DNA of 64,000 nucleotides from Candidatus Poribacteria bacterium (GCA_963663765.2 CAXXUA010000005.1:1280001-1344000), one strand, 5' to 3'. Shown: positions 1-64,000, counted from the stretch's first letter. Numbers and translations are program-made. The notes: generated by a model from the letters alone, not told the origin.

Positions 1-68
1 AGAAGCCTTTTATTCCTGACCGCATCACATTCACCTACTTAAATCAACTCTATTCCAATACAATACTT

Positions 69-191
69 CAGGACTTACGCAGTTTTCTTAATTTGATCAA
101 GAAAATTGATGAAAATGATGTAATTATGAGCATTTTTATGGGTTTCCAGCGCGCTTACAAAGCACGCCTACCGTTCGGTGCGTAAGTCCTG
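69..191. mobile_element. MITE family A copy 1 (13-bp TIR CAGGACTTACGCA, 5-bp TSD TACTT)
   Basis: CAGGACTTACGCA at 69 and TGCGTAAGTCCTG ending at 191; TACTT on both sides (64-68, 192-196); homologous copies at 9973, 25437 and 25792. Confidence 0.85.
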
Positions 192-231
192 TACTTATTT
201 TAAATACATTTACCATACGTAACGTTTAAAT

Positions 232-1386
232 TCAACTAACGATTACACCATCTTCAATCATTACAAGCTGGATATCCGACAACTCATCACCCAACACATC
301 TTTGTCAGTAGCAGTAATAACAGTCTGCGCAGCAACACCCTGTAGATACGCTAACAAGTGTCCCCGCCTTTTCACATCCAATTCTGACAACACATCATCT
401 AATAGAAAAAGAGGAGCGACACCGGTATCCTCGCGAATATACTCCAGTTCAGCAAGCTTTAGCGAAAGTACTATCGTTCTACACTGTCCTTGAGAAGCAT
501 AAGTACGTGCAATTTCACGCAAAACCGTTTCACTACCATCTAATGTTTCCAAAATCAACGTAAAATCATCACGATGCGGTCCGACTAATGTTACACCGCG
601 CCGCAATTCATCTCGCCGAACTTGGGACAACGCATCTCTAAAATGATCCGAAAGATTCGTAATATCCGAAAGTTCATTCCCTGAATAACCAAGCCCTGGA
701 AAATACTCTAATAAAAGTCGTTCTCGTCCATCTGTCAACGACAATTGTGTCGACTCTATAACAACACTCAGACTCTTTAAAGCCGCATACCTGGCACCAA
801 TTAACGCAACACCTGATTCAAGTAAAAACCCATCCCAAATAGGTATTTCACCAACTGTCCCCTTACCCAAACTTACCCTTTTCAGCAACGCATTTCGCTG
901 TTCTAAAATTCCACGATACCTTAAGAGTTCCTCCAAATACTCACGACTCAATTGTGATAACAATAAATCAAGCCATCGCCGACGGAAAGACGGAGCACCT
1001 TTCACAAGATCCAAAGACTCAGGCGAAAAAACAACAACATTGATCTGACCTATCCAGTCTGAACGCTTACGTTGTAACACTCCGTCAGTCTTTAGGCGGA
1101 ACGCTCCTTGACGCGGTTTCACAACCTCAAGCCGAACTAAAGAATCCAACCGCTTTTCACTACGTAAATAACCTTTAACTGAAAAACCCTCAGATGTATG
1201 TCGTATCAACTCATTCGCAGAAGCCGCTCGATGTGATTCACCCGTACAAAGAAAATAAAGTGATTCCAAAAGACTCGTCTTTCCCATCGCATTCCTACCA
1301 ACAACTAATGCCACTGGTGAATGAAATGTTATGTCGCATTCTTTATAATTACGAAAATTCCGCAGACACAAACGTTCTAAATACAT
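232..1386 (-). CDS. recF: DNA replication/repair protein RecF
   Basis: N-terminal LRNFRNY, Walker A GRNAMGKT, GPHRDD, SQGQ signature, LLDDVLSELD; next to dnaA. Confidence 0.96.
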   Translation of the reverse strand: MYLERLCLRNFRNYKECDITFHSPVALVVGRNAMGKTSLLESLYFLCTGESHRAASANELIRHTSEGFSVKGYLRSEKRLDSLVRLEVVKPRQGAFRLKTDGVLQRKRSDWIGQINVVVFSPESLDLVKGAPSFRRRWLDLLLSQLSREYLEELLRYRGILEQRNALLKRVSLGKGTVGEIPIWDGFLLESGVALIGARYAALKSLSVVIESTQLSLTDGRERLLLEYFPGLGYSGNELSDITNLSDHFRDALSQVRRDELRRGVTLVGPHRDDFTLILETLDGSETVLREIARTYASQGQCRTIVLSLKLAELEYIREDTGVAPLFLLDDVLSELDVKRRGHLLAYLQGVAAQTVITATDKDVLGDELSDIQLVMIEDGVIVS

Positions 1387-1539
1387 TTAAACCTCATCAT
1401 CTTTTCTTTGATCTAAATCATTTACAAAATCAACAAAACAACTATAGGGAATCATTTGGAAACGAAATCTATATGGAAGGAATTAAATGTTATATATAAG
1501 AGAATCTTAACACTTTTCTGTATTAAACTGAAATGTATT

Positions 1540-1835
1540 TTCTAATAATTGTTCGCAAATCCTAATTGTATTTCTAATTTACGTTTAAAATTTAAATTGT
1601 GACTTAGTAGTAGTAGTAGGGGGTGTGCATAAGTGGATAACTGCTTTTAACCCTTATGGAGACTAATGGGGGAGGTGTTGATAAAATGTGCATAAAAAAT
1701 GAATTATTGACAATTGCTTAACACAATTAACGGATGTAAAAGTTATCAACAAACTATCAACAAGTTATCAACATTAATTTTAGAGTTATCAACGTTAATT
1801 GTAGATAACATGTAATTTTAAATTATGGATAGTTG
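1540..1835. promoter_or_regulatory. Chromosomal replication origin oriC (DnaA boxes, DnaA-trios, AT-rich unwinding region)
   Basis: TGTGCATAA/AGTGGATAA boxes (1624-1640), G5 run, (TAG)5 trios at 1605-1619, AT-rich tract 1560-1600, further TTATCAACA-like boxes 1743-1808; directly downstream of dnaA. Confidence 0.9.
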
Positions 1836-1898
1836 AAAATGTCCTTGTACAGTCTGCCTTTAAACTATCAATATATATTCCTGATTTTTTCTTTTCAC

Positions 1899-3236
1899 TT
1901 ATGAGAGTTCACCCGTTAAAAACTCTATAAGATTTCTTGTTTCCTCGTTTTCAAGCTGCTTTTCAACTTGTGAACATGCATGTATTATGGTCGTATGATT
2001 TTGCCTATGAAACGCTTCAGCAATATCTAACAGCGACAACTGCGTCAGTTCCCTGCATAGATACATAGCAATCTGACGTGGGAAGGCAATCGCTTTTGTC
2101 CGTTTGGATGAAGTAAGGTCATCGTCGTTCAACTCAAAATGATCCGTGACTATTTTCTGAATCGCTGCCGTAGTAATAACTTTTCTACCGGATACGCGTC
2201 TGGTGGGTGTGGAGGTATCGTTGAGTATGCTGCGGACAAAGTCAAGTGTCAGTTGCTTTTCTTGAATTGACGCACGCGCTTTGAGACTTACCAACGTCCC
2301 TTCCAACTCACGAATATTGCTCGTTACCATTTCCGCAACGTAACTCAGCACTTCGTTAGAAATATCCTTAAAATCCTGATCTTGACACTTTTGCTGTAAA
2401 ATCGCAAGACGCAACTCATAATTAGGTTTGTCAATTTCAGCAACCATACCCCATTCAAAACGAGAACTTAACCTCTCTTCAAGGTTTTCAAGCATTCTCG
2501 GTGAACGATCACTTGTCATTACAATCTGATACGATTTTAAGTACAAATCGTTGAAAGTGTTAAAGAACTCCTCTTGTGTCCCTTCTTTCCGTTGTAAGAA
2601 CTGAATATCATCAATTAAAAGTAAATCAGTTTCACGATATTTCGCACGAAAATCTTGAGCCGATTGCCGGTTAATAATTGATTCAATGTATTCATTCATA
2701 AATGTCTCAGACGTTACATAGATAACTTGACGGTCAGGTTTAATATCTTGGAAGTGGTTGCCTATCGCATGAAGAAGATGTGTCTTCCCAAGACCTACTC
2801 CGCCATAGATGAATAGCGGATTATACTCACCACCCGGATTCTCAGACGCAGAAAGGGCTGTCGCATGACATATACGATTGCTCTGACCAACTTTGAAATT
2901 ATCAAATACATAGTTCGGATTCAATCCCGCATTATCAGAGTTGTTATTTTGCGGTAAAGGTTTGCTATTGCCAGACTCAGGAACTTTCGGAGCCGGCGTG
3001 TCTACGAAAATCTCAAACGTACAAGCCGGACTTATCCGATCAGATAACACTCTCTTAATAGAACTGAAAAACCTATTCTCAATTTCGTCACGAGTATAGT
3101 CCGATGGAACTGCAATTAAAAAACACTCCTCTGATAGTGAACGCGGGGTAACTTGCCGCAAATATACATCACTGACTGCAGATTCATCAAGTTCCGAAAG
3201 TAGTTCTGACCAAAACTTTTCAGGGGTATATCGCAT
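1899..3236 (-). CDS. dnaA: Chromosomal replication initiator DnaA
   Basis: YNPLFIYGGVGLGKTHLL, LLIDDIQF, RLSSRFEWG, NIRELEG, PRQIAMYL domain IV. Confidence 0.98.
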   Translation of the reverse strand: MRYTPEKFWSELLSELDESAVSDVYLRQVTPRSLSEECFLIAVPSDYTRDEIENRFFSSIKRVLSDRISPACTFEIFVDTPAPKVPESGNSKPLPQNNNSDNAGLNPNYVFDNFKVGQSNRICHATALSASENPGGEYNPLFIYGGVGLGKTHLLHAIGNHFQDIKPDRQVIYVTSETFMNEYIESIINRQSAQDFRAKYRETDLLLIDDIQFLQRKEGTQEEFFNTFNDLYLKSYQIVMTSDRSPRMLENLEERLSSRFEWGMVAEIDKPNYELRLAILQQKCQDQDFKDISNEVLSYVAEMVTSNIRELEGTLVSLKARASIQEKQLTLDFVRSILNDTSTPTRRVSGRKVITTAAIQKIVTDHFELNDDDLTSSKRTKAIAFPRQIAMYLCRELTQLSLLDIAEAFHRQNHTTIIHACSQVEKQLENEETRNLIEFLTGELS

Positions 3237-3471
3237 GAGAACCTTCTCAACCTATGATGGGTGAAATCTGAACGAAATCTTTAAAATTCAGATGAAAATA
3301 ATAATGTGACGTGAACGTGAATTATATCATTTGCAAATTTAATTCACAAGTTAATTTAAGCAAATTTCTTAGCAAAATACCCTCTCTGAACTTAATGTTT
3401 TTAAGGGTTTTTCAAAGAGATTGGCACCGTTGAGGAGAACACTTTGTCCACCTGCTATATTAGAGAAAAAT

Positions 3472-3500
3472 TTGACAAATAAAAAAAAATAAGGTATCCT
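3472..3500 (+). promoter_or_regulatory. Putative sigma70 promoter of rpmH-ispH
   Basis: TTGACA-17 bp-TATCCT upstream of rpmH. Confidence 0.55.
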
Positions 3501-3599
3501 TATTATTTAACGTTAAGATTTAGAAATGATTTCATAATACTGAAAATCTAAGAATATAATGAGTTGCAACTATAAGGGAAAAATAGAAAGGATAACGTC

Positions 3600-3734
3600 A
3601 TGAAGCGTACATATCAACCGCATCGACGTAAACGAAAAAATAAACTTGGATTTAGAAAACGGATGTCTACGCGAAATGGTAGAAAAACTATCGCACGCCG
3701 CAGAGCAAAGGGTAGAAAAACCCTCAGCGCATAG
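3600..3734 (+). CDS. rpmH: 50S ribosomal protein L34 (not in the ORF track)
   Basis: Manual translation [44 protein letters not shown]; divergent from dnaA; AAAGGA RBS. Confidence 0.97.
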
Positions 3735-3759
3735 AACATAGTACAAAACAACCTGAAAG

Positions 3760-4995
3760 ATGCCACGTACTTTTAATATACCTCGTTTTTACGAAAGTCC
3801 TATAATTTCTGCTGTTAAGGCATCACGGCGAAACATGGACGCACGCAAAAGAGACCTATCCCCCTCCATATTAGACTTTGGTCCCATCCGTTTTAAAATC
3901 GCACGACACTTCGGATTCTGCTACGGCGTCGAAAATGCTGTTGAAATCGCATACCGCGCCCTTGAAGAAAACCCAGAAAAGCGAATTTTCCTACTCTCTG
4001 AGATCATTCACAACCCTCGCGTCAACGAAAATCTAAAACACCACGGCGTACAATTTCTCTCTGATACTGAAGGAAATCCATTGCTACCGTTTGACGTGTT
4101 AGTGCCTGATGACGTTGTCATCGTACCAGCTTTCGGCACAACTTTGGAAGTTGAAGCAGAACTCAACGCCCGCGGCGTTACACTTTCGTCCTACAACACA
4201 ACCTGTCCTTTCGTAGAAAAAGTGTGGAAACGTAGCCAAGAGATTGGAAAGCAAGATTATACCGTTGTTGTACACGGCAAACGTTATCATGAAGAAACAC
4301 GAGCCACATTTTCCCACGCACAAGCCGAAGCACATGTAGTGGTGGTTCGTGACCTTGTGGAAGCAGAAAACCTCGCAAATGTGATACGCGGTGACGCAGA
4401 TGCTGACTTCTTCTTCAAACAATTTGCTGACAGATATACCGAAGGCTTCCATCCAGATACCCACCTAAAACGTATCGGTGTTGTCAACCAAACAACAATG
4501 CTCGCAACAGAAACACAAGCTATCGCCGATTTATTGCGACAGGCTATCATGGCACGCTACGGTGAGGACAATCTCATGGAACATTTTGCTGACACAAAGG
4601 ATACGCTCTGCTATGCCACAAAAGAGAACCAAGACGCAACACTCGCGCTTATTGCAGAAGGTGGGGATGTTGCAGTCGTCGTAGGCGGGTACAACTCGTC
4701 TAATACCAGTCATCTTGTAGAACTTTGTGAACACAAACTACCGACATATTTTGTCCGAGATGCAGAGGAACTCCTCAGTCCAAAACGGATTCGTCACCTG
4801 TCGCTTGAGACAAAAGAGGTACAAATCACAGAAAATTGGCTACCGACTGAACATCCCAATGGCACTCCAGTGGACATCGTTTTAACTGCCGGTGCCTCTT
4901 GCCCAGATATACTGCTTGATGAGGTGTTGCGGAAAATCGTAGACTGGTTTCCAAATACCCATTCAGAGGAACATGTCCTCGCCCCGTATACGTAG
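3760..4995 (+). CDS. ispH: 4-hydroxy-3-methylbut-2-enyl diphosphate reductase
   Basis: FGFCYGV, IIHNP, TTCPFV, NQTT, TLCYAT, VGGYNSSNT, TAGASCPD motifs. Confidence 0.96.
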   Translation: MPRTFNIPRFYESPIISAVKASRRNMDARKRDLSPSILDFGPIRFKIARHFGFCYGVENAVEIAYRALEENPEKRIFLLSEIIHNPRVNENLKHHGVQFLSDTEGNPLLPFDVLVPDDVVIVPAFGTTLEVEAELNARGVTLSSYNTTCPFVEKVWKRSQEIGKQDYTVVVHGKRYHEETRATFSHAQAEAHVVVVRDLVEAENLANVIRGDADADFFFKQFADRYTEGFHPDTHLKRIGVVNQTTMLATETQAIADLLRQAIMARYGEDNLMEHFADTKDTLCYATKENQDATLALIAEGGDVAVVVGGYNSSNTSHLVELCEHKLPTYFVRDAEELLSPKRIRHLSLETKEVQITENWLPTEHPNGTPVDIVLTAGASCPDILLDEVLRKIVDWFPNTHSEEHVLAPYT

Positions 4996-5033
4996 ATGTA
5001 TGCTTTAACAGAACTCTTGGAATAAGAAGGAAT

Positions 5034-5708
5034 ATGTCCATGAATGAACAGTATCAATATGTTGGAAAGACACTTACACGAAGTATAGCTGAAGAACTTA
5101 TAAGAGAGTTATTCACAGGGCAGACTATCCAAAAACAAGAAATAAAGGATGTTGTAGAAGAAACGCATCTACAACGGGGCGGGTTACCATCAATAGCACA
5201 ACGTAATAATCCTGTCACGCTGGCACTGTGGCACATGGAGTGTGAAGGGTATGTAGAAAAGAATCCTAATCAAGGCACTTGTTTTATAGTTTCAAGGAAT
5301 CAGGACGCAGACAAGATGGATTCTGATCAGGACAATATTGGTGCTGATATTTTAGAACCAGAAAAGACTATCGGTTCCGGTAAACAGTCAGTCTACCTCT
5401 ACTATTACCCAGCTTACAAATGTTTAGCTGAAAATCAGGAGAAAAAAGTATGGGAATGCAAAATCGGAAAGGCTAGAAATGATCCTATAAGTAGGATTCT
5501 TTCGCAAACACGAACAGCACTCCCAGAATATCCTAAGGTTGGTCTCATTATTAAAACAGACGATCTTAATTTAATGGAAAGGACAATACAGAATATTCTG
5601 AGACTGCAAGGCAAGCAAAAGCAAGACTCACCAGGAAACGAGTGGTTCATTACTTCTCCCAGTGAAGTTGAACAAGTGTACGAAACCAACTTTGGAAATT
5701 TACAATGA
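5034..5708 (+). CDS. GIY-YIG-like (T5orf172/MUG113) domain protein
   Basis: SVYLYYY...CKIGK...RI...E..I...GNEWF pattern in the C-terminal half. Confidence 0.7.
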   Translation: MSMNEQYQYVGKTLTRSIAEELIRELFTGQTIQKQEIKDVVEETHLQRGGLPSIAQRNNPVTLALWHMECEGYVEKNPNQGTCFIVSRNQDADKMDSDQDNIGADILEPEKTIGSGKQSVYLYYYPAYKCLAENQEKKVWECKIGKARNDPISRILSQTRTALPEYPKVGLIIKTDDLNLMERTIQNILRLQGKQKQDSPGNEWFITSPSEVEQVYETNFGNLQ

Positions 5709-5787
5709 ACTAACGCTATACTTCACTATTGAAGTAAATCCTTGGTGTTTTCTATACATTACAAGCAATTTAGAAAGGAGAAAAATT

Positions 5788-6018
5788 ATGTTCATCGTGA
5801 CTGATGACTTGGAAATCATAAACTTCAATCACTACCAAAATTTAACTGTAGAAGGCGAGGACCCTGGCAAAAGCCAACTTGTCTTAACAGCACAAGATGG
5901 TTCCAAACGTGTCATTGCCGAATTTGCCGAATTTGAAGATGCCTATAACCTCTTTACGGATATCCGAGATGCCATCGTAGCAGGAGAGACGTGCTATAGT
6001 TTAGAAGGATACCAATGA
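5788..6018 (+). CDS. Small hypothetical protein (76 aa)
   Basis: AAGGAG RBS before ATG 5788; acidic, globular-looking sequence. Confidence 0.6.
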   Translation: MFIVTDDLEIINFNHYQNLTVEGEDPGKSQLVLTAQDGSKRVIAEFAEFEDAYNLFTDIRDAIVAGETCYSLEGYQ

Positions 6019-6137
6019 ACAAACTTTACTTCGGCGATAACTTGGAAATTTTACAGCAGATGATGGGTGAACGCACCCATTTCATTCGAACCGATCCATT
6101 TTGCAATAGCAAGCGCGAATATAACACCTTACAATAA
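6015..6137 (+). pseudogene. N-terminal remnant of an N6/N4 DNA methyltransferase
   Basis: MNKLYFGDNLEILQQM...IRTDPFCNSKREYN resembles LYFGDNL...IYxDPPFNSKRDYN with a decayed DPPF motif; stops after 40 aa; ATGA overlap with the upstream gene. Confidence 0.7.
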
Positions 6138-6164
6138 TCCTGTAAATCTTGGTTCAGACAAAAT

Positions 6165-7244
6165 TCAATCATAAGGATTCTCAGATGTCCGCACCTTAAT
6201 CGCCTCAGGAGTCAACGCACCGAGCGGCGCTTCACCATTTAGCACGCGTTCAAAATCATCCACAATCATATCCGCAACACGCAGATTCGCATCCTTTGTC
6301 CTGCCAGCAATGTGCGGCGTATGCACAACGTTATTCCTATTCCGCAGTTCATCATCAATAGGTACTGGTTCTCGGTCATAGACATCAAACGCACCGGCGA
6401 GTTCATCTTTGACAATCCGTTCGCGCAACGCAGCCATATCAACAGCATGTGCACGCGTAATAATAACGACCAATGCACCTTTGCGTAGACGATAGATACG
6501 TTCACGGTTCAGCAGGTGTCGTGCGGAAGGTGTCGGCGGAACAGCAACAAAAACAATATCCGCCCTATCAACAACCGTGTCCATATCCGCACGTTCAACA
6601 TCCCATTCACGGAGAAGTTCATCAGCAACAAACGGATCAAATCCCATCACAGTTGCACCGAATACGCTGCACCACTGCGCGATCTTTCGTCCAATCTGAC
6701 CAAGTCCTATCACACCAATCTGTTTCGTACCAAGATCACCGTTCACAAAGTCCGGATCATCACAGAACTGATGGGCAACGGGAAGTTTCTTCGGTCCCCA
6801 TATCGGATCGCTCCAATTCCAAAGTTTTTCGCCTTGCGCCATCTGCATGTGCCACTGAGCAGTCCGGCGTAGCGAAGACAAAGCAAGTCCAAAAGCACAT
6901 TCCGCCACAGATTGCGCCCAAGCACGAGTAGATTCAATTACAGGAATACCGCGCTCTTGAAGCTTAGCGTATGGGATACCGTGTCCCGTGTTGTCTGTCA
7001 TTGTTCCAACCACTTTGAGTTTGGGCGCATTGTCAATACATGCCTCAGTAAGCCTACCACCCCATTGTGAAATTCCAACCATATCGCTCAAATCCACTTG
7101 TTCGTGGATAGGGTCTTTGCTGGTGGTATTGAGAACAAGCGTTACGCCTAATTCCTCAAGCCGTTTGACCATCTGTTCGTGCACGAAGGGCCAAGAACCC
7201 TCCAAACCAGGATTACGTGTAAATAGAAATTGGTGTGTTGACAT
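6165..7244 (-). CDS. D-isomer-specific 2-hydroxyacid dehydrogenase
   Basis: IGVIGLGQIG Rossmann motif, DVYDREP, TPHIAG. Confidence 0.9.
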   Translation of the reverse strand: MSTHQFLFTRNPGLEGSWPFVHEQMVKRLEELGVTLVLNTTSKDPIHEQVDLSDMVGISQWGGRLTEACIDNAPKLKVVGTMTDNTGHGIPYAKLQERGIPVIESTRAWAQSVAECAFGLALSSLRRTAQWHMQMAQGEKLWNWSDPIWGPKKLPVAHQFCDDPDFVNGDLGTKQIGVIGLGQIGRKIAQWCSVFGATVMGFDPFVADELLREWDVERADMDTVVDRADIVFVAVPPTPSARHLLNRERIYRLRKGALVVIITRAHAVDMAALRERIVKDELAGAFDVYDREPVPIDDELRNRNNVVHTPHIAGRTKDANLRVADMIVDDFERVLNGEAPLGALTPEAIKVRTSENPYD

Positions 7245-7256
7245 TTAAGAAACCTC

Positions 7257-9938
7257 CTATGATGTAATGCGAATCTGTGGTGCTGTCGGATACCTACCAC
7301 GACGATTACCGTAGAGTGTAAGTCCGCCCCTGTTTTCAGCATTGCCTTTCACTTCATAACGGACAGTCAGCATGTCTGCTGAACCACCGTTCAAACACAT
7401 CTCCTTATCTAATTGGATACGATATAAGTAGCCGTAGTTTCCCAAGTTTTCATGAATATAGGTAAGCACGCCGCGGGCATCCGCAGGACAATCCGGAATT
7501 GCCAAAGTTTCCAACGCATTCCCGTTCACAGAAATCGTTACATCTGATGGGTGTTTTTCAGGTTCCGTTTGCCGTGAACCACCATTGGATGAAGATGCCT
7601 CAAAAACCAATTCCATCTTTGATATTTCGTCCGGATTGAGTTCTTCTGGCAGCGGTACCAAGTATTCAACATACCCTACACCTTGCGCAGAAAAACGCTG
7701 TTCTGTTACCTCAGAACCAGAATCCCATTTGCTCGTGGATATATTACCCGGCAGGTGTGGAAGCGATGTTAACCCAGGCGCGTTCTCTATGAATATCTCA
7801 AAATTAATGTAATTGTGAGCAACAACTGCCCCCGTCTCATCGGATACCCAAACATGTAACGTCCCAACAGACGAGTTCATTTCTGGAATAGTAATCTCAA
7901 GTTGATGCACCTTTTCCACCTGATACTGCGGAAACGGAATACCAACACTTCCACTCACGCGTCTACGCATCAGTTCACCATCTTGCTCAACCGTATCCAA
8001 CTGCCAGTGGAGCGTCGTGTTATTCAACGCCTTATGTGAATAGTGGCTGGAATATATATCTGCCGTTACAGTTTCGCCAGGAACGACTGTGCTACCAGGT
8101 GGATAATCAATCGCAATAAAATCAAGATTATTGATGTCATTATAATCGTATCCAAATTCCTTTACTGACCGATCATAATTCATAAATCCGTTATGTTCCC
8201 ACTCAATGTCCTGCAGCTCAGTATAAACGTAGCCACAGATTTTCGGATGTAGACGCAACTCATTTGTCAGATACTTAAAACACCACGCGATATCTTTATC
8301 ACCAGCACCTGCACCAATGCCACCGTATTCACTATTGATCAACGGCATATCCGTTTGTTCGTTATCACCAGTATAGTTAAACTTTGAACCAGGATATGTC
8401 TGTTCTACAACGTTAGCGATATGATCTTTCGCGTGTTTGTAATTATTGATATAGAAATGCCACGAGTTGATGTCGGTTTCTACATGGTCATACAGACAAG
8501 GTGAGTTGTCCTCAATAAGACGAGTCGGATCAAGAGATTTCGCATAGTGATACATCTCCCGCACCCATTCTTGGCGATCCTTGTGCTCCTTGTAACCTCC
8601 CCCGCCGAGTCCCCACGTTTCATTGAAGTTACACCATGAAATAATGGACGGATGATTGAAATCACGTTCAATGTTACCACGTAACGTCTGTTTAAATCTG
8701 GCTTTTGCTTTTTCCGTGTAATGACCAAAGTTGGGAATATCACACATAAAAAGCAGCCCCAATTTATCTGCCCAGTAATAAAGACGCGGTTCATCCATTT
8801 TTATATGTAAGCGAAGGAAATTGAAACCGAATTCTTTAGCACGTTCAACATCCGTTCGAATCGCCTCATCTGTCAGGAAGGTATAAACCCCTTCCGGATT
8901 AAACGACTGATTAAGCGCACCAAGCAAATATATCGGACGATTGTTAAGATAAATGTAATTATAATCCCCGCCAGGTGCTTTCTCTATGGACACCTTCCGC
9001 ATGCCAAAATAGGTGTAAATCCTATCAATAACAGACCCTCCTGATACCAACTTCAACGTGACATAATACAGATTTGGCGTATCTACATCCCAAAGCCGTA
9101 GTTTTTCTGGTGGAATCTCTACAGTGAATTCAGTTTTTTCTATTGCAGCCACACTGCCACTCATTTCCTCACATTCCCATTGCAATTCGGTCCCAGATGC
9201 TATCTCACCATCAACCGACACGTCAAATGTAGCACTGCTATCGTCAATGTCAGGTGTGATAAGACACTGTTTGATATAGGTTGCATTTCTCGGTTCAAGA
9301 TAGACCGTCTGCCAAATGCCACTCGCACGTGTATACCAGCCTATTTGTTTCCCAGCAAGTTGTTCCCCATGGTCTTGCGCATCATACGCACGCACAACAA
9401 CCGTCGCAGCTTTGCCAGGTGCAAGCGCATCTGTGATGTCAAACTCAAACGGAAGATACCCGTTACCATACCCACCAATGACCTTGCCGTTAACCCAAAC
9501 CGTCGTTTCCCAATCAACAGCACCAAACTTCAAAATAACCCGTTTGTTTCCCCAATTTTCTGGAATGGAGACTGTCCTACGGTACCACCCGATCGTATGT
9601 CGCGGCTCCCCCTTGTAATTCCCACTATTGATAAGCCCGCCACATGTAATTTCTTCCGGTTTAAGATACGCATTTGTGCTTAAATAAGTCGCACTATCAG
9701 CACGTTCCTCTTCTCCCCACGCCGCAAGACTTTCCCAAGGATACGGTACCTGTATCTGCAATGGAAAATCAGCATTATCCAACGAAAACCATTCCTCTTT
9801 TTCTCCGACATCGTCCGGATCAAACGCAAATTCCCATGTACCATTCAAATTTATCCAATCAATTCCCTCAGACGTACCGCGCCGAAAATCTGGTCGCGGA
9901 TATTCTGGTCGTGGTGTTTCTATTCTTGTCACTATCAA
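7257..9938 (-). CDS. Glycoside hydrolase family 2
   Basis: PRPEYPRP, LNGTWEF, LKFGAVD, SGIWQTVYLE, GFNFLRLHIK, NHPSIISWCNFNETWG, SEYGG. Confidence 0.9.
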   Translation of the reverse strand: MIVTRIETPRPEYPRPDFRRGTSEGIDWINLNGTWEFAFDPDDVGEKEEWFSLDNADFPLQIQVPYPWESLAAWGEEERADSATYLSTNAYLKPEEITCGGLINSGNYKGEPRHTIGWYRRTVSIPENWGNKRVILKFGAVDWETTVWVNGKVIGGYGNGYLPFEFDITDALAPGKAATVVVRAYDAQDHGEQLAGKQIGWYTRASGIWQTVYLEPRNATYIKQCLITPDIDDSSATFDVSVDGEIASGTELQWECEEMSGSVAAIEKTEFTVEIPPEKLRLWDVDTPNLYYVTLKLVSGGSVIDRIYTYFGMRKVSIEKAPGGDYNYIYLNNRPIYLLGALNQSFNPEGVYTFLTDEAIRTDVERAKEFGFNFLRLHIKMDEPRLYYWADKLGLLFMCDIPNFGHYTEKAKARFKQTLRGNIERDFNHPSIISWCNFNETWGLGGGGYKEHKDRQEWVREMYHYAKSLDPTRLIEDNSPCLYDHVETDINSWHFYINNYKHAKDHIANVVEQTYPGSKFNYTGDNEQTDMPLINSEYGGIGAGAGDKDIAWCFKYLTNELRLHPKICGYVYTELQDIEWEHNGFMNYDRSVKEFGYDYNDINNLDFIAIDYPPGSTVVPGETVTADIYSSHYSHKALNNTTLHWQLDTVEQDGELMRRRVSGSVGIPFPQYQVEKVHQLEITIPEMNSSVGTLHVWVSDETGAVVAHNYINFEIFIENAPGLTSLPHLPGNISTSKWDSGSEVTEQRFSAQGVGYVEYLVPLPEELNPDEISKMELVFEASSSNGGSRQTEPEKHPSDVTISVNGNALETLAIPDCPADARGVLTYIHENLGNYGYLYRIQLDKEMCLNGGSADMLTVRYEVKGNAENRGGLTLYGNRRGRYPTAPQIRITS

Positions 9939-9972
9939 TCCATCCTTATTATTGTGAATGCAATAACTTTAC

Positions 9973-10094
9973 AAGGACTTACGCACCCAACGGTAGGCGC
10001 GCTTTGTAAGCGCGCTGGAAACATAAATAATGCTGAAAATTACATCATTTTCATCACTATTCTTGATTAAATCTTGAAAACTGCGTAAGTCCTT
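9973..10094. mobile_element. MITE family A copy 2
   Basis: AAGGACTTACGCA...TGCGTAAGTCCTT; internal sequence matches the other copies; no clean TSD. Confidence 0.8.
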
Positions 10095-10727
10095 TTTGCC
10101 ATACATTGTAAGCAATTAGCAGTTTTCCTTCAATAAAAAACTGAATTTATACCCAGATCCATTCAATTATCGCTATTGTTGTTAGGGTTTCCTTCACTAT
10201 AGGCGCCAATTTAGGGATTTATTCAAGGTTTTGTTCAGTATAGCACAACCAACGCCGTCATATTGATTGTAGGGGATGGTCTCTGTGCTCGCCCATTGTT
10301 TTTTTGAATACATGCGTGGCACAGAGACCCGGGGAATCATGGCGAATACCAAACGCGTATTCGTCCAAGTGCATTCCTACCGTTGATTTGGCGCATGCTC
10401 GTGTTCTCAACACTAAAACCAAATACAAATTACGTTAATTTGGTATTACACCTTTCACAATGGAGAGTTGGATAAACCCCCCACATCAGATCTCTTTGCT
10501 TAGGTGCGTCTTATCCTCAGCAATAGATGTTGACCCAGATGTCTTCTCCGCGAAATCAGCGTAATCCGCGTAATCCGCGATTCTAACAAAAACACAAACA
10601 CTAAAATAACGCTCTTTTATTTTTGAGATATAACGTTTGTATTTTATTTACAAACAAATAGAACACATGCTAAAATAGAGTACATCTCCTTCGTCCCAGC
10701 CGTTGATTTAAAATCCTGGCACCAATA

Positions 10728-10864
10728 TATGGTGGATTATACAATTAAATCTACATTCTGAGTTGTAGGAGGGAACTCCGATTCCCGACTATCAAAGGGT
10801 TTGGTCGTGATTCGGAGATCGTTCCTACAAGTAAGATGTCCAATTGTTTCCATATTTCACCATG
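10728..10864. repeat. REP doublet (GTAGGAGGGAACTCCGA...GGAGATCGTTCCTAC, 10765-10828) inside an inverted-repeat shell
   Basis: Near reverse complement of 28813-28876; GTAG-led hairpins. Confidence 0.7.
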
Positions 10865-10885
10865 TAGTGCCAAAAGGAGATAAAA

Positions 10886-11742
10886 ATGTTAAGTTCAAGT
10901 CGACCATAATCGCACTCGCGATCCTATTCGTTTTCATCAGTTATGTGAGTAACTCTTATGCCTTTGAAATTGTAGAAATGGATCCAGCAGATGGATCCTC
11001 AGTTGAGGTATATTACGACGCTTGGTATGATTATCTATCCCACGGTGCGAGTTTAAGTACCGACGAACCGTATTATGCGGTAAGTTGGTATGTTGACGGT
11101 GTTTACGTAGGAACTAATGGGGGTGGTAATCCAGAAGATACAGAAGCTTATTTCGGTTTTTATAATCTTACTGAAAGCGGTACAGGAACAACTTATACAA
11201 TAAGGGCAGAAGCATGGTCCATTGGCACGCCTGAAAATCCGAGTGTCTTAGATACTGCTACCTATACGTTCACTGTCTACACTTTTGAAATTTTAGAGAT
11301 ACGCCCTGAAGGTGGACTCCCATGGGAACGACCATCTATCCCGTAGGTGCATGTTGATAATATACCGCACCACGATTATGTATTGGTGTCAGAGCCATAT
11401 CATTATACGGATGAAAGTAAACGAGATACTATCCGTTTTTCATATAGTGTTGTGCGTATTAACCCAAATGATATGGGCAAAAAACATGCTGCCTGGATCT
11501 CTACAGTGTATAGTGCGGATCCAATTTTTATTCAAGGGGACGTGGCGAAGGGTGAGACTGTAAATGTGCCTTTTTCTCACTCACATACATCTGTTCGGAG
11601 GAATAACGGTTGGAATGATGATGTCTTTAGGGTACAGGCACATGTATCCTTAGAGGTAAATAATTTAGATGACTTTAGCGTGAACGATAAATGGGAGGAC
11701 GATGATTTTTTGGACTTCCGTGTACCTGTAGATGATTTCTAA
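10886..11742 (+). pseudogene. Disrupted secreted acidic beta-rich protein
   Basis: AAGGAG-ATG at 10886 is out of frame with the signal-peptide-like KFKSTIIALAILFVF...SYA; in-frame TAG at 11344-11346 separates ORFs 10801-11346 and 11347-11742, which share a frame. Confidence 0.6.
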
Positions 11743-11778
11743 CTATTATTTTTCTTTTTTCACACAAATGTCTTTTAT

Positions 11779-13200
11779 CAAGAATCACGACAAAACCCCT
11801 ACCTTTAGGTAGTGGGATGTAGTCGTGCTAAGTGCTTGTGTCAAGAAAAAACTTGATTTTTGGTTTAAAACATGAGATACTCATTATACCAGTTCAGTGT
11901 AGGTGCTACTAACACCTACACACCTTTAGTAGAGGGAACTGACGTCTTCATAGGACTGGAATATCATCATGCTAAAAACACATAAGATTGCATTGAATCC
12001 AAATAACAATCAACGAAAATGGTTTGCACAACAGTGTGGCTATGCGAGATTTGCATATAATCATGCATTAGCAGATTTCAAGTCTGCATTGGCAAATGAT
12101 GAGTTCTTATCCGCTGCGAAGTTAAACACTCGATTTAATATTGCTAAGAAAGCACATGCTTGGACTAAAGATATGGATCAGGTTGTAGCCAATAAAAGCA
12201 TATTTGGTAACTTGTCTGCTGCGCTTGCGAATTGGGTTGGTAAGCGTGCGAAGTTTCCGAAGTTCAAGAAGCGTGGCAAAAAGGACGCATTCACCACAAA
12301 TAATCAATCTGTAGAAGTTGAAGGTAAGCGTATCAAACTTCCTAAGATTGGTTGGATTAGCATGTTTGAATCATTGCGTTTTGTGGGTAAGATTATGAAA
12401 GTGACGATCTCAAGGACAGCACATCGTTGGTTTGTATCTATCACCATAGAAATAGAGGACACCGAAGCAGTTGATAACTCAACGCACCCTGTGATTGGTA
12501 TAGATGTAGGCATAAACACACTTGCCACATTGAGTGATGGCACGAAATATGATAATCCAAGACCCCTGAAACGATATGAAAAGAAGTTAGCAAGAGAACA
12601 ACGTAGATTAAGTAGAAAAGTTTTCAAGTCTAACAACTGGTTCAAACAAAAACACAAGTTAGAACGTATCTACTATCGTATCGCTTGTATCCGAAACGAT
12701 GCACATCATAAAGCAACTACAGAGATTGTCAACCTCGCATCTGCGATCGGTATTGAGACACTCAAGGTTACTAATATGCTGAAGAACAGAAACCTCGCAA
12801 AAGCATTGTCAGATACAGCATTAGGCGGTTTCCTGCTAAAACTCAAGACAAAAGCAGAAGTGCACGGTATACCTGTCAAAGAAGCAGATATGTTCTTTGC
12901 AAGTAGTAAAACCTGTTCCGGTTGTGGACACAAAAAGAAAGACCTAACACTTTCAGAAAGAATGTATCACTGCAGTCAATGTGATATGTCTATAGATAGA
13001 GATGTCAACGCTGCAATAAACTTGAAACCAACTACGGTGGGACACACCGAAAGTCACGCCTGTGGAGTGCAAATAAGACCCAACGCTGTTCAGGAAAGGG
13101 CACGAGACACGGAAGCAGGAAAAGTCGTTTGGAAACAACTCAAACCGTTTCCAATATAAGAACTAAGAACCCCCATGCTTTAGCTTGGGGAGTATGTCAG
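11779..13200 (+). mobile_element. IS200/IS605-family TnpB-only (IS1341-like) element
   Basis: TTTAT immediately upstream (11774-11778); left-end hairpin 11786-11827; right-end hairpin CCCCCATGCTTTAGCTTGGGG followed by AGTATGTCAG; no tnpA; removing the element restores a palindrome. Confidence 0.85.
11969..13159 (+). CDS. tnpB: RNA-guided endonuclease TnpB
   Basis: CGYARFAYN, FPKFKKR, IKLPKIG, RuvC IGIDVG / IETL / DRDVNAAINL, zinc finger CSGC...CSQC. Confidence 0.95.
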   Translation: MLKTHKIALNPNNNQRKWFAQQCGYARFAYNHALADFKSALANDEFLSAAKLNTRFNIAKKAHAWTKDMDQVVANKSIFGNLSAALANWVGKRAKFPKFKKRGKKDAFTTNNQSVEVEGKRIKLPKIGWISMFESLRFVGKIMKVTISRTAHRWFVSITIEIEDTEAVDNSTHPVIGIDVGINTLATLSDGTKYDNPRPLKRYEKKLAREQRRLSRKVFKSNNWFKQKHKLERIYYRIACIRNDAHHKATTEIVNLASAIGIETLKVTNMLKNRNLAKALSDTALGGFLLKLKTKAEVHGIPVKEADMFFASSKTCSGCGHKKKDLTLSERMYHCSQCDMSIDRDVNAAINLKPTTVGHTESHACGVQIRPNAVQERARDTEAGKVVWKQLKPFPI

Positions 13201-13220
13201 AGGCATTTGTGTGTTTTGTA
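13020..13220 (+). ncRNA. Predicted TnpB omega/reRNA (scaffold overlapping the tnpB 3' end and right end; guide from 13201)
   Basis: Inferred from the known architecture of IS200/IS605 TnpB loci; boundaries approximate. Confidence 0.55.
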
Positions 13221-13236
13221 AAAGGAGGTGCTATTC

Positions 13237-14238
13237 ATGAAAGTGAAACTTTGTCTGCTTAGCCTCATATTGCTAAGTCTCTATTCCTTAGATGCGAAAA
13301 TCGTTTTTACTTCAAAACGTAATACTCATGATGATGTTCTTCAGATATATATAATGGAGGATGATGGCAGTGATGTAAAACAGATATCACATTCAGAGTA
13401 TTGGGATAGCGAACCGAGTTGGTTTCCTAATGGGAGAGAGGTCTTATTTGTGAGAGATTTCACGCGTGGAGAACGGGTTGGATTTAATTCAGCATTCTTA
13501 ATTCTTGATGTAGAGACCGGTGAAGAGCGCACATTCATGGAGAACCACCCGACTGATCAGTTTCCCGCATTATCTCAAGATGGTAGATTGTTGGCATTCA
13601 ACAGCGTGCGTACGGGGATATGGAATATTTATGTGTTGGATTTAGCGAGTGGTAACGTGAAGCAGTTGACAGATAACATAGTGAGTGAATGGACAAAGAG
13701 CATGGGTTTGTCTCCTGATGGTAAGCAGATCGCGTATCATCATGAAGGGGCAGATGGCGATAACATTTGGGTGATGGATGCGGATGATGGTCGTCCAAAG
13801 AAACGTTTAACACAGGCGAAACCGATCCGCTTTTTCCGTGGAACACCACATTGGTCTCCATCGGGGAGATACATTATCTACAGCGAACAAGAACGAACAC
13901 ATGATATATTCACAGGGGCTGTGGCTATGCGTTTGTTTATTATTGATACACTCACTAAACGTACTGAAGAACATCGGTTTCCGGGAAAGACAACCATTGG
14001 TAACCGTATGTGCTGGATGGACGATGATAAGACTGTTTTACTCTCTATGAGGGCAGACTATACAGTTGAGGGGACGTTTTCTGACATTTACCGGTATGAC
14101 TTAGATACGCGTAAGTTGACGAACCTTACCAAGCATTTGTCTGGTAGTGACTACGATCCCCATTGGATTGCGGGGCCTCTTTCGGTATCTTCCACAGGGA
14201 AGTTGAGTGTTCGGTGGGGAGAGTTGAAAGCGGAGTGA
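13237..14238 (+). CDS. Secreted TolB-like beta-propeller (PD40 repeats) protein, paralog 1
   Basis: AAGGAGG RBS, signal peptide, IVFTS/QIYIM/PSW-P-G repeats, C-terminal SVSSTGKLSVRWGELK. Confidence 0.85.
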   Translation: MKVKLCLLSLILLSLYSLDAKIVFTSKRNTHDDVLQIYIMEDDGSDVKQISHSEYWDSEPSWFPNGREVLFVRDFTRGERVGFNSAFLILDVETGEERTFMENHPTDQFPALSQDGRLLAFNSVRTGIWNIYVLDLASGNVKQLTDNIVSEWTKSMGLSPDGKQIAYHHEGADGDNIWVMDADDGRPKKRLTQAKPIRFFRGTPHWSPSGRYIIYSEQERTHDIFTGAVAMRLFIIDTLTKRTEEHRFPGKTTIGNRMCWMDDDKTVLLSMRADYTVEGTFSDIYRYDLDTRKLTNLTKHLSGSDYDPHWIAGPLSVSSTGKLSVRWGELKAE

Positions 14239-14246
14239 TAATTTCT

Positions 14247-14311
14247 TTTTTAGAACACAAGTGTCTATATAGACACTTGTGTTCTAAAAATAGACACTTG
14301 TGTTCTAAAAA
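14247..14311. terminator. Long palindrome (AGAACACAAGTGTCT-ATAT-AGACACTTGTGTTCT) with a duplicated right arm
   Basis: Perfect inverted repeat flanked by T/A tracts; related copies at 15341-15375 and split by the IS at 11761/13201. Confidence 0.6.
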
Positions 14312-14322
14312 AGGGGGTTTTT

Positions 14323-15327
14323 ATGAAAACCAAGTTGTGTCTATTCTGTCTAATCTTGCTTCAGCTGAGTGTTTGTATTATAGAGTCAAAAATCATTTTC
14401 ACCTCCGGACGCAAAGACAATACAGACTATCAACTTTTTATAATGGAGGACGATGGCAGTGACGTAAGACAAGTTTTACATTCAAAGTATCGTGATCTTA
14501 AACCGGGTTGGTTTCCTAATGGGAGAGAGGTCTTATTTGTGAGAGATTTCACGGGCGGAGAACAGGTTGGCTCTAATTCAGCATTCTTAATTCTTGATGT
14601 AGAGACCGGTGAAGAACGCACATTTATGGAGAATCACCCGACTGATCAGTTTCCCGCATTGTCTCGAGATGGTAGATTGTTAGCATTCAACAGCGTGCGT
14701 ACGGGGATATGGAATATTTATGTGTTGGACTTAGCGAGTGGTAACGTGAAGCAGTTGACAGACAACATATTGAGTGAATGGTCAAAGGGCATGGGTTTGT
14801 CTCCTGATGGTAAGCAGATCGTGTATCATCATGAAGGTGCAGAGGGTGATAACATTTGGGTGATGGATGCGGATGATGGTCGTCCAAAGAAACGGTTAAC
14901 ACAGGCGAAACCGATCCGCTTTTTCCGTGGAACACCACATTGGTCTCTATCGGGAAGATACATAATTTATAAAGAACAGGAACGAACGCATGATATATTT
15001 ACAGGTGCTGTTGCTATGCGTTTGTTCGTTATTGATACACTTACTAAACGTAGTGAAGAACATCGGTTTCCGGGAAAGACACTCATATCTAACCGTATGT
15101 GTTGGATGGACGATGATAAGACTGTTTTACTCTCTATGAAGGCGGACTATACAGATGAGAGGGCGGTTTATGACATTTACCGGTATGACTTGGATACGCG
15201 TAAGTTGACAAACCTTACCAAGAATTCGTATGGTGGAGACTACCATCCTCATTGGATTGCGGGGCCTCTTTCGGTATCTTCCACAGGGAAGTTGAGTGTT
15301 CGATGGGGAGAGTTGAAAGCGGAGTGA
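14323..15327 (+). CDS. Secreted TolB-like beta-propeller protein, paralog 2
   Basis: Tandem duplicate of 13237-14238, near-identical over most of its length. Confidence 0.85.
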   Translation: MKTKLCLFCLILLQLSVCIIESKIIFTSGRKDNTDYQLFIMEDDGSDVRQVLHSKYRDLKPGWFPNGREVLFVRDFTGGEQVGSNSAFLILDVETGEERTFMENHPTDQFPALSRDGRLLAFNSVRTGIWNIYVLDLASGNVKQLTDNILSEWSKGMGLSPDGKQIVYHHEGAEGDNIWVMDADDGRPKKRLTQAKPIRFFRGTPHWSLSGRYIIYKEQERTHDIFTGAVAMRLFVIDTLTKRSEEHRFPGKTLISNRMCWMDDDKTVLLSMKADYTDERAVYDIYRYDLDTRKLTNLTKNSYGGDYHPHWIAGPLSVSSTGKLSVRWGELKAE

Positions 15328-15340
15328 TAATTTCTTTTTT

Positions 15341-15375
15341 AGAACACAAGTGTCTTTATAGGCACTTGTGTTTTT
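15341..15375. terminator. Palindrome between convergent genes (probable bidirectional terminator)
   Basis: AACACAAGTGTCT-TTAT-AGGCACTTGTGTT followed by a T tract. Confidence 0.6.
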
Positions 15376-15417
15376 CTGCTTAAATTTTAGCACCAAGGCA
15401 CTTATCGACTTAGATGT

Positions 15418-16806
15418 CTACCGCGAATTAAGCGGTAACCACATCAACACCGTAGTGCCTTCACCCAGCACGCTATCAATCTCAACCGTACCCGCATGTT
15501 CCTCAAGAATACGTTTTACATTCGCCAATCCAAGTCCCGTCCCCTTCGTTTTCCGTGTAAAAAACGGCTCAAATAAGTGTTCAATATCTTCTTCAGGTAT
15601 ACCAGCACCAGTATCCACAACTTTTATACACACCGAATCTTCCTGTTTGAATACAGACACAGCAATAGTGCCACCTTCAGGCATCGCCTCCATCGCATTC
15701 AAAACAACGTTCATAAACGCCTGTTTAATCTTGTCAGAATCAAACTCAAAGTCAGGAAGTTTCGCATCAAGTTCTAAATACAACTGAATCTGATGATGTG
15801 TTAAGTTCGCTTCCATCAATGCTAAAACACTTTGTAATACTGGTACTAACGATTGTCGTTCAAGGTTGAGTGTTGTAGGACGCGCAAAATCCATCAAACC
15901 TTTCACGATCGTATCAATCCGCTCAATCTCCTCAAGTATGTATTCCAGCGATTGACGCTGCTCGTCTGACACAAGCGGCTTCTGTAATAACATTTGCGAC
16001 AACATCCGCATAGACGATAACGGATTTCTAATTTCATGCGCAAAAGATGTTGACATCTTTCCCGCTGTCGCTAAACGTTCCGATTGAAGCAACTTGTCTC
16101 GAGATTGCTTCAGGTCCTGCGTCATCTGATTGAACGCAATGGCTAAATCACCAATTTCGTCCTGGGTTTTAATCTCACACTGTTCATCAAGATTCCCCTC
16201 AGCAACCTGTTCTGTAAAACCAACTAAATCTGTTATCGGTTCTGTTATGTTCTTGCCAATACGATGACTAATCAACGCAACGAGTACCATTACAAGAATA
16301 GCAATACCTAACATATACAACGTCAGTGTTCGCTTCGCCTCCGAAATTTCATCCATCGGACGCAGTAAGCAATAATATCTACCAAAGGACAACAAATGAT
16401 AAAAGACTTTGTAATGTTTTCCACCAAGCCTAACATCGTGTGTGACAGGTGTAGCATCGCCTTTTTGGAACGATTGTTTCACCTGTGCTAAACGCATACT
16501 TCCAGCAAGAATGTCCATTTGCTGTTCAGAATCAGCAAGATCTCTCAGCGTACTCGCATTCAACGTATAATCCGAACCAAAAACCATTACCTCTACACTA
16601 TAAGCCTCCTTGACCTTCTCAATATCTTCCTGAATAAATCCTGTTTCTATAATGACTTCAAGCCAGCCTTGTGTCTCACGCGTAAACTGTTCACTATATT
16701 TCCAAGCAAACAACTCCACCGTCAACAATGGTACAATGACGGTAATAACTCCGAAAAGCAATAAGAAAGGAAGAACAATCTTGGTTTGAATGCTGAAGCG
16801 GCGCAT
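15418..16806 (-). CDS. HAMP-domain sensor histidine kinase
   Basis: Two TM segments, HAMP DEIGDLAIAFNQM, H-box AHEIRNPL, DTGAGI, FEPFFT, GTGLGL. Confidence 0.93.
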   Translation of the reverse strand: MRRFSIQTKIVLPFLLLFGVITVIVPLLTVELFAWKYSEQFTRETQGWLEVIIETGFIQEDIEKVKEAYSVEVMVFGSDYTLNASTLRDLADSEQQMDILAGSMRLAQVKQSFQKGDATPVTHDVRLGGKHYKVFYHLLSFGRYYCLLRPMDEISEAKRTLTLYMLGIAILVMVLVALISHRIGKNITEPITDLVGFTEQVAEGNLDEQCEIKTQDEIGDLAIAFNQMTQDLKQSRDKLLQSERLATAGKMSTSFAHEIRNPLSSMRMLSQMLLQKPLVSDEQRQSLEYILEEIERIDTIVKGLMDFARPTTLNLERQSLVPVLQSVLALMEANLTHHQIQLYLELDAKLPDFEFDSDKIKQAFMNVVLNAMEAMPEGGTIAVSVFKQEDSVCIKVVDTGAGIPEEDIEHLFEPFFTRKTKGTGLGLANVKRILEEHAGTVEIDSVLGEGTTVLMWLPLNSR

Positions 16807-17106
16807 GGGGATTCCTTAGGTGCAAAGCAGTATCAACACTTTACATCAGATAAACGCACTTGTCAAGCAAAAGCAAACACGGATATTCCATAGAAAACAC
16901 ATATCCTAAGCAAAAGATGTTATTGCAGAATCTTATCCGCGCACTCTGCGCCCGCCGCGTCCTCCGCGATTCTGACAGAAAATTCGCGTAATCTACGTCC
17001 CCCATGATTCAGAACACACCTGCATAATCCGCCAAATACCACGCACTCGCTCAACGTTGATTTGGGAGTACGATATGTCCATTATAACGACTATCTTTAA
17101 GGTATT

Positions 17107-17177
17107 TGAACAAAAACACATAATGAGTTGTCTAACCAAACAGAAATAAGGAACTTTTCAGCATAATAGGTGTATAA
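17107..17177 (+). promoter_or_regulatory. Tandem putative ECF-type promoters
   Basis: TGAACA-17-GTCTAA and GGAACT-16-GTATAA upstream of the ECF sigma gene. Confidence 0.4.
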
Positions 17178-17250
17178 ACCAAAGCAATTCAAAGGTGAAA
17201 ATATCTAATAAAATAGAAACCTATGTGTATGCATAGTCAGGAGTATTAAA

Positions 17251-17892
17251 ATGCCAGACACAAAAAGGCATCCCTATCTATTATCTGCAGATGAAATAGA
17301 TCTAATAGATGAACACGATTTGGTAACCCGCTTTCAAAACGGAGATACAGCAGCTTTCAATACTCTCGTCCTCAAATACCAAACCCGCATAGCAAAACTC
17401 ATCTATAGACACATCAAAGACACTGAAACAACAAAAGACCTCTGTCAAGATGTATTCCTGAAAGCATATAAAGCATTACCCAAATTCAAACGCGAGTCTG
17501 CATTCTACAGTTGGCTATACCGCATCGCTATGAACTGTTGTATTGACTATCTGCGCCAAAAAAACAAAAATAAAACTATCACCTTCGACGAATTAACCAC
17601 AAGTCCCGAAGAGTTATTGTTGATTAGCAAATGCCCATCACCATCTCATCTCATTGAGATGGAGGAACTCGGAGAAATTATTAACAAAGCAGTACAACAA
17701 CTTCCTACGAAACAACAGCACGTTTTCAAACTACGATATGACCAGAAACTAAAGATAAAAGAAATCGCTGTCCTGATAAACAGATCAGAGGGAACAGTCA
17801 AAACACACCTACACCACGCACACCGAAGGCTACGTGAATTGCTGCAACCCTATCTGGATAATCGTCCATTAGAATGGAACGGAGAAACATAG
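17251..17892 (+). CDS. ECF RNA polymerase sigma-70 factor
   Basis: GDTAAF, DLCQDVFLKAY, SAFYSWLYRIA (region 2); EIA...SEGTVKTHL (region 4). Confidence 0.92.
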   Translation: MPDTKRHPYLLSADEIDLIDEHDLVTRFQNGDTAAFNTLVLKYQTRIAKLIYRHIKDTETTKDLCQDVFLKAYKALPKFKRESAFYSWLYRIAMNCCIDYLRQKNKNKTITFDELTTSPEELLLISKCPSPSHLIEMEELGEIINKAVQQLPTKQQHVFKLRYDQKLKIKEIAVLINRSEGTVKTHLHHAHRRLRELLQPYLDNRPLEWNGET

Positions 17893-18386
17893 AAAAGAAA
17901 ATGGCATGATTTAATACACTCTAATACCGCAGGCAAAAATACCAAAAAACGCTTTTGTTGACGCAAATTGAATCACACGACAACAAACGCGTTTCTTGTT
18001 AATCAAATGTAAACCTTCAATAACAGTATGCGTTGAAACTAAATACCAAAAAGTATAACGACTAAAATAAACACTTTGCTTTGCATCCTATCCTAATCTA
18101 TGATAAACTACACAGACTTGACATAACGCAATCAATTTATGTTATATCAGGGATACCAAAGACATATAAAACCTATAAACATCAACTTTTAACTTGCACC
18201 TCTTTTATTAAATATGATACACTAATGACAATTGCCACAATTGAGCCAACTTTTTAGCAGAATCTACTACAAAAATCAAAAAACTATTGATATATTGGCT
18301 AACATGAAATAAAACTCGCAAAATAACTTGGAAATGTGGTAAACTCTACCGCAAAGTCACCCTTTTCTGTCTGAGGAGCGTTCAAA

Positions 18387-20270
18387 ATGAACGATAAAGA
18401 CAAGTATAACGACGAAAAAGAGAAGTATAGTAAGGATCGCAGAAGTCGATACGAACAAAAATCAATCGAAGACGAAGAACAGTTGGAACGCGATGAAAAC
18501 GAGCAAATTGAAGAAAATGCAACAAATTATGCATATTCTCGACGACCAACTGATCAGAACCGCTTTGAGCACGACCCAGTTGACGACGATGTTATTGAAG
18601 AAGACACCGCAAGTTCCGGCTATTCCTTACAACTAATACATCAAATCATCTCAGATACCCCTGTGGAAGATCGAAGAAGACGATGGCTTATTGAATTGCG
18701 CCGATCCATCATCAACGACGAAGGCGAATTCCGACACAGAGTCCGTTCCATCGAACAGGAAGCAAAAGTCATACTCACTGAGATGGAAGAACAAATAGAA
18801 AAACTAACAGCACCCGCGAACCGTATCGGAACACTACTCGCTGTTCAAACAGATGAAACCGTACGCGTCACCGTCGGAGGATCCGAATACTACGCAAATA
18901 TCGACCCAAAACTGGATACCAAAAACCTCAAAAAAGGCGTTAGCGTACTACTCAACGAAGCATTTGTCGTCATCGGTGAACTCGGATATAACGAATCCGG
19001 ACCTGTCGCAAAAATTGCCGATGTACTACCAGATGGTAGACTCCGAGTCGGATCCGAACCAAGCCTGCAATCCGTTATTATCGAACGCGCTGCCAACCTC
19101 ATAGATATAAAACTAAAGACAGGAGACGAAGTACGACTCGATGCAAGCCTTAAAGTCGCAATAGAACGTATAGAATCAAAAGAACGAAATGACTACACTC
19201 TTGAAGCAGTACCACAAATCCCATGGTCAAAAGTTGGTGGACTTGACGAAACAATACAACGTATAAAAGACACTATCGAACAACCGATCTTGCACCCGAA
19301 ACTCTTCAAGCGATTTCAATATACCGTACCGAAAGGCTTTCTGCTACACGGACCACCAGGCTGCGGTAAAACACTGATCGGAAAAGCAACCGCTTACAAC
19401 CTAACTGAACGCCTAAAAACTGAAACCGGTGAGGAAATTGAAGGAACTTTCCTTCATATCAAAGGTCCTGAAATACTAAACATGTGGCTAGGAGAATCCG
19501 AACGCAAAGTCAGAGAAATCTTCCTCGCAGCACGAGAAAAACGAGATGAAGGAAAACTCGCATTTGTCTTTATTGATGAAGCTGAATCTATTTTAGGTAC
19601 ACGCCGTGCTATGCGCTCACACAGCATCTCTAACACACTCGTCCCAATGTTCTGCGCAGAAATGGACGGCATCGAACCACTACAAGAAGTTGTCATCATA
19701 CTCGCAACAAACCGTCCCGACTTAATTGACCCAGCAATACTACGACCAGGAAGAATCGATAGAAAAATAAAAGTGACACGACCCAATAAAGAGGCTGCAA
19801 AAGATATATTCAGTATCTATCTCACCCCAGAACTCCCAATAGAAAACGTTACAGAAGAAATTGCTGGTAAAGAAGTCATCGACGGATTGATCACACAAGT
19901 CGTTGACGAAATGTTTCGTGAATCAACTGAAAACCGATTCCTTGAAGTCGCACTACGTAGCGGAAGACGAGACATTCTATACCGTGGACATCTCTGTAGT
20001 GGGGCAATAATCGAGTCCATCGTACAAAGAGCAAAAGAAACCGCAATGAAACGCGCAATCGCTGACCCTGACACAGAAACTGGTATCTCATCTGACGATC
20101 TCATAGACGCTCTCAACGCTGAATTCAGCGAAAATGATATCTTCCCACCCACAGAGGCTACAGAGGATTGGCTAAAACTATTGGATTACGACCCTGTCAA
20201 TGTCGTCAAAGTTACGCCTATTCAATATGAAAAAAGGGAACCCCGAAAAACACCAAGTCCGGTGATTTAG
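18387..20270 (+). CDS. arc: Proteasome-associated AAA ATPase (ARC/Mpa)
   Basis: Coiled coil, tandem OB domains, GPPGCGKT, IKGPEILNMWLGESER, FIDEAES, NRPDLIDPAILRPGRID; operon context. Confidence 0.92.
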   Translation: MNDKDKYNDEKEKYSKDRRSRYEQKSIEDEEQLERDENEQIEENATNYAYSRRPTDQNRFEHDPVDDDVIEEDTASSGYSLQLIHQIISDTPVEDRRRRWLIELRRSIINDEGEFRHRVRSIEQEAKVILTEMEEQIEKLTAPANRIGTLLAVQTDETVRVTVGGSEYYANIDPKLDTKNLKKGVSVLLNEAFVVIGELGYNESGPVAKIADVLPDGRLRVGSEPSLQSVIIERAANLIDIKLKTGDEVRLDASLKVAIERIESKERNDYTLEAVPQIPWSKVGGLDETIQRIKDTIEQPILHPKLFKRFQYTVPKGFLLHGPPGCGKTLIGKATAYNLTERLKTETGEEIEGTFLHIKGPEILNMWLGESERKVREIFLAAREKRDEGKLAFVFIDEAESILGTRRAMRSHSISNTLVPMFCAEMDGIEPLQEVVIILATNRPDLIDPAILRPGRIDRKIKVTRPNKEAAKDIFSIYLTPELPIENVTEEIAGKEVIDGLITQVVDEMFRESTENRFLEVALRSGRRDILYRGHLCSGAIIESIVQRAKETAMKRAIADPDTETGISSDDLIDALNAEFSENDIFPPTEATEDWLKLLDYDPVNVVKVTPIQYEKREPRKTPSPVI

Positions 20271-20330
20271 TTCATAACTTCAACTCAATACAGCATACAG
20301 TTGTTGGAATACAAAAGAAAGACCTAAAGC

Positions 20331-21848
20331 ATGCACAGACTTTTTGGAATCGAAACCGAATACGGTATCACTCTCGAAAATGCTGAACAGATCGATCCCG
20401 TAAAGGAGTCCATTGAACTCATAAAAAATTATCGAAGAGAGCCATTCTTACCCCAATGGGACTACAAGGGTGAAGACCCATTCCGTGATGAACGCGGTTT
20501 CCGAGCAAAACAACTCAATAACCATCCCGACGAAGTGGAGGAGGAAAAACGAGACAGAGAACGATTCGCTAACCAACCCGGACGATCGTTCCGAGAAATC
20601 AAAAGTGACAGAATACTTGTCAACGGCGCAAGACTATACAACGACCACGCACACCCAGAGTATTCAACACCAGAATGCAAAAACCTCTTTGACCTCGTCG
20701 CACACGACAAAGCAGGGGAAAGAATACTTCACAAATGCGCTGAAAGACGAAGCACTGAAATCGGACAACGCGTCCTATTATACAAAAATAATACCGACTT
20801 TTATGGACATAGCTACGGATGCCACGATAACTACCTCATGGCACGAGAAGTACCTTTTAGCTACCTAAAAGCAAGTATCCTACCGTTCTTTGTAACAAGA
20901 CAAATCTTCGCAGGAGCAGGTAAAATCGGTATTGAAACCGAAGCAGGACTCGCAACCCCCGGACATTTTCAACTCACACAACGCTCCGACTTCTTTCACG
21001 TCGAAGCAAGTGTAGACACAATGCACAAACGCCCAATCGTCAACACACGAGATGAACCGCACGCTGACCCAGCAACCTATCGCAGACTACACGGAATCGT
21101 CGGGGACGCAAATATGTCCGAATACGCAACAGCACTCAAGGTCGGAACAACCGCTCTCGTAATTGACCTAATTGAACAGCGACTTATACCCGAATCATTG
21201 GCAATCGCAAATCCTATTGATACCATAAAAACCATTTCGCATGACCAAACGTACCGATGGATGTTACAAAAAGTTGATGGAAAAATGATCTCCGCAATTG
21301 ACCATCAAAGAGAGTATCTGCAACTCGCACAAAAACATCTCGCAAACCAAAATAGCGATGCCGAATGGGTCCTGAAAGAATGGGAGAAAACACTCAACGC
21401 TCTTGAAAACGACCCCATGACGCTTACCGACCGCCTTGATTGGGTCGCAAAAAAATGGCTACTTGAAACCTTTGTTGAAGCTGAAAATATCGCATGGGAT
21501 GACCCATGGCTACAAAGCATCGATTTAGAATACCACAACATTGATTTAGAAGAAGGTCTGTTCTACGGATTACAAATGCAACGAGTCGTAACGGATGAAC
21601 AGGTACAAAACGCTACGCATACACCTCCATTGGACACGCGCGCATACTTCCGTGGAAAATCACTAAACAAATTTGAAGACGCAATCAAAACTGTCCAATG
21701 GGACAGTATAACGTTCGAAATTAATGGAAAACCTGTTACTGTAAACATGAACTCTCTCGCAAATCCTGAAATTGCACAAAAATATAATGAAGCTCTTGAC
21801 TTATCCCCTAACCCTCAAACCCTTGTTGAGAAACTTGGTCTAAACTAA
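20331..21848 (+). CDS. dop: Dop-like depupylase/deamidase
   Basis: GIETEYG, NGARLYNDHAHPEYSTPE, KNNTD..G.SYGCHDNY, RPIVNTRDEPHAD, RRLH. Confidence 0.9.
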   Translation: MHRLFGIETEYGITLENAEQIDPVKESIELIKNYRREPFLPQWDYKGEDPFRDERGFRAKQLNNHPDEVEEEKRDRERFANQPGRSFREIKSDRILVNGARLYNDHAHPEYSTPECKNLFDLVAHDKAGERILHKCAERRSTEIGQRVLLYKNNTDFYGHSYGCHDNYLMAREVPFSYLKASILPFFVTRQIFAGAGKIGIETEAGLATPGHFQLTQRSDFFHVEASVDTMHKRPIVNTRDEPHADPATYRRLHGIVGDANMSEYATALKVGTTALVIDLIEQRLIPESLAIANPIDTIKTISHDQTYRWMLQKVDGKMISAIDHQREYLQLAQKHLANQNSDAEWVLKEWEKTLNALENDPMTLTDRLDWVAKKWLLETFVEAENIAWDDPWLQSIDLEYHNIDLEEGLFYGLQMQRVVTDEQVQNATHTPPLDTRAYFRGKSLNKFEDAIKTVQWDSITFEINGKPVTVNMNSLANPEIAQKYNEALDLSPNPQTLVEKLGLN

Positions 21849-22006
21849 ACCAACTTATGCACAAACGGTAGGTGCGTTTTATAAACGTACTGGAATCTCA
21901 AAATTTTGACCAAAATTGCAAAATTTTGTCAAAACTATTGAAATAATCAAATTGTGTAAGCTTCAACTAAGATGTTAACACAAAAACAAATAAAGGAGAT
22001 ATACCG

Positions 22007-22204
22007 ATGAAAGCCCAAACAGTCTACTTCCCAGAACGAAAACAGAGACCAGTAAAACCAATCGGTCCTGATGACGGTGGAGACGATAGCAACGCACCAA
22101 AACGTCCTGATGTCAATAGACCCGACACACAGGAACTCCTCAAACGGATGCGACGCGTCGACAAAGACCAATCAAGACGATACCGACAAAGGACAGGGGA
22201 ATAA
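22007..22204 (+). CDS. ubact: Ubiquitin-like protein UBact
   Basis: 65 aa, disordered, ELLKRMRRVD...RRYRQRTGE C-terminus (R[T/S]G[E/Q], not the Pup GG[E/Q]); between dop and prcB; AAGGAG RBS. Confidence 0.92.
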   Translation: MKAQTVYFPERKQRPVKPIGPDDGGDDSNAPKRPDVNRPDTQELLKRMRRVDKDQSRRYRQRTGE

Positions 22205-23070
22205 TGAACCATAAAGGTGACTTTCTCAGTCTAATAAAACACGCAGACACCTTGCACGGTGATACGAAAGCCACTCATAACGTATCAGATGTCAAGCTAA
22301 ACACAACACTTGACACTTTACAAGAAACAAAAAATGAAATGCGCGACGCTTTTCGGATACCAACGCAAGCACCTACGTTAGAATTTACGGAAGCCACAAC
22401 TGTTGTCGCAATGCGCTACAATGACGGCATTATCATCGCAGGTGATAGACGCGCAACCGCAGGCACTTCCGTCGTTCATGACCGCGCTGAGAAAGTCCTT
22501 CCAATTGATTCACACTCCGTACTCGCAATCTCCGGCGCACCAGCAACGGCTTATGAGATCGCAAGAGTCCTAAAACACTCCTTCCAATATTTTCGACGCA
22601 GCCAACTCCAAGAACTCAGTGTAGAAGGTAAACTCCGAACACTATCCCGACTTATCCGTGAAAATCTGCCAATGGCTATGCAAGGAATCGGGGCGGTGAT
22701 ACCCATCTTCGCTTTATATGCTCCACAAACCAACGAATCTGAAAATGGCGGTAAAATATACTTCTACGACGCACTCGGCGCACACTTTGAAAATGTCGAT
22801 TTCGCTACAACTGGTTCCGGTTCTGTCTGGATACGCGGCGTACTCCGTTACATAGACCGATGGGGGGAAACCCGTTTAGAACAGATGGACCAACGCACTG
22901 CTACTATCACCATTCTAAGACTATTAGACACCGCAAGCGAATATGACGCAGCAACAAGCGGATACAACGCAAAAGCTGAAATCTTCCCAACTATCAAAAC
23001 CATAACACAACAGGGCGTGGAAACACTTCCCGATAAATTCCTAAAAGATTGCTACGCGGAGGCTACATAA
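22204..23070 (+). CDS. prcB: 20S proteasome beta subunit
   Basis: Propeptide followed by TTVVA, AGDRRATAG, TGSGS Ntn-hydrolase motifs. Confidence 0.92.
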   Translation: MNHKGDFLSLIKHADTLHGDTKATHNVSDVKLNTTLDTLQETKNEMRDAFRIPTQAPTLEFTEATTVVAMRYNDGIIIAGDRRATAGTSVVHDRAEKVLPIDSHSVLAISGAPATAYEIARVLKHSFQYFRRSQLQELSVEGKLRTLSRLIRENLPMAMQGIGAVIPIFALYAPQTNESENGGKIYFYDALGAHFENVDFATTGSGSVWIRGVLRYIDRWGETRLEQMDQRTATITILRLLDTASEYDAATSGYNAKAEIFPTIKTITQQGVETLPDKFLKDCYAEAT

Positions 23071-23840
23071 TGCGCGACCTGCCGTATCGTTGGATTGAAG
23101 CAATTCAGGACCGGCGCGACTACATCGAAGACCAACTCAGACTCGGAAGTCCGGTTGTCGGACTACCTTATGCACAAGGCAGCCTCCTATTGACTGTTAC
23201 AAAAGGTGCACAAAAAATATTTGAAGTTCATGACCGAATCGCTCTTTCCGCCATCGGACACCCCGCAGATATTGAACGCCTACGCATGCTCGTAACCGAC
23301 ACAGCAAGCGTACAATCCTTCCAAAGTGCTACCGAAGATGTGAACCTACATAGACTCACACATTATGTCTTAGCACACACTTTCAAACAAGCGTTTGAGG
23401 CAATAGTCGGCGAAGCATACATCATAAAAATGCTACTCGTTGAAATCGGAAATGGTGACGCAAAAACACAATTCACACATATCAACTATGATGGCAACGT
23501 AAAGGTACAACACGAAGCAGCAGTTATTGGCGGCACTTTGGAAATTGAGAATGCAATGCAAGAATACCTGACTGACGCAAAAACCGATTCAGAACGCAAT
23601 CTCAATACAGCACTACAGTTGGCACTCAAAACTTGGGCTGTCGGGAAAGGGCTAAGCAAACGCTTTGAGGACGCAGAAGACAACACTGAAATAACTGACG
23701 AACAGATACACGAAATCATAAATACAGAATTAGAGGAAGGTGAAATTGAGGCGGGGATTTTAGATACAAACCTACCCGCAGATACCAAATTCCGACTGCT
23801 AACACAGGACGAAATACAAACCGCACGCAAAACAGATTGA
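23070..23840 (+). CDS. prcA: 20S proteasome alpha subunit
   Basis: PYRWIEAIQDRRDYI...GSPVV...KIFEVHDRIA; TAATG coupling with prcB. Confidence 0.88.
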   Translation: MRDLPYRWIEAIQDRRDYIEDQLRLGSPVVGLPYAQGSLLLTVTKGAQKIFEVHDRIALSAIGHPADIERLRMLVTDTASVQSFQSATEDVNLHRLTHYVLAHTFKQAFEAIVGEAYIIKMLLVEIGNGDAKTQFTHINYDGNVKVQHEAAVIGGTLEIENAMQEYLTDAKTDSERNLNTALQLALKTWAVGKGLSKRFEDAEDNTEITDEQIHEIINTELEEGEIEAGILDTNLPADTKFRLLTQDEIQTARKTD

Positions 23841-23894
23841 CAACTTCAAAAAAGGATTTTGACCGATAGCCGACTACCAATTGAGGAAAAACCC

Positions 23895-25355
23895 ATGTCA
23901 CACAGAATAATGGGAATCGAAACCGAATTCGGGTGCATGATCCAATCACAAACAATACAGACACAACGCATCAAGGTATCACCTGAAGGAATTGCTGCAC
24001 GTGTCAGAGATTATACATTCAAAACACTTGAACTCGGTATCCCCGATCTCCACTATCGTGATTGGGGTGAACCGCCCGGCAACGGCGGTTTCCTCTTCAA
24101 CGGCGGTAGACTCTATATTGACATGGGGCACCTTGAATATGCCACACCAGAATGTGCAACCCTTTTTGACCTTATCGCTTACGATAAAGCCATTGAACAC
24201 GTCATCACCGCAATCCTACAAGAAACCGGCATTTCCGCACACGTCGCCTTCTACAAAAACAACATTGACCATTACACTGGCGCAACTTTCGGATGCCACG
24301 AAAACTTCCAAGCACGACGCGATGTCCCCTTCTATAAAATCGTCATCCCAACATTGCTACCCTTCTTTGTTACACGACAAATCTTTGCAGGAGCTGGCAG
24401 AGTCGGCGGATACGATGACATACTGGAATTTGGCGAGGGACAATATACCGTAGACGACTTCATCGGATACCAAATCTCACAAAGAGCTGACCACATCGTC
24501 ACCGAAATCTATGAATGGATACAGTTTAGCCGAGCAATCATCAATACACGCGACGAACCGCTCAGTGACTATACTAAATATCGCAGACTCCATCTACTCG
24601 TCGGCGACACCAACATGTCCGAATACGCAAACGCACTGAAGGTCGGAACCACCGCACTCGTCCTTGATGCAATTGAACGATATTATGCACTCTATGGTGA
24701 AAAACTGCCTATACCACATCTTGACCTCTTGGATCCCATAGCCGCAATCAAACATATCTCACGCGATACCTCTCTTGCATGGGAAGTTGAGCTACAGAAC
24801 GGAAAAACTATCTCAGCAATTGACATTCAACGTGAATACCTCAATTTTGTCCAAGATACGTTGATCCATCCTGACGAAACAACGAATTGGATTCTCTCCG
24901 AATGGGAAACCGTGCTGAATGACCTGGAAATAGACTGGACACGCCTCACCACCCGTCTGGATTGGGCAGCAAAAAAATGGTTCCTTGACGCATTAATCAT
25001 AGAAGATGATCTGACATGGGATGACCCATGGCTCAAAAGCCTTGATTTGGAATACCACAATATTGACCCCAATAGTGGTATCTTTTACGCACTTCAAAGC
25101 GAAGGTTGTATGAGACGTGTCATCACCGACCAGCAGATCAACCATGCCATCAGCAACGCCCCCCGTGACACTCGTGCAAGAGTTCGCGGCTATCTCATGC
25201 GAAACCTAAAAAAACAAAAAATGCCATGCATTGTCGACTGGCACCACATCTACGCCGGACAAACAGAGTGCTTTGAGATGAAAGAACCCTTTGACACCTC
25301 AATACCCCAAGCACAAAGATGGCTCAGAACCCTCAGACTCCGACAAAGATTGTAA
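23895..25355 (+). CDS. pafA: PafA-like Pup/UBact-protein ligase
   Basis: RIMGIETEFG, FLFNGGRLYIDMGHLEYATPE, FGCHENF, SRAIINTRDEP, RRLHLLVGD. Confidence 0.9.
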   Translation: MSHRIMGIETEFGCMIQSQTIQTQRIKVSPEGIAARVRDYTFKTLELGIPDLHYRDWGEPPGNGGFLFNGGRLYIDMGHLEYATPECATLFDLIAYDKAIEHVITAILQETGISAHVAFYKNNIDHYTGATFGCHENFQARRDVPFYKIVIPTLLPFFVTRQIFAGAGRVGGYDDILEFGEGQYTVDDFIGYQISQRADHIVTEIYEWIQFSRAIINTRDEPLSDYTKYRRLHLLVGDTNMSEYANALKVGTTALVLDAIERYYALYGEKLPIPHLDLLDPIAAIKHISRDTSLAWEVELQNGKTISAIDIQREYLNFVQDTLIHPDETTNWILSEWETVLNDLEIDWTRLTTRLDWAAKKWFLDALIIEDDLTWDDPWLKSLDLEYHNIDPNSGIFYALQSEGCMRRVITDQQINHAISNAPRDTRARVRGYLMRNLKKQKMPCIVDWHHIYAGQTECFEMKEPFDTSIPQAQRWLRTLRLRQRL

Positions 25356-25436
25356 GAAAATCACACATCCTTGACAGCGGAGAGTTTAAGTATATATAGT
25401 GTTTTAATACTCCTTTTACCCAAACTTTAAACGTCT

Positions 25437-25559
25437 CAGGACTTACGCACACAACGGTAGGCGTGCTTTGTAAGCGCGCCGGAAAACCAGAAATACGCTG
25501 ATAATGGTATCATTTTCATCATAACTATTGATTAAATCAAGAAAACTCCGTAAGTTCTG
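25437..25559. mobile_element. MITE family A copy 3 (TSD CGTCT)
   Basis: CAGGACTTACGCA...TCCGTAAGTTCTG; CGTCT at 25432-25436 and 25560-25564. Confidence 0.85.
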
Positions 25560-25642
25560 CGTCTAATCCCGCTCTATTCAAAGAGAAACAAACAGCAATA
25601 ACACAAAAAGTCACCAATTTCTTCAACCTACGAATACGCGCC

Positions 25643-25725
25643 AAAGACCTATTACAACAAACCAAATGCACAGTAAAAATCGCAATCAAGCAAGACAAAC
25701 AACCACCAAATTGGTTGGAATCTGT
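25643..25725 (+). repeat. ~85-bp direct repeat, copy 1
   Basis: AAAGACCTAT.ACAACAAACCAAATGCACAGTAAAAAT.GCAATCAAGCAAGAC.AACAACCACC...AATTGGTTGGA.TCTGT; second copy at 27880-27964. Confidence 0.85.
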
Positions 25726-25791
25726 TTCCGAGGTGACTGATATTTAGAATTTGCAATTCAATTGGAAAACAAAACATATCAATATATAATT

Positions 25792-25913
25792 CAGGACTTA
25801 CGCACCCAACGGTAGGCGCGCTTTGTAAGCGCGCTGGAAACCGAAAAAATGCTGAAAATTACACCATTTTCGTCATAATTCTTCATCAAATCATGAAAAC
25901 TGCGTAAGTCCTG
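25792..25913. mobile_element. MITE family A copy 4 (TSD TAATT)
   Basis: Perfect 13-bp TIRs; TAATT at 25787-25791 and 25914-25918. Confidence 0.88.
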
Positions 25914-25947
25914 TAATTATTACAACAAAAATAAAAGATGAACAATT

Positions 25948-27138
25948 ATGACTAAAGAAAACGTGTTTTTAGAGAACGTTCATATAGAAAACTTTCTGAG
26001 TTTGCATGACGTAACATTGACACTCAAACCCTTGACAGTTCTCGTAGGACCGAACGCAAGCGGAAAATCAAATGTCTTGAGTGCATTGCAGCTCCTGAAT
26101 GTATTGACGAGAGCTGAAGATCCGCCTCCGACTAAATTAATCCAAGATAATTTGTGGGCAGGTGAAGCTAATAATATCACTTTTGAATTACAAGCCAAGG
26201 TTGAATCGACTTTAGCTGCATATAAACTGGAACTTTCTGATAATTCTGACAAGCCTTTTATAGCCGAAAGATTATTGCTAAAGGGTGAAACAGATGTTCA
26301 AGCCATATCAATTTCAAATGGAGAAGGTACTGTTAAGGATGAAGATGGAGATAACGAAGCAATTTACAAATCCAACAAACTCGCTTTGAAGTCAGCAGGT
26401 GATTATGGAAACAAACCAATTACGCTCTCCTTAACTAAGTTTATAAAAGGTTGGGAATTTTATAATTTTGATATAGACTATTTACGAGGAAGTCTTACAC
26501 AATTCTTACCTGAGAATAAGGAGATTCAGCAAGCTCCGAAGCTTGACAGATATGGTCGGAATCTAGCAGACGTGCTTTGGAATTGGCATGAGAATTCTCC
26601 AGAGAGTTTCCAAAATATCAGTGAGTCTCTTGCCTCAATTACGAAACGCAAAATAGACCAATCTCTGATTGGTGGGCAAAACCAACTTTGCCTATTAGAA
26701 GGATATAAAAATCCCATTCCGTTGCGATATGCTTCTGATGGCACACTGCGTGTGGTGGCATATAACATTTTACTCAACGAGCATGAGTTGCCGCCGCTCA
26801 TTGCTATTGAAGAACCAGAGCAGAATCTACATCCTGGCGCATTAACATACATTGCAAATGTGCTTGAGCAAATTGCCGAACGTTCTCAGGTTATTATTAC
26901 AACCCATAGTTCACAATTACTTGATGCCTTTAATCCAGCCAGTTTGTCAGATTCGCTTGGGATTGTATTATTACACAACCGTCCCGGCTCCGGTACAGAG
27001 GCAATCAACCTTGAGAACTGCAGTGATAAAGGTGAAGCACTTCAAGGTTGGATTGCAGATTTTGGTATCGGTAGTGCCATCTTTGATAGTGGACTCCTAC
27101 CAGATGAAATGGAGGATACTGCCGAATGCCAAGTATAA
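25948..27138 (+). CDS. ABC/SMC-type ATPase (AAA_21-like)
   Basis: IENFLSL, GPNASGKSN, SDGTLR, IAIEEPEQNLHP, IITTHS. Confidence 0.88.
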   Translation: MTKENVFLENVHIENFLSLHDVTLTLKPLTVLVGPNASGKSNVLSALQLLNVLTRAEDPPPTKLIQDNLWAGEANNITFELQAKVESTLAAYKLELSDNSDKPFIAERLLLKGETDVQAISISNGEGTVKDEDGDNEAIYKSNKLALKSAGDYGNKPITLSLTKFIKGWEFYNFDIDYLRGSLTQFLPENKEIQQAPKLDRYGRNLADVLWNWHENSPESFQNISESLASITKRKIDQSLIGGQNQLCLLEGYKNPIPLRYASDGTLRVVAYNILLNEHELPPLIAIEEPEQNLHPGALTYIANVLEQIAERSQVIITTHSSQLLDAFNPASLSDSLGIVLLHNRPGSGTEAINLENCSDKGEALQGWIADFGIGSAIFDSGLLPDEMEDTAECQV

Positions 27139-27830
27139 GAATCTGGACGTTAGAGTCAGACAACGATGCTTAGGCAGTCAAGTGTTTGGCAAATAAATTG
27201 ACAGAATATTTGAAACTTGAAGCAATATCTATTGATACAACAGGTAAACGTAAACCTTCAATACAACTTAGGAAAGCAATAGATAATTATCTCAAGCGAA
27301 ATGATTGTGTGATTATAATTCTTGATCGAGACGGACCAAGAGCACATCAGCACCGATTACAGAACCCTAATTCGATTATAAATCAGATAAAACAGATAGT
27401 TAACGAACTTCCTGGTAGAGTATTTCTTGTAGAGGCTGTTCAGGAGTTGGAAGCATGGTTACTCATAGATTGCATTGGTATTTTTTGTTATTATGCATCA
27501 AAACGTGCACAGTATAGAGAACACTGCCGTAAAAAAGTATCAGAAAGTCGATCCCTTAAACGTTTCGTAAATCGTTATCAAAAAGATAATACTGAAAAAA
27601 TTGTTGAGTCGGAAATTGGAAGCAAAGGAGTTAAAGAACATCTTATTGACTTCTCCAAGAAGATCCTACTTGTCCTCAACTCCAATATGCCGCTAAAGAA
27701 TGTTAACCGTGAAAAATACAGTCCGGTACGATCTCCTGAAGTCGCCGAATACATTGAAATCAACAGAGAAACCTTGCGGCGCAATAACTCCCTCAAAAAA
27801 CTCTGTAATGTGATAGCACGATTCCAGTGA
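27126..27830 (+). pseudogene. Toprim/DUF4276-like partner protein with an in-frame TAG at codon 16
   Basis: MPSIRIWTLESDNDA*AVKCLANKL... in one frame; IIILDRDG and AVQELEAWLL motifs; start overlaps the ATPase end and has a GGAGG RBS. Confidence 0.7.
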
Positions 27831-27879
27831 CGAAACAATATAGTACTGAACAAACAATGACCTACGTGAGAGGAGTAAA

Positions 27880-27964
27880 AAAGACCTATCACAACAAACC
27901 AAATGCACAGTAAAAATTGCAATCAAGCAAGACGAACAACCACCATCAATTGGTTGGATTCTGT
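27880..27964 (+). repeat. ~85-bp direct repeat, copy 2
   Basis: Matches 25643-25725. Confidence 0.85.
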
Positions 27965-28292
27965 GAATAGACCTTATTCACATCTGCAGCCTGAATATTA
28001 ACGTTTGAATCTGCTTTATGTTCAACTGGCAACTGACACTGAAAAGCATTGACTATTGTGTTGAGTATGTCTAATCTCGGAGCATCCTCGTTTGAAAGGG
28101 GGTGAGAGAGTTTCAGCATCAATACCCGTTCAATTAGAAGTTCAGAAATCGCAGCTTGTGCTTCTGCAACACCCCGAAGTGCTATCTAGATTGACTCTGT
28201 GTTACCCTCTTCCTTATAGTCCGCTAAGGCTAACTCAAATTAGTACATCGCGAACTCTGTATCTGTAAGGTCTTTTAGAAGGTCGTCTCTAA

Positions 28293-29214
28293 TATAGTAA
28301 AATCTGTAATTATCTTTACACTACTGTAGCATAATCTATTAGGTTGTGCGGAAACGTAGCACAACCTAATAGATTATGCTACAAGTTTTGCTAAACGCGT
28401 AGATCGAAGTGTTCAGGTAATTCTAAATTCTACTTTATTAGTAGTCTGCTTAAGTATTGTTTCCGTTTTCATTATCCCAGCTCCTTATAGTAAAGCACTT
28501 CTATTCTTATGAAGATTAATAAATAAATTAGGTAATTCCATAATCATGCTCGATACGGTTAGGAAACCGCACCTACCGGGTTTGGGAAAACTAATATTAC
28601 CCGTTTAATTACTTAATCTTCATTAGAATAGAAACATAGTGCAAGAACTCTTATCCTGTAAACCTATAAATCCTGAAAATCCTGGTTCAGACAAAGAGGC
28701 AAGCTTGCAAAACCCTACCTCTCAATAGTATAATCCGTTAAGCATAAATCGAGAACAAACCTTCTTTTAATTTTATTATAGTGAAATATACAATTAAGTT
28801 TACACTTGTTCTGTAGGAGCGATCTCCGAATCGCGACTGAACGCCTTGATAGTCGGGAATCGGAGTTCCCTCCTACACCTGAAAGTGTAATAATACCAAT
28901 TCAAATAAATCTTGTCTCATTAAGGAATTCTACTGTTTACTGGCAGGGGGTTAATCTCTTCGGTAGGAGCGACCTCCCGGTCGCGACCGGGAGGTCGCTC
29001 CTACCAGATTTCCGCTGCTAATGAGACATTATCAAACGGAAATGGTATAATAATTCTAAAATCTACTATAAAATCCATAATTACTTGGACACGACGGTAG
29101 GTTCGGTTTCCTAACCGAACCTGTATAAATCCGGCAGAATACGCGTATGGTATTCTGCATTGGTTAGAAACCGCACCTACCAGGGAGTATAGACGTATTT
29201 TTGGATTTCACTAT
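28293..29214. repeat. Cluster of nested and adjacent inverted-repeat elements carrying REP hairpins
   Basis: REP pairs at 28326-28382, 28813-28876, 28963-29004, 29097-29180; shells TATAGT...ACTATA, ATGAAGATTA...TAATCTTCAT (28509-28623), ATACC...GGTAT (28893-29048). Confidence 0.75.
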
Positions 29215-29322
29215 AAATCACGTTTCTCTCCTTTACGGAATTATGCAACCGTTTTACATATAATTTGCGTCAGTATATTACAATATGTGAATAATCAAGT
29301 TAGCACTTATAGGTGTCACGCT

Positions 29323-32300
29323 ATGAAAAATGACATCGTTGAACTCATACAACGAATTCTCGCTGACGATGAAGCAGCATTTACCGAACTTGTAAACAAA
29401 TACAAAAAACAGGTTCACGCACTCGCATGGCGAAAAACTGAAGATTTCCATATCGCACAAGACATTACACAGGAAGTCTTCCTAAAAGTCTATCAAGAAC
29501 TTCACGCACTGAGAGATCCAACCCTTTTTTCAGGTTGGCTATATGTAATCACTGCTAACTTATGCGCAACATGGCACCGAAAAAAACGGATACCAACGCA
29601 ACCATTGGAAGACGAAGAAATCACATTGCAAGAGAAAGATTTCTATTCACAACATGTCGTTACAGAACGCACAAAAACTGCTGTTGAGACACAACGTGAA
29701 GTTGTCAAAAAACTGCTCGCAAAGTTGAAAGAGAGTGAACGCACAGTTATGACACTTCACTATCTCGGTGAGATGACAATCGAAGATATAAGCAAGTTTA
29801 TCGGAGTTTCGGCAGGAACGATCAAAAGTCGTCTTCAACGCGCACGGAACCGTTTACAAAAGGAGGAAACGATGATCAAAGAAGCTCTCGAACATTTTCA
29901 GATTTCACCTAATCTCACCGACAATATATTAAAAGATGTTACGCGTTTAAAACCTACTACACCTGCTGCCAGCAAACCTTTAATCCCTTGGATAATTGCT
30001 TCAACAGGTGCTGTCTTGATTGTAATAATGTTGGGCATAAGCAGCCAATTCTCAGCTCGGTTTCAGCAACCTTTTAGCTTAGATGCACAAACTGAAACGA
30101 CGGTTGAACTCATTGATGCTCCACTCTTACCAAATTTTGATACGGATCCTGATGTGCACCGCCAGCTTGGTAGTTCAAACGCACCCGGCAATACTAATAA
30201 CAGTCAACAGAATCCAGATGAGGTATCATTAGCAGCTGCTCAGGATGACGCTGAAGACAATGCTGTACCTAAAAACCAGTGGATTGAGTATGAACGTCAA
30301 GTATTCACTCATCCAAGGAATTTACTCGCGACTCCTGAAGGCGAACTTTATACTTTGTCCGCTGGTGGCCACCTTTACAAATTGAAAAACGATGGTGAAA
30401 ATTGGCAACACATCAATGATATGAGTTCATTAGAAGATAATTTTACTGATGCTGAAGCACTTATGAAGAAGTGGAACGGTATTCTATATTTAGTGTGGCA
30501 TCATAATTTCTATGCTTCTAAAGATGACGGAAAAACGTGGGATTTGATACATGAATTGGAAGTACCTGCTGAGGCAAATGCAAGGGATTGGGATCCAATG
30601 GATTTGGTACTAACGGAAAAAGCTTTCTATCTTATTTTCGCAAAAGCAGCTTTTCGTTCTGAAGATCAAGGCAAGACTTGGAAGGATATGAGTGATGGAT
30701 TGCCAAACGTCCCAGATTCTATTACAGTTATACAAAATACACTATTTACTAAATCAGACAACGGACTTTTCCGAAGGAATGCTGGCAAATGGGAACGTTT
30801 AGAAATTCCAATTCCTGAAGCAGTTGATGTACGTTCAGTTACAGGAACAAAGGATTATTTGTATGTGATGGCATCAAGATATGTAATGGCATTAAAAGTT
30901 GTAATGTCAATAAAACCTTACTTCATTCCTGACGTAGGACATCAACGCACATGGTGGATTCTTCGCTCAACTGATTTAGGGAATACATGGGAGGATATAA
31001 CACCGACAAACGCTTGGCCAATAAAAGGACAACCACCCTATGCAACGCTTATTGCTGCTGGTGAGAACATTTTGCTAATGGAGAAAGGTATGGTCTCATC
31101 AACTGATGCAGGAAACACATGGTTGCCTCCGTTGAAACCCAATGTTTCCCCTTCAATGCAGTCTCACTCACCAGCAGTTGTATTAAATGACCGTAACATT
31201 TATGTTGGTAGCGGTGATGGATTCCAATATTCAAGTGATGGCGGAAAATCATGGGACAAGATTGAGATACCCGCGAAAAGGAAGTTTACACGAAATATAA
31301 CTGATAATCTAATCGTGTATGAGGGAAGCGATAAATCGCAGAAAGTCCGTCCAGCAGTCTACGCGAAATCTTGGAGAACAATAGTAAAAACTACCGACAA
31401 AGGAAAATCTTGGAAATCCGTAAAGCTGGATGTACCGATGACAGCACCTATTAGAGATGATCAACCGCAAATTCTCAGAATCGAAACCGCTGATGACACA
31501 CTTTATGCAAAAGGTAAGAGGGTTCCCGATGAAGTCAGTTTCTATCAGATTTCTGATGATGGTAATACGTTAGAACCCATTAAAGGTATTCCAACCCTTA
31601 AAATTTATTCTGAATTGATAGTGTACAAGATGGGTCATATTAGAAGTAACCCTCTTGATTATAATGATAAGTCACTTGCTTTGAAAGATAAGTCTTATGT
31701 TGAAGAACTTCAAGAAAACTTTGTTGGGGCAACACAATTTTTCAAGGAATTGGCAGAATTAGCACAAAGTAGTTCTCAGAGCCAATTTTTGCATGTGCAA
31801 ATTGGGCAAATGCAACGTGAACTCATAGATAGGGGTTTAAACGGAGCCTTTGCGGTAAGTGGAGATACTTTTTATTTAGAATACAACTTCAAACTACTCC
31901 GATGGAAACGAGGTGAAAAAGAGTGGTACGATACCGGTGTGGAAGAGACAATTGACCTAACTATCAAGGGACCAAATGGCACTTATCTTCCCGCTGGTAT
32001 GTCTCTCGCTGGTGTACCAAAAGGAGAAGTACTCAAAGTGTTCAGGGTCATGCAAAACTTCAAACTTGCAGTTTCAGGTGATACTGTGTACGTCGGAAAA
32101 CGGGATGGACACCTACTCGTATCTCATGACAGAGGAAATAATTGGACTGATATCACATCAAGACTACCACATTCTATCATCGCCTTCAAAGATATCAAGT
32201 ACTTTGGACCCAAAGTGTATGTAGCAACGGATGCCGGTGTAACTATGTCAAGTAATGGATTACAATGGCAAGCTATCACTGATGCTGCAGGAGAAAATCT

Positions 32301-32502
32301 CGTTATGGAACACTTAGCTGTTGATGATAAATGGCTTTGTGGAATTACTGAGAAAACAGGTGTTTATCTCTTAGTAAATGGGACATGGGAACAAATTGTA
32401 TCCGAAATTCCTGATAAAGTAACTTCTCTTGCTATTGATGGAAATACAGTATACGTCGGCACATGGAAACGTGGTATGCTCCACTATAATCTTTCTGAAT
32501 AA
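29323..32502 (+). CDS. ECF sigma factor fused to a TM helix and a large Asp-box beta-propeller domain
   Basis: Region 2 (DEAAF, DITQEVFL, FSGWLY) and region 4 (GTIKSRLQRAR); TM PWIIASTGAVLIVIMLGI; repeated S-x-D-x-G-x-T/S-W motifs. Confidence 0.88.
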   Translation: MKNDIVELIQRILADDEAAFTELVNKYKKQVHALAWRKTEDFHIAQDITQEVFLKVYQELHALRDPTLFSGWLYVITANLCATWHRKKRIPTQPLEDEEITLQEKDFYSQHVVTERTKTAVETQREVVKKLLAKLKESERTVMTLHYLGEMTIEDISKFIGVSAGTIKSRLQRARNRLQKEETMIKEALEHFQISPNLTDNILKDVTRLKPTTPAASKPLIPWIIASTGAVLIVIMLGISSQFSARFQQPFSLDAQTETTVELIDAPLLPNFDTDPDVHRQLGSSNAPGNTNNSQQNPDEVSLAAAQDDAEDNAVPKNQWIEYERQVFTHPRNLLATPEGELYTLSAGGHLYKLKNDGENWQHINDMSSLEDNFTDAEALMKKWNGILYLVWHHNFYASKDDGKTWDLIHELEVPAEANARDWDPMDLVLTEKAFYLIFAKAAFRSEDQGKTWKDMSDGLPNVPDSITVIQNTLFTKSDNGLFRRNAGKWERLEIPIPEAVDVRSVTGTKDYLYVMASRYVMALKVVMSIKPYFIPDVGHQRTWWILRSTDLGNTWEDITPTNAWPIKGQPPYATLIAAGENILLMEKGMVSSTDAGNTWLPPLKPNVSPSMQSHSPAVVLNDRNIYVGSGDGFQYSSDGGKSWDKIEIPAKRKFTRNITDNLIVYEGSDKSQKVRPAVYAKSWRTIVKTTDKGKSWKSVKLDVPMTAPIRDDQPQILRIETADDTLYAKGKRVPDEVSFYQISDDGNTLEPIKGIPTLKIYSELIVYKMGHIRSNPLDYNDKSLALKDKSYVEELQENFVGATQFFKELAELAQSSSQSQFLHVQIGQMQRELIDRGLNGAFAVSGDTFYLEYNFKLLRWKRGEKEWYDTGVEETIDLTIKGPNGTYLPAGMSLAGVPKGEVLKVFRVMQNFKLAVSGDTVYVGKRDGHLLVSHDRGNNWTDITSRLPHSIIAFKDIKYFGPKVYVATDAGVTMSSNGLQWQAITDAAGENLVMEHLAVDDKWLCGITEKTGVYLLVNGTWEQIVSEIPDKVTSLAIDGNTVYVGTWKRGMLHYNLSE

Positions 32503-32539
32503 AACAACAAACCTTCAAATCAGGGGTGCACTCATACTA

Positions 32540-32693
32540 CCCATTGGTTTCAATTTAAGAAAAAAGTGTTGGTATCTCTTTTGTGGGAGGGGTTTTCAAC
32601 CCCGATTTTATGAACATTTCCTCTCAAATCGAGGTTGAAAACCCCTCCCACAAGAGAAACGCCAAAATATAATCCTAAATTGATGCATATGGG
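32540..32693. repeat. GTGG-type REP doublet (32583-32651) in a CAATTTAAG...CTAAATTG shell
   Basis: GTGGGAGGGGTTTTCAACC...GGTTGAAAACCCCTCCCAC; related element at 52228-52332. Confidence 0.7.
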
Positions 32694-33174
32694 ACGGGGT
32701 CTCGTCGCACAGAATATGGATGATATTTTCAAGGCTCACAAATCCCCATCTATTTGTAGGACGAGGTCACCGTACCCCCCATTGTTTTCGCACACCAGAT
32801 TGGTAAGGTATAGAGACCTGGGAATGCTCTATAGTATTCATACCCGGGGAATGATATACGCGCATTGATACCGTTGATTTCTTGATTTGAAAATCCCTGT
32901 TCAGACATCTGTACAGAAACTTTCAATAAATCCAAACAGTCCCTAAACCTATTGGAAATTCCAATAACCTAACACAAAAAACACGCCTATCCTCACCCCC
33001 ACATAATGTATAATAGACTATAGTGTACGACTTGTGCCAGTTAACCCATTGTTTTCAAAGTTTTTACATTTATTAGGTTTATAATGCACACATATCGTCC
33101 CTACGGGACTAAAGAGAACAAAAGTTTGTACCTCTGTGCAAAAAACTTTACACACCCGTCGTGTTGTGCTTGTC

Positions 33175-33203
33175 TTGACAACCCTCATCCGTTGTGATAG
33201 AAT
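33175..33203 (+). promoter_or_regulatory. Putative sigma70 promoter of lpdA
   Basis: TTGACA-17 bp-TAGAAT with extended -10 TG. Confidence 0.6.
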
Positions 33204-33232
33204 TATATCCATCTCAATAAACAGGAGCGGTT

Positions 33233-34609
33233 ATGGCAACTTATGATGTTGGAATTATCGGTGGAGGTCCAGGTGGGTATGTGGCTGCGATTAGAGCGGC
33301 GCAACTTGGTGGTTCTGTATGCCTTATTGAAAAGGGTGAATGGGGAGGTACTTGTCTAAATAGAGGGTGTATTCCAACGAAGACCCTTTTTTCTATAGCA
33401 CATTTAGCGGAACAGGTTCGTAACACACCCTCACTAAATGTCCAAAGCGCGATTGTTGATTATTCACAAACATTAGAACATAAAACAGTGGTGATCCAAA
33501 AACTAAACGATGGCATAGGAAAGCTACTGAAAGCAAACAAAGTTAATACTATAAACGGCAACGCTGTACTTTCTGATAAGAATACAATAACTATAAGCAA
33601 ATCAGATGGTACAACCGAACAGGTGAAAGCGAATAGTGTCATTATTGCGACTGGGTCTGAACCTGCGAACCCTCCTGTGTTTGAGATTGATGAAACCGAT
33701 GTGTTGACAACAACAGGTATTCTTAACCTCACAGAAATCCCTGAGAGTCTTATTATTGTCGGTGGTGGCATATCGGGATGTGAATTTGCGTCTATATTCA
33801 ATGCTTTCGGTTGTAAAGTGACCGTGTTGGAACTGCTACCTACTATTTTGGCGACTGAAGATGTACAGGTTGTTCGTCATATCCAACTTTTTATGAAGCG
33901 AAAAGGTATCACAATCCATACAGGAGCGAATATCACCAGTGTTGAAAAAACGGATGGAGGAGTCACAGCAGAGCTTGAGTCTGGTGAAAGTCTATCTGCA
34001 GAAAAGATGCTGGTTTCAATCGGTAGACAGTACAATTCAGTGGGGATTGGATTAGAAAAGGTTGGTGTTCATACAGAAAAGGGTAAAATTGTTGTAGATG
34101 ATAAGATGCAGACGAACATCTCCGGTGTCTATGCTGTTGGTGATGTTGCAAGTCGGTATCTGCTTGCACATGTGGCATCTGCTGAAGGAAAGGTTGCTGC
34201 ACAGAACTGTCTCGGTGAAGCGACTGAGATGGATTATCAAGTTATTCCGTGGTGTGTTTTCACACTTCCCGAAATTGGACATGTGGGTATGACTGAAATA
34301 GAAGCCACTGATGAGGGGTATGAGGTTAAGGTAGGTAGGTTTCCTTATGGAGCAAGTGGCATGGCGTTAGGGATGGGTGAGGCAGATGGATTCGTAAAGA
34401 CCGTTACGGATGCGGATAGTGGTGATATTCTGGGGGTTCATATTGTCGGTGTTCATGCGTCAACGTTAATTCATGAGGCGGCAGTTGCGATTCGATTGGG
34501 TGCCTCTGCGATGGATATTGCACATTGTGTGCATGCGCACCCAACGCTTTCGGAGATGGTGATGGAGTCTGCTGAAGCGGCGTATGGTCGTGCGGTGCAT
34601 GTGCTTTAG
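33233..34609 (+). CDS. lpdA: Dihydrolipoyl dehydrogenase
   Basis: GGGPGGYVAAIRAAQLG, GGTCLNRGCIPTK, HAHPTLSE. Confidence 0.96.
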   Translation: MATYDVGIIGGGPGGYVAAIRAAQLGGSVCLIEKGEWGGTCLNRGCIPTKTLFSIAHLAEQVRNTPSLNVQSAIVDYSQTLEHKTVVIQKLNDGIGKLLKANKVNTINGNAVLSDKNTITISKSDGTTEQVKANSVIIATGSEPANPPVFEIDETDVLTTTGILNLTEIPESLIIVGGGISGCEFASIFNAFGCKVTVLELLPTILATEDVQVVRHIQLFMKRKGITIHTGANITSVEKTDGGVTAELESGESLSAEKMLVSIGRQYNSVGIGLEKVGVHTEKGKIVVDDKMQTNISGVYAVGDVASRYLLAHVASAEGKVAAQNCLGEATEMDYQVIPWCVFTLPEIGHVGMTEIEATDEGYEVKVGRFPYGASGMALGMGEADGFVKTVTDADSGDILGVHIVGVHASTLIHEAAVAIRLGASAMDIAHCVHAHPTLSEMVMESAEAAYGRAVHVL

Positions 34610-35071
34610 GTTGTATTATATGTCATAATTGTGTTAAAATTGTACTATGGTTTGGACAGTTTTAAGAATTGAACTGCGGATTGGACATCTATTTTCATAT
34701 TTATACTCCTCATGCAGCATGCCATACGTGCATGCTGCCACCGCGGGTGCTTGGTTAATGGGATTCTTGACACTTCTATACACTTGTCGCACCGCTGGTG
34801 CTGCCATTATAGGCGATAAAATTCTTTTTTGTGAGTTTCATAACATTGTTGTAACTCAACGAAAATATATCAAAAATCAAAGTGGTAGTCCCAAAGGGAC
34901 GGAATGTGTATAGATCATTAGCTGTCCCACTCAAGCCGCAGAGGGGCGAAATGTGTTTTAGCACGAGATTCAGAAATGAAAATGAAAGCATCACGACTCA
35001 AAAAACTTTCCAAACTATAGTAAAATTGTAAGGAAATTTATTATATTTTCATTTTATGAGGGGTATGAATA

Positions 35072-36166
35072 ATGACTGCTTACGCATTTTGGAACAACAA
35101 AGGAGGTGTCGGGAAGAGTTTCTTAAGTTTTGTTGCAGCAACTGAATATGCACGTACTTACTCTGATACTGATGTTTATGTAATAGATTTATGTCCACAA
35201 GCGAACATTTCAGAGATGTTAATATTGAATTCCGAAATATTAATTAATACTACCGATCAAGAAACTTTATTTAGTTATGATGTGATACGTGAGAATTTTG
35301 ATGTGATGCATAAATTCTTTAATAAAACACCGCGAGCTACAGTTGCGGGTTATATTGAAGCACGGCTTAATTCTCCTTTTCGTCCCCTTAATGATGTATC
35401 ACCTTATGTCTGCCGGCCGCGTGACTACAATGGAAAACTTCCTACAAATTTACATTTAATATGCGGAGACTATCTGTTAGAAATTCTTTCAGAAGCGATT
35501 CGTCAGACTTCACAACTTGCTATTCCAGTGGATGCTTGGAAACAAGTACTTAGTTGGATTAAGGATCTGACAGTTGCATTGGGAAAACGGAGTGGGGATA
35601 GAGATACCCTTTTTATAATTGATTGTAATCCAAGTTTTGCTATTTATACCCAATTGGCACTTGTAGCAGCCAATAACCTTGTTGTACCCCTTACACCTGA
35701 TGATAGTTCACGTAGGGCGGTAGAAAACGTTGTAGCATTACTTTACGGACATGGTTTTGGAGACCCTAAGATAGAGTCGTACGCAAAAATCAACTTTGCA
35801 AAAAGAGCAAAGGAGATTGGTTTAAATGTACCGAGACTGCATACGTTTATAAGTAATCGCGTGACCATTTATGAGGGGAAAGCAAGCAAAGCATTTGAAG
35901 CTGTGAATGCATCTATTAAAGAAACTTTAAATGGGCTACATCAAAAGTATCGGCAGATATATGCGATCCCAAAAGAATTGCCGAGTGATAGGTTCATAGA
36001 AATACCAGATTATCACAGTGCATGTGTCGTTATGGCAGTTAAAGGTATACCTTTAGATAGTCTTCAACCCGGTCCGAATATGGTTCATGGTAAACGGGTT
36101 CAACTCAACCCTAAACCGTTAGAACGATATCAACAAGCGCTCACTGAATTTGTAAGTTATCTATAA
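35072..36166 (+). CDS. ParA/Soj-family ATPase (not the chromosome-partition copy)
   Basis: NNKGGVGKS deviant Walker A, IDLCPQAN, IDCNPSF; no parB nearby. Confidence 0.88.
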   Translation: MTAYAFWNNKGGVGKSFLSFVAATEYARTYSDTDVYVIDLCPQANISEMLILNSEILINTTDQETLFSYDVIRENFDVMHKFFNKTPRATVAGYIEARLNSPFRPLNDVSPYVCRPRDYNGKLPTNLHLICGDYLLEILSEAIRQTSQLAIPVDAWKQVLSWIKDLTVALGKRSGDRDTLFIIDCNPSFAIYTQLALVAANNLVVPLTPDDSSRRAVENVVALLYGHGFGDPKIESYAKINFAKRAKEIGLNVPRLHTFISNRVTIYEGKASKAFEAVNASIKETLNGLHQKYRQIYAIPKELPSDRFIEIPDYHSACVVMAVKGIPLDSLQPGPNMVHGKRVQLNPKPLERYQQALTEFVSYL

Positions 36167-36175
36167 AGGTTACTT

Positions 36176-36777
36176 GTGTCATCACCAGCGGCTTTGAAGT
36201 ACATAAACTCAACAAATCATATACAAACACTTCGCAAGACTGCCACAGATAAGCGCTTGCGCCCTATGCCACGCAAAGAAGTCCAAATCTATTACCATGC
36301 AGCCCTCACGGGAAACGTCGCTGCATGGAATGCTTATATAAGCAATTTGGTGCACGATTTCTATAGTTTAATATCTGAACCATCAAACCAAATTTTTGAT
36401 GCAGTATATACAATTGCACAACAAGCAGCAGATAATGCATTGTTAAGGTTTAATACACCAAACTGGGAGAATACACGCGCTATTCTTGTTCAATATACTG
36501 GTTACGATCCAATCAGCGATTGGGGTGGTTCGCAAATAAATATGAATCTGGAACAAGTTAAACAACGATTGGCAGAAATATTGAAAGTTCGTCACAGTTT
36601 TGCTCACGGTTCTGAAATGCCAGCTTACACCTGGACACAATCACCGAGTGGACAGGTCCGTTTAACAAATAAAGCAATTAAAGGAACTGAGATATTCTTC
36701 AAAAACTTGTTAAAGTCACTGATATTGGGATGAAAACACATATTGAATTGACTTACGGACTTAGTGGTTTTTGGTAA
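36176..36777 (+). CDS. HEPN-domain putative RNase (probable frameshift near the C-terminus)
   Basis: RHSFAH (RxxxxH) in a helical protein; ORF stops at 36733, but a shifted frame after the A5 run at ~36701 continues LVKVTDIGMKTHIELTYGLSGFW to TAA 36777. Confidence 0.75.
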
Positions 36778-36826
36778 GTATAATATATTTTATTTAGGAA
36801 TACTAAACAATCTGTCATACAACTCA

Positions 36827-37744
36827 TTAAAAGCATGATACTTCCTGAAGTTCCCGATATCGCCCCTCAATCTCGTCAAACTGGACAGATTTTTGCCGAT
36901 TGATGCTGAAGTCCTCAATGTTGAACGAGGCGACAACAGTGCCATACACCATGGCTTTGCGAATTGAACCCTCCGATAAATCACATACAGATGCAAGATA
37001 ACCCATAAAGCCTCCAGCAAAACAATCGCCAGCACCTGTGGGATCTGTTACTTGTGTTAACGGATATGCAGGTGCACTGAAGAATGATGTTGCTGTGATG
37101 CTAATTGCACCGTGCTCACCTTTCTTGATGATAACACGTTTTGGACCATAACGTAGGATTGCCTTTGCTGCTTTCATTAGATTATTTTCACCGGTTAACA
37201 ACCTTGCCTCGCTATCGTTCAGGATTAGGATGTCAACACGTTCTATAGTTTTCTCTAACGCATCCCGTTCTTCATTTATCCAAAAATCCATCGTATCCGA
37301 GACAACAAGTTTTGGGTTTGATGCTTGCTCAATAATGCTCAATTGGAGTTGGGGAGGGTCATTTGCTAAAAAGAGGTAGGGGATATCCTTGTAAGCATCG
37401 GGTAAAACGGGGTGGAAATCTTCAATAACATTCAACTCTGTAAAGAGTGTATCCCGTACGTTGAAGTCTTCAGCGTATTTTCCACCCCATCGGAATGTTT
37501 TTCCGTTTTCAACGCGCGTTAATCCTTCAAGGTCGATGTTGCGTGTTTGAAGAAAGTCAGTGTATGCTATTGGGAAATCAGCACCTACCACTCCGACAAG
37601 ACGAACAGGCATGCCAAAGAAACTTGCAGCAACGGCGGCATAAGTACCAGAACCTCCCAGTACATCTTCAACCCGTTGATGTGGCGTTTCTACAGTATCC
37701 AATGTCACTGTGCCAACTACTAACACTTCCATTCTTTTCTCCAT
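36827..37744 (-). CDS. PfkB-family sugar/nucleoside kinase
   Basis: LGGSGTYAA, LNDSEA, KKGEHGA, DPTGAGDCFAGG. Confidence 0.92.
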   Translation of the reverse strand: MEKRMEVLVVGTVTLDTVETPHQRVEDVLGGSGTYAAVAASFFGMPVRLVGVVGADFPIAYTDFLQTRNIDLEGLTRVENGKTFRWGGKYAEDFNVRDTLFTELNVIEDFHPVLPDAYKDIPYLFLANDPPQLQLSIIEQASNPKLVVSDTMDFWINEERDALEKTIERVDILILNDSEARLLTGENNLMKAAKAILRYGPKRVIIKKGEHGAISITATSFFSAPAYPLTQVTDPTGAGDCFAGGFMGYLASVCDLSEGSIRKAMVYGTVVASFNIEDFSINRQKSVQFDEIEGRYRELQEVSCF

Positions 37745-37749
37745 TGGAC

Positions 37750-37983
37750 TTACGAAAACATTCCGGGTCGGTTTTTGTTTTCACGAAAGGCGGCAACGAT
37801 ACGACGTAAGCGGCGTATAAAAATGAAACCGAGTAGAAGTACGAGCGGATATACGGCATAGTCCAGTAAAGTGTTAATTGAAGCGGGGAATTGCACTTTA
37901 CCAGAACGCGCTAACCATAAAGGGAGTAAAATCAGCGCAGCAATAAGTAATAGTATACCTTCCCAGATCTCAGTTTTCTTCAT
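37750..37983 (-). CDS. Small two-TM membrane protein
   Basis: Two hydrophobic segments and a basic tail; fills the gap in the metK-ahcY-pfkB run. Confidence 0.7.
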   Translation of the reverse strand: MKKTEIWEGILLLIAALILLPLWLARSGKVQFPASINTLLDYAVYPLVLLLGFIFIRRLRRIVAAFRENKNRPGMFS

Positions 37984-38011
37984 AGGTTTTCTGAGACTAC
38001 AATAACAATAC

Positions 38012-39280
38012 TTATGTCCCCATCTCCCATGAGTTTAGGTATTTCTCTTGCTCTGGTGTGAGTGTGTCAATCTCAATTCCGAAGGAAGCTAACTTTAGAC
38101 TTGCGATTTCCTCGTCGATAGATGCGGGGACATCATATACCCGATTTTCAAGTTTTTTCTGATTTTTTGCGATATACTCAAGGGACAATGCTTGATTAGC
38201 AAAACTCATGTCCATAACGCTTGCGGGATGTCCCTCAGCAGTTGCTAAGTTGACTAAACGTCCTTCGCCGATGAGAAAAAGGGTTCTACCATCAGCAATT
38301 GTATAGGCTTCAACAAATTTACGTGCATTGGATTTTTCAACAGCAAGTTCTTCAAGTGCGGGTATATCAATCTCAACATTAAAATGCCCTGAATTAGCGA
38401 TGATTGCACCATCCTTCATCGCTTCAAAATGTTCTTTTCGAAGGACATGAATATCACCTGTTAGCGTTATGACGAGATCTGCTTCCTGAACTGCATTCTG
38501 CATTGGCATCACTCTGAATCCGTCCATGACTGCTTCTAATGCTTTTAGTGCGGTTACTTCGGTAACAATTACATTTGCACCTAATCCACGCGCTCGGTTT
38601 GCGACCCCTCTACCACACCATCCATAACCTGCGATGACGACAGTTGTTCCTGCGATGAGAAGGTTTGTTGCACGGATAATACCGTCTAAAGTGCTTTGTC
38701 CTGTGCCGTATCTATTATCAAAGAAGTGTTTTGTATCTGCGTCATTGACAGCGATAATGGGATATTTCAACACACCTTCAGCGGCCATGCTTTTTAGTCT
38801 GATAACACCGGTTGTTGTTTCTTCAGTTCCTGCGATTACATTTTCAACATAAGCGGGATTTGTTTCTTCGGAGTGTAGTAGCGACACCAAGTCAGCACCA
38901 TCATCCATTGTGATGTTTGGTTGCGTGTCAAGTGTAGAATTGATATGTTGATAGTAAGTTTTTGTGTTTTCTCCGTTGATAGCGAAAACTGAGATGTTGT
39001 CATTTTTGACAAGAGAAGCGGCGACATCATCTTGTGTGCTTAGCGGGTTTGATGCGCACAAAGCCAATTCCGCCCCACCAACTTTTAGCGTTTGCATAAG
39101 GTTTGCTGTTTCAGTTGTGACATGTAGACACGCGGCAACTGTAAGACCTTGCAGTGGCTGTTCTTTTTTAAAACGTTCACGGATAGATGTCAGAACAGGC
39201 ATAAATCGGTTTGCCCAGTCAATTCGTTGTTTTCCATCATCTGCGAGTTCTTTTGTTTTGATATCGTAGTCCATTGTCAT
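38012..39280 (-). CDS. ahcY: Adenosylhomocysteinase
   Basis: [50 protein letters not shown]. Confidence 0.97.
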
Positions 39281-39283
39281 CCT

Positions 39284-40411
39284 TTATTTCTTTAGTTTTT
39301 CAACATAATCATTTTTTTCCCACGTGAACCCTGGTTCTGTGCGTCCGAAGTGCCCGTAAGCTGCAGTATTTCTGTAAATCGGTTCGCGTAGTTTCATTCT
39401 ATCTATAATTCCTTCTGGAGTTAGGTCGAAATGCTGGTTGACTAACTTTGCTGCTATTTCATCATCTCCTGTTCCGAAAGTATCAACCATAACTGAGACA
39501 GGAGCTTTACATCCTATTGCATAAGCGATTTGTATTTCACAGCGTTCTGCTAAACCAGCAGCAACGAGATTTTTCGCTGCGTGTCGCGCGGCGTAAGCTG
39601 CACTTCTGTCAACTTTTGTTGGGTCTTTACCAGATAGTGCCCCTCCACCGTGTCTACCCATTCCACCGTAAGTATCCACGATGATTTTTCTCCCAGTTAA
39701 TCCTGCGTCTCCGTGAGGACCACCTGTCACGAAACGCCCTGTTGGGTTAATGTGATATACGACATCTGGACTCAGTAGCTCTTCTGGGATAACTTTTTTA
39801 ATAACCTCTTCAATTATTCCTTCTCTCAGGTCAGAATCTGATACATCGGGATGATGCTGTGATGAGACAACAACAGTCGTTACAAGTGCGGGTTTATTAT
39901 CAACATATTCAACGGTTACTTGTGATTTTCCATCAGGTCGGATGAAATTGAGTATTCCTTCTTTACGTACTTGTGCTAAGCGGTGTGTCAGTTGGTGTGC
40001 TAATGTGATGGGTAAAGGCATTAGTTCGGGTGTATCGGAGCAGGCGTAACCGAACATTATACCTTGGTCACCTGCGCCGCCAGGGTTGACTCCCATTGCG
40101 ATGTCAGGTGATTGTTTGTCTATAGTTACTAATACTGCGCTGTGTTCCGAATCAAAACCGTAGTTGGCATCAGTATATCCGATGTCAGCGATAACTTCGC
40201 GTGCAATTTCTTGTAGGTTTGGGGTGGTTGTAGATGTGATTTCACCTGCGATAATGACTAGTCCGGTTGTTACGAGTGTTTCGCATGCTACTCGTCCTAA
40301 CGGGTCATCTGTTAGAATAGCGTCAAGGATCGCATCTGAAATCTGGTCAGCGATTTTGTCCGGGTGTCCTTCAGTGACAGATTCGGACGTAAACAAAAAA
40401 TTTCGACTCAA
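39284..40411 (-). CDS. metK: S-adenosylmethionine synthetase
   Basis: [44 protein letters not shown]. Confidence 0.98.
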
Positions 40412-40878
40412 TTCGGTACTCCTGTCAACATATTTTCTTCATTTTTTATACCATTTCTGTTTTCTTATACCCAAATAAAGTGATTTGTCCTGCTAAGTGA
40501 GCGGTTAGGAAATCTCACCTACCGCCAAAAAAAGATAAATCCTGTTAATTTGGAATTATAACATTTCAAAAAAATTGATGTCGTATTACAAGTTTTTGTG
40601 AGGTATAATCTAATGTGGCACAAACTAACAGTTTGTGCCACATAGAAGAGACACTATATATTAACAATGGTATTAGATGTCATTCGTGATTGATACCCAT
40701 TATGTAACACTATTTTTGTATGTACACAGAAACTCGTCTTACAATAGTACAGCATATCTCATAAATGTGATCTTGTTGAAATTCACAAAATCATGTGTCT
40801 GGTAAATCGGGTTTAGAAACCCCTCCTACCATTTATGAGATAAGTTGAAATTGAAATTGAAATATGGATAATGAATAA

Positions 40879-43644
40879 TCAATTTTCAGATTTTTCTTCA
40901 GACACTTCAGGAGTATCATTGGTTTCCGTGTCTTCAGAACTTTCAGTTTCTTCTTCAGAGGGTTCTGTTTCCGTATCTTCAGAACTTTCAGTTTCTTCTT
41001 CAGAGGGTTCTGTTTCCGTATCTTCAGAACTTTCAGTTTCTTCTTCAGAGGGTTCTGTTTCCGTATCTTCAGAACTTTCAATTTCTTCTTCAGATGTCTC
41101 GGGTTCATCGGTACTGTCAACAACCTGAGTAACTTCAGTTTCTTGTGAAACATCGTTGTTTTCAGTATCGTCTGCAACCTCAGTGGTTGTGGCAGCATCT
41201 TCAGAAACTTCTGTTTCTTGAGTGTTTTCAGTAGTTTCTTGACTTTCAGCATCCTGAGCATTAATTAGATTTTCAACATTGTTTTTTCCCATTTCCTGTT
41301 TGAGCAGAGCCCCCATAATGGTTTCCTCTTGTTCAACAGGTTTGGGTTGTCTCTGTTCGCGTTTTCGAACAGGCCGTTCACGTTGTTGTTGTCGTTGTCG
41401 TTCTTGTTGGTCCTGATTTGGGGTTGTTGCGCGTTCTTGGTCTGCGATAGCAGCTTTCAAACTTAAACCTATACGTCTACCCTTTGGATCAAGATTTATG
41501 ACTTTGACATCCAATTCATCTCCTACAGAAACGACCTCTTCTGGTCTTTCAATTCGTCTGTCTGCAATTTCAGAGATATGTATGAGTCCATCAATGCCTT
41601 CTTCAAGTTTTGTGAATGCGCCGAAACTAGTTAAATTGACGATCTTTCCACGAACGACAGACCCAACTTTATATTTTTCTGGTACTGTGTCCCATGGATC
41701 CGGTTGTGTTTGCTTTAGTCCTAATGAAACGCGTCGTTCTGAAGCATCAATTTGTAGGACAACGACTTCAACTTCATCGCCTTCTTTCAGCATTTCTTGT
41801 GGGTTACTGCCACGGTCAGTCCAAGATAGGTCTGAAGTATGAATGAGTCCATCAATTCCTTCTTCAATTTCAACAAATGCCCCAAAGTTGGTAAGGTTGC
41901 GAATACGTCCGGCAATCTTTGTTCCAACAGGATATTTTTGTTCTAATAGTTCCCATGGGTTTGGTTGTAATTGTTTAATTCCTAACGAAATCCGTTTATC
42001 CTCTTTTGAGATTTCAAGGACAATTGCTTCAATTTCATCACCTTTGCTTACGATTCGGGAGGGGGCAACGTTGCGACGGGTCCACGCCATTTCAGATACG
42101 TGGATCAATCCTTCAACAGCTTCTTCAAGTTGAACGAAGACACCGTAATTGACGATATTTACGACAGTTCCGCTAACTTGTGAGCCGATTGCGTATTTTT
42201 CTTCAACATTTTCCCAAGGATCATCTGTCTTTTGCTTCAAGCCTAAGGAGATTTTCTCGGTCTCTTTACCGATAGCGATGACTTGAACTTCAATTTCTTG
42301 ATCAATTTCAACAATTTCGGAGGGATGGTGTATACGTTTCCACGCCATATCGGTTTTATGTAATAACCCATCAACACCACCGAGGTCAACGAATGCTCCG
42401 AATGCGGTGATATTTTTGACGGTACCGGTTATGAGTTGACCGACTTCAAGCGTTCTCAGGACTTCTTCTTTTTTCTCTGCCATTTCAGCTTCTAACCATG
42501 CGCGGCGAGACAAAACGATGTTATGTCTGCGTTTGTTCATGCTGATGATCTTCATCTGAAACGTTTCACCGATGTACTGGTCAAGATTTTGTATAGGTCG
42601 TAATTCTACTTGTGATGCGGGTAAGAAACCTCGCAAAGTACCTATATAAACACGAAGTCCGCCTTTAATTCGTTCAGTTACCTCACCTTCAACGGGTGAA
42701 CCACTATCAAAAGCTTGGGATATCTCGTCCCAGATCAGTGTTTGATCCGCTATTTTCTTAGACAGGTTAATTTGTCCTTCTGAGTCTTCCCTATTTACGA
42801 TGAATACGTCAATTTCATCACCGACTTTTACTGTTGGCAAATCATTTTCATCTTTTTCAAACTCAGATGCGTGAATATACCCTTCAGATTTGAATCCGAT
42901 GTCAATCATGACTTCATCGCGGCTTACATCTACGACTGTTCCTTTGACGATTTCTCCATCAGTGAAGGCTTTGAGTGAATTGTCATAAGCTTCTTCAAGC
43001 GATTCTTGGCTCATGGTAGCATCTTGTTCATCAGAAGTTTCACCTTGTATTTCGGTAGTCTGAGGTGTTTCTTCAGATGTAACATCGGGTGTATCTGTAT
43101 CGACTGTTTGCTGTATTTCTTCAGAAGTGACATCGGGTGTGTCGGTTTCAGTTACTGATGATGGGGTATCTTCTTCGGATTCTGATGATGGGGTATCTTC
43201 TTCGGATTCAGTATCTGTTGTATCATTTTCGTTTGTAACAACTTCAACTGTTTCTTCAGATTCAGACTCAGATGTTTCGGTTTGGACCTCAACAGGATGG
43301 TTACTTTCCTCAGACTCAGCAGATTGGACAACTTCATCTGTTATTTCTGTCTGTACTACTTCTTCAGCTGCTTGTATCTCCTGTTCTGCATCGGTTTCTT
43401 GAGGAGATGATTCAGCTTCATTGCTTTCACCTTCTGTTTCCTGTTCTGCATCGGTTTCATGAGGAGATGATTCAGCTTCATTGCTTTCACCTTCTGTTTC
43501 CTCAGTGGGATCTTGGTCTTCGTGTGCTGATGTTCCTTGTTCGGTGACTTCTTCGTTTGCGACTTCAGTCGAATCCTCAACTTGTTGTTTTTCTTCTTCC
43601 ACTTCAACGGTGGAATCGTCTGTATGGGTATGTACGTTGATCAT
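40879..43644 (-). CDS. rpsA: 30S ribosomal protein S1 with long acidic N- and C-terminal extensions
   Basis: Six S1 repeats (IDIGFKSEG, GFLPASQ, FGAFVDLGGVDGLLH, EGLIHVSE, DGLIH x2) flanked by E/S/T-rich tails. Confidence 0.95.
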   Translation of the reverse strand: MINVHTHTDDSTVEVEEEKQQVEDSTEVANEEVTEQGTSAHEDQDPTEETEGESNEAESSPHETDAEQETEGESNEAESSPQETDAEQEIQAAEEVVQTEITDEVVQSAESEESNHPVEVQTETSESESEETVEVVTNENDTTDTESEEDTPSSESEEDTPSSVTETDTPDVTSEEIQQTVDTDTPDVTSEETPQTTEIQGETSDEQDATMSQESLEEAYDNSLKAFTDGEIVKGTVVDVSRDEVMIDIGFKSEGYIHASEFEKDENDLPTVKVGDEIDVFIVNREDSEGQINLSKKIADQTLIWDEISQAFDSGSPVEGEVTERIKGGLRVYIGTLRGFLPASQVELRPIQNLDQYIGETFQMKIISMNKRRHNIVLSRRAWLEAEMAEKKEEVLRTLEVGQLITGTVKNITAFGAFVDLGGVDGLLHKTDMAWKRIHHPSEIVEIDQEIEVQVIAIGKETEKISLGLKQKTDDPWENVEEKYAIGSQVSGTVVNIVNYGVFVQLEEAVEGLIHVSEMAWTRRNVAPSRIVSKGDEIEAIVLEISKEDKRISLGIKQLQPNPWELLEQKYPVGTKIAGRIRNLTNFGAFVEIEEGIDGLIHTSDLSWTDRGSNPQEMLKEGDEVEVVVLQIDASERRVSLGLKQTQPDPWDTVPEKYKVGSVVRGKIVNLTSFGAFTKLEEGIDGLIHISEIADRRIERPEEVVSVGDELDVKVINLDPKGRRIGLSLKAAIADQERATTPNQDQQERQRQQQRERPVRKREQRQPKPVEQEETIMGALLKQEMGKNNVENLINAQDAESQETTENTQETEVSEDAATTTEVADDTENNDVSQETEVTQVVDSTDEPETSEEEIESSEDTETEPSEEETESSEDTETEPSEEETESSEDTETEPSEEETESSEDTETNDTPEVSEEKSEN
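40922..41092. repeat. 45-bp coding tandem repeat (~4 x EPSEEETESSEDTET) in rpsA
   Basis: GTTTCCGT.TCTTCAGAACTTTCA recurs with period 45. Confidence 0.9.
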
Positions 43645-43874
43645 TAAGATGCCTGGTTCTGTTCAAAACGCAAAACAGCGTAATGTCCGCCAGTTCCTCC
43701 TTGTTGGACAGTGCTTCTGACACTTTCAAATCGGTTACTTAATAGTATATCACAATATAAGTTGAAATGCAACTATAATCTTTTTAGGGAGGATTATTCA
43801 GTATTAGGTATTTTAGCTGTTTCCTGAGAAAATCGGGGCAGGGAAATCAAGTAATCAAAGGAATGATGAAGATT

Positions 43875-44198
43875 CATTTATTAATTGGGTTATATATATT
43901 TTTCCACCGGTAGGCGTGCTTTGTAAGCGCGCTCTTGGGACCTGATGTGCCATTTATTAATTGGGTTATATATATTTTTCCACCGGTAGGCGTGCTTTGT
44001 AAGCGCGCTCTTGGGACCTGATGTGCCATTTATTAATTGGTTTATAAACATTTTTCCACCGGTAGGCGTGCTTTGTAAGCGCGCTCTTGGGACCTGATGT
44101 GCCATTTATTAATTGGGTTATATACATTTTTCCACCGGTAGGCGTGCTTTGTAAGCGCGCTCTTGGGACCTGATGTGCCAGCGCGCATACAAAGCACC
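43875..44198. repeat. 4 x 76-bp tandem repeat containing the MITE-A REP core, closed by an inverted REP arm
   Basis: Units start at 43875, 43951, 44027, 44103; core CGGTAGGCGTGCTTTGTAAGCGCGCT; AGCGCGCATACAAAGCAC follows the last unit. Confidence 0.92.
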
Positions 44199-44672
44199 AA
44201 ATCAAGTAATCAACGGTATGAATCATGGAGCATGCCACACGCGCATGCTGCTTAAGGTATTCCCCGCCTACCGTGGCTGGATTAGGAGAATTACACTAAG
44301 TATTTTTTATATTCATAATGCCTTTTGGTATTCTTCGGGTTGTTCCTACCGCGGGGTTTCTTTTTTTCAGAACATTAGGAAAACTAAATTACCTGGGATT
44401 TCTCACAATGTTTTTTATGAAGCGGGATTTACGCAGTTTTCTTGATTTAATCAAGTTGTAGGGTTATTTCTTTAAAATCACACCTAAGGGAAATATAAGA
44501 TTACCGAATTAGTAAATTAATCTTCATACAGTTTGATGCTCAAAATGTCCAAATAATTATATGCTTTACTAACAATCAAAACAAGCAATGCTAAGAGTGG
44601 TAGGAGTCTTATCCATTTAATCAGTATAATCTGTGATTCTAACAATTGAAAACCTCTGCATCAGAAATTGCG

Positions 44673-44701
44673 TTGACATGAGAGTGAACTTATAATAGAA
44701 T
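44673..44701 (+). promoter_or_regulatory. Putative sigma70 promoter
   Basis: TTGACA-17 bp-TAGAAT upstream of the PhyH gene. Confidence 0.55.
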
Positions 44702-44730
44702 ACCGCATAAATACTTTCAGGATATTCATT

Positions 44731-45603
44731 ATGGAACACTATTTAAAAATCCAAAAACCTGAACTGGGATACACTTACAAGTTTGAAATTGATCAACTTT
44801 CTGACATGTCTAAATGTTTAGAGGCGCATGGTTTTGCGATTATCAAAGACGTGCTACCTGATGAATTGGTCGAGAGCCTAAAACAAGCGGTTTTCAATGG
44901 CACAGACCCAAACAGAGAATTAGGGCATGGGCAGAGTCGCACCCGACACGCTTGGATAGAATCTGGTTCGGGAGCATGGCAACTACTGGAGTATGAGCGG
45001 TTCATGAAAATCCATAGGCACTTGATTGGCACTGATGCACTCACTGTACACCGTTCCGCTGCAATCATTCGGATGCCAGGGTCACATCCTGTTGCATGGC
45101 ATACCGATTGGTGTGGATTTTCGACAGACGCACCGAAAAATTCCGGTGATGTGCTGAACCGTGGCATGTGGCCATCAGGCAAATGGTTTTACATAACAGG
45201 TTCGCGTCCGGAACACGGTGGTTTATGTGTGATTGCGGATTCTCACGTTGAAAATTGGGAGGGTCCGGAAGGGTTTAACCTGACAGCAGACAAACGCTCA
45301 TTCTACAAAGTGGGTGGAGATGTGAAGGCATACACAGATTTTGATGTTCCTGGGTGTGTACCACTCTTTACGAATCCTGGTGATATGATTGTGTTTGCGC
45401 ACCGCACATATCATGCTGCATTTCCAAACCAGATTGATGAAATTCGGTTGTCGTGCGCTATCGGTTTTCGACGTCGAGATCACCACATTGAAATTCCGTG
45501 GGAAATACCGGACGTAGGTAAGCAGTTTTTAACGGATTTACCACCGCATCTGCACAAATATACATACGGATATACCAGTATTGATACGGCTTGGCGTGGA
45601 TAA
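44731..45603 (+). CDS. Phytanoyl-CoA dioxygenase (PhyH) family protein
   Basis: GFAIIKDVL, WHTD, GGLCVIADSH, PGDMIVF...YHA. Confidence 0.88.
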   Translation: MEHYLKIQKPELGYTYKFEIDQLSDMSKCLEAHGFAIIKDVLPDELVESLKQAVFNGTDPNRELGHGQSRTRHAWIESGSGAWQLLEYERFMKIHRHLIGTDALTVHRSAAIIRMPGSHPVAWHTDWCGFSTDAPKNSGDVLNRGMWPSGKWFYITGSRPEHGGLCVIADSHVENWEGPEGFNLTADKRSFYKVGGDVKAYTDFDVPGCVPLFTNPGDMIVFAHRTYHAAFPNQIDEIRLSCAIGFRRRDHHIEIPWEIPDVGKQFLTDLPPHLHKYTYGYTSIDTAWRG

Positions 45604-45609
45604 GTGTGT

Positions 45610-46155
45610 TTATTGTGTGGGATATGCAAAGAGTTGGCGATGTGCTTCATTTGGCGCGCCACTTTTGAGCCAAGAGATTGGTTGTTCTTCTGCTGTCTTA
45701 TCGGGATTAACCCAGACGATATTCTTTATTTCACTAACTTGTTTAGAAGTTAGTGCGAAAAGTGATCTAACGGTTTCGTCAAGTGAAACCACAGTTCTAT
45801 CAGATGCCAATGCTGCTGCCAGTAAGTGAAAGTCTTTGTTCATTGCGTCACTTGTATCATCTTTATCGGTTGTGTTTGTTATCTTGTTTTGAATTTCATT
45901 GAAATTTGGTGGAACAATACGTTCTACTTTTCGACGTGCATCCATTGACAATCTCCATCTACGAGCAAAGCTGGATTGATGTTTTTTCCATTCATCACTG
46001 ATTTTTTCTGTCATTACCACTTTATGGTTTTGTTCCCTCATGGTTTTTAGAAAATCACGACAGTTGATTGCACGGCTATCAGTTGCAGTGTCACTTCCAG
46101 AAGATTGGGCTACGTCAGCATCTATCACCAACCTTTTCGGATCTCTTTTTCTCAC
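45610..46155 (-). CDS. PIN-like domain protein
   Basis: LVIDADV at the N-terminus, E in DEW, KDFHLLAAAL, VSLDE acidic pattern. Confidence 0.6.
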   Translation of the reverse strand: MRKRDPKRLVIDADVAQSSGSDTATDSRAINCRDFLKTMREQNHKVVMTEKISDEWKKHQSSFARRWRLSMDARRKVERIVPPNFNEIQNKITNTTDKDDTSDAMNKDFHLLAAALASDRTVVSLDETVRSLFALTSKQVSEIKNIVWVNPDKTAEEQPISWLKSGAPNEAHRQLFAYPTQ

Positions 46156-46160
46156 TAATG

Positions 46161-47456
46161 TTACTCTTTTCCAAATCTAAGTTTGTCTACAGCATCAAGA
46201 TAACGACTTTGTGTATTTAGGTCAACATCATCAAAATCTTCAGGCCAATTTCCGTAAGCACCTGCATCATCTAAGTCGGTACTGCTTACTAGTGTAATAC
46301 CATTTTTGTCCCGTGAAAACCAGTGCAGCTTGACCAATTCTGGCGAGAGTTTTCCTTCTGCTACGAGAGTTTGAACACCTAATAGCAGTAGTGAACTATG
46401 CGTTTCAGCGACGACGCGTACACCGCGTTTTGCTGCATCGGCTAACACTTGTGCCAAAGCGACTTGTGCGCGAGGGTGAAGGTGGAGTTCTGGCTGTTCA
46501 AGATAGACTAACTGACCTGGTTTAGCTGCTATTAGTGCTACTAAAACAGGTAAAACTTGAGATACACCAAATCCTACATCTGCGATATTGACCATGTCCG
46601 TTTCGTTGGTGCTGGAAAGAGGTAAACGTCCAACCTGAACTTCAATACCGAAATCACCTATTTTTTGGGTTGATATTTTACTTGTTAATTCCAAAGTCTG
46701 AAGAGAATCGGTAACCTTTTTCAATCGTTTTTCATTAAATGATTGCCATTTGTGGATGAGGCTTGCCGCGTAATTTTCAAACGTACCAGGATACTTTGAT
46801 TCAGTGCTACTACTAGGATAAATGCGCTCAGGAATGTCATGTAATCCAGGGATGTGAATGGTGTCTAATATAAACTGCGCAAAACCAGAAGTAGTTTCGT
46901 AGAATTTACTGCTATTTCGCGATCCCAAATACAAAAAACAACGTGAACGCTTCACTACATCGATATCACTGAAAGACGAATCTTGAAAAGCCAACGATTT
47001 GATCTCTTCAGGTGGCATCCCTGTATACAAGGTAAAATTCTGAGGAGAAGATGGTTGATCAATCTCAAAATTTGTTTTTCTGGTCATTTCAACAATTTCA
47101 ATATCGTTTTTTCGTTTTCTGAAAGTTGTTCCTACAGAGATAAACATATCAGATAAACGGGTCTCAATCTTTACTTGAAAACGATCTGTGAGTACTTCAG
47201 TGTTTAATTTTGAGAGAAATTGCGCTGCTTCAGTAAATTTCACATTCGGTCCATCAATCTTTAACGGTCCTGGATCGTACGGTGCTTCCAAAGTCTGCTT
47301 CAACATCAAGAGTGGCTGCATGATGCTGGATTTCCCAGAACTGTTCGTACCAGCAAGGATTGTCAACGGACGTATATCAATCTCACACTCCTCCGCTATT
47401 GATTTGAAGCCTTTTACAGCAATCTTGGTAATACCTTTTATATTTTCTTTCGCCAT
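46161..47456 (-). CDS. ABC-type ATPase with DUF3696-like C-terminus
   Basis: KGFKSI, GTNSSGKSS, DVGFGVSQVLP, LEQPELHLHP, ETHS, G...NWPEDFDD. Confidence 0.85.
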   Translation of the reverse strand: MAKENIKGITKIAVKGFKSIAEECEIDIRPLTILAGTNSSGKSSIMQPLLMLKQTLEAPYDPGPLKIDGPNVKFTEAAQFLSKLNTEVLTDRFQVKIETRLSDMFISVGTTFRKRKNDIEIVEMTRKTNFEIDQPSSPQNFTLYTGMPPEEIKSLAFQDSSFSDIDVVKRSRCFLYLGSRNSSKFYETTSGFAQFILDTIHIPGLHDIPERIYPSSSTESKYPGTFENYAASLIHKWQSFNEKRLKKVTDSLQTLELTSKISTQKIGDFGIEVQVGRLPLSSTNETDMVNIADVGFGVSQVLPVLVALIAAKPGQLVYLEQPELHLHPRAQVALAQVLADAAKRGVRVVAETHSSLLLLGVQTLVAEGKLSPELVKLHWFSRDKNGITLVSSTDLDDAGAYGNWPEDFDDVDLNTQSRYLDAVDKLRFGKE

Positions 47457-47477
47457 GTGGTTTTGCTCCGGTTAATC

Positions 47478-48455
47478 CTATGAAACACCACCTGGATGTA
47501 GCACACCGTAAGGTAACCGTTCTCCCTTCAATCCAGCAAACAGGTTTTCCATTGCCATGGTAGCCATTTTCATACGGGTTTGAATAGTCGCACTTCCGAG
47601 ATGTGGTGCAATGAGTAGGTTATCCAACCCGAGTAGTGGGTGGTCGGTGTTAATTGGCTCAGGTTCTGTTACGTCAAGTGCAGCACCTGCAATCTGTCCA
47701 TCTTTGAGAGCGTGATACAGTGCGTCGTGGTCAACAACGGGACCTCTTGCGATATTGACAAGAATAGCGGTGGGTTTCATCATTTCAAATTCTGCTTTGC
47801 TGATCATATGTGATGTCTCATCTGTTAACGGGACATGCAATGTCACAAAGTCAGAAACCTTGAGCAGATGTTCTAACTCAGCGAATTCAATTCCAAGTTC
47901 TTCTTCCCAATCCGGTCTACGATTACGTTTGTTGTAAAGGACTTTCATATCAAAACCCAAAGCGCGTTTTGCGACTGCATAACCGATTCGTCCCATACCG
48001 ACGATACCAATGGTAGTGTGGTGTACATCGTACCCCCAAAGGATGTTCGGGTCGTAGTAGTGCCACTGCTTGTCAACTTGAACATGGTTGTATGCTGGGA
48101 CAACGTTGCGTGCTGCAGCCAGTAGTAGTGTCCATGTCATATCAGCGGTTGTGTCACTGAGAACTCCGGGTGTATGTCCGAGTGCGATACCGCGTTCTCG
48201 TGCTGCATCTACGTCCACATGGTCATAACCAACACCGACCACAGAGACAACTTTTAGGTTAGGTGAGGTGTCAAACATCTCGTCTGTGACAGGTTCGTGT
48301 CCGTAGGTCATTAACCCATCAAGAGGTGGAATCTTTTCAGCAATTGGCGGTAGAATTGCGCTTGTATGCCACATCTCAACGTCACATTCAGCTTGAATTT
48401 GGCCGAGAACTGCCTTAGGAATGGGTCGGGTGATAAAGATTTTTGGAATTGCCAT
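47478..48455 (-). CDS. D-glycerate dehydrogenase / glyoxylate reductase family
   Basis: MAIPKIFITR start, GVGYDHVD, TPGVL, GIVGMGRIG, NIARGPVVD, PHLGSAT. Confidence 0.9.
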   Translation of the reverse strand: MAIPKIFITRPIPKAVLGQIQAECDVEMWHTSAILPPIAEKIPPLDGLMTYGHEPVTDEMFDTSPNLKVVSVVGVGYDHVDVDAARERGIALGHTPGVLSDTTADMTWTLLLAAARNVVPAYNHVQVDKQWHYYDPNILWGYDVHHTTIGIVGMGRIGYAVAKRALGFDMKVLYNKRNRRPDWEEELGIEFAELEHLLKVSDFVTLHVPLTDETSHMISKAEFEMMKPTAILVNIARGPVVDHDALYHALKDGQIAGAALDVTEPEPINTDHPLLGLDNLLIAPHLGSATIQTRMKMATMAMENLFAGLKGERLPYGVLHPGGVS

Positions 48456-48486
48456 GGACGACCTCAGTGAAAAGGTTGCGGTATGG

Positions 48487-49833
48487 TTAGTTTCTTCTAT
48501 AGAATATACGGATGGGTGTTCCGTTAAACCCAAAAACACTACGTATATTATTTACCAGATACGCGGTATATGGTGGACGTATCCTATGTGTATTGCGTCC
48601 GAAAATCAGGAAAGTTGGTGGTTTTGACTCTACCTGAGTTATATATTTCAGAGCAGGACGCGTGCCTTTTACCCGTGGGGGTGGGTGTGCATTTCGCAAT
48701 TCCAACAGCAGATCGTTGAGTGCGGGGGTTGGAATACGGGTGCAATACTCGCGGTAGACCTCAAGTGCTACATCCAGTATTTTTGTGATACGTTGACCAG
48801 TGATAGCAGATACGAATATTTTGGGAACATAGTCTAATTGTGGGACTTGAGCTTGTATTTGGTGTACAAATTCACCGTATGTAGAGTTGTCCTTATCCAC
48901 TAAATCCCATTTATTTAGGACCATTACAGATGCTTTTCCGTTACGCGCAATGAAATTTGCGATTGTCTTATCTTGCGATGCTACTTCCTGGTTAACATCT
49001 AACACTAACGCAGCGATGTCACTTTGTCTGATACTATGGATTGCGCTTTGGACAGTTGCGGATTCAAGTTTATCCTTAATTGCCGATTTTCTTCGCATTC
49101 CAGCAGTGTCAACAAGTTCAAAAGTGATATTTTGATATTCAAATCTTATGTTGATAGCGTCCCGTGTTGTGCCGGGACGGTTGTCAACAATCATCCGTTC
49201 TTCACCGAGTAGGTTGTTTAGTAGCGATGATTTTCCAACGTTTGGACGACCCACAATAGCGATTTTGATTGGTGCGGAGGACGTTTCTTCAGACTCATCG
49301 GTTTCAGGGAGAATCTCTGCCACTTGGTCAAGGAGTTGGTGGATACCTAAATTCTGAACACATGAGGTCAAGACCGGTGCTTCCAATCCGAGTGCAAAGA
49401 AATCAGCAGTGTCCATCTCAATTTTTACACTGTCGGCTTTATTTGCTACAAGTAGGATCTGTTTTCCTGATGCGCGGAGTTTGTCTGCCACAACGTTATC
49501 GTGTGGCATAATGCCGGTGCGGGAATCGACTACAAACAGAATAAGTGATGACTCTGTTAATGCTTGGTCAACCTGCAACTGAACGTTATCAATGAGAGGA
49601 TCATCAGGGTCAACGTCAATGCCACCTGTATCTACGATTGTAAAGTTTTTATCGTTCCACTCGACATTTGCATAGTTTCGATCTCGTGTTACACCGGGAG
49701 TATCGTTGACAACTGCAAATTGTTTGCGGTGTGTTGAATTTGGTCGTGCGTCTGTGGCGATGCGGTTGAAGATTGAGGATTTTCCGACATTGGGTCTGCC
49801 GACAATAGCGACAATAGGAGGTTGGATTTGCAT
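48487..49833 (-). CDS. der: Ribosome biogenesis GTPase Der
   Basis: Two GRPNVGKSS G-domains, PGVTRD/PGTTRD, DTGG/DTAG, KH-like C-terminus. Confidence 0.96.
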   Translation of the reverse strand: MQIQPPIVAIVGRPNVGKSSIFNRIATDARPNSTHRKQFAVVNDTPGVTRDRNYANVEWNDKNFTIVDTGGIDVDPDDPLIDNVQLQVDQALTESSLILFVVDSRTGIMPHDNVVADKLRASGKQILLVANKADSVKIEMDTADFFALGLEAPVLTSCVQNLGIHQLLDQVAEILPETDESEETSSAPIKIAIVGRPNVGKSSLLNNLLGEERMIVDNRPGTTRDAINIRFEYQNITFELVDTAGMRRKSAIKDKLESATVQSAIHSIRQSDIAALVLDVNQEVASQDKTIANFIARNGKASVMVLNKWDLVDKDNSTYGEFVHQIQAQVPQLDYVPKIFVSAITGQRITKILDVALEVYREYCTRIPTPALNDLLLELRNAHPPPRVKGTRPALKYITQVESKPPTFLIFGRNTHRIRPPYTAYLVNNIRSVFGFNGTPIRIFYRRN

Positions 49834-49838
49834 CAGGG

Positions 49839-52091
49839 TTACTCCTGTGTAACTGGTGATTCCGACTCATTGAATTTAGAACGAGAAACAGCGATGATAG
49901 ATTTTATCACAACAATGATCGGAATAGCAAGTAGTACGCCCCAGAAACCAAGGATTGAAGCACCGATGATCACGGAGAACATAATCAGCAGTGGGTCAAC
50001 ATCAACAGCATTACTCATCACTTTTGGAGAAATGAGGGAGTTGTCAATTGCTTGAATGCCGAGTACGGCACCTAAAACGAATATACACCGGATGAGAAAA
50101 CTGAGAGTGCTGCTGAAATCACCTGCAGCCAGTCCCATCAACATTGCAATGTATGCGAATCCACCACCGATAAAAGGACCGAAAGTCGGTATTGCATTAC
50201 AGAATCCTGCTAAAATACCGACGAGAAGTGCGAAAGGCACGCCGATGAGCCGATAAACGATACAGGAGATGATAGAGACGATAACAATTACGGTGAATTG
50301 TCCTTTGAGAAATTGGTGCATATTCGTATCAATCTCACGTAAATATGCCATTGTCGTATCACGATGTTTTTCAGGAACTAAGTTTATGAAACTACGGATA
50401 TACCTTTCAAACCCTTGGCTTGCATAGACAAAAACGATAAAAGCAAGAAATATAGTTGCAAGAAACCCGCCGAACTGAAAAGCGATAGTGCCAGCTAACC
50501 CAGACAACCATTGTACAAAAGCACCACCGCTTGCAGTCCAACCGGGAATTTTTTCTGTTAGATAATCTTGAAACTGTTGTATAAAGGGTTGATCTCTTAG
50601 TCTTAGTAAACCCTCTTGGGGAACAATAAAACGTTTCCATGTGGATGCGTCTTTGCTCTGTAAATGGATGATATTTTTGCCACCGGCATACAGACCATCG
50701 TTAGTGGAAACTAATAGAGAGATTGATTGTGGGAGTAAGTCTGAATCCCTCATTCGCACCCAATCACCTAAAATTGGATTTCTCTTTTCAAAAAGACCAT
50801 TCGTTGTTCCTACAAACATTTGAAACTGATTGTCTGTAGTTGCTTTATCCGTTGCAACAAACGCTTGAATATTACGTTTAGATTCATCTTTAGAATCCAG
50901 CATAGTCCATTTGTTGATACTATTCAGTTGCCGCCAGTGTATTTCAGTAGGAATTTCCTCTTGTGTGGTTAGCTCCGTATTAATGTTTGTTCCATCTATC
51001 AGTCCATTCGTTGAGTCAGTGCTAACAACATAAATATATCTTTTTTTGCGAGTTACATCAATTATTTCCCTTCGTTCTTCAGATCTCTCAATTGTGTCAA
51101 TTTTGAGAATAGATATATCTTTAGTATTGTCAATTTTCTCTTCAGTCCAATTATCACCTGCATCATTACTTCGATGAAGTCCATTAGTAGTTCCAACATA
51201 GATCAAGTTGGGATCCCAAGCGGGGGCATGGAATGTCAGTAGCGTATGATTTTCAAAATATGTGGTTCTTAATTTACGCCATTCCAATTCTTCGGGAGGA
51301 GCGATCAAAGATTTTTTAGTCTTACCTGCAGCCGTGGGTATAACAGTCTTGCTACAGCGATAGATTTCATTTTCTGCGATTGCATAGATGTATTTATTAC
51401 CGACGGTAATCTGATCAATCGGTTTTCCGACCAGTTCACCGTTTGTGATACCAATTTGAGTTGGTTCAGTATCCTTACTTTTCTTTTCATTCTTCAAGAA
51501 ATAGATCCCGTGTTTCGTGCCGAGAATGAGTGTTTCAGTGTCACCGGTTTGATCAACTGCAAAAGCCGTATACTCATCCCCTTCAACTAAAGGGAGTAAC
51601 CTTTCATGATAGAATTTCTGCAATCCTTTTGCCATTTGTCCAATTTGATCTCCGACTCGGAATCCTGTATAGGTTAACCCGACACCGCAAATAACCACAA
51701 TCAGAGCAGTAGCGATTGCGCGCTGGTAATATTTCTCAAATGGTAGTGCGCGCCAAAGGAATCTAAAGAGATATGCAAATCCAAAACCGAGAATGAAGGG
51801 CATGAAAACACCAAGTATTCTGACAAATAACCAGAGACCAATCATGATGATTTCAAGATGAACGATAAACTTGATCCCGACCCATTTGTATATCCGGATC
51901 AGCATCGCAATGAGTGCAATCGGTACTAGTGGGTGTAATAAGAGTATCCGATTCCCATTCACCTCAGAAATTGCACCGTGGTAGAAGGCAAATGCGATCC
52001 ATAATGCGGCTAATGCAACACTAATGATTGCCAGTGAAGTTTCACCAGTTATACCAGATTGTTGAGGGGTTGTTTCGTTTTGAGAGTTCAT
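49839..52091 (-). CDS. AI-2E family transporter with a large inserted beta-propeller-like domain
   Basis: FLKGQ, IPTFGPFIG, QAIDNSLISPKVM, GFWGVLLAIP AI-2E motifs; ~350-aa soluble insert with VGTTNGL repeats. Confidence 0.85.
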   Translation of the reverse strand: MNSQNETTPQQSGITGETSLAIISVALAALWIAFAFYHGAISEVNGNRILLLHPLVPIALIAMLIRIYKWVGIKFIVHLEIIMIGLWLFVRILGVFMPFILGFGFAYLFRFLWRALPFEKYYQRAIATALIVVICGVGLTYTGFRVGDQIGQMAKGLQKFYHERLLPLVEGDEYTAFAVDQTGDTETLILGTKHGIYFLKNEKKSKDTEPTQIGITNGELVGKPIDQITVGNKYIYAIAENEIYRCSKTVIPTAAGKTKKSLIAPPEELEWRKLRTTYFENHTLLTFHAPAWDPNLIYVGTTNGLHRSNDAGDNWTEEKIDNTKDISILKIDTIERSEERREIIDVTRKKRYIYVVSTDSTNGLIDGTNINTELTTQEEIPTEIHWRQLNSINKWTMLDSKDESKRNIQAFVATDKATTDNQFQMFVGTTNGLFEKRNPILGDWVRMRDSDLLPQSISLLVSTNDGLYAGGKNIIHLQSKDASTWKRFIVPQEGLLRLRDQPFIQQFQDYLTEKIPGWTASGGAFVQWLSGLAGTIAFQFGGFLATIFLAFIVFVYASQGFERYIRSFINLVPEKHRDTTMAYLREIDTNMHQFLKGQFTVIVIVSIISCIVYRLIGVPFALLVGILAGFCNAIPTFGPFIGGGFAYIAMLMGLAAGDFSSTLSFLIRCIFVLGAVLGIQAIDNSLISPKVMSNAVDVDPLLIMFSVIIGASILGFWGVLLAIPIIVVIKSIIAVSRSKFNESESPVTQE

Positions 52092-52227
52092 ATTTTGTTC
52101 GGAGAGATCAATTTCTTCTCTGAAGAATCACTTTTTGAAATGGTGAGTGAATATGTTGACAAAAAACACTTGTGAATCTATGTTAATAGATACGTATAAG
52201 GTATTGGTTGGGTTTCGCAACGTTAAA

Positions 52228-52332
52228 CCTATAGGTGTCAATTTAAGGATTTTGACCTCTTGTGGGAGGGGTTGAAAACCCCTCCCACAAGAGAAAATGC
52301 AAACAATATTTTCTTAAGTTGCCACCTATAGG
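52228..52332. repeat. Inverted-repeat element (CCTATAGGTG.CAA.TTAAG ends) carrying a GTGG REP, flanked by 19-bp direct repeats
   Basis: REP 52262-52288; GGTTTCGCAACGTTAAACC at 52211-52229 and 52331-52349. Confidence 0.75.
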
Positions 52333-52414
52333 TTTCGCAACGTTAAACCCATAATTCATCGTTATGAATGCCATACACGCATTCATAACGATGAATTTAC
52401 CCAACAATAGGGGA

Positions 52415-54007
52415 CTAAGTTGCTGGAGCTTCAACGGAATCTTTTGTCTCAAAAGTTTCAATGATGCCAGCACCGACACTGTCACCCCAAACGTTGACGG
52501 TTGTTCGGAATCTGTCAAGTAGCCAGTCAATTGAAAGTATCAATGCGACACCTTCAATGGGTAGTCCGACTGCCTTTAGGACGATCACCATCGTAACGAG
52601 TCCTGCTTCAGGTATTCCCGCAGCACCTATTGCAGCGAGTGTCGCAGTCAGGACGATTATGAGTTGTTCTGCGGGTCCCATTGTAATTCCATACACTTGT
52701 GCGATGAACATTACAGCGACAGCCTCATAAAGTGCAGTACCATCCATATTAATAGTAGCCCCTAACGGCAACACAAAACTTGCTGTACGATTAGAGATCC
52801 CATTTTGTTCCTCAACATTCTCCATAGTTAGCGGTAATGTAGCACTTGAACTTGCAGTAGAGAAAGCGTTAAGTAATGCTGTTCCCATTCCTTGTGCATA
52901 TCCGATCGGGTTCCGTCGTCCGAATATGAATAGTAATGTTGGTAGGATAACGAACCCATGGAAACCAAGGGCTAATATCACTGTCATACTGTATTTGCCG
53001 ACAGCAGCTAATTCTGGTAAGAATTCAGCGAAACCTCCTGCTTCCCCTATTCTACCTGCAATTAAACCGAAAATACCTACAGGTGCAATGATCATAATCC
53101 AGTTGACAATCTGCATTACAGCTTCATTAAAGGCGTTAAAGATGGCAATCGCTGGTTTCCCTACATCCCCAATAACTGACAAAGCAGCACCAATGAAAAG
53201 TGAGAAAAAGATAAGCGGCAGGATATCCATATTTGCCATCGCCATAAAGATGTTCTCTGGAATCATGCCCTGTTTACCAGTGTTTTTGTTACCTAAGAAC
53301 ACTTCCATAATGGTCTGCCCCATCGTGCGATCTTCTTGCCTTTTTACATCGGAAATTTTGGGTAGCGCGATTTCAATACCGGCGCCAGATTGATCAACCT
53401 TTAGATCGGTAAATTGGTTTTTAGCAATCAGCAACGTTTTGCCATTCTCTGTTATTATGTAATCAATTTCACCAGACAAGTCTTGCCAATTTTCTACAGT
53501 TACTTCGTTGTCTTTAATAGATTTGATTTCACCAACCAAATTTTGATCAACGAGTGTGATTATAAATTTGTTGGAATATTCTTTTTCAATTTCACCCTCG
53601 GATAATGTTAAAGTGAGGTTATTCTCTCCACTCAAGGTATAAGAGAGATCAGGGTATAGGTCACCTTCTTCTGAGAGTTCTATTCCTTTTCCAGGAGCGA
53701 TAATGTTAACGAGAATCATCCCAACGATAACTGAGATTGCAGTCGTTGCCATATAATAAAGGACGGTGCGTCCGCCGATGGAACCGAGGTTGCGTATATC
53801 ACCAAGGTTTGTAATTCCTACGACCATAGAAAAGATCACAAGAGGTACAACAACCATCTTCAGTAAAGTCAAGAATATTTCACCTAATATTTCGGTATGT
53901 TTAGCAAACCCTGGCGCATACCCGCCAACAAGTGTCCCGAGAATAATAGCGATGACTATACCAATTAGAAGTCCAAAATTACTTTCGGAATTTCCGTTAT
54001 TGCTCAT
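52415..54007 (-). CDS. Dicarboxylate/amino acid:cation symporter (DAACS)
   Basis: LLKMVVVPLV, AFSTASSSATLP, LPLGATINMDGT, IGAAGIP, DWLLDRFRT. Confidence 0.93.
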   Translation of the reverse strand: MSNNGNSESNFGLLIGIVIAIILGTLVGGYAPGFAKHTEILGEIFLTLLKMVVVPLVIFSMVVGITNLGDIRNLGSIGGRTVLYYMATTAISVIVGMILVNIIAPGKGIELSEEGDLYPDLSYTLSGENNLTLTLSEGEIEKEYSNKFIITLVDQNLVGEIKSIKDNEVTVENWQDLSGEIDYIITENGKTLLIAKNQFTDLKVDQSGAGIEIALPKISDVKRQEDRTMGQTIMEVFLGNKNTGKQGMIPENIFMAMANMDILPLIFFSLFIGAALSVIGDVGKPAIAIFNAFNEAVMQIVNWIMIIAPVGIFGLIAGRIGEAGGFAEFLPELAAVGKYSMTVILALGFHGFVILPTLLFIFGRRNPIGYAQGMGTALLNAFSTASSSATLPLTMENVEEQNGISNRTASFVLPLGATINMDGTALYEAVAVMFIAQVYGITMGPAEQLIIVLTATLAAIGAAGIPEAGLVTMVIVLKAVGLPIEGVALILSIDWLLDRFRTTVNVWGDSVGAGIIETFETKDSVEAPAT

Positions 54008-54059
54008 AGTTTATTTCCTTTTATAAGTGGTGTTTAACCACAATATATTAAATGTTTTA

Positions 54060-56072
54060 TTATTCATTTACATCCACGCGAATTGACAGTTCTTCTAATT
54101 GTTCTTCAGATACATTTGATGGTGCATGAGTTAGCAGACACATACCTTGCTGTGATTTCGGAAATGCGATTACCTCGCGGATGTTATCTTCATTCCGCAT
54201 TAACATCACAATTCGGTCAAGTCCGGGTGCGATTCCAGCATGTGGTGGTGTGCCGTATTCTAAAGCGTCAATGAAGTACCCGAAACGTTCTTTGACTTCT
54301 TCAGGTTTGATTTTCAGTATATCAAATATCTTCTGTTGAATATCCCATTGATGAATTCTGACACTACCGCTACATATTTCTGATCCGTTACACACCAGAT
54401 CATAGTGTTGGCTTTGAACTTTACCTGGGTCCGTGTCTAACAGAGCTAGAGTCTCCTCTGTAGCACCGGTGAATAAGTGATGGAAAGGTTCGTAACGATT
54501 TTCATCTTCGTTCCATTCAAACAGTGGATAATCCACAATCCACAAGAAGTTGTACTTTGTTTCGTCTATTAGGTTCAGTTTGCGACCGAGATGTAGACGT
54601 AGGTTACCGAGTGCGTCTGCGACGACCTTTTGTCTGTCAGCGACGAAGAACATGATGTCCCCTTCGTTTGCACCCATCCGTTCTTGTGCTGTTTCAAGTT
54701 GTTCTGTTTTGAAAAACTTGACGATTCCTGACGAAAAACCATCTGAAGTAACCTTAACCCAAGCTAACCCCTTTGCACGATAGGTAGCGACAAAATCTGT
54801 CAAATCTTCAATATCTTTCCGAGAAAAGTCTGCACCACCGGGAACAGCGATACCTTTTACCTGTCCACCAGAAGACAGTGCACGAGTAAAAACCTGAAAA
54901 TCGCAATCAGCCATAACATCTGAAAGGTCTGTGAGTTCCATACCAAATCGTGTGTCCGGTTTGTCATTCCCAAACCGTGCCATAGATTCATAGTAAGGAA
55001 GACGTAAGAAAGGTGTTTGAACGGGGATACCACCTGCGTCTTCAAATATCCGCTTCATCAGTCCTTCGGTGACATCAAGCACGTCGTCAACACCTGCAAA
55101 GGACATCTCAATATCAATTTGTGTGAACTCAAGTTGTCTATCTGCCCGTGTGTCTTCATCTCGGAAACAACGCGCAATCTGAAAATAACGATCAACCCCG
55201 CTCATCATCAGGATCTGTTTAAACTGCTGCGGAGATTGTGGGAGTGCGTAGAATTTGCCCGGATAATACCGACTCGGTACCAGAACGTCACGTGCACCTT
55301 CCGGTGTGCTATTCATTAAAATGGGAGTCTCAATTTCAAGGAACCCATTTTCATTCATATAGTTTCGTGCAGCGAGTGAGGCTTTATGACGCATTTCAAG
55401 CGTTTTCTGCATCTCTGGCCGACGCAAATCAATGAACCTATACCGCATACGTATATCTTCTGCTACATCAATATCGTCTTCAACTGGGAACGGTGGCGTT
55501 TTCGCAGTATTGAGTATCTGCAACGAATCAACCGCTACTTCTATTTCGCCTGTTGCAAGTTCTGGATTGACAGTGCCTTGATGTATACACAGTTTGTCCG
55601 TTTCAAGTAAGATGTCATACGTTCTGTTGTTTTCAATATCAGTGAGAAGCCAATGTTTGTCATTTTCACGAACACTCACGTTAATCTCATCCGATAGAGT
55701 ATACTTCGTATCTACATCTGAAAAGAGGGAACGAAATTCGGATGATAACGATGGGTCGTCGGAGAGTTCATTTTGAAACGATACGTTAGCTGTGAAGAGC
55801 AATTCACCAGGGGCACGTTCTCGGACTGTACCGCTTACGTTTAGCACAAACTCACTTCTGACAGCATCAGCAAGTTCGTGTGCTTTCTCGTCAATCTGTG
55901 GGTCAAAGACAACCTGTGTGATTCCCGTTCTATCACGTAAATCAACAAATATTACGCCACCGTGGTCGCGCCGTCTTCTGACCCAACCATTGAGATGTGC
56001 AGTGGTGCCAGCATCATTCAATCGCAGGTCACCACAATAATGTGTCCGTTCTAAAGAAGTTTCTTGGGACAT
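54060..56072 (-). CDS. aspS: Aspartate-tRNA ligase (probably non-discriminating)
   Basis: RTHYCG, RRDHGGVIFVDLRD, STPEGARD, ALPQSPQ, RCFRDED, GTPPHAGIAPGLDR. Confidence 0.97.
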   Translation of the reverse strand: MSQETSLERTHYCGDLRLNDAGTTAHLNGWVRRRRDHGGVIFVDLRDRTGITQVVFDPQIDEKAHELADAVRSEFVLNVSGTVRERAPGELLFTANVSFQNELSDDPSLSSEFRSLFSDVDTKYTLSDEINVSVRENDKHWLLTDIENNRTYDILLETDKLCIHQGTVNPELATGEIEVAVDSLQILNTAKTPPFPVEDDIDVAEDIRMRYRFIDLRRPEMQKTLEMRHKASLAARNYMNENGFLEIETPILMNSTPEGARDVLVPSRYYPGKFYALPQSPQQFKQILMMSGVDRYFQIARCFRDEDTRADRQLEFTQIDIEMSFAGVDDVLDVTEGLMKRIFEDAGGIPVQTPFLRLPYYESMARFGNDKPDTRFGMELTDLSDVMADCDFQVFTRALSSGGQVKGIAVPGGADFSRKDIEDLTDFVATYRAKGLAWVKVTSDGFSSGIVKFFKTEQLETAQERMGANEGDIMFFVADRQKVVADALGNLRLHLGRKLNLIDETKYNFLWIVDYPLFEWNEDENRYEPFHHLFTGATEETLALLDTDPGKVQSQHYDLVCNGSEICSGSVRIHQWDIQQKIFDILKIKPEEVKERFGYFIDALEYGTPPHAGIAPGLDRIVMLMRNEDNIREVIAFPKSQQGMCLLTHAPSNVSEEQLEELSIRVDVNE

Positions 56073-56092
56073 AATGGGTCTGTGTTTTCCTC

Positions 56093-59000
56093 CTATTTTT
56101 GTATCTCTTTCAGTTCGTTTTGGATCTGTTCTTTGTCGTATAGTAAATTACTTGGATCTGATGAAAGTGGTATTTCTGCTTCTATGACTTTCAAGGCACT
56201 TGTATAGTGTTCAACCTGTTTATCGGATTGATTCATTGCGTGGTAGACTTTACCAAGTATATGATGTGAACGCCATGAATTTGAATCTCTATTTAATCCT
56301 TTTTGTGCGTACTCTTTTGCCGCGTCAATGTTTTCCAGTTCTAAATGGAGTGTTGCCATCGCAGCAAAAATGGGTGCGGGTAATTTCGCATCTCGTCTTT
56401 CAAGTCGTTCATAAGTCCGTAGCGCGTCTTTGTAACGTCCTTGTCGTTGATATAAAGGACCTAAAATAACATATACGTCTAACCTATTCGGGGTTCGCTT
56501 GAGTAATTCCTCAAGTTGTGTCGAAGCTTTAGCAAGTTCTTTTCTCGCTTTTTCGTATTCACCATTTCTCTCATAATCTGTAGCTAAATTCTCATAAACT
56601 ATTGCCAAATTAAGATATTCTTGAATTGCATTCGGATTTTGTCGTAGACTATTTTTCGTTTTTTCTTCAAAATCGGTAAGTTCCTTTTGTTGGTCCTCTC
56701 TAATTATACCTGAGACAACACCGAAGTTATATCGGATTGTTTCGTCATTAGGATTCTGACTTACTGCTTGGTTCATTAGAGTCATCGCAGTTTCAAGTTC
56801 ATCATTAGGATTTGCAATCTGTGCTTTAGCATAAGCAATCTGACCAAGAATTAGTAACTGTGTAGCATTAAAGTAGGTATTCAGTTTTGTTTCAATTGCT
56901 TTTTTCTCCTCCAACGTCGTCCAGTAGTTACTCAAGAGTTGTGTGACACGTTCTCGATATTCTTTCATTCCGATTATATTCTGTGCTGTAGAGTTGACCA
57001 AATCTGTACCTTTGAAGAACTCTAATCTGGGTCTGTCATCAGTGTGGATAGGTTCATCCCGTTCATCCTCAACATACTTCCGTACTGCTTCAGGTCCCAT
57101 CATAAATGAATCCAGCAACGACATACCGTCCAGATCGTCAGCGGCAAGTCCTTCGCGAATACCCGATGACTGGCTACGTCGTATGAAGTCTTTGTAATTT
57201 ATCATAAGCGGTTTCAGTGTACCAATCAGAATAACAAAGTCTGGTGTGTATTTGTACCAAACCGTAGTCTCTGGAAATACTTTGATAAATGTTCGGACAA
57301 TCATCTTATAGTGCTTTTCTGGCAACCGATGTAACGGCACCCACTGACACATCACACCATCTTCAGTGAGGATTCTTTTGCATAAACGGTAAAAATCTGC
57401 TGTATATATATTTGAACTACCTGCACTCACAAGTGGATGGATGATGCCTGTAGAAATCATATCATATTTTTTCTCTGTCATCAAGATATGATTGCGACCA
57501 TCATTTAATTTATAGTTGAATAAACGATTTTCAAAGATATTGCCATTCACATGTTTGAAATGTTTTTGTGCAGCATCAAGCACTCCTTTGGATAACTCAA
57601 TCGCATCTACTTGCACCCCGTGCTGTGTGATTGAATGTGAGGTTAAACCCATGCCGAATCCCACGACGAGAGCACGTTTTGGGTTCGGATGAAGTAATAA
57701 CGGCAGATGTGCAATAACACGATGTGAGGGTGAGTCCCACCGTGAAGCATCAGCAGCTTGATTCGCATCTACATAGAGACGATAGACACCTTCATCATCT
57801 TTCAATGTTGTTACCGTCGCATCTATCTCCTCCTTGTAATCAACGACTTCATCTCCCGGACGTTGCGTCTTGAATATTGTGCTTTTCAAGAAAAGTGGTT
57901 GATTTAAGGTGAGTAAGACAATTACTGCTAACCCAATATTAAGAACTGGCATACCGATGCCTATTCCTTGAAAAACTTGTTTAGCACCGCCTTCTTCTCC
58001 TGTTTTAGTTGCACGCCATCCTGCCAATACCAGTAGACATCCGATACCCGTATTCAATGCGACCGTCAACACGATGCTGGGTCGGATATTCAAGAGTGGA
58101 ATTAGGATAAACCCAGCAAAGAACGCACCTAATATACTACCAACAGTGTTGATAGCATATACGTTGCCGATACTTCTACCGAGTTGACGTGCATTGCCGG
58201 TATAGATTTTTGTCACTAACGGAAAACTTGCTCCCATCAGAAACGTTGGCAGACTCATCACAAGGAAACAGGAAAAGAACGTCCAAAATCGACTTGCACC
58301 AAAGGTGGATTGCAGCGCGTAGGTCATCCCATATAACCGTTCAAACGCAGGTAGGAGTATTAATGCGAATAGACCAATACAGAGTTGGAAAACACCGAAT
58401 GTAATAACAGGTTGTTTGATACGGTCAACCCATCGTGCTAAGATCATACTGCCAAGTGCAATGCCGAATAGGAACGCAGCCAGCATCGTTGCAAACGCAT
58501 AGGACGTACTACCCAAAAAGAAAACCAAAATACGTGTCCACAGGACTTCATAAGCCAAAGCACAGAAACCCGATACACCTATTGCCCACAATACCAATTG
58601 ATGTTCCCTTATCTGCAATCCTCCGTTAGCAGGTTGTAGTGGTTTTGCATTCTGTTGATCCGCGTTGATATTCTCCTGTTCTACCATTTCATCGTCTTCA
58701 TCAGTTTCTATCTTGTGTGCGTGTCGTGACAAAACCAGCGCAACTATAGCAACACCAAGATTGATTGCAATCGCTACTCGGAGTGACCAAGTGATACCGA
58801 ATGCTTCAATTAAGAAAAAACCTGCTGCGACAGTGCCTATCACTGCCCCAAACGTATTCAACGCATATAATATACCGATGTTTGTTCCTAATTGTTCCAA
58901 TCTCTTGACGAAAAACCTTGTCAGGACAGGTAGCGTGCCACCCATCAATGTTGATGGAATGAGTAAGATACCAAATGTTAGGACAAATCGGATAAGTGAA

Positions 59001-59338
59001 AGGGTATAGAATTCGGATGTTATGTGCCGGTTGATAAGGACATAGATTGCAGTTAAGACGGTAAGCAGTAGTGGCCAGATAAGACAAAACCCACCAATAC
59101 CTGCTTCAAGGATGGCATAAAGTTTTAGCGGTGACATTCTGCTTTCGTCAATCTTTCTACCGAAGTAGAAGCTGCCAAGGGCAAGTCCTGCCATGAATGC
59201 TGTGAGAACGGTGCTTGTCGCAAAAACAGTGCTGCCGAAAACGAGCGTCAGTTGCCGCATCCATATTACCTCATAGATGAGGGCACTTGCACCTGATAGG
59301 ATAAAGATGAGCCAAACGAGGAGTTTTATGTGTCGCAT
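56093..59338 (-). CDS. Fused MFS-like membrane domain / spermidine-synthase-like domain with C-terminal TPRs
   Basis: SGASALIYEVIW and LYALNTFGAVIG duplicated TM halves, LVVGFGMG, NDGRN, QWVPLH, TPR-like helices. Confidence 0.85.
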   Translation of the reverse strand: MRHIKLLVWLIFILSGASALIYEVIWMRQLTLVFGSTVFATSTVLTAFMAGLALGSFYFGRKIDESRMSPLKLYAILEAGIGGFCLIWPLLLTVLTAIYVLINRHITSEFYTLSLIRFVLTFGILLIPSTLMGGTLPVLTRFFVKRLEQLGTNIGILYALNTFGAVIGTVAAGFFLIEAFGITWSLRVAIAINLGVAIVALVLSRHAHKIETDEDDEMVEQENINADQQNAKPLQPANGGLQIREHQLVLWAIGVSGFCALAYEVLWTRILVFFLGSTSYAFATMLAAFLFGIALGSMILARWVDRIKQPVITFGVFQLCIGLFALILLPAFERLYGMTYALQSTFGASRFWTFFSCFLVMSLPTFLMGASFPLVTKIYTGNARQLGRSIGNVYAINTVGSILGAFFAGFILIPLLNIRPSIVLTVALNTGIGCLLVLAGWRATKTGEEGGAKQVFQGIGIGMPVLNIGLAVIVLLTLNQPLFLKSTIFKTQRPGDEVVDYKEEIDATVTTLKDDEGVYRLYVDANQAADASRWDSPSHRVIAHLPLLLHPNPKRALVVGFGMGLTSHSITQHGVQVDAIELSKGVLDAAQKHFKHVNGNIFENRLFNYKLNDGRNHILMTEKKYDMISTGIIHPLVSAGSSNIYTADFYRLCKRILTEDGVMCQWVPLHRLPEKHYKMIVRTFIKVFPETTVWYKYTPDFVILIGTLKPLMINYKDFIRRSQSSGIREGLAADDLDGMSLLDSFMMGPEAVRKYVEDERDEPIHTDDRPRLEFFKGTDLVNSTAQNIIGMKEYRERVTQLLSNYWTTLEEKKAIETKLNTYFNATQLLILGQIAYAKAQIANPNDELETAMTLMNQAVSQNPNDETIRYNFGVVSGIIREDQQKELTDFEEKTKNSLRQNPNAIQEYLNLAIVYENLATDYERNGEYEKARKELAKASTQLEELLKRTPNRLDVYVILGPLYQRQGRYKDALRTYERLERRDAKLPAPIFAAMATLHLELENIDAAKEYAQKGLNRDSNSWRSHHILGKVYHAMNQSDKQVEHYTSALKVIEAEIPLSSDPSNLLYDKEQIQNELKEIQK

Positions 59339-59415
59339 TTTTGATTATGCCCAACAAGGATATGTATATATGATATGTCAGTATCCTCAAAATTACAAGC
59401 AGAATCTTCTAAATT

Positions 59416-59600
59416 GGTGTGTAAAGCTTTTTGCGTACAGAATCGCGGATTACGCGGATTATGCGGTTAAAATGTCCGCATGAGAATTTATCGCAGAGAA
59501 TAAGCGTTTTCTAAGCAACACGCTCAATTGCAGATGTATAATCCGTGTAATCCGTGTAATCCGTGATTCTGACAACACCATGCCAAGAACTTTACACACC
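59416..59600. repeat. Inverted-repeat element (GGTGTGTAAAG...CTTTACACACC) with inverted 9-bp AATCCGYGT tandem arrays
   Basis: 11-bp perfect TIR; arrays at 59441-59466 and 59540-59575. Confidence 0.7.
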
Positions 59601-59695
59601 CTCCCAAAATTTCTATTGAAAAACAAAGATCAAATCTGTTATAATGTGCAAAAATTAGGACTTATTGCACTCTACCCTTTCAAAAGGATTTTAGC

Positions 59696-60880
59696 ATGTT
59701 AGGTGAACGATTGAAAAGATTTAGAATCGCTCGTGGTATGTCTCTTGTTGACCTTGAAACTGCTATTGATCGTTTAGTTAGCAGCTCAACTTTGTCAAAA
59801 TATGAAAAGGGAACCTTACAACCATCAGCAAAGACACTTAATCAAATTGCTGCTGCACTCGGCATTAAGTCGGCACAATTGTGGGGTGAACCGCCTTGTG
59901 ATGTTGAACCGATTGCTTTCCGAATGCGTACTAAATTGGGTAAAAAGGAACAAGAACGAATAAAAGCTTTTGTAGCGGAAGAGGTCGAAAAACGGGTCTG
60001 GCTGCAGCAACAAATATCTGAACAGAACACGCTTGAACTTCCAATTTTGGGCATCTCAGTCCAAAACCTTGATGGTGCTGAAGAAGCCGCATATACCCTA
60101 CGAAACATACTGAACTTGGGAATTGACCCAATCGAAAACCTTATGGGTGTGCTTGAAGATCATGGTATTTACATTATTGTGGTCAATGCAAGCGAAAGTT
60201 TTGATGGTATTTCTTTTGTAGCACGAGATGAACACGATAATGTCATCGCAGCTGCGATCGCAATCCGTAGCGATGTTCCAGGTGACCGCCAACGCCTTAA
60301 CATCAGCCATGAACTTGGACATCTCATCTTAGATATAAACAAAAACCTTGATCCAGAAAAAGCCGCTTTTCGATTCGGTGCTGCTTTTCTTGCACCTGCT
60401 GAGCAGTTGCGTAAGGATGTTGGTCAAAATAGAAAACGTTTTGATAAAAAACAACTTTTCGACCTCAAAAATCGCTACGGTATGAGTATTCAAGCAATAC
60501 TCTATCGACTCAAAGATTTGGAGATTATTACTGACGCCTACTATAAGAAATGGTGTGTTGACATCAACAAATTGGGTTGGAAAAAGATCGAACCGATAGA
60601 CATATTGCCTGAAAAACCAGAGCGATTTTGCCAACAGGTCCAGCATGCCCTCTCCAATGGATTGATAACCGAAAAGGATGTAGAACGCCTCCTTAATCAA
60701 ACGGGACAGACAACTCCTGATAAGCCACTGAGCGAACGTCGTCAATTCTTAGCACTTCCAAAGAAAGAGAGACACCGTATCCTAAGCGAACAAGCAAAGG
60801 AGATGGCAAATTTCTACGAAAATGATAAAGAGTGGCAGGAATGGGAAGGAGGTCCCGTTGTTGAGCACCCTTATACATAA
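59696..60880 (+). CDS. XRE HTH + ImmA/IrrE metallopeptidase protein with an antitoxin-like C-terminal tail
   Basis: GERLKRFR..RGMS...LSKYEKG HTH; RQRLNISHELGH; FGAAFLAP; extra tail ERRQFLALPKKERHRIL...EWQEW. Confidence 0.88.
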   Translation: MLGERLKRFRIARGMSLVDLETAIDRLVSSSTLSKYEKGTLQPSAKTLNQIAAALGIKSAQLWGEPPCDVEPIAFRMRTKLGKKEQERIKAFVAEEVEKRVWLQQQISEQNTLELPILGISVQNLDGAEEAAYTLRNILNLGIDPIENLMGVLEDHGIYIIVVNASESFDGISFVARDEHDNVIAAAIAIRSDVPGDRQRLNISHELGHLILDINKNLDPEKAAFRFGAAFLAPAEQLRKDVGQNRKRFDKKQLFDLKNRYGMSIQAILYRLKDLEIITDAYYKKWCVDINKLGWKKIEPIDILPEKPERFCQQVQHALSNGLITEKDVERLLNQTGQTTPDKPLSERRQFLALPKKERHRILSEQAKEMANFYENDKEWQEWEGGPVVEHPYT

Positions 60881-61223
60881 TCCAAGAAGGGGAGAAGTTT
60901 GGGATGTAGACTTCAGAGGATACATCGGGACAGAGATTCAAAAAACACGTCCTGCCGTGGTAGTAAATGTCAATAGTATTAAACATCTGAAAATAAGATT
61001 AATTGCTCCTATCACAAGTTGGAATGAAAAATATTCAATAAAAATTTGGTTCATAAACATTAAACCCAATGATTTCAATGGCTTGAGTTGGGAATCAGCA
61101 GTTGATACCATGCAAATCAAGGGAGCAGATGTTCAACGTTTTGTTGAAAAACGTGGTAAACTCACCGCAGCACAGATGGATGATATTACCGCAGCAATTG
61201 CAGCAATTATTGATTTTCAATAA
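60858..61223 (+). CDS. PemK/MazF-family toxin
   Basis: PRRGEVWDVDF, GTEIQKTRPAVVV, APITS; AAGGAGG RBS before TTG; overlaps the upstream gene. Confidence 0.9.
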   Translation: MLSTLIHNPRRGEVWDVDFRGYIGTEIQKTRPAVVVNVNSIKHLKIRLIAPITSWNEKYSIKIWFINIKPNDFNGLSWESAVDTMQIKGADVQRFVEKRGKLTAAQMDDITAAIAAIIDFQ

Positions 61224-61384
61224 TTACGAATCGTGTTAAATAACTTTTTTCAACAATGTTTTACAATAAAAGTTTCTTCCAGTACAATGAACAAAAACGA
61301 CATAATAACCTTATTCTTTTTCCAACCGTACATTATACCGATAGGTTGTAGAAAAGATTCTGTCATCCGTATATTTTCCTAAAC

Positions 61385-62980
61385 CTAAGTCCGATGTGAA
61401 GGTACTTCCTGTACCACAGGAATGACATAAGACCTTATAGTCACCTCATCTATCGTCTCTGTTTGGACGCGTGGTTCCGGTTCGGCACGATGATCAAAAA
61501 CGACGTAATATCCTTCGCGCACACGTTCTAATTGGAGATACGCGGACAGTTGTTTCTTACCTGCATCATAGAACCGTTCTCCCTCCCAAATCTTTGTTTC
61601 AACGATGTATTTATTACCACCGTGAACGATAATCATGTCCATCCTGCCACGTCCCGTTTGTGTTTCAAGGAACATTGCACCCCGAATCAGACTGACAAAC
61701 TGGTCAAGATAGGCGTATAAAAGGTCTTGACCAACAAATTCTTTCGGAGTTTCTGGTACTTGGAGTATCCGAAACCCTACGCGGGCAATGAAATTCTGGA
61801 AGTTGTCAAGAAGCAGTTCCATATTGATTTGCCCCGTCGGTGTGAGATAGTCCATAAAATCGGTGTCTTCAGGTAGGTAGTCCTGCTCAAGTCCATTTAT
61901 CTCAGGTTTGAATGCCTGTAGAATGCAGTACTGGTAAATTGGATTTACTATTTGACACATCCCATCCTGTGCTTTACCAATCACACCGAGTGTAGTCAGT
62001 TCACTGATGATGTCTCTGCGTGGGTTGAAGCGTACACCCCTTTCATAAGAAACGATTTGCATCAGGATTTGTTTAAAACGATGGTCTCTACGGATATTTG
62101 TCATCAGATGTGTGAGATTGGTGTTATCTTCTTCGCATATATCTATGTGTGCCCGTGAAAAGTGCGTCATCGTGATTGGTTCATTTTTCGGAATGTCCAT
62201 CTCTTCTGTGAGTATCTGAGCGAATCGGTTGACGAGGAAGGGTTGTCCAGCAGTCTGTCTGTGGATATTTTCAATTACGTCTGGATCAATAGTTTGACCA
62301 ACTTCATCTGTCCACTGTGTGAGTAATTCACGCACCTGATCCAAAGTGAAGTTCGACAATATGAATTCGTCCTGTATATTGAAAGGTGAAATAGAGCGGT
62401 CAAGATTAAGTTGTGTAATGCTTTTAACACCTACAATACTGACGCTGAAGGGACATTCACGCATAGAACGTTGGACATAGATAGTACGGAGTGCATGCAA
62501 GAAACCACTGACTGCATCACTGGGAATACCGTCAAATTCGTCTATGATTAGCACTAATTTCTCAATGTCAAGAAAACTGTCAAAATGTTGAAAGAATTCA
62601 AGCATTTTAGCGTGATCAGTTATTTTTGTGTTTTCCAAGAATTCGGTTAAATCTTCAGAAGGGACAGCACCACGTTTCTGAAAAACGCGATCTATCTGTT
62701 CATAAATTCTTTTATTAAGGGAGGTATAGAAATCGGACGCGCTAAAGTTGACATACATCTCAAAATTTAGTTCAATTGGGAAGTATGTTTCTGTCCGATC
62801 GGCTGTGAGTACATCAAGTGCCCATTGGAAGAATGTCGTTTTGCCTGTCTGTCGAGGGGCAAATATGACGATATAACGACCTTGCTTGACGCGGCTGATA
62901 AAATCATTGAGTTCTGTCTTACGTGAGACAACGTAATGATCTTCAGGATTCACGGGACCGTAGGTGCTGAATGTCTTCAT
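61385..62980 (-). CDS. AAA-like ATPase with C-terminal PD-(D/E)xK nuclease domain
   Basis: APRQTGKTT, LIIDEFD, SPFNI, TAGQPFLVN; GRMDMII...IVETKIW. Confidence 0.82.
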   Translation of the reverse strand: MKTFSTYGPVNPEDHYVVSRKTELNDFISRVKQGRYIVIFAPRQTGKTTFFQWALDVLTADRTETYFPIELNFEMYVNFSASDFYTSLNKRIYEQIDRVFQKRGAVPSEDLTEFLENTKITDHAKMLEFFQHFDSFLDIEKLVLIIDEFDGIPSDAVSGFLHALRTIYVQRSMRECPFSVSIVGVKSITQLNLDRSISPFNIQDEFILSNFTLDQVRELLTQWTDEVGQTIDPDVIENIHRQTAGQPFLVNRFAQILTEEMDIPKNEPITMTHFSRAHIDICEEDNTNLTHLMTNIRRDHRFKQILMQIVSYERGVRFNPRRDIISELTTLGVIGKAQDGMCQIVNPIYQYCILQAFKPEINGLEQDYLPEDTDFMDYLTPTGQINMELLLDNFQNFIARVGFRILQVPETPKEFVGQDLLYAYLDQFVSLIRGAMFLETQTGRGRMDMIIVHGGNKYIVETKIWEGERFYDAGKKQLSAYLQLERVREGYYVVFDHRAEPEPRVQTETIDEVTIRSYVIPVVQEVPSHRT

Positions 62981-63027
62981 TTTTTACTCCATAACGACAC
63001 AGGGAGATATTTTGATGCGTGTGTCTG

Positions 63028-63852
63028 CTAATTTTGTGTTGTTCCTAATTCTTCCTCTAATCGCACAATATGCCGATAGGTCGTAGAGAAGATTATATCA
63101 AGCGTTGCAATGTCTCTCGCCTCAAGTGGCGCGCGTGAAAACACACGTCGCAACGATTTCAGATACGTCTCCCACTCCTCATTATATGGAGTCATACCCA
63201 CCCTATCTAACAAACGTGTGACACGTCCATAAAACTCCTCCAAAGCGTTAACTTCGGCATAGTCAATTTCTGTGAGGGGGTGTTCCTCTAAGCTTGCAGT
63301 AAAGACTTCATAAGCAAATATCTGCACAGCTTGTGCCAAGTTCAGAGACGGATTTTTGGTCGCCATCGGCACACTTGCAGTTAACTGACAGAGACTCATC
63401 TGATCTGTAGATAAACCGAAGTCTTCACGACCAAAAAGTAAGGCGACCTGCTTATCCTGTGAGATGGAAGCGATTGTTTCTGCTGCTTGTCGAGCAGTTA
63501 CAGGCGGTGGCAATCGCATATCGCGCCGACGGTGCGTCGTACCGACAAGGTACTGAACACCCTCCAGTGCATCTTTTAGTTCAGGGATAATAATTGCATT
63601 TTCCAGCACGTCCTTTGCTCCGTGTGCCATATACCACGCAGCGTCTACATTTTGAAACGGAACAGGATTGACGAGGTAAAGTTGAGGTAGTCCCATCCCT
63701 TTTACAACTCTGGCAACAGAGCCGATGTTTCCCGGTTCGCGTGGTTCAAAAAGGATAATCCGTATGTTCGTAAGATTATCTGGTGTTTCTACGGGTAATG
63801 CACGAAAACTCTCTGCGGGTTGGTTTGGTTTTGTGGAGGTGTCGTTTGGCAT
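63028..63852 (-). CDS. TrmJ/LasT-family SPOUT RNA methyltransferase
   Basis: EPREPGNIGSVAR, LFGREDFGLS, SLNLAQAV. Confidence 0.9.
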   Translation of the reverse strand: MPNDTSTKPNQPAESFRALPVETPDNLTNIRIILFEPREPGNIGSVARVVKGMGLPQLYLVNPVPFQNVDAAWYMAHGAKDVLENAIIIPELKDALEGVQYLVGTTHRRRDMRLPPPVTARQAAETIASISQDKQVALLFGREDFGLSTDQMSLCQLTASVPMATKNPSLNLAQAVQIFAYEVFTASLEEHPLTEIDYAEVNALEEFYGRVTRLLDRVGMTPYNEEWETYLKSLRRVFSRAPLEARDIATLDIIFSTTYRHIVRLEEELGTTQN

Positions 63853-63875
63853 AATAATTGTACAGGATTTTCAGG

Positions 63876-64000
63876 TTAACCTTGGGTATCGTCAATGACT
63901 AAATACACCAAAGACGTTCCCTCAATATGTTGGATATTTTTGAATTCCTTTCCCGCTGCATACATCTCATTTAATGCAGTAGTCAATCCCGGCCACCACT
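63876..64000 (-). CDS. 3' end of a gene running off the window (possibly a methyltransferase)
   Basis: Open frame ...WWPGLTTALNEMYAAGKEFKNIQHIEGTSLVYLVIDDTQG*; product is a weak guess. Confidence 0.5.
   Translation of the reverse strand, partial: WWPGLTTALNEMYAAGKEFKNIQHIEGTSLVYLVIDDTQG

Follow-up and report, generated by a model that had tools for sequence, protein, structure and literature searches.

The locus described here raises the question of whether a transposon nuclease that landed in one of several related hairpins has gained a guide against a sister hairpin nearby, and whether it has acted there. In the window, the 64,000-nucleotide stretch of a Candidatus Poribacteria genome that we analysed, a tnpB element occupies the loop of a hairpin between a gene encoding a secreted protein and the first gene of a tandem PD40 pair, and its right flank nearly matches a site at 15360, downstream of the second. 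We put the probability at roughly 0.8 that this is an ordinary recent tnpB element in the loop of a terminator-like hairpin and that the match at 15360 reflects the shared descent of the hairpins. The features of the region are as follows.

10870..11742, + strand: gene upstream of the element, encoding a secreted protein without a family match (from its translation); the gene's 3' hairpin is the insertion site
11761..11778, + strand: left half of the split hairpin, CACACAAATGTCTTTTAT (direct reading)
11779..13200, + strand: IS200/IS605-family element, tnpB only, 1,422 bp (genomic copies and an exact empty-site contig from run X8)
11796..11816, + strand: subterminal hairpin of the left end, CCCCTACCTTTAGGTAGTGGG, lying 17 nt inward of the boundary and immediately preceded by AAAA
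11969..13159, + strand: tnpB, 396 aa, predicted RNA-guided endonuclease with RuvC D-E-D intact (Pfam, NCBIfam and ISDra2 alignment)
13027..13200, + strand: probable guide-RNA (omega/reRNA) scaffold overlapping the tnpB 3' end (consensus fold; the 5' limit is approximate)
13170..13190, + strand: right-end hairpin, which together with the last 10 nt of the element, AGTATGTCAG, is part of that scaffold
13201..13216, + strand: predicted 16-nt guide AGGCATTTGTGTGTTT (placed by analogy with ISDra2)
13228..14238, + strand: PD40 beta-propeller paralog 1 (Pfam PD40 7.2e-17; TolB-like repeats under the NCBIfam cut-off)
14252..14311, + strand: hairpin B, perfectly palindromic, with an ATAT loop and a duplicated right arm (RNA fold)
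14323..15327, + strand: PD40 beta-propeller paralog 2 (Pfam PD40 1.8e-12)
15341..15375, + strand: hairpin C (RNA fold -20.1 kcal/mol, z -7.0)

The boundaries of the element are given by two independent lines of evidence, its genomic copies and empty-site contigs. The same genome carries 17 full-length copies of 94-100% identity in unrelated flanks, all of which start CAAGAATCACGA, finish GGAGTATGTCAG and retain the intact 396-aa open reading frame (17/17). A sponge metagenome contig (run X8) has 11778 fused to 13201 with exactly 1,422 bases skipped and nothing duplicated, and a contig from run X6 has the same joint with a variant left arm. The original prediction of a TnpB element bounded by 11779 and 13200 was therefore correct. 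Comparison with empty-site alleles, which had been proposed as a check, gave nothing among 40 related genomes, none of which contains the 3' end of the upstream gene, and was supplied by the two contigs, that of X8 being the exact empty site. The proposed insertion pentamer TTTAT proved to be right in four of its bases: TTAT lies directly 5' of the left junction in 21 of 21 element junctions in the genome, whereas position -5 varies (T in 11, A in 5, G in 3 and C in 2).

The element shows several features of the IS200/IS605 family: it lies 3' of a conserved tetra/pentanucleotide and caused no target-site duplication, each of its ends carries an imperfect subterminal hairpin with no terminal inverted repeats, and its TnpB has the OrfB_IS605 RuvC-like and zinc-ribbon TNB domains. 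The left and right hairpins both have a TTTA loop, and the right-end hairpin shows covariation among related elements. The copy in the window differs from the family consensus at 3 of 1,422 bases, the copies closest to the consensus having 3-8 differences. Hence, this is an ordinary, recently transposed IS200/IS605-family member with tnpB and without tnpA, and its family has recently been active.

The TnpB protein matched Pfam OrfB_IS605 (PF01385, 8.8e-31), Cas12f1-like_TNB (PF07282, 9.8e-19) and HTH_OrfB_IS605 (PF12323, 3.3e-10) and scored 272 bits with NCBIfam guided_TnpB (NF040570; cut-off 100). Residues 5-356 aligned with ISDra2 TnpB (PDB 8bf8/8exa, E 5.7e-50), and the segments GIDVGI, IGIETL and IDRDVNAA fell on D191, E278 and D361, which are named as the catalytic residues in the excerpt of PMC10097598 used here. 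The D-E-D residues are thus intact, as had been claimed, and an active RNA-guided nuclease is predicted.

No tnpA was found inside the element. Elsewhere in the genome there are six matches to Y1_Tnp (PF01797), four of them strong and located in tnpA+tnpB elements, and one tested match gave 141.7 bits with NCBIfam transpos_IS200 (cut-off 55). The subterminal hairpins of these tnpA-bearing IS605 copies resemble those of the window's element, and from this hairpin similarity the element was probably mobilised in trans by the Y1 transposase of these few copies. The four nucleotides before the left hairpin are AAAA in the window's element, the target of which is TTAT, and AAAT in the tnpA-bearing copies, in which TTAA is conserved where the flanks diverge (4/4). 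This covariation fits the guide-target pairing next to the left hairpin that is described in the cited part of Meers et al. (bioRxiv 10.1101/2023.03.14.532601).

The 3' region of the element is structured. When 14 related elements were folded to a consensus, compensatory pairs numbered 10 of 35, paired cells amounted to 96.5% versus 88.8% in shuffled controls, and the covariation score was 0.271 versus 0.129 for shuffled alignments (none of 500 reached it), with slid controls at 0.014-0.063. A single-sequence fold of 13027-13216 was uninformative (z = -0.67), and an Rfam scan of 11000-16000 found no guide-RNA family, returning only sub-threshold miRNA-like matches on hairpin B. RNA-library contigs cover 13027/13029-13193 and stop at the right end, none crossing 13200/13201 at the window's locus; these are assembled metatranscriptome contigs, from which levels and ends are not reliably readable, and only the portions that they cover were taken as evidence. 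In ISDra2 about 16 nt of the flank after the right end are reported to be included in the reRNA (PMC8612924, in part). By analogy, the right flank would provide a guide of about 16 nt, in keeping with the original prediction, and TTAT would be the TAM of the window's TnpB. The first 13 nt of this flank (13201-13213, AGGCATTTGTGTG) form the right arm of the split hairpin and are followed by a run of T.

The left half of that hairpin consists of the arm CACACAAATGTCT (11761-11773) and the loop TTTAT (11774-11778), with the target/TAM core TTAT at 11775-11778. When rejoined, the site has a DNA fold of -11.2 kcal/mol, versus -2.4 +/- 1.8 for 500 random TTAT sites. The hairpin is terminator-like; a simple promoter/terminator scan did not call hairpins B and C as terminators and gave 13 promoter-like sites versus a shuffled expectation of 12.4. 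The protein encoded upstream gave no match in Pfam or NCBIfam. Its gene has an in-frame TAG at 11344-11346, and the X6 and X8 contigs have T at 11346.

A strong hairpin with TTAT in its loop is what would be expected if the element targeted palindromes or terminator hairpins as such, the repeated palindrome being a preferred landing pad, and IS200/IS605 transposition is described as using single-stranded DNA in the same part of Meers et al. However, of the 17 rejoined sites a single one has a fold below -4.5 kcal/mol; the remaining 16 lie at 0 to -4.5, like random TTAT sites. The two intact sister hairpins are unoccupied, and C has TTAT in its loop. We consider such a preference very improbable. 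Nor is the palindrome widespread. Of the 'palindrome family' first proposed, the relation to the hairpins after both PD40 genes held. It is not a genome-wide repeat: a genome-wide scan for the hairpin pattern with up to 3 substitutions gave four matches, two of them unrelated sequences. The kin of the hairpin in the genome are therefore only the two intact local copies after the PD40 paralogs and the split one, which rules out a REP/BIME-type genome-wide palindromic repeat.

Given these three hairpins, we turn to the near-match itself. In hairpin C, TTTAT at 15355-15359 (TTAT at 15356-15359) is followed by AGGCACTTGTGTTTTT at 15360-15375, which is identical to the guide at 14 of 16 positions with mismatches at positions 6 and 13; the site lies 2.16 kb downstream of the guide on the same strand. 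Hairpin B (RNA fold -38.8 kcal/mol, z -9.9) has TATAT at its loop (hairpin at 14252-14285), hence no TTAT, and differs from the guide at positions 3, 6, 13 and further on. Direct reading confirmed both of these descriptions, which had been given earlier. Hairpins B and C differ from one another in the TAM-bearing loop and at target position 3.

The ancestry of the 15360 site can be read from a related species (G016), the only one of the 40 related genomes with the PD40 gene, which it has in single copy. Its ortholog reads TTTAT followed by AGGCACTTGTGTTT and equals the 15360 site at all 14 comparable positions; this genome lacks a copy of the insertion site. The guide thus resembles 15360 because that site is a sister copy, and an older one, of the hairpin split by the element. 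On the guide side the T at position 6 is paired with a compensating A in the left arm (AAATG/CATTT versus AAGTG/CACTT), which argues that this difference arose in the insertion-site hairpin while its stem was still intact; drift of the guide after insertion is not supported.

The same comparisons bear on the earlier suggestion of escape changes, that is, that 15360 once matched the guide perfectly and that mutations were selected there after insertion. The two mismatches are the sole differences in 16 nt and one falls in the seed, but C at position 6 and T at position 13 are already found in the G016 ortholog, and likewise in hairpin B, and the compensatory left-arm base belongs to the insertion-site hairpin. 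Moreover, the X8 empty-site contig has the left arm of the window (0 differences) and a single difference somewhere within 13201-13372. Escape is already contradicted by these data and we regard it as scarcely credible.

Chance alone yields matches of comparable quality. The genome-wide scan for TAM plus guide that had been proposed recovered 15360 and also C3:75674, an unrelated, non-palindromic TTAT site that also reaches 14/16 against the guide and departs from it at the same two positions. Over 23 real guides, no TTAT-adjacent site had 0-1 mismatch and four had two mismatches (expectation 1.3, from 2,000 random 16-mers), two of the four belonging to the window's guide. The scan began with 41 matches to a 12-nt right-end motif, 18 of which were not element ends: none of the eight inspected had the right-end hairpin, and the other ten were dropped as absent from the BLAST list. 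A seed-perfect TTAT site found for the 'guide' of one match (C12) was rejected, as that match is not an element end and the site belongs to no element.

Could the ribonucleoprotein from the window's copy bind or weakly cut 15360-15375, such that breaks or roadblocks shaped, or still shape, the PD40 paralogs by duplication, conversion or deletion? A cognate TTAT/TTTAT adjoins the 14/16 match, the TAM-proximal 12 nt contain a single mismatch, the catalytic residues are preserved and the family was recently active. Published mismatch data, as far as the excerpts cited go, bear both ways on binding or weak cutting. For ISDra2 TnpB, adjacent double mismatches at positions 1-12 abolish cleavage, whereas mismatches at the TAM-distal positions 13-16 are tolerated (PMC10097598); a Sulfolobus TnpB with its cognate, strong TAM cut a target having a single mismatch at the fifth base pair like the perfect target (PMC11043419); and Nakagawa et al. 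suggested several TnpB targets in its own host genome. Given the last two reports, one seed and one distal mismatch would not alone preclude cutting at 15360.

The paralogs themselves argue against it. They are 91.8% identical over 934 bp, and no gene-conversion tract was found between them, the longest identical run being 53 bases (P=0.54 for random placement); repair with B as the template would have to run through the loop and position 3, where B and C differ. As the paralogs are about 8% diverged and the IS copy has only 3 differences from its consensus, the duplication long predates the insertion. Hence, the link to paralog duplication or conversion put forward in the original prediction is unsupported. 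In addition, the 15360 site is unchanged relative to the G016 ortholog, site and element are both present in the assembled genome, and one pool of TnpB would serve 17 copies with 17 different guides. The site appears to bear no sequence sign of cutting, conversion or selection, and meaningful cleavage there is presumably absent. We therefore think it unlikely that binding or weak cutting at 15360 by the ribonucleoprotein has shaped, or now shapes, the paralogs, and more doubtful still that low-level cutting there could promote recombination between them; were it so, a transposon nuclease would be remodelling host genes via a guide acquired through insertion into one of several repeated hairpins.

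The explanation that we favor, an ordinary recent insertion beside an older sister hairpin, runs as follows. The tnpB-only element, probably moved in trans by the genome's Y1 transposase, inserts 3' of TTAT without target duplication, and the present copy landed in the terminator-like hairpin loop between the upstream gene and the first PD40 gene. With TTAT as TAM, the empty joint that excision leaves in the donor would be cut by means of the element's guide RNA, and recombination would then restore the element. The three hairpins are sister copies, of which that at 15360 retains the ancestral bases; the insertion-site hairpin carried both differences before the element came in.

Among the closest known systems is ISDra2 of Deinococcus radiodurans. 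The element shares with ISDra2 the HTH, RuvC and zinc-ribbon layout with conserved D-E-D, a structured RNA region over the tnpB 3' end up to the right end, and insertion 3' of a short AT-rich motif that would act as TAM (PMC8612924, in part). It differs in its target/TAM core (TTAT rather than TTGAT), in lacking tnpA and in protein length (396 versus 408 aa). The ISGst families of Geobacillus stearothermophilus, in the portion of bioRxiv 10.1101/2023.03.14.532601 cited, likewise comprise many nuclease-only elements and few transposase genes; in that system a single TnpA reportedly excises elements of several families, TAM and a DNA guide beside the left hairpin covary, and the donor joint is the target of TnpB. 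In our case that joint is present as a natural allele, and mobilisation in trans is suggested by hairpin similarity. IS1341-type tnpB-only elements also give an RNA signal at the tnpB 3' end (contigs only in our case), but those described with a sense-overlapping 3' non-coding RNA in the cited part of PMC4615843 are archaeal. The TldR proteins, as presented in an excerpt of bioRxiv 10.1101/2023.11.30.569447, resemble the present case in that the guide of a TnpB-type protein could base-pair with a site in the host close to the end of a gene. Unlike those nuclease-dead repressors, the protein has an intact RuvC site, its element is mobile and multi-copy, and its guide is the flank of one insertion; the intact D-E-D and the 17 mobile copies with 17 different flanks rule out a TldR.

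The locus is thus a clean natural case of the textbook TnpB picture, having exact boundaries, a TTAT target, a donor joint that occurs as a population allele, many intact copies and few transposase genes. It is unusual only in that the guide comes close to matching a nearby sister hairpin, and a word search of titles and abstracts in the open-access literature found no natural TnpB guide described as matching a paralogous hairpin of the host. The perfect donor joint, 15360 and C3:75674 form a natural set of three targets on which the mismatch tolerance of a new TnpB with a TTAT TAM could be measured. If 15360 were truly cut, the locus would illustrate how insertions into repeated sequence provide transposon nucleases with secondary targets in their hosts.

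The insertion between the upstream secreted-protein gene and the tandem PD40 genes is an IS200/IS605-family element that encodes TnpB only.

Features of the element and its downstream neighborhood (window positions)
11779-13200, inserted element, 1,422 bp
11796-11816, left hairpin, 17 nt inside the element boundary, TTTA loop
11969-13159, tnpB open reading frame, 396 aa
13170-13190, right hairpin, 10 nt inside the element boundary, TTTA loop
13228-14238, PD40 paralog 1
14252-14285, hairpin B, loop ATAT, 3' of PD40 paralog 1
14323-15327, PD40 paralog 2
15341-15374, hairpin C, loop TTAT, 3' of PD40 paralog 2

The tnpB reading frame matched the OrfB_IS605 (8.8e-31), Cas12f1-like_TNB (9.8e-19) and HTH_OrfB_IS605 (3.3e-10) profiles and scored 272 bits against NCBIfam guided_TnpB (cut-off 100), and its product aligned to ISDra2 TnpB (PDB 8bf8) with an E value of 5.7e-50. 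In this alignment D191, E278 and D361, which form the catalytic centre of the ISDra2 protein according to Nakagawa et al. (PMC10097598), are matched by the motifs GIDVGI, IGIETL and IDRDVNAA, and hence the RuvC D-E-D residues are intact, as originally predicted. With 11779-13200 as query, the genome to which the window belongs (15 contigs, 6.35 Mb) gave 46 matches, 17 of which were full-length and 94-100% identical. All 17 start with CAAGAATCACGA, end with GGAGTATGTCAG, keep the 396-aa frame and have unrelated flanks. Compared with the consensus, the window copy is changed at 3 of 1,422 positions and is therefore among the youngest copies. With truncated copies included, TTAT preceded 21/21 left junctions, and position -5 was mixed (T 11, A 5, G 3, C 2). 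Thus, the conserved target is TTAT, and the pentamer TTTAT that had been proposed as the insertion motif is present here as one instance of it. The element is a well-behaved, recently active tnpB-only member of its family.

The same genome (G000) contains miniature derivatives (C11:89712-89888 and C13:417325-417493) in which only some 90-110 nt remain at the left end and some 54 nt at the right, and a contig from sequencing run X6 that joins 11851 to 13164 looks like a comparable deletion form. The segment C5:684000-705000 is IS-rich, with one full element copy, several truncated or nested fragments (C5:697741-704549) and a tnpA+tnpB IS605 copy at C5:688634.

The sequence of 11500-15600, which matches every string quoted in the original prediction, gives the left flank as CACACAAATGTCTTTTAT up to 11778 and the right flank as AGGCATTTGTGTG from 13201. 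Runs containing the window stretch were labelled as sponge metagenomes or coded organisms, and four of them were compared as contigs. A contig of run X8 (308 nt, depth 2.8) follows 11643-11778 without differences and then 13201-13372 with one, skipping exactly 1,422 bases. In an X6 contig of 1,093 nt (depth 16.9), 11760 is followed by the 18 letters TCACACAAGTGTCTTTAT and then by 13201; here too the site is empty, its left arm being a variant one and its loop TTAT. As both contigs resume at 13201, the predicted boundary at 13200 is confirmed, target duplication is absent and there is an allele with the predicted donor joint. The contigs are compatible both with a site that was never occupied and with a product of excision.

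Upstream, the secreted-protein gene (start codon at 10870) is immediately preceded by a dispersed repeat, some 136 bp long (10728-10863). The repeat has 292 BLAST matches in its own genome (E<=1e-5), including tandem arrays at C5:723166-723837, and its last 63 bp match many places in same-genus genomes. The gene itself (10870-11742) has an in-frame TAG at 11344-11346; X6 and X8 contigs have T at 11346 (TAT), and thus the frame is open at that codon in other populations.

The element lacks tnpA. Its genome has six Y1_Tnp matches (four strong), and at three loci a 139-aa TnpA, which scored 141.7 bits against NCBIfam transpos_IS200 (cut-off 55), overlaps a 370-aa TnpB. The tnpA-bearing copies and the window element have similar subterminal hairpins. 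Immediately 5' of the left hairpin, the tnpA-bearing copies have the 4 nt AAAT and the window element has AAAA, and at the point of flank divergence the former conserve TTAA (4/4) and the latter has TTAT, a covariation that fits the pairing of TAM with a left-end DNA guide described in the preprint of Meers et al. We infer that the element would be mobilised in trans by TnpA of the tnpA+tnpB copies.

Related elements of 70-84% identity were found in 24/24 same-genus genomes searched. For 14 elements the final 170 nt were aligned, and 10 of the 35 pairs in the resulting consensus fold show compensatory changes. Paired cells amounted to 96.5% (88.8% in shuffles), and the covariation score was 0.271 versus 0.129 in shuffles, 0/500 of which reached the observed value, and 0.014-0.063 with slid partners. 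As the terminal hairpin doubles as the transposase's DNA hairpin, the inner helices alone argue for RNA. RNA libraries X10 and X13 gave contigs across the tnpB body at depth 11-15 and short contigs (13029-13133 and 13027-13133) at depths of 338 and 676, with Illumina adapter letters at both ends. The latter depths hint at an abundant 3' RNA, perhaps a discrete fragment of the guide-RNA scaffold, and count as a hint only, since contig depth is unsuited to ranking parts of one gene and DNA runs are likewise deeper at the 3' part (X6, 1,880-2,027 versus 354-1,059). No X10 or X13 contig was seen to cross 13200 into the flank of the window copy.

When rejoined, the flanks form a 13-bp stem including one G-T pair, with a TTTAT loop followed by a T run. 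The palindrome family of the original prediction comprises this split hairpin and the sister hairpins B and C after the two PD40 genes and is not a genome-wide repeat: a pattern scan of the genome allowing three substitutions returned B, C, two unrelated sequences and nothing else. The element does not prefer hairpins either, because only 1/17 rejoined insertion sites gave a strong hairpin (-11.2 kcal/mol), the others being at 0 to -4.5, similar to 500 random TTAT sites (mean fold -2.4 +/- 1.8 kcal/mol). The right arm of hairpin B is tandemly duplicated (14270-14290 = 14291-14311), and an X8 contig lacking 17 nt at 14284 indicates that the duplication is polymorphic.

In hairpin C, TTTAT (15355-15359) is followed by AGGCACTTGTGTTTTT (15360-15375), which is identical to the right flank AGGCATTTGTGTGTTT at 14/16 positions, the mismatches being at positions 6 and 13. 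This is the site that TnpB, guided by 13201-13216, had been proposed to target, and the premises of that proposal (flank as guide, insertion motif as TAM) are in line with Karvelis et al. (PMC8612924) and with the preprint of Meers et al. The genome-wide guide scan that it called for, done with the 16-mer on both strands, gave nine non-self sites with at most two mismatches, two of them preceded by TTAT: 15360 and C3:75674. The latter reads CTTAT followed by AGGCAGTTGTGTCTTT and lacks palindromic context; it is therefore a chance match of quality equal to 15360. The genome contains 78,978 TTAT sites. For 23 real right-end flanks (18/41 right-end motif matches lacked an element end and were dropped) there were no TTAT-adjacent sites with 0-1 mismatch and four with two mismatches, two of which belong to the window's guide. 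Random 16-mers gave 0.0585 per guide, or about 1.3 expected for 23 guides.

The mismatches had been read as possible escape changes. Of 40 related genomes searched, one (G016, a related species) has the PD40 gene, as a single copy followed by ACACACAAGTGTCTTTTAT and then AGGCACTTGTGTTTCC. Both this ortholog and hairpin B carry the bases of the 15360 site at the mismatched positions (C at 6, T at 13); these bases are hence the older state, which contradicts escape. In the insertion-site hairpin the position-6 T faces a left-arm A (AAATG with CATTT); in B, C and G016 the same stem pair is G with C (AAGTG with CACTT). The position-6 change is thus compensated in the opposite arm and arose while the stem was intact. 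The left arm of the X6 allele has the G form. At the G016 locus (L038, G016:C147, reverse strand 1323-1500) the upstream gene is reduced to a signal-peptide start before the single PD40 gene, the remnant is interrupted by a perfect palindrome of about 50 nt, and around position 2015 of the reversed locus the PD40 gene seems to be one base short compared with the window copies.

Duplication or conversion of the paralogs had also been linked to TnpB, a link that the comparison leaves unsupported. Identity between the PD40 genes is 91.8% across 934 bp (the first ~120 bp are unalignable), and given an IS copy only three bases off consensus, their duplication is far older than the insertion. Their longest identical run, 53 bases, is within chance (P=0.54 with 77 differences placed at random). 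The loops of B and C are distinct (TATAT versus TTTAT), as is target position 3, and the paralog and hairpin comparison therefore shows no sign of a cut at C having been repaired from B.

Published mismatch data point both ways. In ISDra2 TnpB, two adjacent mismatches within positions 1-12 are reported to abolish cleavage and mismatches at 13-16 to be tolerated, and the authors comment that the host genome may contain several TnpB targets (PMC10097598). For one Sulfolobus TnpB, single mismatches at a weak TAM are described as strongly reducing editing, and with the cognate TAM a target mismatched at the fifth base pair was cut as well as the perfect target (PMC11043419). On such data 15360, with one seed and one distal mismatch beside the cognate motif, would be a borderline target, and we put weak functional targeting of this site with consequences for the paralogs at roughly 7-10%.
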